Positions 1 to 64,000 of a DNA stretch of 64,000 bases are shown here, piece by piece; position 1 is the stretch's first letter; each line of letters begins with the position of its first letter. Where the stretch lies: assembly GCF_021028975.2 (NCBI RefSeq), contig NC_059428.1:149234001-149298000 (forward strand). The letters run 5' to 3'. The position numbers and the translations under genes were made by a program. This DNA is from Sphaerodactylus townsendi (taxonomy: Eukaryota). A model generated the notes under the pieces. That model was not told the DNA's origin. It did not search any database and saw only the letters and a list, made by a program, of their open reading frames with translations.

Positions 1-1438
1 GGCAAGGAGGGAACTGAGGCACATCTTGGCAGACTGGCAACAGCTCCCATCAGAGAAACCCAACTTCCATCCTCAGCTGACCAAACCACTTGAGGGAAAT
101 GGCCGGAAGACCCTGAGGTGCTGGGTTTTGATCACCACCCAACTGCCCCCCTGCCCCCCAACCTCTGCAGGTGTTTCACCCACCTAAGGTGTGACCATCT
201 CCCAGGTAAGCTCACTGGGGCTTCGTGGAGCTGTTCTCTGTCCGAGGGGCCAGAAAGTCACCTCAGTTTTAGACTGCTGCCAAGTGCCCGGTCAAACTCA
301 TTTTCTCTCTCTTAAAAACACATTATTTATTTATTGGACTTGCTATCCTGCCTTTTCCCACCCAAAACCAGGCTCAGAGCGGCTCGCTTACGTAGTAAAA
401 TGCAATACAAATTCCATAGGAAACGTAACTAAACTAAAACAATAAAATGTCAATCTCCTCCTGTAATGTTTCATCAGATGGTGGGAACAATCAGGGTCTG
501 TTTCAGTCCCAGATTAGCCTAAAATTTTGTCCTCCACAAACAATAAACTGATCCGGGAGGAGGAGAGGGGGCAAGCCTCTGACAGAGCAAGGGAGTGGGC
601 TGGGCTTGTTTGGGAGGGGGGCATGGCTGCCCCACCAGGGAGACCCCTCTCTCCAAGCCTTGCCCAACTCGAGCTCCGTTTAACCAAAGAAGGCTGAGAA
701 CGAGGCCTGGGATTGGCTACCCACAAAGGAGGAAAGTCCTTCCCTTCCCAGCGTTTGGGGCTGGGTCTTCTTGGAGGCGGAACTCCATCAATACAAGCAG
801 AGGAAGCACACGGACCGGCCGGATTATCTGGAGACGTGTTTTTAATATACAACAGGAAAGGGTAACATTGCAAAGCCTGGCAGAAGCGCATGAACTGACC
901 CCCCCCCCTCCCCTTTTCTGTCCCAGCGGGAAGCCCTTGCAGAGTTCCTGCCGCCTGACCCGGAGGCGGAAAAGATCAGCTCTTGAGTTCTGCCTGCGGC
1001 TGAGCAGGCGGAAGTCCAAGCACTGACCACGACAGGCAGCCAGCCGCTGGATCAGGACCCCTGGCTCGTTGGTAATGACAGCTGCCCATGAAGCAAGAGG
1101 CACAGGGACCCGGGGGCAGAATGGAAGAGGCTCACGTATGGCGACAGGCCCCAGCAGGTGGGGCAAAGGGGCAGGCTGTATTCTGTTCCCACTGGGCCCC
1201 TTTCCTAAAAGACTCACAGAACCCAAAGCAGCCTGTGAATTGGGTACAAGAGGAAAAACTAGTGGCTAGCTGAGACCGCCAGCCACTGGGCCAGCCAGCT
1301 GCCCCATTAAATGCCAAGGAAGTAATGGGTTGGCTGGTACATCCCCCACCCCCAGCCTCGTCCTGCCCTCCCGGGGACAGATCATGCCTCTTCCATTGAA
1401 TATGCCGCCCCCCCCCCCCCGCTCTGCCACTGCTCCAG

Positions 1439-2498
1439 TCAGAAAGGCGCAACAGGCAACCGGGGCAGGAAGCCCTCTGTCCCCTGCCTGAAACCCCCCT
1501 GGCAAGAATCCTGCTCCTCTTCCTCCGTGCACGGGCTGAGGTCAAAGGCCAGGGGCTCTTCCCAAGATGCACCTGGCCATGTCCCTGTCTCTGCCTCCCA
1601 TGTCCTCAGGATGGGGTCTGGAATGCCCTGGAATGCCCCCTGGTGGGGGTCCTGGGGGGAGCCCGAGCTAAGACAGCCAGGATCCTGGGAGACCGTGCTG
1701 GGCAGAAGACCCACTTTAAAGGGCCGGTAGCCAGCCAAGCAGGGAATGTCCGGAGCGTTCTGGGAGGGGGCTTCTTGCTGGGGAGGGGAAAACAGTCCTT
1801 CTACACAGGAGGGAGGCCACCTGGTGAGCACCTGGGCTTGGTCAACTCCAGGAAAGTCTAGCTGATGTTTCCACGGAGGGTGGACGCTGGCTGTGGGCAG
1901 ACCCACGAGGCTGCTAAAGCTCTTGTAGCAGGGTGGCTGGGAGGTTGGGGCCTGGGGGCTCTTTCGGTCTGTGACAACCGCAGGGTAGGGGGTGCTGGAA
2001 AGCTGGTGAGGAAAAACCAGCGATTTGTACTGCGTTGGAGAAAAGGATTGGCCTCCGCCTCGTGGTTGCTCGAGGGCCGGGCTTGCTGCCCGGGAAGAGG
2101 CGGAAACAACAGAGTTCTGGTAGCCAGATGTGCACGAACCACTGGGATTCTTTTGGGGTGTCCCACCAAACAAGCAAAGATCTTCGAGCTCCAGTTTTGG
2201 AGCGCTGTCTGGAGGGGACTCTCCCAGGGCCGAGTCGGGGGCTTCAGCGCCTTCTGCGCTGCCCCCACTCCCCAGGATATCCAGAAAGAGGTCTGTTAAG
2301 GCATCATGGCGAGGGATGTGGTCTTCCTCGTCCTCCGTCTGGGCTCCAGGGCCTGAGGCTGCTTCGGGGGTGCAGATGGTAAGAGGTGACTCAACGGGAG
2401 GGGCTTCAGGAATGAGGCATGTGGGGACTCTCACGACTGCCTTGTCCAGCCGGCCAGAACACGTGGCCCCATCTTGAAGCAGAGAACCCGTGAAGCCT
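1439..2498 (-). CDS. IL4R: IL4R terminal cytoplasmic exon
   Basis: Branch point CTAAC plus acceptor before 2498; long Pro/Ser-rich ORF with acidic patch and motifs GYQNS, QYKSL, CYKSF, GYRPF. Confidence 0.85.
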
Positions 2499-5400
2499 CT
2501 GTTTTGGGGAGCAAAACAAAACTCCAGTTAGGGAGCCCCCTGACCGGTCCAAAGCCGAGGCCTAGTCTGCTGCCCCCATCCTCAGCCTTGCCCTCGGTGG
2601 CCTTCCCTGCCTGGCAGTCTGAGTTGAGAGCAGAGACACCTCGAGCCTCCTGGCAAAGGGGCACGCTGGGCAAAGCCCCCCCCCCCCCCCACCAAAGCAG
2701 GAAGCGTGACAGAAGATGTAAAAGGGGCTCTTTGCCTGACACACCGCTGGTTTCCCAAGAGATTCTCTGATGCGGCCCAGAATGGCACCTTTCCTTGGGC
2801 CCCCTGGAGCATCGGCCACACAACCAGACACTGAAAGAGACAGAAAGCAGGAGTCAAGCCCAGCGGTCCCAACCGCAGCCCCCCCGAAGCCATCCCCCAG
2901 GGAGCCTGCTGGAGGCAGCGTTCCTACCGGCTTCTTCCCAAAGTCCTTGGCCACCTTGCTCTTGGCGGGGCTGGGAACCTGGTCCCACAACTCTCGCTTC
3001 AGCCTGCAAGGAAAGAACGGGCCGTTTGGCAGCCTGCCCTCCTTGGCTCAGGCAGAAGCAGCACGTGCACATGCAGACCTCAATCCTGTGCAACAGCTCA
3101 AATGGGGGGGGGGATGTAAAAATGCACTGCAGCGAAAGAGTGGCCAGCCCAAAAGGCACTGCTGCGACCACAAGGGGACAGCCAGAGGGCAGGTAGCAGC
3201 TCACCTGTCAAGGAAGCTGAAGGTGCCTTCACAGGGAGTGGCAGGTGGTGAAATCAAGAGCAGCACCCTGGCCACGAAGTGGCACACAAGGAGGCTGGCA
3301 CAACATGGAGTCACGGCTGCTTCTCACACGGGCCTTTGGGAACTGCAGCCCCCAACCCGTGATGAGGTAGCCAGGCAGATGGGAAGTCCGGAGTGGTTTC
3401 CGCATGGGCTAAGCAGCACGGGAAGGCAGGGGGGCGCCCCATGTTGCAGGGGCCCCGGAAGCATAATCCATCTCCCACTGCCCTCCTCATGGGGAAGGCC
3501 CGAGGATCCAGCAGCCTTTACCTGATCCAGCAGAAGAAAGAGGCTGGAACCAGCACCAGCACCAGGAAGCAGATCAAGAGAATCAGCCGCCAGAGGGTGT
3601 CTCCAGATTCCGGCTTGAAATCTGGAAAAGCAGCACTCAATAAATCACCTGGAGAATACTCCGAAAAGCAGGGGGGGGGGGGGCACAGACCCATCATGAC
3701 CTCACGAGGCTCAATCCAAATTCCTGGTCCTCAGCACCTCCAGTGCGAAGACGCCAAGCCTCACAACAAGGCAGAATTCTGCCAGAGGAGGTGGATGGTC
3801 TCTTGGGCTGACTGAAGAAGAGTGTGGATTTATATTCCCCCCTTTCTCTCCTGCAAGGAGACTCAAAGGGGCTTACAATCGCCGTTCCCTCCCCACACCC
3901 CCACAACAAACACCCTGTGAGGAGGGTGGGGCTGAGAGAGCTCCCAAGAACTGCGACTAGCCCCAGGTCACCCAGCTGGCGTGTGTTGGAGTGTGCAAGG
4001 TAATCTGGCTCACCCGATAAGCCTCTACAGCTCAAGTGGCAGAGCGGGGAATCGAACCCAGTTCTCCAGATTAGAGTGCACCTGCTCTTAACCACTACAC
4101 CACTGCTGCTCCCCGAGTACAAGACTAGATGTAATCTTGGCAAGTGTGTGTGTGTTTGTGTTTTCCCCTCTTGTGAGCGAAAGCAGGCCGCCTCTGGCTC
4201 CAGGGCAAAACTGTAAGATGTAGAGGCTGGGTGGCCACCTGTCAGGAGCGCTTGGATTGTGTGTTTCTGCACTGCAGGGGGTTGGCCTTGATGGCCCCTG
4301 GGGTCTCTTCCAACTCTATGATTCTATGTGGTTGTTTTGGCCCCCCCAAAACCAGCAACCGCTCTAGAAGTTCTGTCCCACCCCGCCCAAGGAAGTTATT
4401 GGTGGAAATCTCCAGCGCCACTGCAGAGGAGGAGGGGAAGGTGGGACTCACTGTTGATCAACGTGACCGGGCTGCTCCACTCGCTCCAGAAGCCCCCCCA
4501 GTCTGCCAATCTATACCGCACCCACACGGTGTAGTTCTCTCCTGGCAACAGGGACTGAGCAAAAATTTCACAGTGTTCTGCTTGCTCTGTAATATTTCTC
4601 AGTTCCTGGGAGAAAGGAAACATAACAAGACCATTTTCAGGCCATTGCACTTGACCTTTAAAAACCAAGAACTCTCTATACCCTGTTCAGGATAAAGATG
4701 ACAGAAGATTTGCTAATTCATCTGACCTTTCTTTGTCCTAGGGTCCTGGTGCCGGCCTAGTTCTGTCCCCAAGGCACTAGGACCCAAGCAGAGCATTCCA
4801 GAACAAAGACAGGAATCTATATTCAGGTGAGCTCTTTTATTATGAAAACAGCATCAGGAAAAAGCATTTGGACTTCTATCGCCAGACCTAAAGTTTGCAT
4901 GTCAAAGTTTACATGTACCCTGAACAGGGTATAGCAACCCCTGTTTTTCATCTCCCTTACTTTCGAGCATGGAAATGTGAGAGGAACACTGAAGCAGAGA
5001 AAGCAGAGAGAAGCAGCGGGAGACGCCCTGCTACGGAGCCCAGCCGAGCAGCTGAAGGAGGCGATCAGAAACCTCATAGAGTAGACGTTACACAGGGTTG
5101 GTGGCAGCCGAAGAGTGGAGAGCTCTTTAAGAATCCAGATGGGGGATCGGGAACTTCTACCTAAAATCTGCGGCTTATCAGTCACTACAATCTCCTTCCC
5201 AGAAGACTGGAAGGCAGCCAATGGAAGAGGAATATTTTTAAATAGGATGCTTGGGGGCTGGGGAGGAATACACACTGTCTGCTCAATCCCTGTTCCAGGC
5301 AAATTGATAGAAAGTGATATTCCAAACGAGGGATATTAAACGCCTCTTGCCGAGAAAGAATCAGCATAACTTCAGCAATGGGAAGTTCTGCCTCCCCACA

Positions 5401-8400
5401 TGTGCAGAATTCGTCTATGATCTGTCAGCCGACCTATCGAGGATTCTAAAATGCTCAAGCCAAGAAGCAGCGGAATTGAAAGAGGCAACGTGCAGCACAG
5501 ACTCCCCGGGGGTATTTCCAGGCTGCCCCTGATCAGGCGGCCAGTCCACCCAGTGGGAAGGTTGATGATTGGCAGTTTGCGGACTTCTGAATCACTCCGC
5601 TCAGGGAAGCCAAGTGCTTTGCGCAAATGGAAGCAGATGGTTCAGAGGGTAAGTCAAACTCACAGGTCTATTCCAGAGGAAGGGAGAGAGAAACAGCGGG
5701 GACAAGGGAGAGACCTACCGGTTGCTCTGACCCTTCGGATGAAATCCGGACTTGATGTAATACTTTAATGTTTCGAATATGACTGTCTGGGCCGTAGTCC
5801 TTGGTCCAGTTCAGGACAAACGAACGCTTGCTGCTCTTGGTCACTGTGAGGTTTATAGGCGGCCGAGGCTTCACTGCTTTCAGGGGAGAAACAACAGTCG
5901 AGCACTGAGAAACGAGAGCCAGGGGGCAGGGCTGAGTCCTGCAGGGGGTTTCTGAAGGAAGGGGCTTCTCCCGAGACCACAAGGGGGACCCCCCCCCCAC
6001 ACACACACGTGGTGGGCCTTCTCACAGCCATTAGTGGAGAGGGAGGGGCTGGGGGGAGGTCTAATGAGTTAATTCCCCTTCCGACACCCACTACTCCTGT
6101 GGACCCTTTGGGCCGAGCCGGCCCCCCGCCCCAACCGCAGTCGACATTCCATTGTGCTTGAAACCATCCCTGCATAGACCAGAAAAGGACTCTGCGCACG
6201 AAGGCCAGACACAGCCTCACCGATGTTGTCAAGTTTAACCGTCGTGTTCTTGGATTTTTTTGTCCCAGCCCCCAGTGACAAAGTGAACTCGGTCCCGCCG
6301 AAATCAGTCTCTTTCATCCCATTCATTCTGCAAAAACATCTGGGGGAGGCAAACTCTGGGATTCTCCTGTTCTCGGGAACACACTTTGGCCGGCTGAAAG
6401 AGATGGGGAAAAGGCAACTTCCTCGTAGGGGGCTTCGCACTCAGCCTCTTGGCAGAATGAAGCCCCTGTAGGTGAGGATCCCCCCACCCCCATCCCACCC
6501 GTTCTGATGACAGCCCCTTGTGGTCCACAACAAGCCTCCCTTTGAGGCACAGAAAAGGGGAGCGAATACTTTTTCCCAGTCTGATAAAGGGTATCATCAA
6601 AACCATTTTGGATCTGGCATTGTATTGCAGCTGGCAGAGAGACATTTCATTTGAGAATCCTTTGCCCAGCCGACTCACTGGCACAGGTCTGAACTCACCG
6701 CTCTTTCTAGAGGGGAAATCCTCCTTTCTGGCCTAAATATGGCGAGATGGGGAGACTCTGCAGCCCAACTCTTTTGCTCACACACATCAAAGCCCACCAA
6801 GTAGACTCCTAGACTGACCCCGAGGACAACGGAGCGGAGAAACCCCCTTCAGCTTGACCCAAGACAACCCCAAGCCCCTTGTTAACACACTTCAGCATGA
6901 CAGTGCAGGTACTCACAGTTTGGCATTGTTGTAAACATTCACCCGGAACGTCTTAGCGCAGTCGGTAGCACCCTCTGCATCCCAGTGACAGACCACCTCT
7001 GTGGCGAAATCGGTGTAACACTGCAGGTCAAAGTTCTCCGAAGCCCCAACTGGAAAGAAACAGGAGAGCTCACCGAAGGCCCAGCCCCTGGTGGGGTGCG
7101 TGTGTCCCGGCTCTCATTTCCTGCACCCGAGGCGGTGCGACTTCAACAATGAGGCTGCAGACCCTTCACGCCTTCCCTGCGGCCAGGGACACAGACCCCG
7201 CTGCTCTGCACACGGCAGAGGCAGGCACCAAGGCAAGGGACATGGGAGGGTTGCGTGGTCACAAGCAGCTGTGCAAAATCACAGCACAGCATACAATTCC
7301 ACTCCCCCACGTGACATGCTGGTCCCCCCCGCCCATGATATTCATGTTGGTCTGCAACAGAAGAGCTGGATTCGAGTCCAAAAGCACCTGAGAAACCAAG
7401 ATTTTTTGAGGCACACATTTCAGTCAAAGACCTCTTCATCAGACACAAGTAAAAATGGAGATCCCTGAATTCGAACCTGTGGTCTCTCAGATCCTAGACC
7501 AACACTCTAACCACTACACCAGGCTGGCTTTTTAAATGTTTGTTGTTATTACTAATGACACATTTACGATCACAGAAATAACCGTCATAGCAGTCCCTCA
7601 AACCAGTGAAGCCTTTGTTGACAAATTCCAACCAGGATTATATTAGGGCAAAATAGACATCAGCCACAGGCCAGGCCTGCTCCAAAACAGCTGTTTTGGG
7701 AGGAGCAGTTCTGCCAGCCCACACAACAACTGCTGGCACACGGCAACGGCACTTCGAATGCATAAAAAAGTATTGCCACAAACCAGATGTGGGGAAACGA
7801 TGAACCACAATAACAGAAAACACTGAATCCAACAGAACAATGACTGGGCTCTTCGCAGGAAATTGAGCAAGCGAATGCCGGCAATCCCAAACTCTGCGGC
7901 TCGCTTGGGGCCCGCCCTATCCTTTGCATACCTCCAAAAGAGAACTCACCCACTCATTTCTGGTTTAGCTTTCGGGAGAACAAACAATTCCCAAGAACTG
8001 TGAGTTCATTTCCCCAGAAGCTACAAAACAACTTCTTGGAGACTCTGGGATCTTCCCGCCAGGTGCAAAAGGACACCTCCCAAAGCGTCCTGATATGCAA
8101 ATAGTCACCCAGAAATCTCACTGCTTGTCAATCCGACCATTGCCCCAAACTCACCAAGTGGCAAAGTCACAGCTGCACAACTCGCTCCAGTTACACAATC
8201 TGTGCCCCCCCACCCCGTGTTCCCTCCCCCTCCCCGGCTGCTAGCAAAGCAGGCCTGGATGACTGACCCAAAGGACCATCTCCCCCTTTCCCTCCCCTCC
8301 ATACCAACCTGCCCCACTCCTGAGATGAATGAAAGAGACAGCCTACTCTCACAGAAGGAGAGAGGGGGGATTTCTGAAAAAAAAATTTTTTGGCCTGGGG

Positions 8401-9187
8401 GGCTGATTAGAATATCTTGATCCACTTATTTATTTTTAATTACTTATAGTGTGCCTTCCTCACTTCGATTCAAGTCGGATTATAATCAGTGGTGGGATCC
8501 AAACATTTTAACAACAGGTTCCGATGGGGGTGGGATTCAAACAGTGGCGCCGCCGCACACACGCGCCTCCAGTCCCTGTTGGGCAGTGCTTCTTGGCACT
8601 CAGAAAAAATGAGTAGCCACTTCTAGAGAAGTGGTGAGAACAGGTTGGATCCCACCTCTGATTATTATGCAGAGTGAGCTGAGACAATCAACAAGTCAAC
8701 GGGAATTGCGGTCGTTCAACAAGTCAACGGGAATTGGGGTCGTAGTCGAACCAGCCAGAAATCCCAAACCAGAACTGAAGCAAAGCGCAGGTGTTCAACC
8801 AGATACATTGAACGAAGCACAAATTACTTAGCGGGATCCTACTTATGGGCGCACAAAAGCCCCCCCCCCCCGTTTCTCCCAGTAACTTTGCGGACCATTC
8901 TGCCCAGCGCCCCCCACTCGCCAGGCACCGGCCCAGGGGTCTGCAACCTGCGGCTCGCCAGATGTTCATGGACTACAAATCCCATCAGCCCCTGCCAGCT
9001 GGCCCAGCAGCCCGCTTCCCACACCGGGCACCGACTCTGACCACGCAGGCTGTTAGCAAAGGAGGCTCCAGGAGGCACCTGGGCTTTCCCACCCACCTGC
9101 CCGCGGAGCCTTACCTGGAGCGACCAGGTAGGAAAGGAAGACGGCCAAACGCCAAAGGCCAAGCGCTCCGGGCCAGGCTGTGGGCAT
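1439..9187 (-). CDS. IL4R: Interleukin-4 receptor alpha chain, spliced CDS complement(join 9115-9187, 6917-7049, 6221-6393, 5719-5873, 4452-4605, 3522-3621, 2928-3003, 2745-2830, 1439-2498), 2010 nt, about 669 aa
   Basis: Signal peptide MPTAWPGALGLWRLAVFLSYLVAP; class I cytokine receptor Cys pattern (CYTDF..VCHW..DC..C..C); WSEWS motif; TM LWRLILLICFLVLVLVPASFFCW; Box1 LWDQVPSPAKS; tail with YKSF/GYRPF STAT6-type motifs. All introns GT-AG with compatible phases. Head-to-head with NSMCE1, as in human. Confidence 0.9.
2745..2830 (-). CDS. IL4R: IL4R short cytoplasmic exon
   Basis: Strong polypyrimidine/CAG acceptor; phase-2 donor CG|GTGTGT needed to join the last-exon frame; little sequence-level support. 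Confidence 0.65.
2928..3003 (-). CDS. IL4R: IL4R Box1 exon
   Basis: LKRELWDQVPSPAKSKVA resembles human IKKEWWDQIPNPARS. Confidence 0.9.
3522..3621 (-). CDS. IL4R: IL4R transmembrane exon
   Basis: FKPESGDTLWRLILLICFLVLVLVPASFFCWI; GTAAAG donor. Confidence 0.9.
3814..4110 (-). mobile_element. Squam3-type tRNA/CORE SINE
   Basis: Minus strand begins AGCAGTGGTGTAGTGG (A box) ... GGTTCGATTCC (B box), MIR-like core GGGTGACC..GGCTAGTC, (CTT)n tail; many near-identical copies in the window. Confidence 0.85.
4216..4329 (+). mobile_element. CR1 LINE 3' end fragment
   Basis: ..GGTCTCTTCCAACTCTATGATTCTATG, the CR1 octamer tail. Confidence 0.8.
4452..4605 (-). CDS. IL4R: IL4R exon with WSxWS motif
   Basis: LLPGENYTVWVRYRL..GFWSEWSSP; GTGAGT donor. 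Confidence 0.93.
5719..5873 (-). CDS. IL4R: IL4R exon, FN3 D2 first half
   Basis: VKPRPPINLTVTK..FVLNWTKDY; GTAGGT donor. Confidence 0.9.
6221..6393 (-). CDS. IL4R: IL4R exon, D1 C-terminal half
   Basis: RPKCVPENRR..RCFCRM..KLDNI; tttcag acceptor, GTGAGG donor. Confidence 0.9.
6917..7049 (-). CDS. IL4R: IL4R exon, D1 N-terminal half
   Basis: GASENFDLQCYTDFATEVVCHWDAEGATDCAKTFRV; ttccag acceptor, GTGAGT donor. Confidence 0.9.
8487..8660. mobile_element. Non-autonomous hAT element (MITE)
   Basis: TIRs CAGTGGTGGGATCC / GGATCCCACCTCTG; 8-bp TSD ATTATAAT / ATTATTAT. Confidence 0.8.
8934..9001. mobile_element. Half copy of a palindromic hAT MITE
   Basis: CAGGGGTCTGCAACCTGCGGCTC..GGACTACAAATCCCATCAGCCCCTGCCAGC, same family as the 24492 and 26757 copies. 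Confidence 0.7.
9115..9187 (-). CDS. IL4R: IL4R signal-peptide exon
   Basis: ATG at 9187, hydrophobic 24 aa, phase-1 donor G|GTAAGG; acceptor CAG just upstream (exon from 9199). Confidence 0.85.
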
Positions 9188-9239
9188 CCCGGGGGCCACC
9201 TGCCCAGAGAGAGGGCTGGGCAGCACCCACATTGCACGG

Positions 9240-9800
9240 TCCTCCTGGGTGCCCCCAGAGCCCGCCGGCCCGCCCGCCCGCCCGGTGGAGTTCCAGTGGG
9301 AAGGGGGCGGGGGCCGCAGGGACCCCCTTTGGCGGCGGCGGCCTCCTCCTCCTCGCCGGAGCCCCCTCGACGCCAGCGCCGCCGCCACCCGCCCCTCTCT
9401 CGGCCTCGCCCGTTCTCTTCCGCCGCCGCCGCCGCCGCCGAGGCCCCGCCCACCACCCCCAGGCTCCTCCTCCTCCGGCCTGACACCGCCCTCCGCCTCG
9501 TGGTCTCCGCCGCCCCGCCTGCCCCGGCCTCAGCGCCGCGCCGCGCCGCGCCCCGGTGAGAGGAGGGGAGCGGAGCGCCGCACTCTGCCCATGCTCAGAG
9601 ACCCGCCCCCCGTTATTAGGCGCTCGCCTGCCCTTGGCGCCCTCACAACAACCCCGCGAGGGAGGCTAGAGCGGGCCCAAGAAGGGCGCGCAGAGGCGGG
9701 GGCCTCCCGCCGTCTCACCACTGCGCGCGGGGGGGGGGGGGCTGTCACGCTGGAAGGGGGCCGGGGTGCGGGCGGGGGGCTGGTGCCTGACCGCCCTGCC
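9240..9800. promoter_or_regulatory. CpG island, probable shared bidirectional promoter of IL4R and NSMCE1
   Basis: Very high GC and CpG density, (CCG)n runs and several GC boxes (CCGCCC/GGGCGG) between the divergent start codons at 9187 and 10137. Confidence 0.8.
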
Positions 9801-10136
9801 TTAACTCATCCACGCGCCGCTTTGCCCCTCCTGCAGGCACAGGTTGGTCCTCTTGGCATGCTAGGTGGAGGTGGCAGCGCCAGCCCTCAAGGGCGGCGCA
9901 AGTGTGCAGGCATGGGGCAGGCTGCAGGGGCGGCGTTCCTTGGCTGGGACCTGTGGGGCAGTCCCCAGAAAACAGAGGGCAAGAGCCCCAGGGCAGCCCT
10001 CTGCCAGGCAGGTGCCTGATGCCCGTCCTGGCTGCCCGCGAGGGGCTGGGCTGGGCCTTCCTCACCAGCTCTCTGTGACGCTCTCCTTTCTGACGGTCCT
10101 CCTAGCTGTGTGCTGCTGACTTCTCTGGCGGGTACC

Positions 10137-10299
10137 ATGAGCAGAGCCAAGGCGTCCACACCCGTCGCTGCCTTCCCTCTGTGCCAGGACGTCCACACCG
10201 ATGCCCACCGCCAATTCCTGCAGGCCCTGATGTCTCGGGGCGCAGTGGACAGAGTGCGGGCTGCCACCCTGCACCGGCAGTGCTGCGAACTGCATCGGG
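10137..10299 (+). CDS. NSMCE1: NSMCE1 first coding exon
   Basis: accATGa start; [15 protein letters not shown]; G|GTGAGT donor; exact start codon less certain. Confidence 0.82.
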
Positions 10300-13200
10300 G
10301 TGAGTGGCTGGAGGCAGGTGGCAGAGGGCACGGGACGGGGCAGATGGGGGCACACGCTAGCCCGTGTCGCCGTGCTCGGAAGGGGCAGCAAAAATGGGGG
10401 GCGCCTTCCAGGGGCTGATTGAGGACGAGGGCAGGCATTCCTCCGCTCCTCTTCAGTCACCTGGATTTCTAATATAGCAGGAAGGTTAAAAAAGCAGCCG
10501 TCTGGAAGTGCGGACACAGGGCCACAATTCACTTGAGAATGTGGGTGGGGGGTGGGTTCTGAGGGCATTCACGCCCTGGTCACCCCCAGTCTCTGCTCTG
10601 CCCTCGCAGGAAGCCCTGGGGTACGGGGTCAGGTGGTCGAAGCCATTAAATGCCAGTGAGGTGGCACGCCCAACATGCCCCCGAGCCAGGGAGCCCTCTG
10701 CCAGGCCGTGCAGGAGGGGGAGGGCAGGCAAGCCCCAACCGATCGGAGGAGGCCCTTGGGGCCGTGTCTGCTTGGCATCCCTAGCTCGTTCTTGCGCAAG
10801 GCACAGATGTGGCATCTTGTGTGGGTGGGCAGTGGCTGGGTGGGGCAGCAGGCCCTTGTTTACTTCTTGGAAGGCAGCTTCAGAGGACCCAGACGGGGGT
10901 CCATGGGTCCAGCCCCACACGGGCCTCAGCAGGTGTTTCCTGTTGCTCAAGCCGTGAGTTCGCCCGGATTTCACAAGCCTGCAATTGCAACTCGAAAACA
11001 CCCTGATTGGAGCTAAAAACAACATAAGAACATAAGAACTAGCCTGCTGGATCAGACCAGAGTCCATCTAGTCCAGCACTCTGCTACTTGCAGTGGCCCA
11101 CCAGGTGCCTTTGGGAGCTCACAGGCAGGATGTGAAAGCAATGGCCTGCTGCTGCTGCTGCTGCTCCTGAGCACCTGGTCTGCTAAGGCATTTGCAGTCT
11201 GAGATCAAGGAGGATCAAGATTGGTAGCCATGGATCGACTTCTCCTCCATAAATCTGCCCAAGCCCCTTTTAAAGCTATCCAGGTTAGTGGCCATCACCA
11301 CCTCTTGTGGCAGCATATTCCAAACAACAATCACATGTTGCGTGAAGAAGTGTTTCCTTTTATTAGTTCTTCCCCCCAGCATTTTCAATGAATGCCCCCT
11401 CGTTCTAGTATTGTGAGAAAGAGAGAAAATTTTCTCTCTGTCAACATTTTCTACCCCGTGCATCATTTTATAGACTTCAATCATATCCCCCCTCAGACGT
11501 CTCCTCTCCAAACGAAAGAGTCCCAAACGCTGCAGCCTCTCCTCATAGGGAAGGTGCTCCAGTTCCTCAATCATCCTCGTTGTCCTTCTCTGCACTTTTT
11601 CTATCTCCTCAATATCCTTTTTGAGATGCGGCGACCAGAACTGGACACAGTACTCCAAGTGCGGTCGCACCACAGCTTTATATAAGGGCATGACAATCCT
11701 TGCAGTTTTATTCTCAATTCCTTTCCTGATGATCCCCAGCATAGAGTCTGCCTTTTTCACAGCTGCCATGCATTGAGTTGACATTCCCGTGGAACTATCC
11801 ACTAAGACGCCCAAATCCCTTTCCTGGTCTGTGACTGACAGCACTGACCCTTGTAGAGCTGGCCCCCTGCAGGCCCTCATGGTTGTGCCAGCTTCTGTAT
11901 CCCCAGGCTGGATTTTTCGCTGAAATGCAGGTTTTTGTGCCAACGGAAAATAGGTGGCACAAAAGAAAGAAATCAAGCGGGAACCCCAGCAATGCACGGA
12001 GGGCCCTGCCTGTGCACCCCCCAGCTCCCTGGCAGAAGGGCAGGACAAAAATGTATGGATACCCAGTTAAGTGCGGAGATGAGTAGAACAGATTTGCTTT
12101 TAAAAAAACCAGGCCCTTTGAAAACACGCGTTTCCCCAGAGCAGCCATTCCCTGCTGCCTCGAACATGTTTGGCCCAGTTCCAATGGGCAAGGGGCAGAC
12201 AACCGGGCATTGGCCCACCCCGTCCTTTCAGAGGCCTCGGGGCCTGTGCCGTAAGCCAACTCCAGCACTGGCTGTGTCATGCAGAGAGTTGTGTACCGTG
12301 TGTGTTTTCTATCTCCCCACCCTCCTCTGCCTCCAGTCCATTATGCGGCAGACAAGCTGGATGAGTTTATTGGCGTGATCAACCGTCAGCTGCAGCCCCT
12401 CTCCATGGAGATCCGGAAAGGCAAGGAGGAAGAGTCCGGCCATACGTGTTATGCGCTGGTAAGCTGGACAACTCTGCTGTGCTGAGGCCTCTGGTGGCCT
12501 TGGAAGTAAAAAACTTCCTCGGAAGAGTCTGCCAGGGAGGTCGGCACCCTCAGTGGAATGGAGGGGGCCCCCTCGCTCTCCACAGCCTCCAGGCTTCATC
12601 AGAACGTTTTATAAAATGCCCCTCGTTTCAAGTCAAGGTCTGACCCCTGACCCAGTTACTCCAGAGGTGATTGACAAGCTGGAACGGGTCCAGAGGAGGG
12701 CGACCAAAATGGTCAAAGGTCTGGAATCCATGCCCTACGAGGAGGAGAGACTGAGGGAGCTGGGGATGTTTAGTTTGGTGAAGAGAAGATTAAGAGGTGA
12801 CATGATAGCCCTGTTTAGATATTTGAAGGGATGCCATGTTGGTGAGGGAGCAAGCTTGTTTTCTGCAGCTCCAGAGACCAGGACACGGAGCAATGGGTTC
12901 AAGGTGAAGGAAAAGGGATTCCACCTGAACATCAGGAAAAACTTCCTGACTGCACCGGAGTCCATATGCACTGGAGACAAATTCCTTGTGTGTCCAATCA
13001 CACTTGGCCAATAAAGATTCTATTCTATTCATTCTATTTTGTCAGGGCTATTGGACAGTGGAATTCACTGCCTCGGAGAGTGGCAGAGTCTCCTCCTTTG
13101 GAAGTTTTTAAAGAGAGACTGCATGGCCATCTGTCAGGAGTGCTTCGATTGTGTGTTCCTGCATTGCATGGGGTTGGACTGGATGGCCCTTGGGGTCTCT

Positions 13201-15614
13201 TCCAACTCTGATTCTACGGAGGCCGTCGTGCCAGAGGCACGGGCAACTCAGCAGCATCTAGGGCAGGGAGAGAGCAAACAAGGAACACCTTGAGGGGAAG
13301 GGGCAGTTCTGGCCACCAGCAACAGCACCTCTGTTTTTGCACAGGTGAATATGGCGGAAACCGCAGTGACTCGAATGGCGAGTGACTACACTGAAACAGA
13401 GCTGGAGCTGTTCAAGAAAACAGTTAAGTGTGTGTTTTGAGGCTGGCACTCAGACCTCTCTGTGTGTGTGCGCGCGCACAGGAGCATGTGAGTGGCGTAG
13501 TTCAGTCTAGAAAGCTCACCAGGCAGTGTTGCTCCATGGGCTGGCTAAGGGGCTATTGTGCCTGATTTGGGCAGTGACGGGGCGCGCGAGGGACTTTCCT
13601 CAAGCGTGCCATTTCTAGGCCTTGGAGCAACAGCCAGGCCGTCTGGATGCTCCTTACTTTCTGCCCCCCCAATTAGCAGGGTGTGTTGCCACTGCCGCTG
13701 AGCTGCCAGCCCCAAGCCCTGGATGGGAATCAGAAACAAGCATGCTGGAGCTGGTCTCTGGTCTCCAGCAGGCTGGCTTGGAAGCTCCACTAAACTCTGT
13801 GCCAACTGAAAGGAGAAGAGTTTTGGGTGGGGCTGCGCAGACCCTGTGGGGTCCCGCCTTTTCCTGACGTCACAGGGCAGGCCCACTCTCTTTGGGGGGC
13901 TCTGGAACGGGGAGAACTCAACGCTCCCTTTCGCAGTGACGCAAGGAGAAAAGGAGAGGCTGCCGCTGCCCGTGCTGGGCAGGTGGTCTACCCGGGAGTC
14001 AAAGGCCTGGAGCAACTCTGCTTGTGGCTGTGTGGGCCCAAAACATAACTGTGTGTGTTGGGGGAAGATATTCTCCTCATGCACAGCTGCGTGGGGGAAG
14101 CAGGGACGGTGGGCAGGCCGTCTCTCTCCCTCACCCCCATCTTTGCCGCAGACACGGGAGGAAGCCACTGCCTGGACTTGGTCTCCATGTCACCCATCTG
14201 GAAAGGGGGGCGGGGCGGGGGGACAAGTCATGGAGAAGGTGGGGGGGAGGAGTGCTCCTCAGGCCCCCCCTTGTCTCTTGCTGCAGATGCACCAGATCGT
14301 CTTGTCCGAGAATGGCTTCGTGTCTTCCACGAAGATGCTGAACGTGGCTGACCAGCTGAAGCCCAAGAAGATGAGGAAGGGGGACGCAGAGCAGGTGCTG
14401 CGGCGTCTGGTCCAGGAGAAGTGGCTGTCCGAGGTAACGGCTCCGGTCGGCCCCTGGGACTGGCGGCCTCGGCTCACCTCTTGGCAAGACGAGTGGCCGT
14501 CTGACAGAGGCAGGCCCGGACCACTTCCAGCAATTTGGGGGAGGGGTGGGGCACGGCTGTGTTCCACAAGATCCCTGGGGGGAATGCCAATAGTCTGGCA
14601 AGGAGGGCAGGCTGCTTCCCCTGGGGAAGGGTCCCAGCAGGCAGGGGAGAGGGAGGCCGGTCTAACAGCGCCTGCTTTCCCCCAGAAAGAGGGAGAGTTC
14701 ACGCTGCACGCCCGCTGCATCCTTGAGCTGGAGCAGTACATCCTCAGCCACTATCCGGACATGGTCTCCAAGTGCCACATCTGCCACACCCTGGTCATCC
14801 AGGTAACCGGGGCACGGGGGCCCCCACCGCTTCCCCTGCGGGTCGCAGGCGCGGCTGTTTCCGGCCTGGCCCAGAGGATAAGCTGGGAGGGAAACCAGAA
14901 CTCCAAAAGCTTGCTTCTCGCCCTTCCCTTTCAGCTGCAGCGTCTTGGTCCTTCTCACGCCTGCCCCTGGGGCAGCCTCCTTGTGGAAAGCAGGAAGAAA
15001 GCCCAGCTGGGCTTGCCCTGCAGGCAGAGGAGCCCCCACCCCAAGGGGTTGCACAAGCAAGCAGGCAGCCCTCCCGCTAACCGGGGCCCTTCCCTTTCAG
15101 AAACAAGTGTGCCCGGACTGCGGGATTGCCACGCACGCCCACTGCCTAGCCAGATACGTCCAAGCGCAAACAGAGCCCTGCTGCCCTCACTGCAAGCAGT
15201 TTTGGCCTCAAAGGGTTCCAGGTATGGGCGTCTCCAAGTCCCCTGCATGAAGGGGGGGGGGGCCCTCCTCTGTCCTCACGGCACATTCGGCAATTAAACC
15301 AGGACAAGGAAATCCATAAAACAGCAGAGTTTTTATTGAGGCAGCCTCCCAGGAGAGAAGGCGCCCGGTGCCTCATGCCAGGCAGAGAGCGTTACCTGGG
15401 AGAAATCCAGCCTTGCACGGACATGATAATTCAGCCGCGAGGGCCCTGGCAGAGCTCCTGAGCCGCCCTCGCTTCAGGGTGCTGTTTTGCGTGGCCGTTG
15501 GGGTACAGCGAGGGAGGAGCTGTTCTCCACCCTTCAGCCAGCCTTGCCTTTCCCCCCTCTTTTCCAGAGCTCAGCCAACCGGCTACTCTGCCGTCCACCA
15601 GCACCTCTAGGTAG
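10137..15614 (+). CDS. NSMCE1: Non-structural maintenance of chromosomes element 1 (SMC5/6 RING subunit), join(10137-10299, 12337-12458, 13345-13422, 14287-14433, 14686-14802, 15101-15221, 15568-15614), about 264 aa
   Basis: Peptides match remembered NSE1 sequence: [66 protein letters not shown]-like CHIC..CPDC..HAHC..CPHC. Splice phases consistent. Confidence 0.95.
11021..11852 (-). mobile_element. CR1 LINE, 5' truncated, in NSMCE1 intron
   Basis: ORF2 C-terminal peptide [38 protein letters not shown]; (TTCTTATG)n tail. Confidence 0.92.
12337..12458 (+). CDS. NSMCE1: NSMCE1 exon
   Basis: [40 protein letters not shown]; GTAAGC donor. Confidence 0.95.
12668..13217 (+). mobile_element. CR1 LINE 3' fragment, interrupted by a nested insertion
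   Basis: [32 protein letters not shown]; CR1 3' end. Confidence 0.9.
12952..13040 (+). mobile_element. Probable Rex1/Babar-type LINE 3' end nested in CR1
   Basis: CAAATTCCTTGTGTGTCCAATCACACTTGGCCAATAAAG plus (ATTCT)n tail; splits the CR1 motif CTGACT|GTCAGGG. Confidence 0.6.
13345..13422 (+). CDS. NSMCE1: NSMCE1 exon
   Basis: [26 protein letters not shown]; atypical GTTAAG donor. Confidence 0.92.
14287..14433 (+). CDS. NSMCE1: NSMCE1 exon
   Basis: [49 protein letters not shown]. Confidence 0.95.
14686..14802 (+). CDS. NSMCE1: NSMCE1 exon
   Basis: [39 protein letters not shown]. Confidence 0.95.
15101..15221 (+). CDS. NSMCE1: NSMCE1 RING exon
   Basis: [36 protein letters not shown]. Confidence 0.95.
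15332..15337 (-). terminator. Probable KDM8 polyadenylation signal AATAAA
   Basis: First canonical hexamer on the minus strand after the KDM8 stop, followed by a U/GU-rich tract. Confidence 0.5.
15568..15614 (+). CDS. NSMCE1: NSMCE1 last coding exon
   Basis: Strong polypyrimidine/CAG acceptor, phase 1, [15 protein letters not shown], followed by ATTAAA at 15770. Confidence 0.75.
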
Positions 15615-15769
15615 AAGAGTTCCTGCAGGACCCAGGTGACAGTCAGGACGCCGGGCAAAGAATGCTCTCCCTCCTCCCCAGTCTTCACAGAGCAGGAAGG
15701 AGCCGCTTTGGGCCGGGTCAGCGGAGCTGCAGTCCCCCTTGGGCTTCTGCCCTCAGTGTTGTTTCTGGA

Positions 15770-15775
15770 ATTAAA
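15770..15775 (+). terminator. Probable NSMCE1 polyadenylation signal ATTAAA
   Basis: First hexamer downstream of the stop codon, followed by T/GT-rich sequence. Confidence 0.55.
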
Positions 15776-16000
15776 AGTTCTGCAGTATTTTCCTCCAAAC
15801 TGTGCTGTCCCTCGTTCCTTCACTGCGCGAGGGCCTCTGCGTCACGAGCTGGAGCTCAGCACTTGCCGACAGACACTCCTTCCACAGGGGACGAAGGAAT
15901 TTGTCTTCCTGCCCCATTTCTTACTTGCCTTCCTTCCTTCCTCTCCCCCGGAGGGGTCTAGGAGGCTGAGTCCCACCATCCGGGGCGGAGCGGGGGGGGG

Positions 16001-16165
16001 CTACGACCACCAGAAGCTGATGGAGAAGCTGGTGTCCAGGGCCCTCACGTAGTGCCAGTATTGAACCGGGATAAAGAGAACCTGGCCCGGGTTTAGGATG
16101 CAGGCCTGAAACGCAGCCGTCTCAAACCGAGGGAACCGCACCAAGTCGGGCTCTTCCACGTCCAC
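16001..16165 (-). CDS. KDM8: KDM8 last coding exon
   Basis: [33 protein letters not shown]. Confidence 0.95.
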
Positions 16166-19100
16166 CTGGGCAGGACAGACACGACCTTGTTTCACTGCCA
16201 CGCCCACAGTGGGAGACTCACACGGCCCCAGCACGGGAACGGGAGCACGCACCTGGCTAGTGTTGTGGAGAAGGTGGCCCTCGTGGGGGTACAGCTTTTC
16301 TGTCTCAGCGGGAGAATAGAGGCGCACGTACTTCCGACCCATGACCTGCCAGTGAGAAAGAGCCTGACTGGAGGGCCGCCTGCTCTTTGCTGATCGACTG
16401 GGCAGAAAGGGATCGGGGCCACTGAGCATCCTCCCACTTGGCAGGAAGCCGCCACAGTGCTGCTCTGGACTGTTTTCTCTGTGCCCTCCTTGTCACTCGA
16501 CTCGAGGGGGCGAAGGAGTCCTGGGGGCTGGGGCTGGGTGGAGCCAAGCTCTCCTTTTGGCCCATTTGGTCATAACACCACTACTAGGAGAACCAGAGAT
16601 AGCACCTCCCCCACCCCCCAACACTACAAAGCAGAATGACCAGAAGTCTTGGTGCGGGGCTGCTCCTCCAGCCCTTCCAGGCCTTTGCAGCCCCCTTGTG
16701 AAAAAGCACAGCGAGGGTCAGACCTGGACCAAGAAATTCTGCTGCGGGTCCTGGTGGAGGGGCGAAACGGTTCCTGCCGGCCCAAACCAGGCGTTGACGG
16801 TGATGTCGTCTTCCTCGCCTTTGCCCAGACAGCAGTAGTCGGGGATGCCGATATCCTGCTTCAGCTCCGGGATCTGCCAGGGATCGAGAAGCGGAGAGAG
16901 AGTCACCCGTAGGCCGCCCTCGTTCTCTCAAAATGCGGAGCACGTGTGAGCAGACAGCCTGAGCTCCGGTGGTAGTGGGTGAGCCCGTCTTTGGCTCCAT
17001 GGGCCCCCGAGAACTGAGGCAGGCGCCAAATGTTTTCACGGGAAAAGCAGCACAGCCCCACCTATTGTGGGTTGCTCCTAACTAAGGGGAAATTAGCCTG
17101 CACCCGTTGGAGATTCCACTTGGCATCACTGTTCCCTGGAATGCATGTCAGAGAACCCCTCAGCGGGTCCTCCCCACCCACAACAGGGGCAGTAATTCAC
17201 CCCTCTGAAGAATTTCTTGCGTGGGCTTTCTCCTTCGCTGCCCCACCCCAGCTGTGGCCCAGGGGTGCTAAGAAGGGATGTGTATCTGTTCGCCCCTGTG
17301 GGTTCTTGCTCCATCGTCCTCTGACCAGCCACAGAATGTCAGGTGGCAGGAAGTCCTGCATCGTGCTGCTTCACTGGAAATTAGTCAGAGGAAGGGTTTG
17401 GTTTGGGTCAAGAAGGAATTTCTCCTCTGCTTAGATGGCTCAGTGATTAGCGGGGCAGAGAGAAGAGTTTGGATTTATATCCCACCTTTCCCTCCTATAA
17501 GGAGACTCAAAGTGGCTGACAAGCTCCCTTCCTCTCCCCACAACACCTTGTGAGGTAGGTGGGGCTGAGAGAGTTCTGAGAGAACTGTGACTAGCCCACG
17601 GTCACCCAGCAGGAATGTAAGAGTGCGGGAACACATCTGGTTCACCAGATAAGCCTCTGCCACTCAGGTGGAGGAGCAGGGAATCAAACCCGGTTCTCTT
17701 GCCCAATCTGTGCCCCTTTTGGCCTCTCCCAACAACTGTTCTCCTCAAAAGTCCCTGTGAGCCTTCACCTGCTCAAAGAGTTGGTGCTGGGCGAGATATC
17801 CGGTGTGATCCTGAAGTTGAAGAGAAGAAGGGAGAAAATATTATACACTTACATATTTATTATATTTGTATCCCTCCCCCCTCCCTGACCGAAGTTGGGC
17901 TCAGGGCGGTGCCCAAACATTTAAAACAATACCTTCAATACATAAAATGTGACTATCATTAAAACTCAGGAAGGTGTCAGAATTTAGGCCTATTAAAAGC
18001 CCAGATCACACATAAAACTTTGCAGGAGCCACTCAAGCATGGGTGACACTGAGAGCAGGCGACGCTGAAGAGAGCACATTGCAGGGAGGTCAGTGGATGG
18101 TATCAGGAAGCACGAATGCCCTCAGCCAAAGGTCCGGTGGAACAGAACCGGTTACAGTCCCGGAGGGCCCTGGTGGCGAGAGTTGAAAAAGCCCCTGGCT
18201 CTGGCTGAGGCCAGGAACTACCAGAAGATTTTTGTTCAGGACCAAAGCGTCCTCCGTGGGCAATATGGGGTGATATGGTTCCGTAGGTAGGATGGCACCA
18301 CCACCCCACCCACCCGCCCGCCAAGAAAGGTCCCACAATTGTTTCCAGCCAGACTGCATGCTCGGCTGACCCCTCCCCAAAAGACCTGATTCTCGATGTA
18401 GTGGCTGATGAAGTCATCGACGGACATGAGGGTCTGGGACCACTCCTCGTCTGTGTAGCGGGAGCCAACTTCCACGGGGACGGTGCGGCTGCCGGCCACT
18501 TGGTGGATGTATTCTATGCTGCAGTGAGAAGCAAAGGCCCTGAGGTGGCTTCTGGCTCTCCAAAGGGCCTGACCCACAGAAGCGAGGGCCACTCCCTCAC
18601 TGTCTGTCCTGAGCCTCGTCTCAAAAGGAACAGGGGCTTCCCCCCAGCTCAGAGTCTGGGGAAGCAGGGCAGGAAGCTACCCCTGAGGGCTGACTTTGGG
18701 GGGGGGCGGGGGGATGACAGAAACACGGCAGCTTCTCTCACCTCCACTTCTTCATGCAGGGCCAGTGGTCGACAACCTCTTCCAAGATCACAGGCTTCTG
18801 AGGAAGCAGGAAATTATCTCGGAAGTGTTCCAGCGACGGGCAGTGAAGCCGCAAAACCCTCTCTGGTGTTTTTATAGCAGGGACCTCTGCAGGGCCTGTC
18901 CGAGTTCTCTGCAATGAGGAGACATTCTCAGCACTCTCAACCCAAACTTTCCTTAACGGGCAGCCCGATTCTCGGTGCCTGCCACCAAAATGTCGGACGG
19001 TAGAGCACTGGTCACCTGTAAACCTTCTGGCACCTCTGTGTGGGGTGGTACACAGGCAGCATTTTAGGCCAAGCTTGTTGGGTTTTGGGGCACATTAATG

Positions 19101-19707
19101 TGGCTGGAACCAGGGATCAGATCTGTTTCCAGCGCAATGGAAAAGGCGCTTAAGCAAGCAACTCAGGGGCACCCAATACCTTTGGGAGGGGCTCCTTGGC
19201 ATCTCCAGCCGCAGGTCTTTTGGGCAGATGTGGCCGAAGGACGCCGATCACCTTGGCCAAGACGTTGTCCAGGATGGAGGCCCCCATCAGCAGCCCCAGG
19301 TCGCAGGTGCGCACGGCCTCGGGCACAGCCCCGCCAGCACGGCACACACAGAGCACCTTGAAGAGGCAGCCGTAAGCGTAGACGCGGCGCCACGCCTTGT
19401 CCACGTCTCTCCACGTCCCGATGTTCAGCTTCTCCCAAGAGTAGTCCAGGATGATCTCGGCCAGGCCCAGGCAGGTGGCGGAGTCCGTGCCCTCCTCGTA
19501 AAGGAGGTCTGCTGCCTGCTGAAGCAAGAGGAGGACGCTGCTCTCCACGGCCTCGCCGAAGTCCAGCAGCAAGCCCTCTCTGGTGCTGGGCAGGAGTGCC
19601 CGGAGGTCAGCCCACAAGGTGTGGGCAGCCAGGGCTGTGTCTGGAGGGGTGGGCGACTGCCCCCCGCTGTCCTGAGTGGGACTGCTCAGCCCCTTGCTCC
19701 CTGGCAT
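16001..19707 (-). CDS. KDM8: Lysine demethylase 8 / JMJD5 JmjC hydroxylase, complement(join 19180-19707, 18742-18908, 18386-18518, 17769-17810, 16724-16873, 16253-16345, 16001-16165), about 425 aa
   Basis: [81 protein letters not shown] (HxD), [19 protein letters not shown]. Phases consistent. Confidence 0.96.
16253..16345 (-). CDS. KDM8: KDM8 exon
   Basis: [31 protein letters not shown]. Confidence 0.95.
16724..16873 (-). CDS. KDM8: KDM8 JmjC exon (HxD)
   Basis: [29 protein letters not shown]. Confidence 0.95.
17460..17699 (-). mobile_element. Squam3-type SINE, 5' truncated
   Basis: Homologous to the 3814-4110 copy. Confidence 0.8.
17769..17810 (-). CDS. KDM8: KDM8 42-nt exon
   Basis: [14 protein letters not shown]. 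Confidence 0.93.
18386..18518 (-). CDS. KDM8: KDM8 exon
   Basis: [44 protein letters not shown]. Confidence 0.93.
18742..18908 (-). CDS. KDM8: KDM8 exon
   Basis: [36 protein letters not shown]. Confidence 0.93.
19180..19707 (-). CDS. KDM8: KDM8 first coding exon
   Basis: [29 protein letters not shown]; AAG|GTATTG donor. Confidence 0.9.
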
Positions 19708-20069
19708 CTCTTCTGGGACGTCCCAACACCAAATCCTAAGCAGGCCCCCCAACTACCCCCTGAATCTCACAAAGCAAGGGGCCAGGGAGATTGGCAGCAA
19801 CTGAGGCATCTCAGAGGGAGGGGGTGGGGGCCAGTGGTGCTCTATCCCCCTCCCAAATCAGGTCTGAGATCTCCGCGCCCCCAATCGAGATCTTCCTTTC
19901 CCGATCTCAGCAGCAGCTGCCGTCCGAGATAGACTGCACTTGTACATGGAGGCTCCCTCAACAGGTGCAAAGGAGGGGGGCGCTCCCGCACTCCCACCTC
20001 CCAGCACTCGAAATCCCCCCTGGCAGGAAACTCCTGCCGGTCTCGATCTCCTCCCCCCCCCCCCCCACT

Positions 20070-20290
20070 CCACTCCCGAGTCTCGGAAGGCCGCTCTAGG
20101 CACGCCAGGGCCATCGAGGAGAGGCGACCACCGAGACGACCTCTCGCTAGTGCTTAGAGCGTCTTTTCGGCAGCTTGCGCGCAGCGCCGCCCAGCGGACA
20201 AGAGCGGGATTGCAAGTGGGCTTGGAAGGACCAGGCTGGGAAACGCAGCCCACGTGGAGCGCGAGCTGGGGCGGGGGGGGCTGCAGGGGG
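20070..20290 (-). promoter_or_regulatory. CpG-rich region, probable KDM8 promoter / non-coding first exon
   Basis: Local CpG cluster with a GC box and CACGTG E-box about 0.4-0.6 kb upstream of the KDM8 ATG. Confidence 0.5.
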
Positions 20291-22022
20291 GAGATCAGGA
20301 GTCTGGGGTGGGGAGAGGGAAGAGAAGCACCCCTTTCAGTTGCAGGGGCCAAGGGGAAGGGGCTGCTTCTCTTCCCCTGCCCACCCCACCCAGACCCCTT
20401 CTCTCCACCCTTGGCCGGGATCTGACCTCCTGGGAGTCTCTGGCTCCCCTCTGTCCCGAGAGGAAACTCCCCAGCCACTCCTCTTGGCTACTTGCCTCCT
20501 CCCCCTTCCCGCTCTCTGCGCTGCTCCGAAAGGCTCAAATCTCACATGCTGTGAAGACCCCTGGTGGAAATTTGGTTGTTGTGGAGGGGGCTTAAGAAAC
20601 ACCCCAACCCTGACGACTGAAGCACTTTAGGAGTCTTCTGCTCTTACACAGGTGGCCGCAAACATGACCCTGTTGCAGCCCACGCATCTCTGCATCTTCC
20701 TCCTCCGTGCGATGCACAGTTTTAAAGCACGGCTCTGCTCTTCCATCTCTTGTCATTTCTTCTCACTTCCATTGTTCATGGTTCCTGTAGCTGAAGATGC
20801 TGCCAGGAATTGAACTGGAGACCTCTTCTATGCCAATCCTGGCTGAGTCTAAACAGGCCTCACTTATGGGCCAAAATTGTCTTGTATAATTAAGGAGACA
20901 GAGCCACACAGGTTCTAAAAACAAGTGGCAGGCACCAGGGAAATTGTTGGTGGGCGCCACCACAGGCAGGCAGGCAGGCCCCCTCCCCCTCCCTGGTGCC
21001 CCTGGTCCTAGGTAGCCCCTTGTGGACCCTGCCGGTGGAGCATGGGAGCCAAAACTGTCCTTTGACTCTGTACTGGGCAAGATCCTTTTCTTCCTGATCA
21101 GGTTTTTCTCTGGGAGCGACAGGAGCCTGGCTCTTCCCGTGCTCAACTGTTTCCTTCCGCAGACCTTCCTTCTCCCCACTGACTTATCTGAACTAGCCCC
21201 TGTGACTCTGTCGCTGTCTTTGGGGCTGGGGAACAGACACCTGCTCAGTCGTTCCGCACTGGAGCCCTCGGCGGAGCATTTTCGCTAGACAGATCGATTT
21301 TTAAAATGACAGCATCTGTTTGCTTGTACACATTTATTTATAATTCTTCCCCTGGCGATTATCATGGGAGCTTGGTGAGTAATAACCAGCTGTGTGAATT
21401 AGCAAGGAGAGGAAACAGTGATCTGATCTGTGCAGGAAGACAGCGAGGCCAGGGGCAGCCAACGCTCCTCCGCCCATGCCCTGAACACAGAGTCCCGGGA
21501 AGGGAGATGGGCAGGAGTGGAACCGACCGATGAGAGGGCAAGGCCTCTCCCCCGCAGGAGCCAGACTCAGCCCGCCTCCTCTCCCCGACTCCTTGCAAAC
21601 CAGACCCAGTTCTCCCCTCTCCTAGCAGGTCTCCTTTCCACTACCTGGCGGTTGCACCCCCTCCCCCGCTGTCTTCCTCTGTTCTTTGGCAGGGCTGCCA
21701 CCAGCCCCGCCCCAGCTACCCCGTTTGATGCTGGTGGGACCTTGGCGTGTGCAGGAGGCTGGCTGGGCCAGAGGTTGCCCAGAGAGCACCACACTGCTCA
21801 GGGGAACAAGGTGGCCCCAATATCAGAGGCTGTCGGGGGCACAGTGCTGACCCCTCTCTGCACCAGCTCAGAGTTTTGTGGGTAAGCCTTCGGTGGGGTG
21901 ATCCTCCTCCGTTCCCCTGGGAGATCGAGGGAACACTCCAGGGCTGTTGTGACTGGCACAGTCTGTCTTAGGGCATGCTTGTCTCCCAACATGATCTTAG
22001 TTGCCCACTGGGAGAGCAAATA

Positions 22023-22326
22023 AAGAAGAAAAGGAGGAGGAGGAGGAAGAGGAGTAGTAGTTTGGATTTATATTCCCCCTTTCTGTCCTTTAAGGAGACT
22101 CAAAGGGCTTACAATCTCCTTTCCCTTCCCCCCCACAACAAACACCCTGTGAGGTAGGTGGGGCTGAGAGAGCTCCGAAGAACTGTGACTAGCCCCAGGT
22201 CACCCAGCTGGTGTGTGTTGGAGTGCAGAAGCTAATCTGGCTCACCGGATAAGCCTCCACAGCTCAAGTGGCAGAGCAGGGAATCAAACCCAGTTCCCCA
22301 GATTAGAGTGCACTACACCACACTGG
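22023..22326 (-). mobile_element. Squam3-type SINE
   Basis: Homologous to the 3814-4110 copy, with (CCT/CTT)n tail. Confidence 0.85.
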
Positions 22327-24491
22327 TATAGGCTTCTGCCCTTCCCCAGGAGAAGTGGGGCCCAGGAGAAAAAGAGGAAGGGTATTGAATAGTCCTTGTT
22401 CCACTCAAGCAGTTCTCCAGGGCCCGGTGGGCCGCTCCCGCTCCCGGCCCAGCGGCAGCCCAAGGGTGTCGTGAGGGAGTGCCGGGCGAGCAGTGACCGC
22501 GATGTCTCTATCAACCTGTTCTCCGCATTGTGTTTTTATCGGGGCCATCTGCTCTGCGGAGAGTGGCAGCTGCCGAGCCCCGCAAAGCACTTGGCTGTGT
22601 ACTTGCGTGTCGAACAACATATTGTCATAATTTCCCTGGTATTACGAGATTAAACAACGTTAACTAAGAGAAGGGAGGGGAGATTATTGCTGCGCTTGCA
22701 TTGGCAAGGAGTGCTTCTGCCGTTCCCTGAAAGTCACCGCTAACCCAACCGGCCTTTGCATTCAGCAACTCAGCAACGCGGCTGAATTGGCACCCTTGAG
22801 CGCTGCTGGCCGGCTGAGTCTCGGCCCTCTCCGTGGAGGGGCAGTCTTGCTCCATTGGGTCACTCCAGGCCCTTCAGTTCAGAGCTTCCAGACTGGCCAT
22901 CCGCCCAAGCCTGCCCATCAACTGGGCTGTGTCTCCTTGTGTGCTGCTGTTTGGCCGCAGCAATTGCTCTTCTTCCACCTGATGGGATCAATAACTGGAC
23001 AGCCACAGGACTCAGCGTTCCCAGGGGTTGGCTGTGGCATGTCCCCCCTCCCAAGTGGTAAATATCAAAAGAAGGAGTTCGTTCTGAGCTCAGGTTGTAG
23101 CTACAGCACCCGCTGCTCTTTAGATACTTTCCTAGGAGCAGCCCCCAGAAGAAGCAAGAAAGGGGATCAATTACGCCGCTCTGTGCCACGCTGGACATCC
23201 AGGGCAGCTTTTCACCGTTTCTTTTCAGGAGCATTTCAGAGCAACACCCCAGCCTGTCTGGGATTGCTCTCCCAGGCAGCATAATTGATCCTCACGCAGT
23301 GGAACGGCTGCGTGCTCGGGACATTTCCAAATGGCCAGGCAGCGATTTTAAAAGTTGAGCATTTGTTCCTTCGCGTATTGCCATTTCTCTCAAAAAACAA
23401 TTGAGGTGTTTTGCGAAATTTAAGGTCTGGAGCCCAAACCATACTATTAGGGTAAGTGAGTCTGAAAGGGAGCAGAAATCATACAGGAGAGTTATAGAGC
23501 AAATAAAAAAGGAAATAATTGAAATGGATTTAATTTAACATGTAGGCAGGAAGCTTATTCTTTTGATCTGCACACGAAGAAAATTGTCGATGACGGCAGG
23601 GGAGGTGGAAGGAGGTGGGGATTGTGGGGGGGGGGGTGTCCTGTGGGTCTGTAACATCTATGCAGCCAAGCAGAGGTGACTTTTGGCCACACACACGCAT
23701 ACACACACATACACACAGAGACAGACATAAAGCCCTGCAGCCTAACCAGCAGAACATGGTATTTATTTAACTGTTCCCTGTTTCTCCCACCATTGCTGGG
23801 AGATTGGGTGGGGGGGGGGGGAGAGCTAACAGTACTCCAGAACAATTTGTCACAGGAAGTGAGCAATTAATTGCAAGACACACCCTGCAGGGGAGTTTTT
23901 GATAAAGCAGAATGTAATTATCCAAGCTGGAATTTAGGCTCTTAGCTAATAGCCCTAAAGTGCCACAGGTTTTTTAATATCACTATAAAAATACTCACCT
24001 GTTCTTGGAACCATGACTTCCAACGCAAGGTATTTATCTCCCCTTGCCAACAGATCTACTCCAGGGATCCCTGGTGGTTTAGTTTTGATGACGTGGCTGC
24101 TGAATATAGCCGCGTCGCCAGGACGGAGACTCTTGTCCTTGGAGTGCATGTTGCTGGTGGTGTTTCAGGGCCAGGTGGTCTTCTGTTGGGTGGACCTTGG
24201 TCAGCCCACTCTGATCAGAACCTCAAGGAATCTTCTCCTATCCTTTGCCTCTCCTCTCTTGCCAAGGAGTGGGGAATGGTGTCTGACGCTCTCACACTTT
24301 TAAAACATTATTTACATATTCGTATCCTGCTTTTCTCTTGCAAAGCAGGACTCAAAGTTGCTCCCCAAAACCCACAGTTCCCTTGAAAGGGCCAAGTTCT
24401 GGAGGGGCCGTTCCCCCACCCTTGGAAATCCTTTGGTGCTCTTCTGCAGTGGACGCTACCCTTGGATGGCCAGCTAAAAAGGGGTCTAGGG

Positions 24492-24587
24492 CAGGGATCT
24501 GCAACCTACCATGGTGGGCATGGTAGCAGGGGCTGATGGGAATTGTAGTCCATGAACATCTGGAGAGCCGCAGGTTGCAGACGCCTG
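24492..24587. mobile_element. hAT MITE
   Basis: TIRs CAGGGATCTGCAACCT / AGGTTGCAGACGCCTG; perfect 8-bp TSD GTCTAGGG. Confidence 0.88.
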
Positions 24588-24738
24588 GTCTAGGGGCATT
24601 AGGAAATACCTGCCCCCTCCACAACATGTGGTCTGTTCTACCCACCTCTTTTCCATCGTGGATCACCCCCCCCCCCCACACACACACACAAAGACTGAGG
24701 TCTTCTACGAGGCTCACCTCTACCCCATGGTCCTATGC

Positions 24739-25033
24739 GAAGAAGAAGAATAATTTGGATTTATACCCCCCTTTCTCTCCTATAAGGATTCTCAAAGGGG
24801 CTTACAATCTCTTTTCCCTCCCCCCCCCCCAACAAACACCCTGTGAGGTGGGCGGGGCTGAGAGAGTTCCAAACAACTGTGACTAGTCCAAGGTCACCCC
24901 CTGGCATGGACTGGAGTGCCCAAGGTAATCTGGTTCACCAGATAAGCCTCCACAGCTCAAGTGGTAGAGTGGGGAATCAAACCCAGTTCTCCAGATTTGA
25001 GTGCACCTGCTCTTAACCACTGCACCACACTGG
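24739..25033 (-). mobile_element. Squam3-type SINE
   Basis: Homologous to the 3814-4110 copy. Confidence 0.85.
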
Positions 25034-25659
25034 CTAATGACTTTAGTTCTTGGGAGTGCAACTGAAGGGCACCTCTGGCAGCTGCAGGGCACCTCTTTGT
25101 TTTCAGTTCCTCCACCAAATTGCTCCCCCACCTTGTGTTAATGAACGCCAGACAGTGACTGGGGCGGGGTGGGGGAGTTCGCTCTGGAAGCGCCGGTTGT
25201 GTTTTAAATGCATTACCAGAGTCCGCCTGCAGCACAGAAATTAAGTTAGGCTTGGATTTTATTACCCCCTTTATTTAATTCATCTTAACTGTTGCTTTCA
25301 AGCTGTGAACCAGCTGTTGACTGTGCAAAAGGCATTGCTCATTTGAAAGGAGCATCTCAAAGCTCCCTGCCAGAGATGTAAGCAATCGCCCTGGTAATGG
25401 GGCGGGGCGGGGGCGGGATTCTGTCGCCTGTCGTGAAGCGCCCCACAGCCTGATCCAGGGACAAAGACATTACCTGGAAGGAGAACAGAGACCTCCCACG
25501 CCAGTCAGTCTCCACGGAGCTCAGGAAGAAGCCACTGGAGGGAGGGGGCACCCACACATGACAAGACATCCCCTGAGTCTACCCCAGCTTGGGCCAGGTC
25601 CTTGGGTCTGCAGGGACAGTTGGTGAGACTGGATACATTGACCATCTAGAGGTCCCAAG

Positions 25660-26167
25660 GATCATAGAATCCTAGAGTTGGAAGAGACCACAAGGGCCAT
25701 CCAGTCCAAACTCCCTGCAACGCATGTACAGATAATCAAAGCACTCCTGACAGACGGCCATACAGCCTCTCTTTAAAAACCTCCAAAGAAGGAGACTCCA
25801 CAACACTCCAAGATCATCCCACTCTCAAACAGTCCTGACAGTCAGGAAGTTCTTCCTAATGTTTAGGTGGACTCTCTTTTCCTTCACCTTCTGGAATCTT
25901 TTCCTTCTGGTCTCTGGAGCAGCAGAAAACAAGCTTGCTCCCTCACCAACATGACATCCCTTCAAATGTCTAACCAGGGCTATCACATCACCTCTTCACC
26001 TTCTCTTCACCAAACGAAATGTATCCAGCTCCCTAAGCCTCTCTTCATAGGGCATGGACTCCAGACCTTTGACCATTTTGGTCGCCCTCCTCTGGACTCG
26101 TTCCAGCTTGTCAGTGTCCTTCTTGAATTGCGGTGCCCAGAACTGTACACAGTGTTCCAAGTGAGGA
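25660..26167 (-). mobile_element. CR1 LINE 3' fragment
   Basis: [35 protein letters not shown]; CR1 tail. Confidence 0.9.
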
Positions 26168-26756
26168 TGCCCTTGCCAAAGTAGAAGGCGCCTCAAACTC
26201 TTCTGGAGAGCAGAAGGGGTCTGTTGCCCCAGTGAGTAGAGCAGCCCCCTCCCTCCCCACGGCCTGGCTCTGGGTACCCTCTGCAGTGGGCGTGTGTACA
26301 AATGAGCACCCTGCCGAATCTGCCGGGGGGGGGCTCCCCCATCTCTGCCCAGATCATCTCTGCATTTTGCTCTCTCCAGCATAATGGGCTCCACTTGGAG
26401 AGCCGGGGCTCCTTTGACAGGCCGTGCGGTTTGTTCTCGCCCACGAAGAAGCACGGCCTGCTGACAACTGTGTGCAAACTTGTCAAAGCCGTCAGCCAGG
26501 GCTTCTCATCTTCCAAGTCCTGATGCCGAACACAACTTGAAACCAGCAGACAGATCGTGGCAGCGAGGAGTGCGGGTTCGCCTGTCTCTTGCAGAACCCA
26601 TGCGGCCTCCTGCAGCTGGGGGGGGGGGGCGGGCTTGCAGAATTTTAGCTGCGACTCTCCTTTTGGGGTCCTCTCCTCTCCCCAAGACTGAACTCTGTCT
26701 TCAGGGGAAACCTGCTTCCCCAGTAGCAACAGAACCGGACTGCACTGCCATGATGG

Positions 26757-26899
26757 GCCAGGCTTCTCCAGATGTTCACGAACTACAATTCTCCAGATGT
26801 TCATGAACTACGATTCCCATCAGCCCCTGCCAGCATGACAGGGGCTGATGGGAATTGTAGTTCATGAACATCTGGAGAGCTGCAGGTTGCAGAGCCCTG
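26757..26899. mobile_element. Palindromic hAT MITE
   Basis: Fold-back CTCCAGATGTTCATGAACTAC..GTAGTTCATGAACATCTGGAG with an internal ~25-bp tandem duplication. Confidence 0.78.
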
Positions 26900-27739
26900 G
26901 GCTAGGCTTTGGGTCAAGCACAAATCTACGTGTTGATTTCATTTATATGCCACCTTTCTGGACATGGTGCCCTGGGGTCCGGTGGATGGGGCTGCAGTCC
27001 CCCAACCCCAGAGCAGCCTCCAGGCCAGCCACCCTGGGGTCCTGGTTAGCATACTGGGGGAACTGGGGGAGCAGGTCCACCCCTGCTCTCTCCAGCCCAG
27101 TCCTTCTTACTTGGCCTAGCCCATTGTGCAGGGTTGTTGTGAAAAGAAAGGCGGGTGAGAGAAGCCGCCCAAAGCTTTCCAGAGGGAGTCAGGAAGGGCA
27201 GGCAGACCATCACAGAATGTGGAGGGTGTGAGGTGAGCGGCCTGCCTCCGTTAGCCCCAGACTGACAAAGAGGAGCCCTGCTTTGTACATGAGGCGGGCG
27301 CATGGGTCCCCGTGCTCATAATGCTGGCATGCGTCAAAGCCTGGGAGATCGTTCGCCCCAGCCCATGAATCTCAATGCCAGGCAGTTATCCCGGCTCCGC
27401 AGAACGTGGAACATCAAAGTCTGAGGAAACCCAGATCTCCTATGAAAAATGGATCAGGCTGGCGTTGCACTCAGAGCACAGCGGAGCGGCTTCGCCAGGC
27501 GCTGAGCACATGTCGGGCCCTTCCAGTGTGAGGAGGGGGCTCTCGGGTGGGGTGAATAAGTGGACTTTGAAGCTCCCAGGGAGCCACGTTCCTCAGCACG
27601 GAGACAAGGAGAGCACGTGTGAAATTCTGCGAGATATTCACCGCGAGGCTGAACAAAGCTTGGACTGTTGGCACTCTCCTGGCAGAGGGGAAGGAAAAGG
27701 GGCGAAGGTGGCACAAAACAGGCCTTGGCATTGGGAGAC

Positions 27740-28231
27740 TGTAGTCAACCCCGCAGGGTCGTCGCTAAGGAATAGGCGAGACGCGGAGGAGGTTTCATCT
27801 GGCGGAGAGCGTCAGCAACAGGAAGCGCGGGTTTTCATGATCCTGACAACTCTCCCTGTGCTGGTCTCTCGCACCTTTTATTAGGGTTTCATTGTGGGCA
27901 TGTAAAGGAGGTGGGTAGGGAGATGAGCGGGAGACCGGGAGACCTGGAGATCATCATGTGATGCATGATCTCTCCCTTACAACCCTGTGCTACGCAAGTC
28001 TTGGAGGAGAGGAGCGTAAGCGTCTGGGAGCCTAATCCCCTCACCTGAGGGGGGGCAAGAACCATTGTCCCTCGCAGCCCGGTGACTGAGCCAGAGCAGT
28101 TCATGACCAAGTGACTCATAGGGGGAGCCGAGGGAGTGGGGGGTGCTTGAAAAGCGACCAGAAATGCCGTAGGTCCATTGGCCTCCCAACGTTCTACCAC
28201 GGTGCTGCTCGGTCAGCAGTGCATCACTACA
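27740..28231 (-). repeat. ERV 3' LTR
   Basis: TG...CA ends, AATAAA on the minus strand, adjacent PPT. Confidence 0.9.
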
Positions 28232-28299
28232 TCTTCTCCTTTTTTACATTTTAGTAAAAGGGGACGATCGGGAAATGCTAAGGGGCGCATTTAAAGGGA

Positions 28300-30800
28300 C
28301 CGGCTTGTCTCCCTCCTCGGGCCATCTAGTCCAAGCTGACCAGACGCTGCTTGTGTAACATTAGAACACTTACAGCGGGGTAAAAGGAAATTCGAGGGGC
28401 TTCTTTGCACACGATTACAGGCAATATTAGACACATACTGAACGTAAAGCAAGATCCGGATCTTAACGAGGCACACACAATTAAACCAATGCAGAGCTGT
28501 TACAATAACACTCTAACCATCACTCCCGGCAGCCAATAGCTCCTAGAGAGGCTGGACCACCAATGGGAGCAAAACATCATACTCTTCAGATTATTAGATA
28601 CAACTTCTTGCAGCTCAATGTGACTTTCATATGAGATCAATTTGGGAATTATCAGAAGATTAAAACAACACATATTATTATGTACATTCTCACAACCTTG
28701 GTGATGTAATAACAATAGAAGTATTAATCAATAGCTGACATCGATTTCTTATAGAAGGTCGCTTTGACCAGAAAGTTCCTGCCTGCTCCTCGGAGGCCAG
28801 AGCGTCCAGAGCAAATGGAGGTAGAAGTGATGGGCTTAGCATGAGTGCACAGGCCAGCCGCCATTAGTCTTGGATGCTACAGGAAACAAGGTCCGGGAGG
28901 GCTCTCCCCACCAAAGGGGGAAGTTCTGCGAGGGGGGACAGGCTCCGCCTTTGGAGAGAGGCTGCACAGCGCCGCTTTCGGGACAAGGAGGGGATCGAAA
29001 GGCAGGAGCGGGAACTGGGCCAGGCGGCCGGACAGTCCGGCTCCTGAAGGGTGGAGCCTGGGGTAGCAGGAGAGTCCCGGCAGATGAGACAGGCGAAGGA
29101 AATGCAGCAATAACAAATGGGGCCAACATAACTTCAAAAACTAGGGCATGCAAATAAATTTAAAAACAGCAAAGAGCATGGCTAAAACGTATACATAGGC
29201 TGGGATGATGTATGAAGGAGAGGAAAAAAAGCAACCCGATGGTTGCATAATTGTTCAATGCATGGCTCTTGCTGTTGTTTGACTACCAAAGCTACAGAGC
29301 TGATAGCGTTACGCGAGTCCATGGATTTCTCTCAAGATGAGGGAGAGGCTACTGATAGTCTTTAGCATTGGGTAGGTTCGAAGTGATTCTCCACGAGCAA
29401 GGTTGTATGAGAGAAGGCGTGTTCCAACAATTATTCAAAGCCGGGCTGAAAACAATGGAGGAGGAAGTTCCAAGGGTTAATCTATCAGGGAATGTTCCCT
29501 GGCTGCAATTCCAAGTTTCCAGCCAGGGAGCTGCAGAGAGGGGAGAGAGATGAGTGGCTGTAGATGAGTATGAGACATGGCGACACAGCGTGGCCAACCC
29601 TTTTGGAAGGCCATAGCTGGCCCACGAATGGCAGCCTGGAGTTGCGATCTCGTGCGTGGAAGAATGGGTGTGGCCTGGTTTCCAGAGAGGTCCCTCCCAT
29701 CTTGGCCTCCAGGCTGGAGGCGACTGGCTCTCCTCTCAACAGAGCGGCTAAGGGCCTGATCCTCCAGGGAGGGGCCCACGCCTCCATCTCCTCGGATGGG
29801 GCTGGCCTGGCATGGCTATGCTGGACTCCTGTATATAGAAGAGAAAAACAGCTTAATGGCAGCTTTTCCCCAGGGGTTTTCATGCTGGCTGAGTTAATTC
29901 GTTCTTACTAGATGACAATGGAAGCCAGCCCGAGCCTTCTGGAGTGGGGGGGGCGGGTAATTTTTGATATGAGAATAGAGAAGAGTACTTTGGATATGGT
30001 CTGCTGGATGAGACCTTGGGATTGGAGTCAATAGAGAGGGGGGGAACTACTCCCCTTTTTTACGGCTTTGTTTTGGCCAAGCTTTACGTTGGCGCGAAGT
30101 TGGCTCCATTCCTACTACAACGCATCACTTTGCAACATATCTAAGGCTTAAGAGATACAAGGTAGGGAATTGCCGAAGGCTTAGGAGAAGGGAGGAGGCT
30201 ATATCCAGGGTCGGATGTTTGTTTTGTAAGAAACAATCCCACCACCGCCTAAAAGGTACTTTGCAAAGCAACTTGAACAATTCCACAATTACCTATAGTC
30301 ATATCGTAATATAGCTGCCTATAGGGAAAGATATAGAGAAGATGTAAAGAAAACAGTTCCTGGGCTTGAGGTCTGATCACAGGAGCAAATTGAGAGAGGG
30401 TTTGCAAAAGCCCCTTATCAGATCCTAGATCTAGAGGTGGGGTGTCACGTCAGCCACCATTAGAAAGAGTGGGAGGTGTGCAGAAAGGCAGGGGGGGGGG
30501 GAAGGTTTGTGTCAGCTCTACCTTCCCTTCCCTCCACGTAAGGGACTTTGGTCAGTTTGAGCTCAGCTCTCTACCTTCACAAAGAAGCGGAGGCCTGTGT
30601 AAGATAGGGTGTGGCTGAGAGACCCCCCTGGCACTGTGACCAGTCAGGGAGCCCCCAGCGAAGGGAAGTAATGGGAGCATATGAAACGATTTTGGCTTCA
30701 TATGTAAACTGCTGCACCAATGTGTGGCAAGGTAGGCTCCAGAATGGACTTAAGGAAAAGGTTCTCAAGGAGGAGGTTTGAAGAAAAGTTTTGAAGTTAG
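28300..30800 (-). pseudogene. env: Retroviral env, frameshifted; alpharetrovirus-like TM subunit
   Basis: Furin site RKRR at 28969-28980, RLACAL, NR..AID..LLLLHHQGCENVHNNMCCFNL, then a WW-containing membrane-proximal region and a hydrophobic anchor; 5' boundary approximate. Confidence 0.8.
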
Positions 30801-31599
30801 TTTAAACTAAGATGGAGGCGGCTTGAAGCAGGTCCCATCGGTATCCTGAGGAGCACGCACAGGCCAGGGTCCCATTTAAAGGCGGATGCTGTAATGAGGC
30901 TTAAGCCTTCAAGAGCATTAGCACACATAATCAGAAGGGAGAAAACTTTTAATTGAAGCACAGCAGAAGCATATATGGCTTAGAAGCAATGGTGGAAAAT
31001 CCCCCTATGAGGGGAAACTTTAGGGTCTCTTTGAAAGGGGCAAGACATACAGAACATACATAGGCATACAGAGCACATATAAAGTAATGCTTGAGGGAGG
31101 ATTGTAACTCTGATTTGAGATTTTGCTCTCTGGAGGTGCCGGACGCATCTTCCCTGCTGCCACTGGGAGCTTTGAGCTTAGGGCTTGCACAGGCTCAGAG
31201 GCTATGAGATCTGGTTTGGAACCTTACAGCTGGAGAGGGCCAAGGGGAGGCTTCTTCACGAAGGACTTTGGCTTAAGGCCATTGTGCTGAGCATCTTCCC
31301 CTTTCCATGCCTCTATTGTCCTGTGGTAGATTTGGCTATAGGGCATTCTGAGGAGGGGTCTAAATCGGTAGTCCTCTTCCGTCAGCATTCCTTTCTGCTT
31401 GCTGCAGTTCAAGACTGTGGACTCTGCAGAAGGTTTTTTGAAATGCATTCTGCTATTCTGGGGGCACCATGAGGTGCATGGTGCGGACTTGGGCGAAGGG
31501 GCTAGTAGAGCAGGAAGGATAGGCGTAGGGAATGAGCGGCAACGATTTAGAATAAAGCTGAACTTAGATTAGACTCAGAGCTGAGAGCATAGGAGGCAG

Positions 31600-31800
31600 G
31601 GTGTTCCGATTGAACTTGGCAGTTTCTGTGGTGATGTTTGTCCATACTTTGGATGTGGGATGGCTCCTCATGGCTGTGGGGCTCGATGACCCTGGGATGA
31701 TGAAGACAACCCCGTTCCAGCTGGGCGGAAGCTTTTTGGCAAGTACCAGCCCTAATGAGTTCCTCAAGTGGGGATGGGATCACTCATACAATGAGGCCTC
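31600..31800 (-). pseudogene. Degenerate retroviral dUTPase (pro N-terminus)
   Basis: SLGLVLAK..GVVFIIPG(VI) resembles betaretroviral GLILGRSS..GL.V.PGVID. Confidence 0.5.
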
Positions 31801-31949
31801 TGGAGCAGCCGAGAAGAATCTCATGGGGAGCCCGGGGAAGGGTTTGAGGTGCGGATCCTTGGTTCCGGTTGAGATGCCCGAGTAGCTGGGCCTCCCCAGC
31901 TGGGCATTGGGAGCCTTCCCGGCCTAGAGCCTCTCCTGGGGGGTCTTGC

Positions 31950-33501
31950 ATCAGGGAGAGACCCTCCTCCTGGCAATCAAAGGGTTGTAGGTCTCCGCTG
32001 GAGACAGCCTAAGCAATTCCTCCTCCGAGTCCCCGCCTGCCTAAATTGAAACTACTCGCCTGCAGGGGCTGCCTCACTTTGGCAGCGGAGAGGGCGGGCG
32101 ACTAGAAGAGCTGGGCTTGATGAGGCTGCAAAGACCCGAGACGCAGCAAGCTTGCTGAGCATGTCGGGCCCAGCTCGGGTTCCTTCCTAGGCTCTGCGGT
32201 GGATCGCCATGGCAGCACTCCCAAGCTGGAGAAGCGTGCTCCTTGGCAAAGGCGCTGGCGAGTTCGCCTCTGGGCCTCCCCGTTGTCAACCTGCCTCTCC
32301 TTGAGGGCCTCCTGAGCCCTGTCTACAAACTCAGCATAGTCAGGAGGCTTCTGAGCTGCCAGGACGCTAGAGAAAACTTTGGGTTTGGCTGCCTTCGGGC
32401 ATTGGGGACTTTTCAAAACGCCTTGTGTAGGCTTATTCAAGAGAAGCTACCGTAAAGGTGTACACCGGCAGGACGCGATCTGATGTTAGGGGTTACTGGA
32501 AGGCACTTCAAAGCCGTATAAGTTGGAGCGGTTGTGAAGCGTCGCCGAGGGCGCCCGAGGCTGCCCTGCTAAAAAGGCATTGCCGCTAACCGGGCCTCCC
32601 AGATCACAAATTATTGCCCAGGGCTCAGGAGCATGGGGAGCGCTCGCGGAAGGTGGTCTTCACAGGCGTCACCGAACCATTATGATTCCCTCCAAGGCCT
32701 TCCCTCTAGCATGCCTCTCTACAGGGGCTGGTGAGGCTTCCATCAGTCCAGACCGCTTTGGCAGGAGACTCAGTGAGGATAAAAGTTATAGCTTAAAGGG
32801 CTGGTAATTCCGGCCAAATCAGCTGAATGACGCCTTCCCTCCCCCTCAGTAATCTGTGAAGTGGACGGGGCACAATGCAAGAATCTATACGGCATCGCCT
32901 TCCGTCCAGGAACCTGCTCTTCTCTGCAGATCGCGGGCTATCACGCTCTCACGGCGAGTTTTGAAACCCGCCACGTATTGACGGAGGAATACAGTGGCTT
33001 CTCGAGGAGAAAATGAAGGTTAGCGGAGCAGGAGAGAAATGCGGCTGAAGAGCCGCTGGAGAGTTTGAATTGGGTGGAAGGAGCCTTGAGGGGGGGTAGA
33101 AGGAGGACAGGCCCAATTTAGTGGATAGAGAAAATCTCGGGCTGGAAGAATTGAAGGTGGTGACCGAAGGTCAGGGCGAAGCCTACAGCAGCGGTTTCAT
33201 AGGTCTGCAGGCTGGGATGGCTTACAGAAACATTGTCTCCACGTGTACCAGTAGCACACATCGGGCGCTGCCGGTGGCCCCAGCGCAAGAGTGCCTGAAG
33301 GAAGCGTGTTTTCCAGATCCTTAAGATTCACCGTATTACCCCCCCCAGGTACTGGGCACTATGGACACTTCGAGCTCAATCTCCTCAACCAATTTTCATG
33401 AGACTCCTTTAATAACGCTCTGGGCGATTTCAAGCATTAACGCCTTTAGTTGAGCTCATTAACGTGTTTGTCATAAAAGCCCTGCTTTGCCAAGCTCCCA
33501 T
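31950..33501 (-). pseudogene. gag: Retroviral gag, frameshifted
   Basis: GTGAGT donor immediately before ATG GGA (Met-Gly) at 33501; MHR-like KVFSSV..Q...YAEFVDR.QEAL.RQV; degenerate zinc knuckle near 32050. Confidence 0.75.
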
Positions 33502-33721
33502 ACTCACCAGTGTCAAATCCGGGTGTGAGTCATCCCTAGGCCGGACGAGTGTCTCGGACGCTATGGTCTGGATGCCGATCCAGAGGACTAGGCGACAGAA
33601 TCAAACGGTGGTCCCCTCTGGATGCTCGGATCCAGCGGGACTTCGTATCGCTGCCCTCCCCAGGCTTAATGGAGGCAGGAGTGGAGGATTCGAGGATCTC
33701 CCGGTTTGAAGCGCACCAGCT

Positions 33722-34217
33722 TGAAGTCAACTCCCCGTGAGGGTCGCTGCTAAGGAATAGAGGCTGGTGACGCCGAGGAGGTTTATCCATCTGGCTGGAG
33801 GAAGCGTCCTTAGCAACAGGAGCGGGTTTCGCTGATCCTACAACTCTCCCCCAGCTGTAGTCTGCTAATCTTTTATTAGGGCTCTCATTGTGGAAGCTGT
33901 ATGCAGCGAGGCAGGAGATGAGGCCTGGAGACTTGGGAGACCTGGAGATCATCATGTGATGTATGATCTCACCTGGCCCTACGCATGGAGAGGAGCTGCA
34001 AGCTGCCTGAGCCCCTCAATCCTCTCACCTATAGGGGCAATGAACCATTTGTCCCTGGCGCCTCGTGACTGGAGAGCTTGGAGCCCAAGACAGGGTTTCA
34101 TGACCCAGGACTCATAGGGGATGAGGAGGGGGTGCGGTGCGACCAGCAAGAGCCGTGAGTCCATTGGCGTCCCAACGTTCTACCACGGTGCTGCTGGGTC
34201 AGCAGTGCATCACTACA
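33722..34217 (-). repeat. ERV 5' LTR
   Basis: Direct repeat of 27740-28231, followed on the minus strand by a PBS-like TGGTGCG..CCGGGA. Confidence 0.88.
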
Positions 34218-34953
34218 GGAGACGACAGGAAAGTAGCCCTCGAATCAAGGCAGCCATGGCACAGGTGCAGCCCTGCTTTCAACTGCGCTGTACTCAAGGC
34301 TCAGTTTGCCAGGGAACATTCATGTGCCTCGATCACACGTTCTCCTTGTGTGCAATCCAGGGAGTGTGAGCCAGGTCAGTTTCCTTGGCAATTGTGTTCA
34401 TGTCCAGGTTGTCAACATACCGAATTCTGCACAAATCTGTCAGGCCCCAAGTCCCTGCTAAATTATTTGGCTGCAGAGTGCTGCTCCAGAACCCTTTAGG
34501 CTACCCCCCCCCCCCAGCAAGTCAGTGGCCTGTCCCTCTCAGTGCGCTGGAGCCCTGATGGTTCCCAAATCCAAAACTGACTGCCAGGAGACTCTGGAGC
34601 AACTAAAGGAGGGTCTCTGAGACAAGGAGGCTGCACCCAGGGCTCGGGCAGCGAAGCCCAAAGTTTGCCCGGAGATGTTGGACATGTGCCTTCTGTTTTG
34701 TCAAGAGAGATCCCTCTTCACAGAGGAGAGGTGAGAAAAGAATGTCAGATTTGGTAGTGGGACCCAGTCCTGAGAAATGCATTAGGGGGAGGCAAATATT
34801 GCTTCAATGGCATTAATAGTGGATCTGTTGCCACTATTAGTGGATCTGTTGCAAATGATCCAAAGACAGAATCAGAATCAGCGATCCCACTGAACGACGC
34901 ATAAGGCTGCTTTGCAAAGCCCTGTTTCTTCTGACTCCTCCAGCAACATAACC

Positions 34954-34955
<2 letters not shown>

Positions 34956-35003
<48 letters not shown>
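34956..35003. repeat. (GA)n microsatellite
   Basis: Seen directly. Confidence 0.95.
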
Positions 35004-35006
<3 letters not shown>

Positions 35007-35149
35007 GGCTGCATCGCTTGGAGCAAAATGCTGAGCATGAGCGTGGATGGGCCCGTGGACATGCAGCAGCGGGGGAGGAAGGAGGGGCTATGCAAGGAGT
35101 GTTGGAGTTTGCTGCACAGGGAAGCGGTAACGCACGGATGAAAAGGGCA

Positions 35150-35387
35150 AAAGCCAAATGTTTCTTAGGAAGTATATTCAGGAGAGGAGAGAGGGGAAGA
35201 TGGCCGGCTGCTGCCTTGCTAGCTGGGAGAGTCTCTGCTCTGACTTCTGAGAAGAGGCAGAATATTTGACCTGAGAGAATCAGTCTAAGGACAGACCAGA
35301 GGTGACCCAAAAGGACGGAGAAATCTCTAACCTTACAGCCCTCTGCAGCTGACCTCATGCCCACCCCCTACTCCTCAGTTCCTTACA
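35150..35387 (-). mobile_element. Partial solo LTR-like repeat, related to 49442-49744
   Basis: Ends CCTTACA; shares CTCTGAC..GAGAAGA..CAGTCT.AGGACAGA..CCTTACAGCCCTCT with the 49.6-kb copy. Confidence 0.55.
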
Positions 35388-35741
35388 TCCGACAGGGAGA
35401 AGATGGTGCAGCCGAGCAGGCCCCAGGGGCATCTCCTGGGCTATCTGTAGCCGGAGTTGAACTCTCTCTTCAGCACCGCCTCTCCCCATTGGGGTTCAGA
35501 GGGCTGGGCCAAAGGCTTTTGTGCTCCCCAGATCTTCCCCTGATCTTTGGCCTCCAAAGAATACCCTGTAGGTTGACAGCATCGGCACTGACCGTTTGTT
35601 TCCCAAGACAGGACGTGATGAAACCAGAGAACCTGACCATTCCTTTGCTTGGCCAGCCGAGTTTGGCTTGACGCCGCATGAGCCATTCCCACCAAGTTGT
35701 CTGCTGGTGTCTCCAGATCTGGGGGGTGGGTGGGGGGTGGG

Positions 35742-36189
35742 TGTAGTCGTGCCGCGAGGTCAGCGTAAGAACGAGACGAGACGCGGTGATTTCATCTGGT
35801 GGGAGGAGCGTTTCAGCAATGGGGAGCGCTGGTAGCCCAAGTTTACTCTCCTGCATGCTGGTTCTGCACCTTTATTATGATTCTAGCGGGGGCGTGTAGA
35901 AGGGCGGAACGGGGGGAATTCCGGGAGAGCGGGGGACTGAGAGATCATCATGTGATGCATGATCTCACCTGGCTGCTACGCGGGAGAGGAGCATCGGCTG
36001 CCTGGGCCTAATCTCACCTGGGGCAGCCATTGTCCCTTTGTCCGGGACACCTGGTGGTTGTGAGCCAGGTAGTTCATGACCTTTGACTCATCGGGGATGA
36101 GGGGTGGGGGAGCTGTGCGACCAGAGTCAGAGATGCCGGGTGTCAAGCGCCTATTTCACGTGTGCTGCTGTCAGCAGTGCATCCCCACA
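35742..36189 (-). mobile_element. Solo LTR related to the 27740-34217 ERV
   Basis: TGTAGTC...CCCCACA termini, 6-bp TSD GGTGGG, shared blocks (GAGATCATCATGTGATGCATGATCTC, GTCAGCAGTGCATC). Confidence 0.88.
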
Positions 36190-36739
36190 GGTGGGGAGAG
36201 AAACTGGCCCAAGGTCGGAGGTGAGAAGTCCCCAGTGGCAGGGACCACCAGGCCCAACGCTTGAACTGACGCTAGTTCTTTCAGCCACACGCCTAGGGCC
36301 AGGGGAGCATTCAATCTGAGGCTCTTCCCACGGTAAGCCCTCACAGCCATAACTCTCTGTCAATTCTAAAGGACTGGAACAGTGAGTCACATTGCCTATT
36401 GAGATTGATGGATTTCATAAACAGCTTCCGTTTACCAAGGCAAAGTTAATAATTAGCAGGAGGCAGAAAATCTATTTTAAAATCCCCCCAAACACCACCG
36501 TGCTCAAGCAGGATGTCAGGCAGGTGGTAGTCGGCAAGCAAGCGGGAGGGGCGGGGGCAGGGGCAGTTTCTGCCATTAATAGTGTGTGTGTGGGGGGGGG
36601 CAACAACCTGACATGCGGATGTCCCCAGGGCCAGCCTTCCCCCACCCTGCACTCCTCTGCTGTTCTTCCCTGAAGCACCTGTTGGTTCTCCTCAGCATCT
36701 CAAAGGAGTTTGTCCAGGTTGGCCTTAGGGACAGAAAAG

Positions 36740-36977
36740 GGCTGACAATCTCCTTCCCAACCCCCTATCCCCACAACAAACACCCTGTGAGGTGGGTGGG
36801 GCTGAGAGAGCTCTGAAGAGCCATGACTAGCCCAAGGTCACCCAGCTGGCATGTGTTGGAGGGCACAAGCTAGCCTGGTTCACCAGGAAGGCCTCCACAG
36901 CTCAAGTGTCAGAGCGGGGAATCAAACTCAGTTCTCCAGATTAAAGTGCACCTGCTCTTAACCACTACACCACGCTG
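36740..36977 (-). mobile_element. Squam3-type SINE, 3' truncated
   Basis: Homologous to the 3814-4110 copy. Confidence 0.8.
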
Positions 36978-37186
36978 TCTCTCTCCTGGTTTCCCTGCCG
37001 TTCTCAAAAACTCCATCTGTTTCTGGACCAGAGGAGGCACCCCATCCTGCCCTGGCGCTTCCAGCTCCGTAATTTGTTTTGGGCAGCCTCCTCCTAGTTT
37101 CAGTGCTCAGCCCTCCACAAGCAGACAGGAAGCCCGCTGAGAGAGACATGCTTTCCAGCCGGTCCAGTGGTTGGTTTGACGGGCGT

Positions 37187-37225
<39 letters not shown>

Positions 37226-37339
37226 GACCGGCCAGCCTCCCCTTTGGTGAAAGGCTCTGATTATGCGGATTGAATTCTGCGCTGCCCAAGCAGAGCGGAG
37301 GAGCTGTCTGAGTTGATTTAACAAAGCAGGGAGAGGAGC

Positions 37340-37378
<39 letters not shown>

Positions 37379-38633
37379 GTGTTATCAAGATCAGCAACAT
37401 CTTACGGGAGTGATTGCCCAGCTGAACTCCGACACTCATAATTTCCTACGCCGAGCGCCCTGCGCACATCACTGCCTGCTTGAGGCACAGATGCAGATCT
37501 GTCAAATGGCGGTGGCAGGGTGGGGATGGGAGAGGGAGTCCGTCTCTGGCTCCTGGGCAGCTTGTAGGCCAAGAGGGGAGTCGTGGCTGCCCTCCCAAGG
37601 GTTGGGGCCACGTTCGCTTTGCTGGGAGTTGCTGGAGCTGTTAGTGTGTGTGTGTGTGGGGGGGGGGTGGTGCTGGGAGGGTTTTTGCAGCAGGGAATCC
37701 AGCCTGGGCAGAGAAAAGGCACCGGGCTCACGCTAGGTGCAGAGGAAGGCCTGGAAAGGTGCGGACTTCTGCGGGGGCACCTGGTCCCAGCCAGGCTCTT
37801 CTCTCCGTCCTCACTCTCAGGCCAGCCTTCTTGGCCCACCGGTACCCGCTGCCCTCTCTTGTCCAAAGGGCTGGATTTAAAGAATGCAGCTGGAGGCTGG
37901 CTGGTGTGCGGGGGGGGGGGCGGGGGGGCTGAGGCCTGCAGGCAGTCTGGCCTTCAGCCCCACCTTAAACCCACAGTGGAAGAAGTGGGATCAACCTGCT
38001 CCTCTGCATTAGAGTGCACTGCTCTAACTCACTACAATTCAGCACGGACTCTCTAAGAAGAAGACTGGCTGAGTGTTCAGAGCCGTAGGTCCACCAATGC
38101 CCCTGCATCAAGTGGTTTTTCTTTCCCCAATTTTGATGAGAGAGACCTATTCAGGTTGACAAGGACAGAGGCCTCCCTGGGATCCGGGCCTGGCAGGCAG
38201 GCAGGCAGGCGCTTGGAACCCGTCCATCGGAGTGGCTGCTTTTAAATAATAGAGGACTTGAGTCCGGCCCTATAATTCAAACAGGGACATCATATCTTTC
38301 ATTTGGACTTATTACTAGCAGAGCCTCTGTCAGCCGGATGCCTTTGCAGGGCAGGGCACTCTGGCGTGATTCTAAATCTTCTCTCGCTGGTACAAAAAGG
38401 AAGGTCTGGCCGAGGCTGGGGCCAGGGCCCAAGACGCAAGTTCTGTTGGCACATGGAAAGGAGCTGGAGCCAGGCTGGGGGCGGGGGGCGGGCTTTGGGC
38501 CGTGAAACGAGCTCCCAGAGCACCCCTTGTGAAGGCAGGCTGAGCAGAGGGCACCCGGGTTTGCCCCTCCTCGTCCCCTGGCAGGACGGCCTCTCTCGCC
38601 TTGCCCCGAGAGGAGAGAGAGAGATGTCTTATT

Positions 38634-38972
38634 CAGCAGTGGCGTAGTGGTTAAGAGCAGGTGTACTCTAATCTGGGGAATCAAGGGTTTGGATTCCCAC
38701 CCAAATTTTGAGCTGTGGGAGGCTTATCTGGGGAATTCAGATTAGCCTGTGCACTCCTGGCACACACGCCAGCTGGGTGACCTTTACACCACAGTTCTTT
38801 GGAGTTCTCAGCCCCACCCACTCACAGGGTGTTTGCTTGTGGGAGGGGGGGGAAAGGGCAAGGAGATTGTAAGCCCCTTTGAGTCTCCCACAGGAGAGAA
38901 AGGGGGGGGGGTATAAATCCAAACTCCTCCTCCTCCTCCTCCTCCTCCTCCTCCTCCTTCTTCTTCTTCTTC
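38634..38972 (+). mobile_element. Squam3-type SINE
   Basis: AGCAGTGGCGTAGTGGTTAAGAGC head, (CCT)n(CTT)n tail. Confidence 0.85.
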
Positions 38973-39290
38973 ATTGAACTGGTGTTGTATCGGGCCCAGA
39001 AGACACACTGAGCAGTGCTGGCAGGTCAAAGGCTGCTCCAGGGCCCAGAGAACACTGCTGCTGCTGCTGCTCCGAGCTTTGAAATAAAAAAAGTAGTAAA
39101 ATGGGGTAAAAGAGGTCAGTGGCAGCCTTCAGCCCCACCTCGAGCAAATGATCCCAGCAGGCAGGGAGGGGGGTTATGAGAGGGGCCAGCTGGGCCTTGG
39201 CACCCCAAATCCATATACTAGCACCCCTGTCTTTTATTAAGCAATTAATAATTGCTTAACCACATGCCAGCTGGGTGACCTTGGGCTAGT

Positions 39291-39416
39291 CAGGTCTACC
39301 ACCCAAAGCCCAGGTCTACCGTCTTTGAGCTTGTGCTGGCAGCCAGGTCTACTGCCTTGAGCTTGAGCTGGCGTCCAGGTCTACCATCCTGGGGTGGTAC
39401 CGGCGCCCATGTCTAT
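39291..39416. repeat. Degenerate tandem repeat, ~32-bp units starting CAGGTCTAC
   Basis: Five CA(G/T)GTCTA anchors with TGAGCTTG.GCTGGC cores. Confidence 0.7.
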
Positions 39417-39427
39417 GTGTGCATGGT

Positions 39428-42400
39428 TGTAAAGGATTCAATGGTGTTGATGGTGAAGTAACCTTGAGTGCATTCCACAAGTCTCGCCATGGCCAGCTTC
39501 ATGGAGACCTTATCTCTGGAGATGAGGGACCTGCTCCCAAGGGAAGCAGGGAAGGGGGGATGGGGTGAATGGTGTTATAACCTGTGCTTCTATGGAAGTG
39601 TCATTCCCAAGCACTGCGTGTACCTCTGAGTTTAAGATGTTCACAACGGACTTTACACCAAAGTGCCTTTGGCTTCTGCTTTGCGAATTCTACATTGTGG
39701 CAGGAATCTTAATACATCTATATTCCTAGTGCAGTGGATCCTGTGTCTTGACATGTGAGGTTGAATGTTATCAAGGAAGGTGCAGCCCCAAAGAGGGTTC
39801 AATCTTTCCCCTTCTGGATCTAGGAGCAAACCCCGCAGAACTGGCCTCGGGCTGGTGGTTCTTCCCCCCGCCCCTCAGTCAGCACGAAGCCTCCTTACTC
39901 CTCGCTGGAACCAGGGACGGATTTTACTCCACCATGGGGACTTCCATGAGCCGCTTGGGCTTGTCTATGGAATCGAGCGCCTGTGGATCGGATCTCTACC
40001 CGCTTTTGGGTGGGATTACAAAACCTCAGATGCAACCTACTGTAAGTGAGGAGACGGCCTGACCACCTTCTACGCAACCAGGAATCCATTGAACGGTTCC
40101 TGGACTCGTATTTTGGTGATGCTCCCAAGGAACCACCGCGGGTATCAGCACTCAGTCTTCGTCCAAAGGACACCGACTAAACCTTCCTGGAATTGGGAGG
40201 GTATCCGTACTGTGCTTCCCCACCTGGACTCCCCCCCCTGGATCCCGGGTTAGCCACCGACCTGAGGTGCCTCGGGAGCCACCGGTGGCTACGCTGCTAC
40301 GGCACCTCCGGGATGTCTCCAGACGCACGGTAGTCCAAGAGCCTTGCACTCCCAGCCGGATTCGTTCCTCTCCCATCGAAGGAGACTTGGGATGAGGAAG
40401 TGGGGCGACCGCGAAGATGCCCAAGAAGCATGCTGGACTCCGTGGAACGCCAGCAGCAGGAGGAGGAACGGCACAGTTGCAGCAAGAGCTAAAACCCGTA
40501 GAGGGACCGGAACGGCAACGCAAAGAAGTCCAGCTCGAAGTTGGATCGTACAAAGACGCTTCCAAAGACAATATGCCCAGAATCTGTCAGTCCATGATAA
40601 AGTTCTGGGAACACTCCAGACTGGATTTACAACGCAACGTAAAGCGTCGCGTCCTGGCGCACGCAGAAAGTGAGTCACCGGAAGCCCTAAACGGGACCTA
40701 ACTGGCTAAATCTGGAACGAGAAAGCTGCTTTGTACGCACCAGGATGCTTTAACTCAAGGAGAGGGAGTTGGCTGGGCGCTTGGAGAGGGAGCTAAGGAG
40801 TGCGTGACCCGCCAGCCCCTGCGTTACTGATCACGCCTCGGTGCCAGGGGGGCCACGCACCTGGGTCCTGCCACCCAAACGCCAGCTGCAACTTCAGCCT
40901 GGCCCGCCCCCCCCGGGCGACAACAATGCCTTCGTCTAACCTGTCAACCCCGCTAACCCAGCTTCTCCCAGCAGGCCAAGAGCTGAATTCAGCCATCGGC
41001 CCCTTCGATACCTGTGCCCGCTTTGATGGGACCGCTTCCAAACTTCCTACTTCATTTTGCAACTCAATGCCCACTTGGAAGCATTCACGGCGATTTATAA
41101 ATTCTCACCCGAGCGCGAAAAATACGATTACTGGCTCGTCCTGGATGGGGCAGCAGCCACTGGTTCGCGGACTTCCTCTTTTGGATTTGGTAGGATGAAG
41201 ACTCTCGACGGGTGCCCGTGATTCTCCAAGCTTCCCAAGAGCGCTTCAAGATCCAGGCCGAATGAAGCCATCCGCATTCATCAAAACTATCCAGCAAGGC
41301 AACCGCCTGCTTTGCAGAATTTGCACGGAATTTCGTGGCGCGGCTGCTCGACTCTCCTCCGAGGCCTGAACGCATGAAATGCGACACTTCTCGGATGTGG
41401 ACGGCAAGCTGCGTGGAAACGGTGTTTTTAATTGGTCTCCTCGTACCATTGCAGATTGATCCAGTTGGGGTCCCAAGTGGCTGCCTCGTTTGAATACTGC
41501 CAGGCCGGAGGCTGCCCCACGCTTCAAAACCCACTCCCAGGTCCACTAAGCCGCTCTCCTCCAGCCGCCTCTACCGAAACCACCTCTGAACGCCAGCCGC
41601 CGACTGGGATTGTGTCTTTATCAAGGGAGGGCCAGGTCATTCAGTCACAACTGTCCCAAGAAACAAAACCAACCGCTTCCAGCGCCCGCTGCACTCCATC
41701 TGCTGCTTTCACCACGCAGGTCAGGGTCAGCCCCACGGGCTCGCCCAAAGCGGCCATCGGCGGCTCCCAGAGGGAAGGGGAAGCAGCTGTTTGCCTTTTC
41801 ATCAGCCCCTCATGGACATGGGGTCATTGACTCCTGACGCTGCGGGAGTGGAAGGCAGCCAGCCCCTATTACTGTCCAAGCCATTTCTGGCCAACCCCGC
41901 TAAACACACCCCTCGCATTATAGCCCCTCGCTCCTTTGTGGGATTCTGGCTGTTCTACTGCTTAACAATGCGGCCCCAGGTGGCAGAGGAGCTGGTCTGG
42001 ACCAAATTCCCGCTGGGCTTCCATACCATTTCACTCCAAAATGGACGGCAGCCCTCGGGAACGTAAGCGACCGCCCAGTACAAAACACAGCCGGTTCTCT
42101 CCGCTATACTGCATCATTGGGAGAAAATTAGTTTTATTCTTGGCTACGTCAGTGGCCAAACATTCCATAGTTTTGGGCATGCCTTGGTTATTGTTACATG
42201 AACCAAAGTTCATTTGGGAAAGAACGGATCTTTAGAATTCACTGACCCTCCCCGCGGTGAACACATTGAATTGGGGTGGGAAAACCCAACTTCTCCGACC
42301 ACACCTCCTCCTCTGGCTTTTCTTCAGCCATTGCTCCCGACTTCTATTGGCATCCCACCCATGTATCATGATCTAGCCAGAGTTTTTCAGGAGTAAGAAT

Positions 42401-45400
42401 GCTACCAGTTGCCACCCCACAGAGACATCTGACTGCAAAATTGTTATACAACCAGGGGCTTAACTACCCAAAGGTGCAGAATCACCGCATGAGTCCCAAT
42501 GAGGAGAAGGAGCTTCGCGTCTTCTAACAAGAACCTTGCTCGCTGGTTCATAATTTTAGCTACCAAACACACATTGGATACTTGCCCCCGTTTTGTTTGT
42601 AAAAAGAAAGCATGGGTCTCTACTGCTTTGCACAGATTATCATCGAGGGTCTACCAAGCGGTCTCCCTGTCCAATAAATATCCTTTGCCTTTGATCAAGG
42701 ACCTTTTAGATGTACCCGGCAAAGGGCTTATTTTCACTCAAACTGGGAACTTGAGAGGAAGCTTACATTACAGAGTCAGAATTGCTTGAAGCAGTGAACA
42801 TCTTTGACTGCGCGAACAATAAAGTTTTGGACAGCTCTAATACTTAATAATGCCATTCGGGTTAAGTGGGGCCCCTGGGGCTTTGTATGGCCTGCATTAA
42901 CGGGTTCTCCATGATTTATTGTACAAGGGAGTTGTGGTATACCTCTAGATGACGTTTTAATTTACTCTCAAACCATAGAAGAAGCATGAAACATTGGTTC
43001 GGAAGTATTGGAAACGCTTACTCGACAACTCTCTTTTGCCAAACTCTCCAAATGTTGTTTCTACCAGACCTCCATTGACTATTTTAAGTTACTGGATTCT
43101 CGAGGGCTTGAAATGGACCTGCTAAAATTGACGGCGAAGTCCTCCATTGGCCTGCTCCCCACCAACCTAAGGAACTCCAATCTTTTCTTGGTTTTGCTAA
43201 TTTCTATCGTGGACTTTTATACCCCAATTTCGCTGAACTAACTCTCCCTCTCACAGACTCCTCTTACTTAATTAAGGCAGGTAAAGATCCACTGTCCACC
43301 AAGCTCAGTCCCTCTCTTTCCTGGTCTGAGGAGGTCAAACAGCCTTTCAACTTGCCAGTCTGGCGTTTACCACTGAACTCTATCCTAAAGCAATTCCTGA
43401 CCCAGGACCTCCCGCTTGTGGTTCACTGGATGCCTCGACAAAGCACTTGGGCAGCCCTAAGGTAGAAAAAAATAAAGATGGTAGGTATTGGTTCCGTGGT
43501 GCTTATTTGTCTAAGAAATTCTGGTGCTGAACTCAACTGGACTGTGGGAGAGATAAGGAGACTAAGTGGCCATCAAAAGTAGCACTTTCACTCTCTGGCT
43601 TATTGACTGGCTGAGGGGCTAAACACCCCTCTTTCAAGTTTGGTCGGATCATAAAACCTGGCAGCCTTTCTTCCAACTCTCAAGATGTCTCGCAAAACAA
43701 CTTCGTTGGGTAACGATTTCTTTCTCGCTTCTCTTTTATGTCCATTTTTTTCCTGAAAACCACAATTGGGCTGGACGCTGCTCACAGCCACTTCTGAGGG
43801 GGGGTGGAGCTGCCCCTTTAATGGTGACATTCCACGACTCGTTCTTTTCCCCTCCCAGCTAGTTGGCTGTCACCGATCTCAAACGATCACTCCTCCTCCA
43901 CCCCCCCATTCCTACTCGCTCTCCTTTCCCATGGAACTCGAGGAGGCGGGCTACACGAAGCCTTCCAGCGAAGCGAGTGACCTCCCACCGGCGCTTAGAG
44001 AATGGAGTCGGCTGAGGGGGAGGTTGGCAATGCCTCCCTCCCAGCAGGTTCTTGAAGCTTTGCCACGATGCCCGCTCGGCTGGACATTTTGGCTTTTTTT
44101 GAAAATCCTGCATTTAGTCTGCCGGCAGTTCTAGCGAGAATGCTAAAGACATTGAGGCATACATTAAGGGCTGCTCGGTTTGTGCAGAAGCCAAAACCAT
44201 CCTGGAAAGTTTTCCCATGGGCTATTGAACCTCTCCCGGTGGCCTCACTTGGGGAAGTCACCTCCACGGATTTTATTACAGATCACCGTTCAAAGTCATG
44301 GCAACACGGTTTTGTGGGCGGTGGTAGATTTATTTTCTAAACAAGCCCATTTTTATTCCATGTGTTTCCATCCCTCCGCCAATCCTAAGTTGGCACGGGT
44401 TGTTTATTCAAATATGTTTACTTGCCCCATTCCGCTCCCTTCGTTAAGGTGGTGAAACCTGACCAAGGCCCCTGCACTCCATCTCAAAGTTCTGGAAGTT
44501 GCTGAAGGTTAAAATGCCTGGCCACTCTCTACCACGCTCTGTGCGACGGCGTAGACGGAGAGAACGACAGAACTCTAGAGCAGTATTTACGTTGTTACAA
44601 TTCAACTACCACTAAGACAATTGGTGCGAAGCTTATTCCGCTTATGGAGTACGCTCTACTAACAATGCGCCCATAACGAGTACAAAGAAAACTCCTTTGA
44701 AGTTGTGTTTGAGTCGCCTCCTTCCCTTGCCAAGGTTAACCACGCTGCCGGCAAGTGACTTTTGAACCCCTCTAGAGTTTAACCAGACAATGGATTTCTT
44801 ATCCCCAGTTGAGGGATGGAAAACGGTCCAGACCGCCTTTTACAACAAGCTTAAGAGACTCCCAAAAACTGCAAGCCGGGATAAACGTCAGCCATTCGGA
44901 TTTTCCCCTCTGCATGTGCAGGCTCTTTGGTGTATTTATCTTACAAAAAAATCTCAGAAAGCGTGCATACAATATTCCAAACTTTGGTAAAAGATTTGTA
45001 GGGACAACTTTTTTTGTAGATTACTAAAAGTGATTAATGATGTCACTGCTCCTCAGCTTAGGATTTGGCTCTTAACTCTCTTTAGTAAACATTCATCCTG
45101 CAATCTTCCATTCCACGAAAAGCTTTGCTCAAGGAGGCTCCCGCTTCCCGGGATGCTCAGTAATCGTGACACCAAGGCTGGAGAGGCTCCCCACCGACTA
45201 TTATTGATGGGTCTTTAAAGGCACTACGTAGATTGGACGCTTTATCCTGGACTCTCAAGACTTTGAATCGCAAAGCGCTGTACAATATTTAGTCTCTCTT
45301 TGGGTGGGATGCATTCCCTCTGGAGTATAACTTCAATGGGTTTATTCCGAAAGATATTGAAGCCCCACTCCTTATTTCTGCTTTCCACCCACAAATTTCC

Positions 45401-45756
45401 GCGATAAAACCTGAGGGAGGGGTCTTCTTTAAGGAGAGCAAGTGTAAAAGGATTCAATGGTGTTGATGGTGAAGTAACCTTGAGAGTGCATTCCCACAGT
45501 GCCCGGCGATGGGCCAGTTTCTTCTCGGAGACGCTTATCTCTCGCGGCGATGGCTGAGATGAGGACTCCCGCTCCCCATGGGAAGGCAGGAAGGGAGGGA
45601 TGGGGGTGAATGAAGTTCCAGTAACCTGTGCTTCTGCAGTGGCGAAGTGTCATTCCAGCGTACTGCGTAATTCTGAGCTTTTCGCAAGATGTCTTAATAA
45701 ACGGACTTTTTACACTCAAAAAGCCTTTTATTTCTGCTTCTATGGAATTCCTTACA
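39428..45756 (+). mobile_element. Full-length Ty3/Gypsy chromovirus (Sushi-like) LTR retrotransposon, ORFs disrupted
   Basis: LTRs 39428-39694 and 45443-45756, 5-bp TSD ATGGT, purine-rich tract before the 3' LTR; gag FDG and CCHC-like remnants, IVLGMPWL, YHDLARVF..LPPH, NKYPLPLI, MPFGL, Y-L-DD, integrase STDFITD / VVDLFSKQAHF, C-terminal chromodomain-like remnant. Confidence 0.92.
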
Positions 45757-46290
45757 ATGGTCAACAAGGGGGATGGTGGTGGTTCTGCTGTGTAGAGAGC
45801 CCCCACCCACCCATAAGGTTGCCAGCTCCTGGCTGGGGAATTCCTGGAGATTCAAGGATGACATCTAGAGAGGGTGCATTGGGTTAAGACTAGGGACGGA
45901 CCCTAGTGGGTGTAGAATACCATAAAGTCCTTCCTCCAATGCAGCCCCTAAAATCTCGGGGGGGGGGGGGGCGTCATTGCACTAGCACAGAGCTTTGCAG
46001 GGATTCCCTCCCCCACCCAGGTCAGCTCATTTCCCTGCCCTGGGAAGAATTCTTCATTGGAAGCCAAGGGTGGGCTGCAGGGCACTGTGCGAGAAGACGG
46101 GAGCAGGGGAACAGGCCCCGCAGCAGCAGCAGCAGCAGAGAGCAGAATGCTGGCCTGGGTGGAAAGGCCTGGGGGGCAGAAGCAAGGCAAGAGAGCCTCT
46201 GGGCGCCCGGAGGCCAAGAAGGGCATGGCCTGTGGGAGAGGATGCTGTGGAAGGAGGGAAAACCCTCCAGGGCCTTGGCATGTCTGGGAG

Positions 46291-46325
<35 letters not shown>

Positions 46326-47435
46326 GGGAGGGCAGAGCCTCCTCCGCTTCTCCCTCTGAAGAATTTATATTCCTTACGAATTGCAAAAGGGTCCTTCAGA
46401 CTCCTCTGTTGGAATTCAAGGCACTGCACTGAACCTTTGAACGCTAATTATTGTTTCCTGCTTGCCCATATATCTTTGGTAATTGCTCGTACATACAGAC
46501 CTTGGATATTAAATATCTCATCTGGCCTGCATGTCTGAGAAGACGTTGCCTTTTCTAATTAATAATTGCTTAACCATCTCCCTGCTTAATCAATGTGCAT
46601 AGAAAGAAGGAGAAAAGCCCTGTTTGGTATCATTTTGGAGTTCTAGTATCTAAATTCCCCCAGGGAAGGGTAGGAAGATAAAGCTTAGGTGTCGTTCTTC
46701 AGGGGCTGCAATCCAGAGCACATTTTGGAGAAAGAAAGGAGGTTGCAGAGGAAGTTAAGCGGTGGAAGATCTGGGACTAGGAGTTTTGTTTAATTGAATA
46801 CCAGCTGCTGGACAGATGGCAATGAATGGGCACCGGACAGGTTTCACTCTTGCCCCTTACCTTTTCCCTGAGGGCCATCCAAGGTCAGGCTAGACACTTT
46901 TACGTCCGCTGACTGAGAAGTGTATCTCTGTACAGCAGCCCTTAGGGTTGCCATCTTCCAGGTTGGGCATGGAGATCCCCAGGGATTAAAACTGGTCTCC
47001 AGAGTATAAGGATCACCTCCCCTGGGAAAAAAGGCACAACACCCGACTGAGGTCTCTCTACCCCAAAACGCTGCCTTTCCCAGGCTCTACAACTTCCCCA
47101 AATCTTCAGGAATTTCCCAACTCTATCCATCCACCCACACCCCCCACCCCCCCCGCTCTCCCCAATAAATTTGGAGTTCGCCCTGCTGGGGAAAACATGC
47201 AAAAATCTGAAGGGCAACAGGTATGTTTAGAATGTATAATCCTGTCAAGCAGAGTAATGAGCAGAAATGTGGATTGTGCGGCACGTTAAATTAGAATATT
47301 TATCTCTCAAAAGACCAGCTGTTTTACCTCAGAAGTTCATAAAATCCACCCATATCTTTCATCCAGCAAGGCCTACTATAGCTTGAATGGGCATTTTGAT
47401 CAGGGAAATGACACCTGGGGGGAAGGGTTACTCAG

Positions 47436-47437
<2 letters not shown>

Positions 47438-47516
<79 letters not shown>
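47438..47516. repeat. (CA)n microsatellite
   Basis: Seen directly. Confidence 0.95.
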
Positions 47517-47519
<3 letters not shown>

Positions 47520-49441
47520 CAAGGGTCAACAGTGACTCAGCAGACAATCTAACTTGAAAGTGACATGTTCCAGCCACAAGAGTTAGCCTATGTTTCTGCC
47601 AGAGAGGATCTTCCCCACAGGCATTTGTGCATACAGCATTTGTACTTTCTATTAATTAATGAATTGTGATGCTGGCTTCAGGAGGTCTTGTCTTGATCCT
47701 GTATATACCAGCATAGCTTAATGCTGAGCCAGTAAAGTAACACAGACTCGCTAGCCCATTCCAAATCTCCAAACAGTCAAATGACAAGTCAGTGAACTGT
47801 GTTTGACCTAAGAATGCACTCCAATGACACCCTGAAAATGCTCATACGTGAGACTACTCTACATGAGTGTTCTGTCATGTGAATAAGAAACCACGGAAGA
47901 ATCACAGAGATTTGTAAACACATGATCGCAGCTGCTTTTATAGTAGAAAGACCAAAGAACCAACTCCATGTTCAGAAGGCTGAACCGAGTTCCAGAAGTT
48001 GTTTGAATGTTTACGGGACTGAAGGTGACTGGAGGGACATTGGCTGGTCTGTGGTTTCTTTATGAATCCAAAGAACTTCTTCTGGTTCTGCAGTGGGAAG
48101 GTGTCCAGGAGGTCAGGCCAGGCCTGGTGGTGAATTTCCTAAGAGGCTGATTAATATCCTGTTAAGCAGCTCACATGACCCTCCAGTAGAGGGAGAGAGA
48201 AGCTCTCCTTCGGTCTGTTCTCCAACCAAGATAACAGAAATGTATCAGCCAGAAATATATCAATGGCATCTTCTTTAATTTGGTTGAGCATTCTCTCAGA
48301 CAGCTGTCCTTCCTGCTCTTGTTTTAATTGCTGTCTTTGTGCTTCAGTAGGTGTAGCTTATTGTTTTAATGTTGCATTTTTGTTTGGCTGTAATTATTTG
48401 TGAGACGTGTTTTTTTAATTAGGTCTACTTTTAATTTGATAGCCATCTTGATGGCCCTGACAAGGGCAGGAAAGCAAAGTATGGATTCTGCAAATAAATA
48501 AATAAGGGTATTTTTCAGGGGCAGAGATTTTGGCTAGCTTTGGACTTCGATATTGTCTCTTAGAAGCACTTCTCACATCAGTAAAAATGGCTGCATCGGA
48601 GAAAAAAACCACCCCTCTTTAAATGATTTGAAAAGGAAACTCAATTCTCTCTCCCTCAAGTGATTGTGTTGGCAAAAATGGTTGTTGCTTTTATCAGGAA
48701 GCTTAAGATATTGCTGGGGCGTGAATGCATTTTATTGAGTAAAAAAAATACCCCCCCCCCCAATTTGGGTTTAGATAAAAGCCATGTTTTGTCTCCAGAG
48801 AGGAAAGCGCCAGATTGACGAGAGCCTTTGTCCTTCCCAAGAGTTGTCTTCAGCCGTCAGCCTGTTCTTCCCTCTTTACGCCGGCCAAGCGATAGGCCTC
48901 CCTATCTGGAAAAGCCGCCGCCGTGCAAAGATAGTGGAAGGCTCTGAAGGACAAAATAATTACACTTTGATTTGCAGCTTTCAAATGGGAAACAGCTTTG
49001 TTACTTTGAAAACAATGATTGGTTGCCTGCAAAGTGGAAACAGGTGGCTAAGCCGTTTGATTCCGTTTTGACACGCTTTGGAGCGCTGAGAGGGCGAATT
49101 CTTGCCGAGGCTTCCTTGGCACAGCTGCTTATTTGAAAAACTTGCTGATAAAATGTTTGAAAACGGGGCAGGCTTCAAACACCGCTCTCCTGCCAGTAAG
49201 AAAACTTCCTGGGACTTTCTTCCTTTCTCCTGCGATGCCTGCTTTTTGTGAAAAGAACTCAGTGAACGGCCAGACAGGGTTGTCATCAGCTCTGGGCTGG
49301 GAAATACCTGGAGAGCTGTGTGTGTGTGTGTGGGGGGGGGGCGGGGGGGCGGGGCATTTTCCACAAGTCTGACTGTAGTCTCTTCTCATAGCCGGGGAAG
49401 GTTTGGGTTGGGCTGGAACAGTTTCTGCTCCCACTCCAAAA

Positions 49442-49744
49442 TGTCAAAGATGGTTGGGGTTTAGCGCATACAGAAGTGGCAAACGTGCTGATTAATAGTG
49501 GAAAAGGTAAACATTTATTAGGGAGTCCATTTAGGATAGGAAAGATGAAGAGATAACAGGCTGCTTATCCTGCTAGCTAGGAAGAGTTTCTGCTCTAACT
49601 TCCGAGAAGAAGCAGGATATTCGGCCAGAGAAGATCAGTCTGAGGACAGATGAGAGGTGACACGAAAGGATCTCTCACCTTACAGCCCTCTCTGGCTGAC
49701 CACTTGACCACCCCCTGGTGGGTCATCTTCTCAGTCCCTTTACA
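49442..49744 (-). mobile_element. Solo LTR-like repeat
   Basis: TGT...TACA ends, ~300 bp, AATAAA on the minus strand, paralogue at 35.2 kb; no TSD seen. Confidence 0.55.
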
Positions 49745-52679
49745 CATTAGACATGGCTACATCCAACAAAGATAAATATACACAGAACGAAAACGGCTGG
49801 CAACAACTTTTCTGCCCAAAGCAACTGAAATTTGGCAACACTTCTGAACAGGACAGCTACAGTTTTGCTTTTTGAAACACTGCTTTGAGGATCCCTTTAA
49901 AAAAATACTTCTTTGCTCTTATCTTGCTGTAATATTAAATATCAAGGTGCTAACCTGAAATTAAATTTTCTAATTTCAAAGCGGTGTGTTTTACTAGTGT
50001 CAAGAACAAAATGTTACCAGACATTCAAACTTTCTACAAACTCCCCTCTCTCTACCTCAGACTTGAAATGCTTTAGCCCAGCTGCAGAATATAGCAGTGT
50101 GGATAGGGTGGGGTTGACAGGATGGAACCCCACCCCCCCCGGGCAAAAGATATCTGTGTCTGCGGAGGCTCTTTCAGCCTCCCTTGGCTGCTGTTAAAAC
50201 ACAAATAACTTTATTAGAGTGCCTACTCTCGACTGAGCCAGGGCAAATCCCGGCAAGGCCTGAGAAATTATATTTGGCACCATCTGCTCAGCCCCATGGA
50301 AGTTTTGGCTGGAGCATCGCCCCATTTCCTTCCTGGCCCAAAGTCACAGGGCAAGAGGAGGCTGGTTTGGCCCAGGTGCCAAAGGCCACAGGTGGAGCAA
50401 TCCACGTTTAATGGTAGCAGAGAGTTACAAAATGAGACATGGGGAAGGGTGCTGTTTAGAACAGCGTAAGACTTTGGTTTGGCTAAATCCACAAAGTCAC
50501 TTGAGAGGTGCTTTGCATAGGGAGGAGGGCACATGAGCCATTATTTTGCATTTCAAATGGTGGTGCAAAGGAATGGCGCACCTGTCACGGGCTCTGGAGA
50601 TCCACTACAATTTTCAGCCACTTCCTCTCTGCAGGCAGGATGTGATCCCCTTGGCTGCTGGACGCTGCGTGCTCTGACAACCCTGATTTCAATACCAGGC
50701 TCCCCAGCCAGTCGTCCAGAGCTCCTTCTTTGGCAGAACTCACCCAAGGAGGACGGGCCTGTGAGTTGAATTCCACACGAATGGTTTCCCAAAGCGCAAA
50801 GGGGGTTGAGTCTGGCTTCTCTGGTTATGCGCCGTCTAGGGCAGGGCTGTCAAAGTGCTCAGGGGGCACTTTGTGCTCAGGGGGCTCAGGGTGCCCCTCC
50901 CAGGGGCACTCAGAGATGCCACAGTGCACAATGCAAGTCCTACCTTGGTGGCCACGAAATAGAGAAGTGTAGCCAGACCCCAGTGGCCTGCTGCCTGCCC
51001 TGCTTCAGTCAGAAGCTGCCATTCTTTGGCTTCACTTCCCAAAGGGCAGCGGCTTCCTGGCCCACAGGAGCAGTTCGGTCATCTGCATGCAGACACAGCC
51101 AGTTGGGTGCCCTGGGGAGGCCTCTTCAGCTACCCAGAAATCAGCTGCTGGACAGCACAGGCTCCCTGTCGGCCGGGATTGTGTGTGTGCCAAGTCACGG
51201 CTGACTTCCGATGATGCCAGCAATGAGTTTTCAAGGCAAAGGTTAGGGGTTTGCCCTGGCCTTCCTCTCCAGAGTCTTCCTTCCAAGCACCGGCCCAGCT
51301 TTGCTTCCTGGATCTGCTGAAATTGGCCTATGCTGGACCATTCCACATCCATGGTGCTTCATTTCCCTTTGAGAGAAAGCCCTGAGGGGCTGTGGAGAGA
51401 GAGAAGCTTGCAGGTCGGGCCCACGTTCTTCAGGCTTGGTTTTGCCTCTTAAGGAGGGGGGGGGGGGTGTCAGCATGTGACTGTGAGTGGGCAACTCCCT
51501 CCAAACAAGAGCCACCATGAAGGCATTAATCAGACACCCAGACAGAGAGGGCGGGCTGCAACTTACAGCCAATTTGTATTTTTCCAAGTCATGTCTGAAA
51601 CTTTGCTGAAATTACAGGATGAAGAAGTACCATTCTACAAATTAAAGCCTGATCTAAGTGCTTTGTTTCCTCGAGGGGCTTGGCATCGCAGGCGGCAGCC
51701 CCAGCAGAAAACAAACATCTTTGATGAAAGGAAGCTCATGCTGCAAGAAGCGCTCCTTCGGGGAGCTGCAGGCAGCTGTGAGGGATGAACCCACTCCCAG
51801 GCCTAAGCTCTGGGGGTGGGGGTGGGGGGGGACACCTGACCCCCCCCTCCCGGCTGCACAAGAAGAGTCTCTTTGACTCTTTGGCCTTGCTTGGAGCCAA
51901 CAGATGTGGCCCAAAGAGGACAGGCCTGTGAGTTGAATTCCACACGAATGGTTTCCCGAAGCGCAAAGCGGGTTGAGACAGGCTCAGACTGAAGCAGGCC
52001 CAGCTCCCCAGGCCCATGGGCGGCTTGGCTGGTTCCAAAATGGGGGACCTGGCCAACAGCACATTTGGGGGCAGGAAGAGATCCAAATCCCTTCCAGACT
52101 GGGAGGCCCCCCATTCGATGGACACTCCTCTTGGCCCTGTCATCTGTCCACTATTTATTGGCATGTGCGTACATCTCACTTCCTGAATCCCACTATTGGG
52201 GGGGGGGGGCACACGAAGCATCAGACCAGGACTAAGCAAGTTGCTCCACAAGCTTTCCCCCCTCCCATTTCTGGTGACAGACCTGTGAGTTACAATGTCA
52301 TGATTTCAAGTGGGCCATAATTTTATCACCCTGTAAGAGCCTGCAATGCCTTCCCTTGGATCTGCAAGACTAGTTTAATTGCCTGGAGTCAGAGTTCAGC
52401 TGCTCTGTTGCAAGAGGAGGCTCTGGCAGTTCTGTGTCACCAGGTATAAAAGAGGAGGCAGACTGTGGTGACCAATTAGCCAGGAGAAGAGGGGAATGCC
52501 GCTAAATTTTAGGAGCGGAACCTCAGACCAGGCAAACGGGCTAGGCAGGGAGGATCTTGTCTCCTCTGGGCTCCAAAATCAATTTAGGGGCACCAGGTGG
52601 CTGAGAAGAAATCCATTTGGGTTTCTCATTCAACAAAAGACCCCTGGATCTTCTGACAGTGTCTGGTTCCCCAGGATCA

Positions 52680-53285
52680 GCAGTGTGATGCAGCGGCCAA
52701 GAAGGCCAATGCGATTCTGGCCTATATCAATAGGAGTATAGTGTCTCTACTGAGGGATGTAATTGTACCTCTCCATTCTGCATTGGTTAGACCTCCCCTG
52801 AAATTCTGAGTCCAGTTCTGGGCACCACAATTCAAGAAGGATATTGACAAGTTGGAACAGGTCCAGAGGAGGGCAATCAAACTGGTCAAAGGTCCATGCC
52901 CTAGGAGGAGAGACTTAGGGAGCTGGGTAAGTTTAGTTTGGTGAAGAGGAGGTGAAGAGGTGACATGATAGCCAGGTTTAGATATTTGAAGGGATGTCCT
53001 GTTGTTGAGGGAGCAAGCTTGTTTTCCGCTGCTCCAGAGGCTAGGACCAGGAGTCATGGGTTCAAGGGGAAGGAAAGAGATTCCACCTAAACATTAGGAA
53101 GAACTTCCTGACCGTCAGGGCTGTTGGACAGTGGAATGCATGACATGGGAGTGTGGTGGAGTCTCCTCCTTTGGAGATTTTTAAGCAGAGACTGGATGGC
53201 CACCTGTCAGGGTGCTTTGATTGTGTGTTCCTGCACGGCAGGAGGTTGGACTGGATGGCCCTTGGGGGTCTCTTTTAACTCTAAG
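52680..53285 (+). mobile_element. CR1 LINE 3' fragment
   Basis: Homologous to the other CR1 copies (GTCCAGAGGAGGGCAA.., AGAGGTGACATGATAGCC). Confidence 0.88.
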
Positions 53286-53874
53286 AAAGAGGCCGCTGAC
53301 AAAACAGGATGTGCCAGAGTCTTCTGGGGGAGGGGGTCACTGCAGGGTACCTCTGCTGCAGTAAAAATAAACAGGAGCCTGGCAGCACCTATATTTTCTT
53401 CCCACTTGAACATATGTGGTGGACTAGAGCCCACTTCGTAAGACATAACTGCGTGGATGCCAATAGCATCAAGGCAAGTTTCTTCACAACAGCAAGGACT
53501 GGTGAGAGCCCAGATCCCCTTGTTTGGCTCAGCCAGTCAGACCCGTAATGGCTAAGACCCCCTCCCAGGTCCTGGGGAGGCCCCGCCCAAACTCTTGATG
53601 AGTTTGAATCTAGCAGCTCCACACCAGAGTCTCCCTCCGACACTCTTTTGTCAGAAACTCTGAGAAGGGGCTCAGAGCACCCGGGAGAAGGGCACCACCA
53701 CACGTCCCATCCCAGGGACCGAAAGAGCGGAGAAAGGGAGGAGAGCCATTTCCACAGACATCACACCTGTCAGTCAGGGGAAAGGAACCTTCACAAGCTC
53801 CCCTTTCTGGTGTGGAACTGCTAGATTCACATTCATCAAGAGTCTGGGCCGGGCCTCTCTGTGCATGTCTGAGA

Positions 53875-54171
53875 GCAGCAGTGGCGTCATGGTTAAGAGC
53901 AGGCGCACTCCAATCTGGATAACTTGGTTTGATTCCCCGCTCTACCACTTGAGCTCTGGAGGCTTATCTGGGGAACCAGATTACCCTGTGCACTCCAACA
54001 TATGCCAGCTGGGTGACCTTGGGCTAGTCACAGTTCTTCAGAGCTCTCTCAGCCCCACCCACCTCACAGGGTGTTTGTTGTGGGGCAAGGGGAAGGGAAA
54101 GGAGATTGTAAGCCCCTTTGAGCCTCCTTGCAGGAAAGGGGGGGATATAAATCTAAACTCTTCTTCTTCTC
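53875..54171 (+). mobile_element. Squam3-type SINE
   Basis: Same head, core and (CTT)n tail. Confidence 0.85.
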
Positions 54172-55394
54172 CTCTGCTCCCGTGGCCCAGGAGGGGCTGT
54201 CTCTGCCTGGCAAAGGAAGAGGGTTTTTTTTGGGGGGGGGGGGCTCTGTTTTCCGGCAGGTGCGAGCCACACATCCCCTCAGCTTCCTCCCGGCTCAGCC
54301 TCCTTCCTTCCCACCAGGGAGGCAGCCGAGTGGAACAGATGAGGCCCATTCGCAGCCTCTGGGGCCGGGCCGAGTCAGCCGAGGAGAAGCCATCGCAGTT
54401 TTACTGGTCAATTGTTTTGTATAGATTTTAAATAAAAATAAATTGGCTCCCGTTCAGAAAGCAAAGCCTTTGTAAGCAGAAATGAGCCTGGCTGGGTTGT
54501 GCGGCTCCCTCTGCCCCTCCTCTGCCACAGCAGCAGAACAGGAGCCCTCGGCTTCCAACGCACATCCAGAGTAGCCCTAACCCTGCCCCTATTGGATACG
54601 GGGATGGACAAGGAGCAAAGGACGCTCCCCACACGGGGCTTCTTCTCAGCCCTGGAACTCTGAACCTACCCAGCTACACATGCTTGGCTAGTGCCACACG
54701 GAACTGACCAATTTTTACAAGTGGCCCCGACCAAATAAAGTGTCATGGGGCTGCCCAGACCTTCCTCCTGAAACAGAAAAGCACCAGGCCTGTTTCCTCG
54801 CAGGTCCGTGAAGCAAAGGGATGTGTGGTGGGGGTGGGGGTCCGTGGGTTCATGCCTCTGTGGCCGCCTGGCTTCTACCACATGCCAAGAAGATTGCTGT
54901 GAGTTTCTCTCGTGGACTTAGAACCCTGGAAATGGTTGCATCTGGCACTGGGGGTGGTTCCAGCCTCCCGCCATGCAAGGGGAACATATTTTGACTGGGC
55001 AGGAAAGATGCGTGGGAAACGGGGCCTCTCTGCTCTAGCTTGAACAGATTTGTTTGATGTGCGGTGGGCACCTGCATGCCAAGGCGAGCTCTGCCAGTCA
55101 GCCAAGGCCCCAGCCTGCAAATTGCCCGTGACCGGGCTCCCAAGCCCTTCAAGGGACACCTGCGAAGCTCAAGGAGAGATGGTCCACACCAGAAGACGCT
55201 GAGAAGCTGCCTCCTTCTGTTCATCCCTCGATCCAGAAACTGCCACATCTTTTGGCCCTTCAGTTGGGCCTGGCAAGCCCAAAGTGAGCTTGCTGAGTGA
55301 GAAGACGGACCTCTTATTTCTGCCCAGGGTCAGAGATTTAAGGGAGCTGCAGGGGCAAACCAGAAAAAATCTCCCCTTTGGGCTACTCAGGTAG

Positions 55395-55566
55395 NNNNNN
55401 NNNNNNNNNNNNNNNNNNNNNNNNNNNNNNNNNNNNNNNNNNNNNNNNNNNNNNNNNNNNNNNNNNNNNNNNNNNNNNNNNNNNNNNNNNNNNNNNNNNN
55501 NNNNNNNNNNNNNNNNNNNNNNNNNNNNNNNNNNNNNNNNNNNNNNNNNNNNNNNNNNNNNNNNNN
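55395..55566. other. Assembly gap (172 N)
   Basis: Seen directly. Confidence 1.
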
Positions 55567-57440
55567 CTGTGTGAAGGCAGGGGCACAAAGTTGCCTGGCC
55601 AGATGAGGGCTCCAGGTGTCTTCCTAATTATACAGCGTGTTTTATTGCCGGTCGATCCCTTAACCTTGCTGACGTATTACCCCCAGGGCAAGGGAGCAGC
55701 ATTAATAATGGAACTTGTGATAGTCCCCCAACACGAATGAAGCGATTGTAGGGGGGGCGGAGGTGGCTGCGTAAATTATCCGGCCGAGATGACAGACTCT
55801 GCCGGCTGGCCATGGTGGAGGCTCTACACACACACAGGCCAAACTGTGACAGCTTTAATGGGAAAAGTAATAAAAGCCACAATGAAGCCGTTTAGAATAG
55901 GGAGACTGATTTGTGCAGCTGCTTTATTTTCACTGCTAAATAGAAGGTAAGTGGCAGATGAGGAGCAAGATCTGCAACTCCTGTTAAGACCTTCTAGGTT
56001 TCAGCAGCAGCAGCAGCTGAGGAGGGGGGGGGGTCTCCACGGGCAAGCAGGAGCAGAGAGGGGCTGGGGGGGGGGGGCAGGATGGTCTGGCCAGCTGCTC
56101 CTGCCACCCCATAGCACAGCAATCAGAACCACCATCTCTGTACTGAAGGGCCGGCTGCCTTCACCACCCTCGTGGGTTGTAGCTTCCCTGATCTAGGTTT
56201 TGAAATCCGAGCCAGACAACTTGGCCTAAATATTTTCCCGCAGCACCGAAGGCGCTTGCGGAGATGAAGGCTTCCCTCCCGCCTGCCACTCCGCGGCCAG
56301 AAGACTCCGACTGACTGACTCCTTTCTCACTTAAATTGTACTCTCGCTGGTGGAGTCTTCAAGCCGCCTGCTCAAAAGATGTGGGGCCTGTTTCAGCCTT
56401 CATGACATGCCCAGTCTCCAATCGGGCTTTGGAGTCTCCCGAGTAATTTTGAATCAAGGCGGGGGAGGTCATCCAGCTATCCATCCCGTTATTTGCCCAG
56501 CACTATTCATTGCCTCTCCAGTTTATCTTCACACCAACCCTGTGAGGTAGATCAGACCGAGGCATAAGTGCTATTCCAAAATGAACAGGGCTTTGAGTCT
56601 GTGGTCCTCCTTCACTGTGCTACCCACACTGGCAACCCCCCCCCCCATCAGGCCTGGGACTCTGCCCAAGGTAGGAGCCGCTGACCCATGCCTCTGCTCC
56701 TGACCCACCTTCTTTTGGTCGGGGGGGGGGGGTCTGTGGAAATGGCCTGGAGGGTGGCCAGCTGAGTGACTGATCCCATGGAGCAGCCCCCCCGGGAAGC
56801 AGGTTCTCTGCAGAGGCCGGCAGCCCCCCTGCCAGACGTGCGTATTCATCAGGCCTTGGAAGTGCATCGATCAAGAGGAATCCAGGCAAGCATTAAATCA
56901 CACCTGAAAGGCAGCATTTGTCTGGCAGCTGAAAACAAGGCCTCCGGTGACTTCATTAATGAAACGGGCTGGCCTTAAATAGGTGGGAGGGGAGCTGCCA
57001 GTTAGGTGCCCCCCGACTGCCTCCAGCCGCCAGGCCTGCCTCTCAAGCACTCTTGGAAGGGCCAACTTCCGCCTCACTCACTGACTGACGACCCAGCAAA
57101 TGGGAACCCGGCTCTTTGCGCTGCCTTTTGTGTCTGTTCTCAGCAACCTGTGTGTGTGTGTTCAAACACTGCTGTCGTTTTTTTCTACACAAGGTGCCTG
57201 TATGACCCCAGGGGCCAAAAATCCAGCTGGAGCTGCCTCTGGTGTTGCATCAGGCCCTGGGGCTTTGGCTGGCAGGCGTGGGCTCAGCTGCAGGCAAGGA
57301 GCTGGCTTAGATCAGAGGGCTGCCGGCAGAGGCCTTTGAAAGAGTCCTGGCTTGGCAGGGGATGTAGATGGCTCCGGGTACCAGGGACTCATTGGGCCAT
57401 GTGCTGCAGGTAATCGCTGGGGGAGCTGTGGGCTGGCTGG

Positions 57441-58700
57441 CAGTGGCGTAACTAGGCAAACTGGAGCCCTGGGCAAAACCTGAGTTTGATGCCCCCCCCC
57501 CCCGCGCGTGCCCAATGCAACGCGCACCTCCCCCTTGTAGCTACGCCCAGTGGCGTATCTAGGCAAACTGGAGTTTGGCGCCCCCCCCTGGGCAGCCACC
57601 CTCCCCCACTGTGACCAAGCAATGATTTTTTACACCAGGTTGTTTCAAAGTCACCATCACATTATAGAACATGCCCCAACTCACAAATCTGAACACAGCA
57701 ATAAGCCATGCCACACAGCAGAAATAATTTTTTGAAAACATTTTCAAAATGTTTTATTACTGCTATGAAAACATTTTATGGTGTTGTATCCAGTACCCCC
57801 AATTGGGGGAAACAGCATCACTTTCAATGTTTCAAAGGAGAATCTGGGCTCCCTAGTTTAAACAAGTGATGCTGGAATCCACCCCCAAACAGCATCATTT
57901 TCAGTGGTGTTTAAACTAGGGAGCCCAGATTCTCCTTTTAAATCCACCTTAAAGGAAGAATCTGGGGTTCCCAGTTTAAACAACATTGGAAGTGATGCTA
58001 TTTTGGGGTTGATTCTCCCCCACCCTGAAACAGCATCACTTTCAATGTTTAAACTGGGGACCTCAGATTCTCCTTTTAAATCCATGTCAAAGGCGGGGGG
58101 ATTTAAAAGGAAAATCTGGGGAAATTTGGGAGGTGCCTGCTGGCAGGGGTGAAATTGTTAAGCTAGCAGCACCAAACTTTCAGGGTATCTTTAGAAGACT
58201 TCCCTAATGATACCCCCCAGGTTTGGTGAAGTTTGGTTCAGGGGGTCCAAAGTTATGGACCCTCAAAGGTGTAGCCCCCATCTTCTGTTAGCTCCCATTG
58301 GAAACAATGGATGATGGGGCACCCCCTTTGAGAGTCCATAGCTTTGGACCCCCTGGACCAAACTTCACAAAACCTGGGTGGTATCAGTAAAAGATTATCC
58401 TGATGATACCTCCCAGGTTTGGTGAAGTTTGGTTCAGGGGGTCCAAAGTTATCGACCCTCAAAGGTGTAGCCTCATCTCCTATTAGCTCCCATTGGAAAC
58501 AATGGGGGATGGGGCACTCCCTTTGGGAGTCCATAACTTTGGACTCCCTGAACCAAACCTCACCAAACCTAGGTGATAGCATCAGGAGAGTCTCTCAAAA
58601 CATCCCTGAAATTTTGGTGCTGCTAGCCTACAAACTGCACCCTCTGCAGGCCAAAAATGGAAAAACACTGAAAATACAAAAAATCCCACAAACAAACCTG
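57441..58700. mobile_element. hAT-like non-autonomous element(s) with internal hairpin repeats
   Basis: Two CAGTGGCGTA.CTAGGCAAACTGGAG starts (57441, 57548), partial opposite TIR TAGCTACGCC, tandem palindromic ~195-bp units at 58208-58590. Confidence 0.6.
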
Positions 58701-61221
58701 CTCTCCCCACAACTGCCCACTTTGCCCAATGGGAGGAACGCCTCTGCTGGCTGGGTCACCGAGTGGGCTAGAGATAGTGGCCAGGAGCTGGAGGCTTCCT
58801 GGTGGCGTTTGGGCTCAAGCAGTCAGTGGGGTTTGTGTAGCTGCTGGGTGCTGCCCGTGCTCAGCGGAAGGTGGGGCCCTCACCATCCTGAGGAAACCTC
58901 ACCTGCCGGGATGCAGATAATAAAAACATTCTCTGTTTGCCTCAGCCAGAGGACAGGTGCCGAGGGAAACAGGGGGAAACGTGTCAGACGCGATTACAAG
59001 AGTTCTGTGCGCTGTGTCTGGATTTGCCGCTCTCTCGCTGCCCTCTCCTTCGGCGCGATCGCCTGTCATTTGTAACCGGCACAAATGCAGGAGGTGTCTC
59101 TTCTTCCCGGGAGGCCCTGGACACGTCTGGGGAGGCCAGGGGATGTGAGTTTGCCACAGGTTGCGCACAGGCATAGCCGCACGACCAGGCGTAGCCGCAT
59201 GACCTGTTTTATACTGTGCCTAAGGAAGCCAGGTTCTCTTCAGCTGCTGACCCCTCCAATTTCCTGCAGGGCTTCCTCCATTTCCTGGGTTTATAGTCTG
59301 CCAAATGCACCTCAGTTCTCCTTTGCTGCGGAAGCCTCCATTTGGTTGGCAGGTCTGCCTGGGAGCACAGGGGCTGGTTCTGCAGTTTGTATTTCCTCTC
59401 AAGGAGCCAGCTCTGACTCCTCAGGCTCTGCATCAGAGTCCTCCGTGTCCGGCAACTGGCTCATTGGCAGTGTCTTCCTGGCTGGTAGGGGAGCAGCTCA
59501 GGGCAGATCTGTGTGTGATGCTGAGAGTCACTGATTGGGGAATGAAGCAGAGGAGACGAAACTTTTTCCTTCCTCTGAGGTATCCTAGGGTAGCATATTG
59601 AAGACTTTATTTGAGTGGCTGTTGACTCAGAGGTTCACCATTGTGTGGTGAGTTTTATTGTTCTTTAAAGACACTGAGACTTTTTCAGGCAGGATTGTAC
59701 TAAAACAGCTGTCTCAATATACGTTCATCATGGAACAGGTTGAAATGCTTAAAGAAACGCAGGCCCAGGTTACAAAGCCAGGTAACGGTAAAGCCTTGTC
59801 TGAGTTTTCTTTTTAAATGAGTTTCAGGGTGAGAGAATGTATTTTTATACCCTTTAACTCAACTGCTCGCCAAGAACTTAAGTGCCATTGCACCACGGAA
59901 GGGTGTTTTTCTGGGCCAAAGTCACTCAATGGAGTTCACTTCAAGACAACTGGTGCCTGTCAAATTCTTAGGCTCCTGTCAAACAGTTTATAACCATCTC
60001 CTTCTTTATGAAAAATACAGTTAAACCGCAGTAGACCCCACTTTTTGCAGGGATTCTTCTATTCAACAGCCTGAGTAACCTGCACTAGCTTGAACTCCTC
60101 AGACTTGTTGGCGCCAGCTGAAGGGCTTGTCACCAGTGCCAGTTAGTCTGGGGTATCAAGGGGCACAGGCTTGCCGCAAAGAACCACGAGCACACACCAG
60201 GTCTCCTCCCAAACAGGAAGGCTTTTTTCTTCACAAGCAGGAACAAAGACAATAGTGCTGCACAAGTTTCTCCCTTCTCCAGAACAGTATTTACATGATC
60301 AGTAACTTACACAAACTAGCCCGCAAACTCTCTGGCATTGTGCTACTGTCCAGTTTTCTGGACAGTGACGTCGGCTGATCTCTTGTGCTTTTTGCTGACA
60401 TGCACATTCGTAGGTCAGTATATGTCAAACTGTGCAGCTAGCATTTCCCAACACTACTTCACATATTCTGTCATAATGTCATGTCATTCCAGTGCTACAC
60501 ATAGACATATATTTCCATTTGCAGTTTCACATTGCAATCTTATTTACAGTGTTTCCCAGGTTTGCGGTGTACAGTATCTGCTACATTCGTTTACTTACAC
60601 CGTTTGTGTTTGTAGCTGCACAACTGCCAAACCTAATCCAAATAGTAAATCATTGTGCTTCTGTATGGGCAATGGTTTAGTCAGGATATCTTACATGTGA
60701 TTCAGATGCCACATATTCAAGTTTAATCAGTCCTGACTGTACCGATTGTCTAAGATTTTGGTATTTCACAGCCACATACTTGGTTCTATTTTTGAGGTTT
60801 TCATTCTCTGACATGGCTATGTTATGAGGTCAGGCCTAAACCATCCAGATTACACCAAGCTCTTCCAGATTGCACTGAAATAAATAAATAAAAAGTGTAG
60901 GAAAACACAGACGGGCGCTCCCAAAAACCACTCGCTGCCCAAGTCAGCCGGCCCAGGGATGGGACCGGCCAGAGTGACGTTCCTTACCAGTGACTCCGCA
61001 GAAAATTAAGCAGCAAGATGACGGCTCCCAGGGAGTAGCAGGCGGTGTAGGGGGAACGGAAGAGGCGAGTCAGAGACCGGGTCCTGTGCTCCCATCTTGC
61101 TACCTGATTGAAGAAAGGAAAATCAAACTGGTCTCAGAACTAAGGCACAGACAACCTACCAAACTGCCCACACAGTCAACGTCCCAGTTCAGGCACAAGA
61201 AGAAAAATTTAAAAATCCATT

Positions 61222-61416
61222 CCTTCTGCCCAGAATAATGCATTTTCAATCCACTTTCAATAATGTACTTTCAATCCACTTTCAATCCACTTTCAATCCA
61301 CTTTCAATCACAATTGTTTGCAAGTGGACTGTGCTATTCCGCACGGTCAAATCCAGCTGCAAAGTGCACTGAAAGTGGATTGAAAATGCCTTATTTCCTA
61401 CGAGCGGAAGGGGCCT
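61222..61416. mobile_element. MITE-like fold-back element (PIF/Harbinger-like)
   Basis: Inverted arms GCATTTTCAATCCACTTTCA / TGAAAGTGGATTGAAAATGC; internal (ATCCACTTTCA)n. Confidence 0.6.
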
Positions 61417-62108
61417 TTAGGGAGCTGGGGATGTTTAGCCTGGAGAAAATAAAGGTAAAAAGTGACATGATAGCTGTAAGGTTGTGGGTTGATATGTGTT
61501 TCTGTTCAGCCAGCCTGGCCTTGGAACATTCCTCGATCTGGGCTGTCTGCCCAGGATGGCCGTGTTAGTTAACCTTGCTGTCTGCGCTTATCATATATGT
61601 TTGAAGCTTGCCTTTTTCTATCGTGGAAATTCTAGATGGGAGTTTGGGGAGGAGCTGTGTTGCCCGTAAAAGAGGCAACCTGATCTGGGGAAGGTCAGAA
61701 TCTGCATTCCGTGTATGTGTATCATGAAGTTTATCGAAATAAAGAACTCTTCAAAGTTACTTGATTTCTGGTCCTTCGAGGTTCCTTACAATAGCCATGA
61801 TTCAATGTTTGAAGCGATATGCACTGAAGATGGAGCAAGCTTGTTTTCCGCTGCTCCAGAGACTGGGGCAATTCAAGGTATGGGAAAAGAGATCCAATCT
61901 AAACATTAGGAATAACTTTCTGACTGACAGGGCTGTTCGACAGAGGAATAGGCTGCCTCAGAGGGTGGTGGAGTCTCCTTCTTTGCAGGTTTTTAGAGAG
62001 AGGCCGGATGGCCATCTGTCAGGAGTGCTTTGATTGTGTGTTCCTGCATGGCAGGGGGTTGGACTTGATGGCCCTTGGGGGTCTCTTCCAACTCTAGGAT
62101 TCTGTGAT
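61415..62108 (+). mobile_element. CR1 LINE 3' fragment interrupted by a solo LTR
   Basis: AGGGAGCTGGGGATGTTTAG..GTGACATGATAGC, resumes after 61795; CR1 tail at about 62105. Confidence 0.85.
61475..61790 (+). mobile_element. Solo LTR, Gypsy-like
   Basis: TGTAAGG...CCTTACA termini, perfect 5-bp TSD ATAGC, internal AATAAA. Confidence 0.85.
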
Positions 62109-63033
62109 GCCCCATCTCAGATACTGGAGTTTGATGGGATGGTGGGAGGAAATTCCTTGCAACCTCCTTGCAGTTCTCTGTGTCTGGGGCAGTATGGGGC
62201 TGGGGCGGGGGGGGGGGAATCTCTAAAATCCAGCTCCCAGGTAAGAGGGAGAATTCTGGGGCAGCTCTCCCCAAAGGAAGCGAGGGCTGCATGTCACATG
62301 AACAGGAAGGGGGGACAGCTCGAGTGTGTGTGTGTGTCTCAGAAGCCCCTTGGACCAGAATCCTGTGCTCTGTCGGGGGGGGGGGGGGGGCAAAGCTGAC
62401 TATACCATGTTCTCAGACTGAAGGGGCTTTTCTCTGGGATGGTTCCCCCCTGGAGAACTGGGCCCACCTGCCAGGTAGCAGCAACATCACAGAGCCTCAA
62501 AGTAATTAGGAGGCTTGGGAGGGGAACTGTGCCGCCCCCAAGATGGCAGAGGAGGCGGAAGAGTCCTGCCACCTCTGGGTTCTATCTTCTCTGAGCTCTG
62601 GGGGGCAGCGGAAAACCCCTGCTCAGAATCAGGAGAGAGGAGGCCGTTCGCAGTTAATGGGTCCCTCCCAATCGCCACTCAATGTGCAGCTGATTAGAGC
62701 CATTGTCTGTGCATGCAAATCTGCACCGTGGTTACTATGCAGAACCGGGCTTGGCAGGAGGGATAAAGTGCAGCCATCTTGAGCTGCTCTGGGGAAGATT
62801 CACAGCACTGCGGACCAAGGGGGAACCGGGGAGGTCAGCGTATGTTGTGTTTCCTTTAACAGCAAGGGCAGACCGGATTGCCACTCCGCCTCCTGTCAAA
62901 ACAGAGGGTGTGAAATGGCTCAACGGGGGGGGGGGGGGGCCCCCTTTGCCTTGCAAGCCAGTGGAGAAGCTGAGATTCTGGTTCTGGAGGGTTTCCCAGG
63001 GGGCTGTGTGGCCGTGGTCTGTTGAATTTTGTT

Positions 63034-63074
63034 CCTAACGTTTCACCTGCATCTGTGGCTGGCATCTTCAGAGG
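63034..63074 (-). ncRNA. Minimal type I hammerhead ribozyme motif, opposite-strand copy
   Basis: Reverse complement reads CCTCTGAAGATGCC..AGGTGAAACGTTAGG. Confidence 0.6.
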
Positions 63075-63191
63075 CGTATCACAGAGGAGAAGTCTGTTTC
63101 TCACTGTGTCTAAGTGAGAAGGGAGACACAGTGAGAAACATTATGAAACACACTTAGACACAGTGAGAAACAGACTTTTCTCTGTGATACG

Positions 63192-63232
63192 CCTCTGAAG
63201 ATGCCAGCCACAGATGCAGGCGAAACGTTAGG
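63192..63232 (+). ncRNA. Minimal type I hammerhead ribozyme motif (Penelope-associated)
   Basis: CUGAAGA core, stem II GCC/GGC, GAAA, palindromic AACGUU stem III, stem I CCU/AGG. Confidence 0.65.
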
Positions 63233-63470
63233 AACAAGATCCACCAGACCACGGCCACACAGCCAGGAAAACCCACCAGAACCAGTTGAATCCGTCCGTG
63301 AAAGCCTTCGACAATAAGCTGAGATTCGTTCCCGGGGTGGGGGGTGGGGTGGGGTGGAGCCAGGAGTCAGGGGGTTCTTTTGTGCACCTCTCTGTGGGGA
63401 GGGTTCTCTCCTTGCGGCATCTCTGCAGGCAAACCTGGAGGCCTGGACTCAGCCAAGCACACCCCCCAGT

Positions 63471-63615
63471 TCCTCCCAGGTTCTCTCAGGACTCTCTCAG
63501 CCCCATCTTTCTCCCACGGGGTCTGTGGTGGGGAGAGGAAGGGAAAAGGAGTTTGTCAGCCCCTTTGAGTCTCCTTAAAGGCAGAGAAAAGCAGGGCATA
63601 AAAATCAACACTTCT
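63471..63615 (+). mobile_element. Squam3-type SINE 3' fragment
   Basis: CTCTCAGCCCCA..GTCAGCCCCTTTGAGTCTCC matches the 3' half of the other copies. Confidence 0.65.
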
Positions 63616-64000
63616 TGTAAAATTTGCAAGGCAGACCATTTTCCCCAGTAGCCGAGGTCGGAGACACTGGGCGCCATTCTGGGAGCATATCTGAGCCCTC
63701 AGTCCTAAGGCCCGGCCGCAGGGCGTGCACGTGTGTGGGGGGCTTCTCGCGAGTTGTTCCCTTCCTGATGCATTATCTCCTGTTGGTCCTCCCCCTCCCA
63801 TATTCTCCAGGGAAGCCATAAATAAAGCCCCTGGCAAGACAGTTACTCAGCGGGGCTCTAATAGGTTACACTTGACCATTAAATTATCCTTTGCTGAAAA
63901 CTTATTTAGCAGGAGGGATGAGGAAGGAACCGCTCTGTGAACGGTCCATTAATCCCACCATGTACCACTTGTCATAAACGTAGACTCCCTTCTTCCTGGC

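Follow-up and report, generated by a model that had tools for sequence, protein, structure and literature searches.

The window, i.e., the whole stretch of 64,000 nucleotides that was analysed, carries a young provirus with no enzyme genes of its own which, judging from sequence comparisons, is somewhat likely to have been mobilised in trans by two other forms of its family, which would complement each other. This family of endogenous retroviruses (ERVs) is abundant (2039 and 1961 candidates at first look) and occurs in three forms. Form A encodes gag, a dUTPase-protease, and an env frame of 532 codons, and has no pol. In form B, Gag and Pol share one frame, 1596 codons at its longest, that comprises RT, RNase H, and integrase; there is neither protease nor SU. 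In form C, that of the window copy, gag is followed by a remnant of the dUTPase, by a non-coding middle part, and by the SU-deleted 3′ end of form B. The primer site is common to all three, and their Gag and LTR sequences are close. The family also joins an alpha-type envelope to a class II backbone, and the split into complementary halves is a more surprising feature than this architecture.

The provirus occupies positions 34217-27740 on the minus strand, as do all of its parts given below, and is bounded by TG...CA LTRs. The 6-bp target site duplication (TSD) reported by the initial annotation is correct; it reads GGAGAC on the plus strand, with an upstream copy at 34218-34223 and a downstream copy at 27734-27739. 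The 5′ LTR (33722-34217) and the 3′ LTR (27740-28231, with AATAAA at 27882-27877) were delimited by self-BLAST. Next to the 5′ LTR, on its inner side, lies a primer binding site of the tRNA-Phe type (33699-33718), which is noisy in the window; the corresponding 18-mer is identical among clean copies of forms A, B, and C. The gag region (32050-33501, lower bound approximate; tblastn to intact Gag, E 1e-18) has the Met-Gly start noted earlier, at 33501, followed by a beta-type matrix and a capsid, and its frame is broken by many extra bases. A dUTPase remnant had also been claimed. It was not detected directly within the window, and its approximate position, 31690-31830, is taken from clean form-C copies, which do retain 22-65% of the domain. 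In place of protease, pol, and most of env there is a middle segment (29568-31690) that is largely non-coding and holds traces of gag and of the integrase/env-leader region. The polypurine tract was read from the sequence at 28232-28245. No retroviral Pfam family matched the window's own six frames. The copy has no protease, RT, integrase, or SU, and has its LTRs, primer site, polypurine tract, and TSD; the absent enzymes, intact ends, and recent insertion are those of a non-autonomous ERV morph. A solo LTR of the same family is also present at 35742-36189, flanked on both sides by GGTGGG, and a contig of run X4 bridges the empty site there.

The TM motifs were placed by mapping the codons of a clean copy, L134, onto the window. 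The furin site, RRRRR in clean copies, is at 29014-29035, and the SU upstream of it is deleted. It is followed by an internal, cysteine-flanked fusion peptide (28849-28985; first cysteine at 28985-28983, RLAC at 28860-28849), then by a segment at 28665-28828 with the HR1 glycan sequon (28828-28820), the immunosuppressive domain (ISD, 28754-28710), and the CC loop (28694-28665), and finally by HR2, the membrane anchor, and the cytoplasmic tail (28273-28664, by tblastn to intact Env). The CC loop directly follows the ISD and reads CX7CC in the window and CX6CC in clean copies (CENVHNMCC). In the intact Env P0001, C319 and C357 flank the internal fusion peptide, are invariant in alignments, and map to the window; the P0001 SU, a region deleted in the window copy, has no CXXC. 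The letters quoted by the initial annotation (RKRR at 28980-28969, AVQPLS, RLACAL, and HHQGCENVHNNMCCFNL) are all present on the minus strand, spread across all three frames, and three of the elements, RLAC, the ISD, and the cysteine loop, are truly homologous to the TM motifs. The RKRR is not the furin site, since it overlies ordinary codons that come directly behind the first cysteine of the loop and the family's furin site is at 29035-29014; likewise, the cysteine of the quoted C..LW is not the fusion-loop cysteine at 28985-28983. Clean form-C copies (L131-L133 and L135; e.g., L132 8277-9056) display a frame of 259 codons in which a short hydrophobic start leads into the complete TM, with an altered furin site.

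The initial annotation took the frameshifts of this copy as decay; they mostly look like long-read assembly errors. Compared with L134, its nearest clean copy, the window copy displays 2.9% substitutions together with 70 extra-base and only 5 missing-base events. Over the TM region, comparison with an intact copy gave 69 extra-base versus 6 missing-base events per 721 nt, and the 19 other top DNA matches had the same bias (27-57 extra versus 1-11 missing each), while two clean copies compared with each other had zero indels in 735 nt. Uncorrected long reads typically yield such an insertion-dominated error spectrum. Short-read contigs of runs X3, X4, and X5 join position 27733 directly to 34218 with 6 shared letters, i.e., the site without the provirus. 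These joints fix the ends of the provirus and its 6-bp duplication. X3 is another sample of the same organism, its flank contig does not differ from the window over 858 nt, and run X2, from the same sample, agrees with the empty site; X4 and X5 come from two related organisms. The insertion is young, since a second sample of this organism has the site without it. Run X1 gave no empty joint, and its contigs enter each LTR end by 26 letters, where a bridge was counted only at 31 letters or more into the LTR. Runs X1-X3 carry 0.54-0.59 of the words of a test stretch that is 63% flank. At 99% likeness, half of the provirus bins have no contig, and the uncovered parts were excluded as evidence.

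The two LTRs of the window copy are only 73% alike (31 gap openings), and other genomic copies are 75-81% identical to it, values expected of an old, naturally decayed provirus, with the three forms of the family as fossils of a past infection. We consider this reading very improbable. The differences are extra bases rather than substitutions, transversions outnumber transitions between the LTRs, clean copies differ by no indel, and the provirus is missing from this site in a second sample as well as in two related organisms. Moreover, the unique flank disagrees with short-read contigs in a similarly gap-rich manner (28 gaps at 36170-36500, and 10 at 34504-34948), so that assembly noise reaches beyond the provirus. 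The insertion-dominated spectrum fits an unfixed insertion far better than an LTR divergence of 14%. Repeat copies in this assembly look far older than they are, which makes LTR dating and calls of degraded ERVs unreliable. Other irregularities of the assembly were seen as well. Kilobase-long, G-rich simple-repeat runs lie inside or beside proviruses at L046 and L061 and are probably assembly artefacts; a 3657-aa open frame at one TM match was considered as a fused polyprotein and rejected as a simple-repeat run. Several small contigs (C84, C470, C508, C666, C1504, and others) carry head-to-tail provirus pairs 5-6.5 kb apart, which may be real arrays, circles, or collapsed repeats.

The envelope remnant is of alpha type, as the initial annotation had proposed. 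The window TM, with an X at each frame break, was scored against three gamma-type, three beta-type, and two alpharetroviral TMs from IMG/VR records typed by Pfam and motifs and labelled by genus (such as MMTV-like). It reached z = 26 and 30 against the two alpharetroviral TMs. The types with which clustering had been named as speaking against the proposal scored much lower, with z of 4-5 for the gamma-type and below 2 for the beta-type TMs. A one-frame TM stretch from another copy matched only the ASLV TM in PDB (E 4e-10). For the intact Env P0001, the ASLV TM was again the best match (3e-13), followed by syncytin-2, filovirus GP2, and MLV, and no beta-type Env was found among its 49 PDB matches. 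In a tree with a beta outgroup the family TM grouped with the alpharetroviral TM (support 84/92), and against gamma types it fell within an alpha-type clade (100/100), in a mainly reptile subclade that includes Mab-Env3 (91/92). AU tests separated the groupings less clearly, with p = 0.045 and 0.22 for joining the gamma types and p = 0.145 for joining beta. The proposed grouping with ALV stands at the level of the alpha-type clade, within which the family sits in the Mab-Env3-like reptile set and not beside ALV.

The nearest named Env relatives are a protein of Anolis sagrei, proteins of Caretta, and Mab-Env3 (45% identity over SU/TM), and the nearest named relatives overall come from lizards, snakes, and turtles. 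Proteins of rabbit, owl monkey, and naked mole-rat (P0011, P0012, and P0145) belong to the same alpha-type Env family, with 36-41% identity. In three Caretta gene models (P0004-P0006), an Env of this type that carries the family's leader is joined to gag or to dUTPase-protease, which suggests that a turtle has the same backbone. According to the relevant passages of the published work, alpha-like envelopes are ubiquitous in reptiles, with several lizards, snakes, and turtles among the labels of the tree; the saurian elements with pol examined there were gamma-type (PMC13568524). The corresponding parts of PMC3758190 describe an avian gamma-type TM with an internal fusion peptide between a cysteine pair, the first cysteine lying about 9 residues past the cleavage site, and present the idea of a recombinant origin.

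The backbone displays a different affinity. Intact copies encode Gag_p10, Gag_p24, and zinc knuckles, followed in the -1 frame, behind a GGGAAAC site, by dUTPase and protease (Pfam dUTPase and RVP in the pro frame of form A). The matrix is beta-type, and class II Pol features are present (YMDD, RT thumb, and the integrase C-terminal domain). The best PDB matches were HERV-K Gag, M-PMV protease, HERV-K RT, and MMTV integrase. To judge from complementarity, the primer is host tRNA-Phe, for which matching tRNA-Phe(GAA) genes were found; the TSD is 6 bp at the window provirus and 5-6 bp at other loci. Betaretroviruses use a tRNA-Lys primer and leave a 6-bp TSD, and in alpharetroviruses the protease belongs to the gag frame, dUTPase is absent, and the primer is tRNA-Trp. 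The closest named RTs (52-59%) are those of Varanus, Naja, sea turtles, Thamnophis, and Emys. In the RT tree, rooted on a long gamma outgroup, the family and its reptile relatives fall outside the clade of alpha, bird, and mammalian beta RTs (99/99), and an AU test did not reject joining the mammalian betas (p-AU 0.29). The family is best described as class II and beta-organised, with an RT group set apart, so that membership of either the alpha or the beta genus is putative. Of the chimera proposed by the initial annotation, the pairing of an alpha-type TM with a beta-organised class II backbone is supported, and a placement of the RT inside the mammalian betaretroviruses is weakened. No reptile relative was found in the viral and metagenome contig collections.

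The family Env begins with a long, arginine-rich leader, in common with proteins of Anolis, Sceloporus, Caretta, and Mauremys. Among 20 reference viruses, whose long ORFs were searched with a profile built from seven of these leaders, only two beta-type Env leaders were matched (E 2e-11 and 2e-5); JSRV-type leaders were not. Pfam HERV-K_REC hit the leader of the Anolis relative weakly (E 5e-4, below cut-off), the family's own leader (P0001) had no Pfam or PDB match, and the ESM Atlas returned only generic env clusters with the leader. Mab-Env3 does not have a long beta-type leader. Since a beta-type, Rec/Rem-like leader precedes an alpha-type SU/TM, we infer an env swap, in which an alpha-type SU/TM would have taken the place of a beta-type one and the beta-type leader, overlapping the end of pol, would have been kept. 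The leader would then mark the swap point, which bears on the origin of alpharetroviruses. It is possible, though on the whole doubtful, that no swap took place, the alpha-type env being the ancestral envelope of a reptile class II lineage and the family a deep relative of both genera. The position of the RT outside alpha, bird, and beta retroviruses would agree with this, as would the recurrence of the same leader and alpha-type env in Anolis, Sceloporus, Caretta, and Mauremys and the alpha-type env of caecilian class II ERVs, as described in the relevant part of PMC12690878. That RT root depends on a long gamma outgroup, however, and the leader matches beta-type and not alpha Env leaders. 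In addition, alpha-like envelopes are described, in the passages concerned, as moving among gamma, epsilon, and ERV-L backbones (PMC13568524; 10.1101/2024.07.05.601823). An ancestral envelope is a question of origin only, and is compatible with complementation among forms A, B, and C.

The separation of the forms was seen across differently chosen sets of loci. Among 40 loci chosen by the RT thumb, 33 were form B, three had a protease-like region without SU, and four had protease, RT, and SU; among 20 chosen by YMDD, 19 were form B and one was intermediate. Pooled, 52 of the 60 RT loci have neither protease nor SU, four have a protease-like region and no SU, and four hold sequence of protease, RT, and SU. 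These 60 loci compare with 125 exact YMDD sites, noisy sites being additional, and with 200 protease ends of young form A by exact pattern. On small contigs lay 21 of the 100 YMDD matches listed, many in tandem pairs that may be collapsed repeats. Meanwhile, 20 loci chosen by TM match comprised 13 copies of form A, six of form C, and one mosaic. All forms include recent copies. Substitutions between paired LTRs had a median of 0.4% in form A (11 pairs, 19 loci), ranged down to 0.0% with a median of 3.7% in form B (25 of 29), and ranged down to 0.4% in form C (12 of 15). In L048 (2076-2747) and other form-A copies, an integrase-tail frame of 224 codons overlapping the env leader is open despite the missing pol.

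In forms A and B alike, the genes that the partner form lacks are under purifying selection. Pairwise Nei-Gojobori estimates on open-frame copies only (3-8 per set) gave dN/dS of 0.07-0.15 for the form-A protease, 0.09-0.32 for its SU, and 0.02-0.09 for the form-B RT. The protease remnant of B-side intermediates is relaxed, with dN/dS of 0.31-0.63. Part of this selection could date from complete ancestors. A capsid DNA tree of 53 low-gap copies split into two clades (100/100), one older and one younger, and both contain an A form as well as a B form; a single group of form B, the intermediates, and form C was rejected (p-AU 1e-5). The left breakpoint in SU, close to env residue 131, is common to older and younger B copies, and the 3′ end of form C is that of form B. 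In the RT DNA tree the younger B copies are not nested within the older ones, so form B as a single continuous lineage is unsupported by RT. Short-read polishing can blend repeat copies and thereby mimic recombination.

Based on gene content, youth, and selection, we infer that forms A and B would complement each other. Form A would supply protease and Env, form B would supply RT and integrase, and both would supply Gag. The proteins of the two forms would co-assemble, with the form-A protease maturing the RT and integrase of form B, and the mixed particles would package and copy RNA of form A, B, or C by means of the common primer site. The window copy would be a passenger in this process, and its SU-less TM segment is probably kept as a cis sequence beside the polypurine tract.

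The four apparently complete loci could instead point to a rare complete helper, endogenous or exogenous, of which A, B, and C would be ordinary defective derivatives, with Pol made from its own ATG or from a spliced RNA. Such a helper could explain the four of 60 RT loci that hold protease, RT, and SU sequence; two of them, L092 and L112, are on RT branches of ordinary length, the pol-start ATG has been retained, and helper-dependent morphs are well known, as the parts of PMC10924933 and PMC6466679 concerned with them describe. Still, none of the three that were placed in the trees falls in the young clade. L103 is a fragment without LTRs, L092 and L112 have no full 3′ LTR in the stretch read, L114 has lost the GRD motif of its protease, and L092, L112, and L114 belong to older capsid and RT clades, away from the youngest copies. 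Pure parasites, moreover, have little reason to hold SU, protease, or RT at dN/dS of about 0.1 across dS of 0.3-0.7. We treat a rare helper as a serious possibility that is nonetheless on the improbable side. L092 and L112 do carry an intact-looking protease beside an RT without visible decay, which implies that a complete helper once existed. Twenty loci were then chosen for the same junction of intact protease and RT start, and all 20 lacked RT; they represent an older subfamily of form A, pol-deleted and absent from the first RT-based sample.

The start of pol bears on the same question. In 20 of 24 loci with an intact protease, pol begins in the +1 frame, and its ATG overlaps the stop codon of pro. 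At the junction of L092, L112, and L164-L183 an in-frame stop stands three codons upstream of the pol ATG, with no -1 route, and B-side copies have pro and pol in one fused frame. A like measure on reference betaretroviruses placed pol at -1 in three of four and at +1 in one (L156). The pol-start ATG is kept in all 14 older fused-frame copies and in three intact-protease copies. The +1 arrangement may reflect an own start, a stop-restart, or a pol already cut off or dead in the A line. The +1 frame of pol relative to pro also weighs against L092 and L112 as complete helpers, yet Pol could come from its own ATG. The N-terminal Met of reptile Pol proteins was considered as support for an own start and rejected, as mammalian beta-type predictions show the same. 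In the literature searched, no report of a separately started pol was found beyond the cited precedents.

With these points weighed, we give nearly an even chance to the wider proposal of a naturally two-part retrovirus, maintained in the germ line of a reptile over at least two capsid generations as a protease/env half and a polymerase half. Gag would have been exchanged between the halves by recombination, there would be no young complete genome, and the window copy would represent a third, enzyme-less satellite. The ancestor may have translated Pol from a separate start codon, which other class II retroviruses are not known to do. If the mutual dependence of A and B is true, a vertebrate retrovirus would be acting like a segmented genome. 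No report of a complementary ERV pair with env was found in the literature searched, where the only counterpart was a proposal for a wheat retrotransposon.

The initial annotation had suggested an undescribed lineage. The architecture that it described holds, yet as a reptile case of a kind already known, reported from caecilians in the relevant part of PMC12690878, and alpha-like env is, according to the corresponding part of PMC13568524, ubiquitous in reptiles. What stands of the suggestion is that no family description of a reptile class II lineage with alpha env was found in the open papers searched. Further background is provided by the relevant parts of PMC9967133, PMC10152393, and PMC8278194. 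The pairing of beta backbone and alpha envelope, described for caecilians, now reaches lizards and turtles. The caecilian ERV-AB-Mun has a beta-type pol and organisation with an alpha env, and the family resembles it and other caecilian class II ERVs in its class II pol, separate pro frame, YMDD, alpharetrovirus-like env, and very recent copies; the caecilian elements, compared here by description only, are described in the passages concerned as intact and full-length, with no split into complementary forms (PMC12690878). The Env resembles the Mabuya-like Mab-Env3 and Mab-Env4, with 45% identity to Mab-Env3, a cysteine-flanked fusion peptide, and no CXXC, following the relevant passages of PMC13568524 and 10.1101/2021.11.05.467493. 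Mab-Env3, unlike the family Env, has no long leader and, in the account of 10.1101/2024.03.17.585361 as far as it concerns this gene, no known proviral context.

Among the classical retroviruses, ALV/RSV share the TM motifs and provide the best PDB match of the family Env (E 3e-13), whereas the family has a separate dUTPase-protease frame, a Gag_p10 matrix, and a tRNA-Phe primer. The type B betaretroviruses MMTV and HERV-K supply its closest PDB matches in Gag, RT, and integrase, and they have the GGGAAAC gag-pro slip site and a Rec/Rem-like leader in common with it; it differs from them in its alpha-type TM, in a pol that is at +1 or fused to pro and not at -1, and in its tRNA-Phe primer. IAP 1-delta-1, ETn/MusD, and the cattle ERVK C and D morphs are likewise deleted forms copied in trans, and 1-delta-1 is also a Gag-Pol fusion. 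As the relevant parts of the sources describe them, these elements need a competent full-length helper, whereas here each of the abundant young forms, A and B, is without something that the other has (PMC6466679, PMC10924933). The closest parallel to such a division is wheat RLC_famc1 (Fatima), a plant retrotransposon without env, unlike the family, in which one subfamily was proposed as the source of RT and integrase and others as that of Gag and protease; in the passages of PMC6097303 concerned, this is a proposal only.
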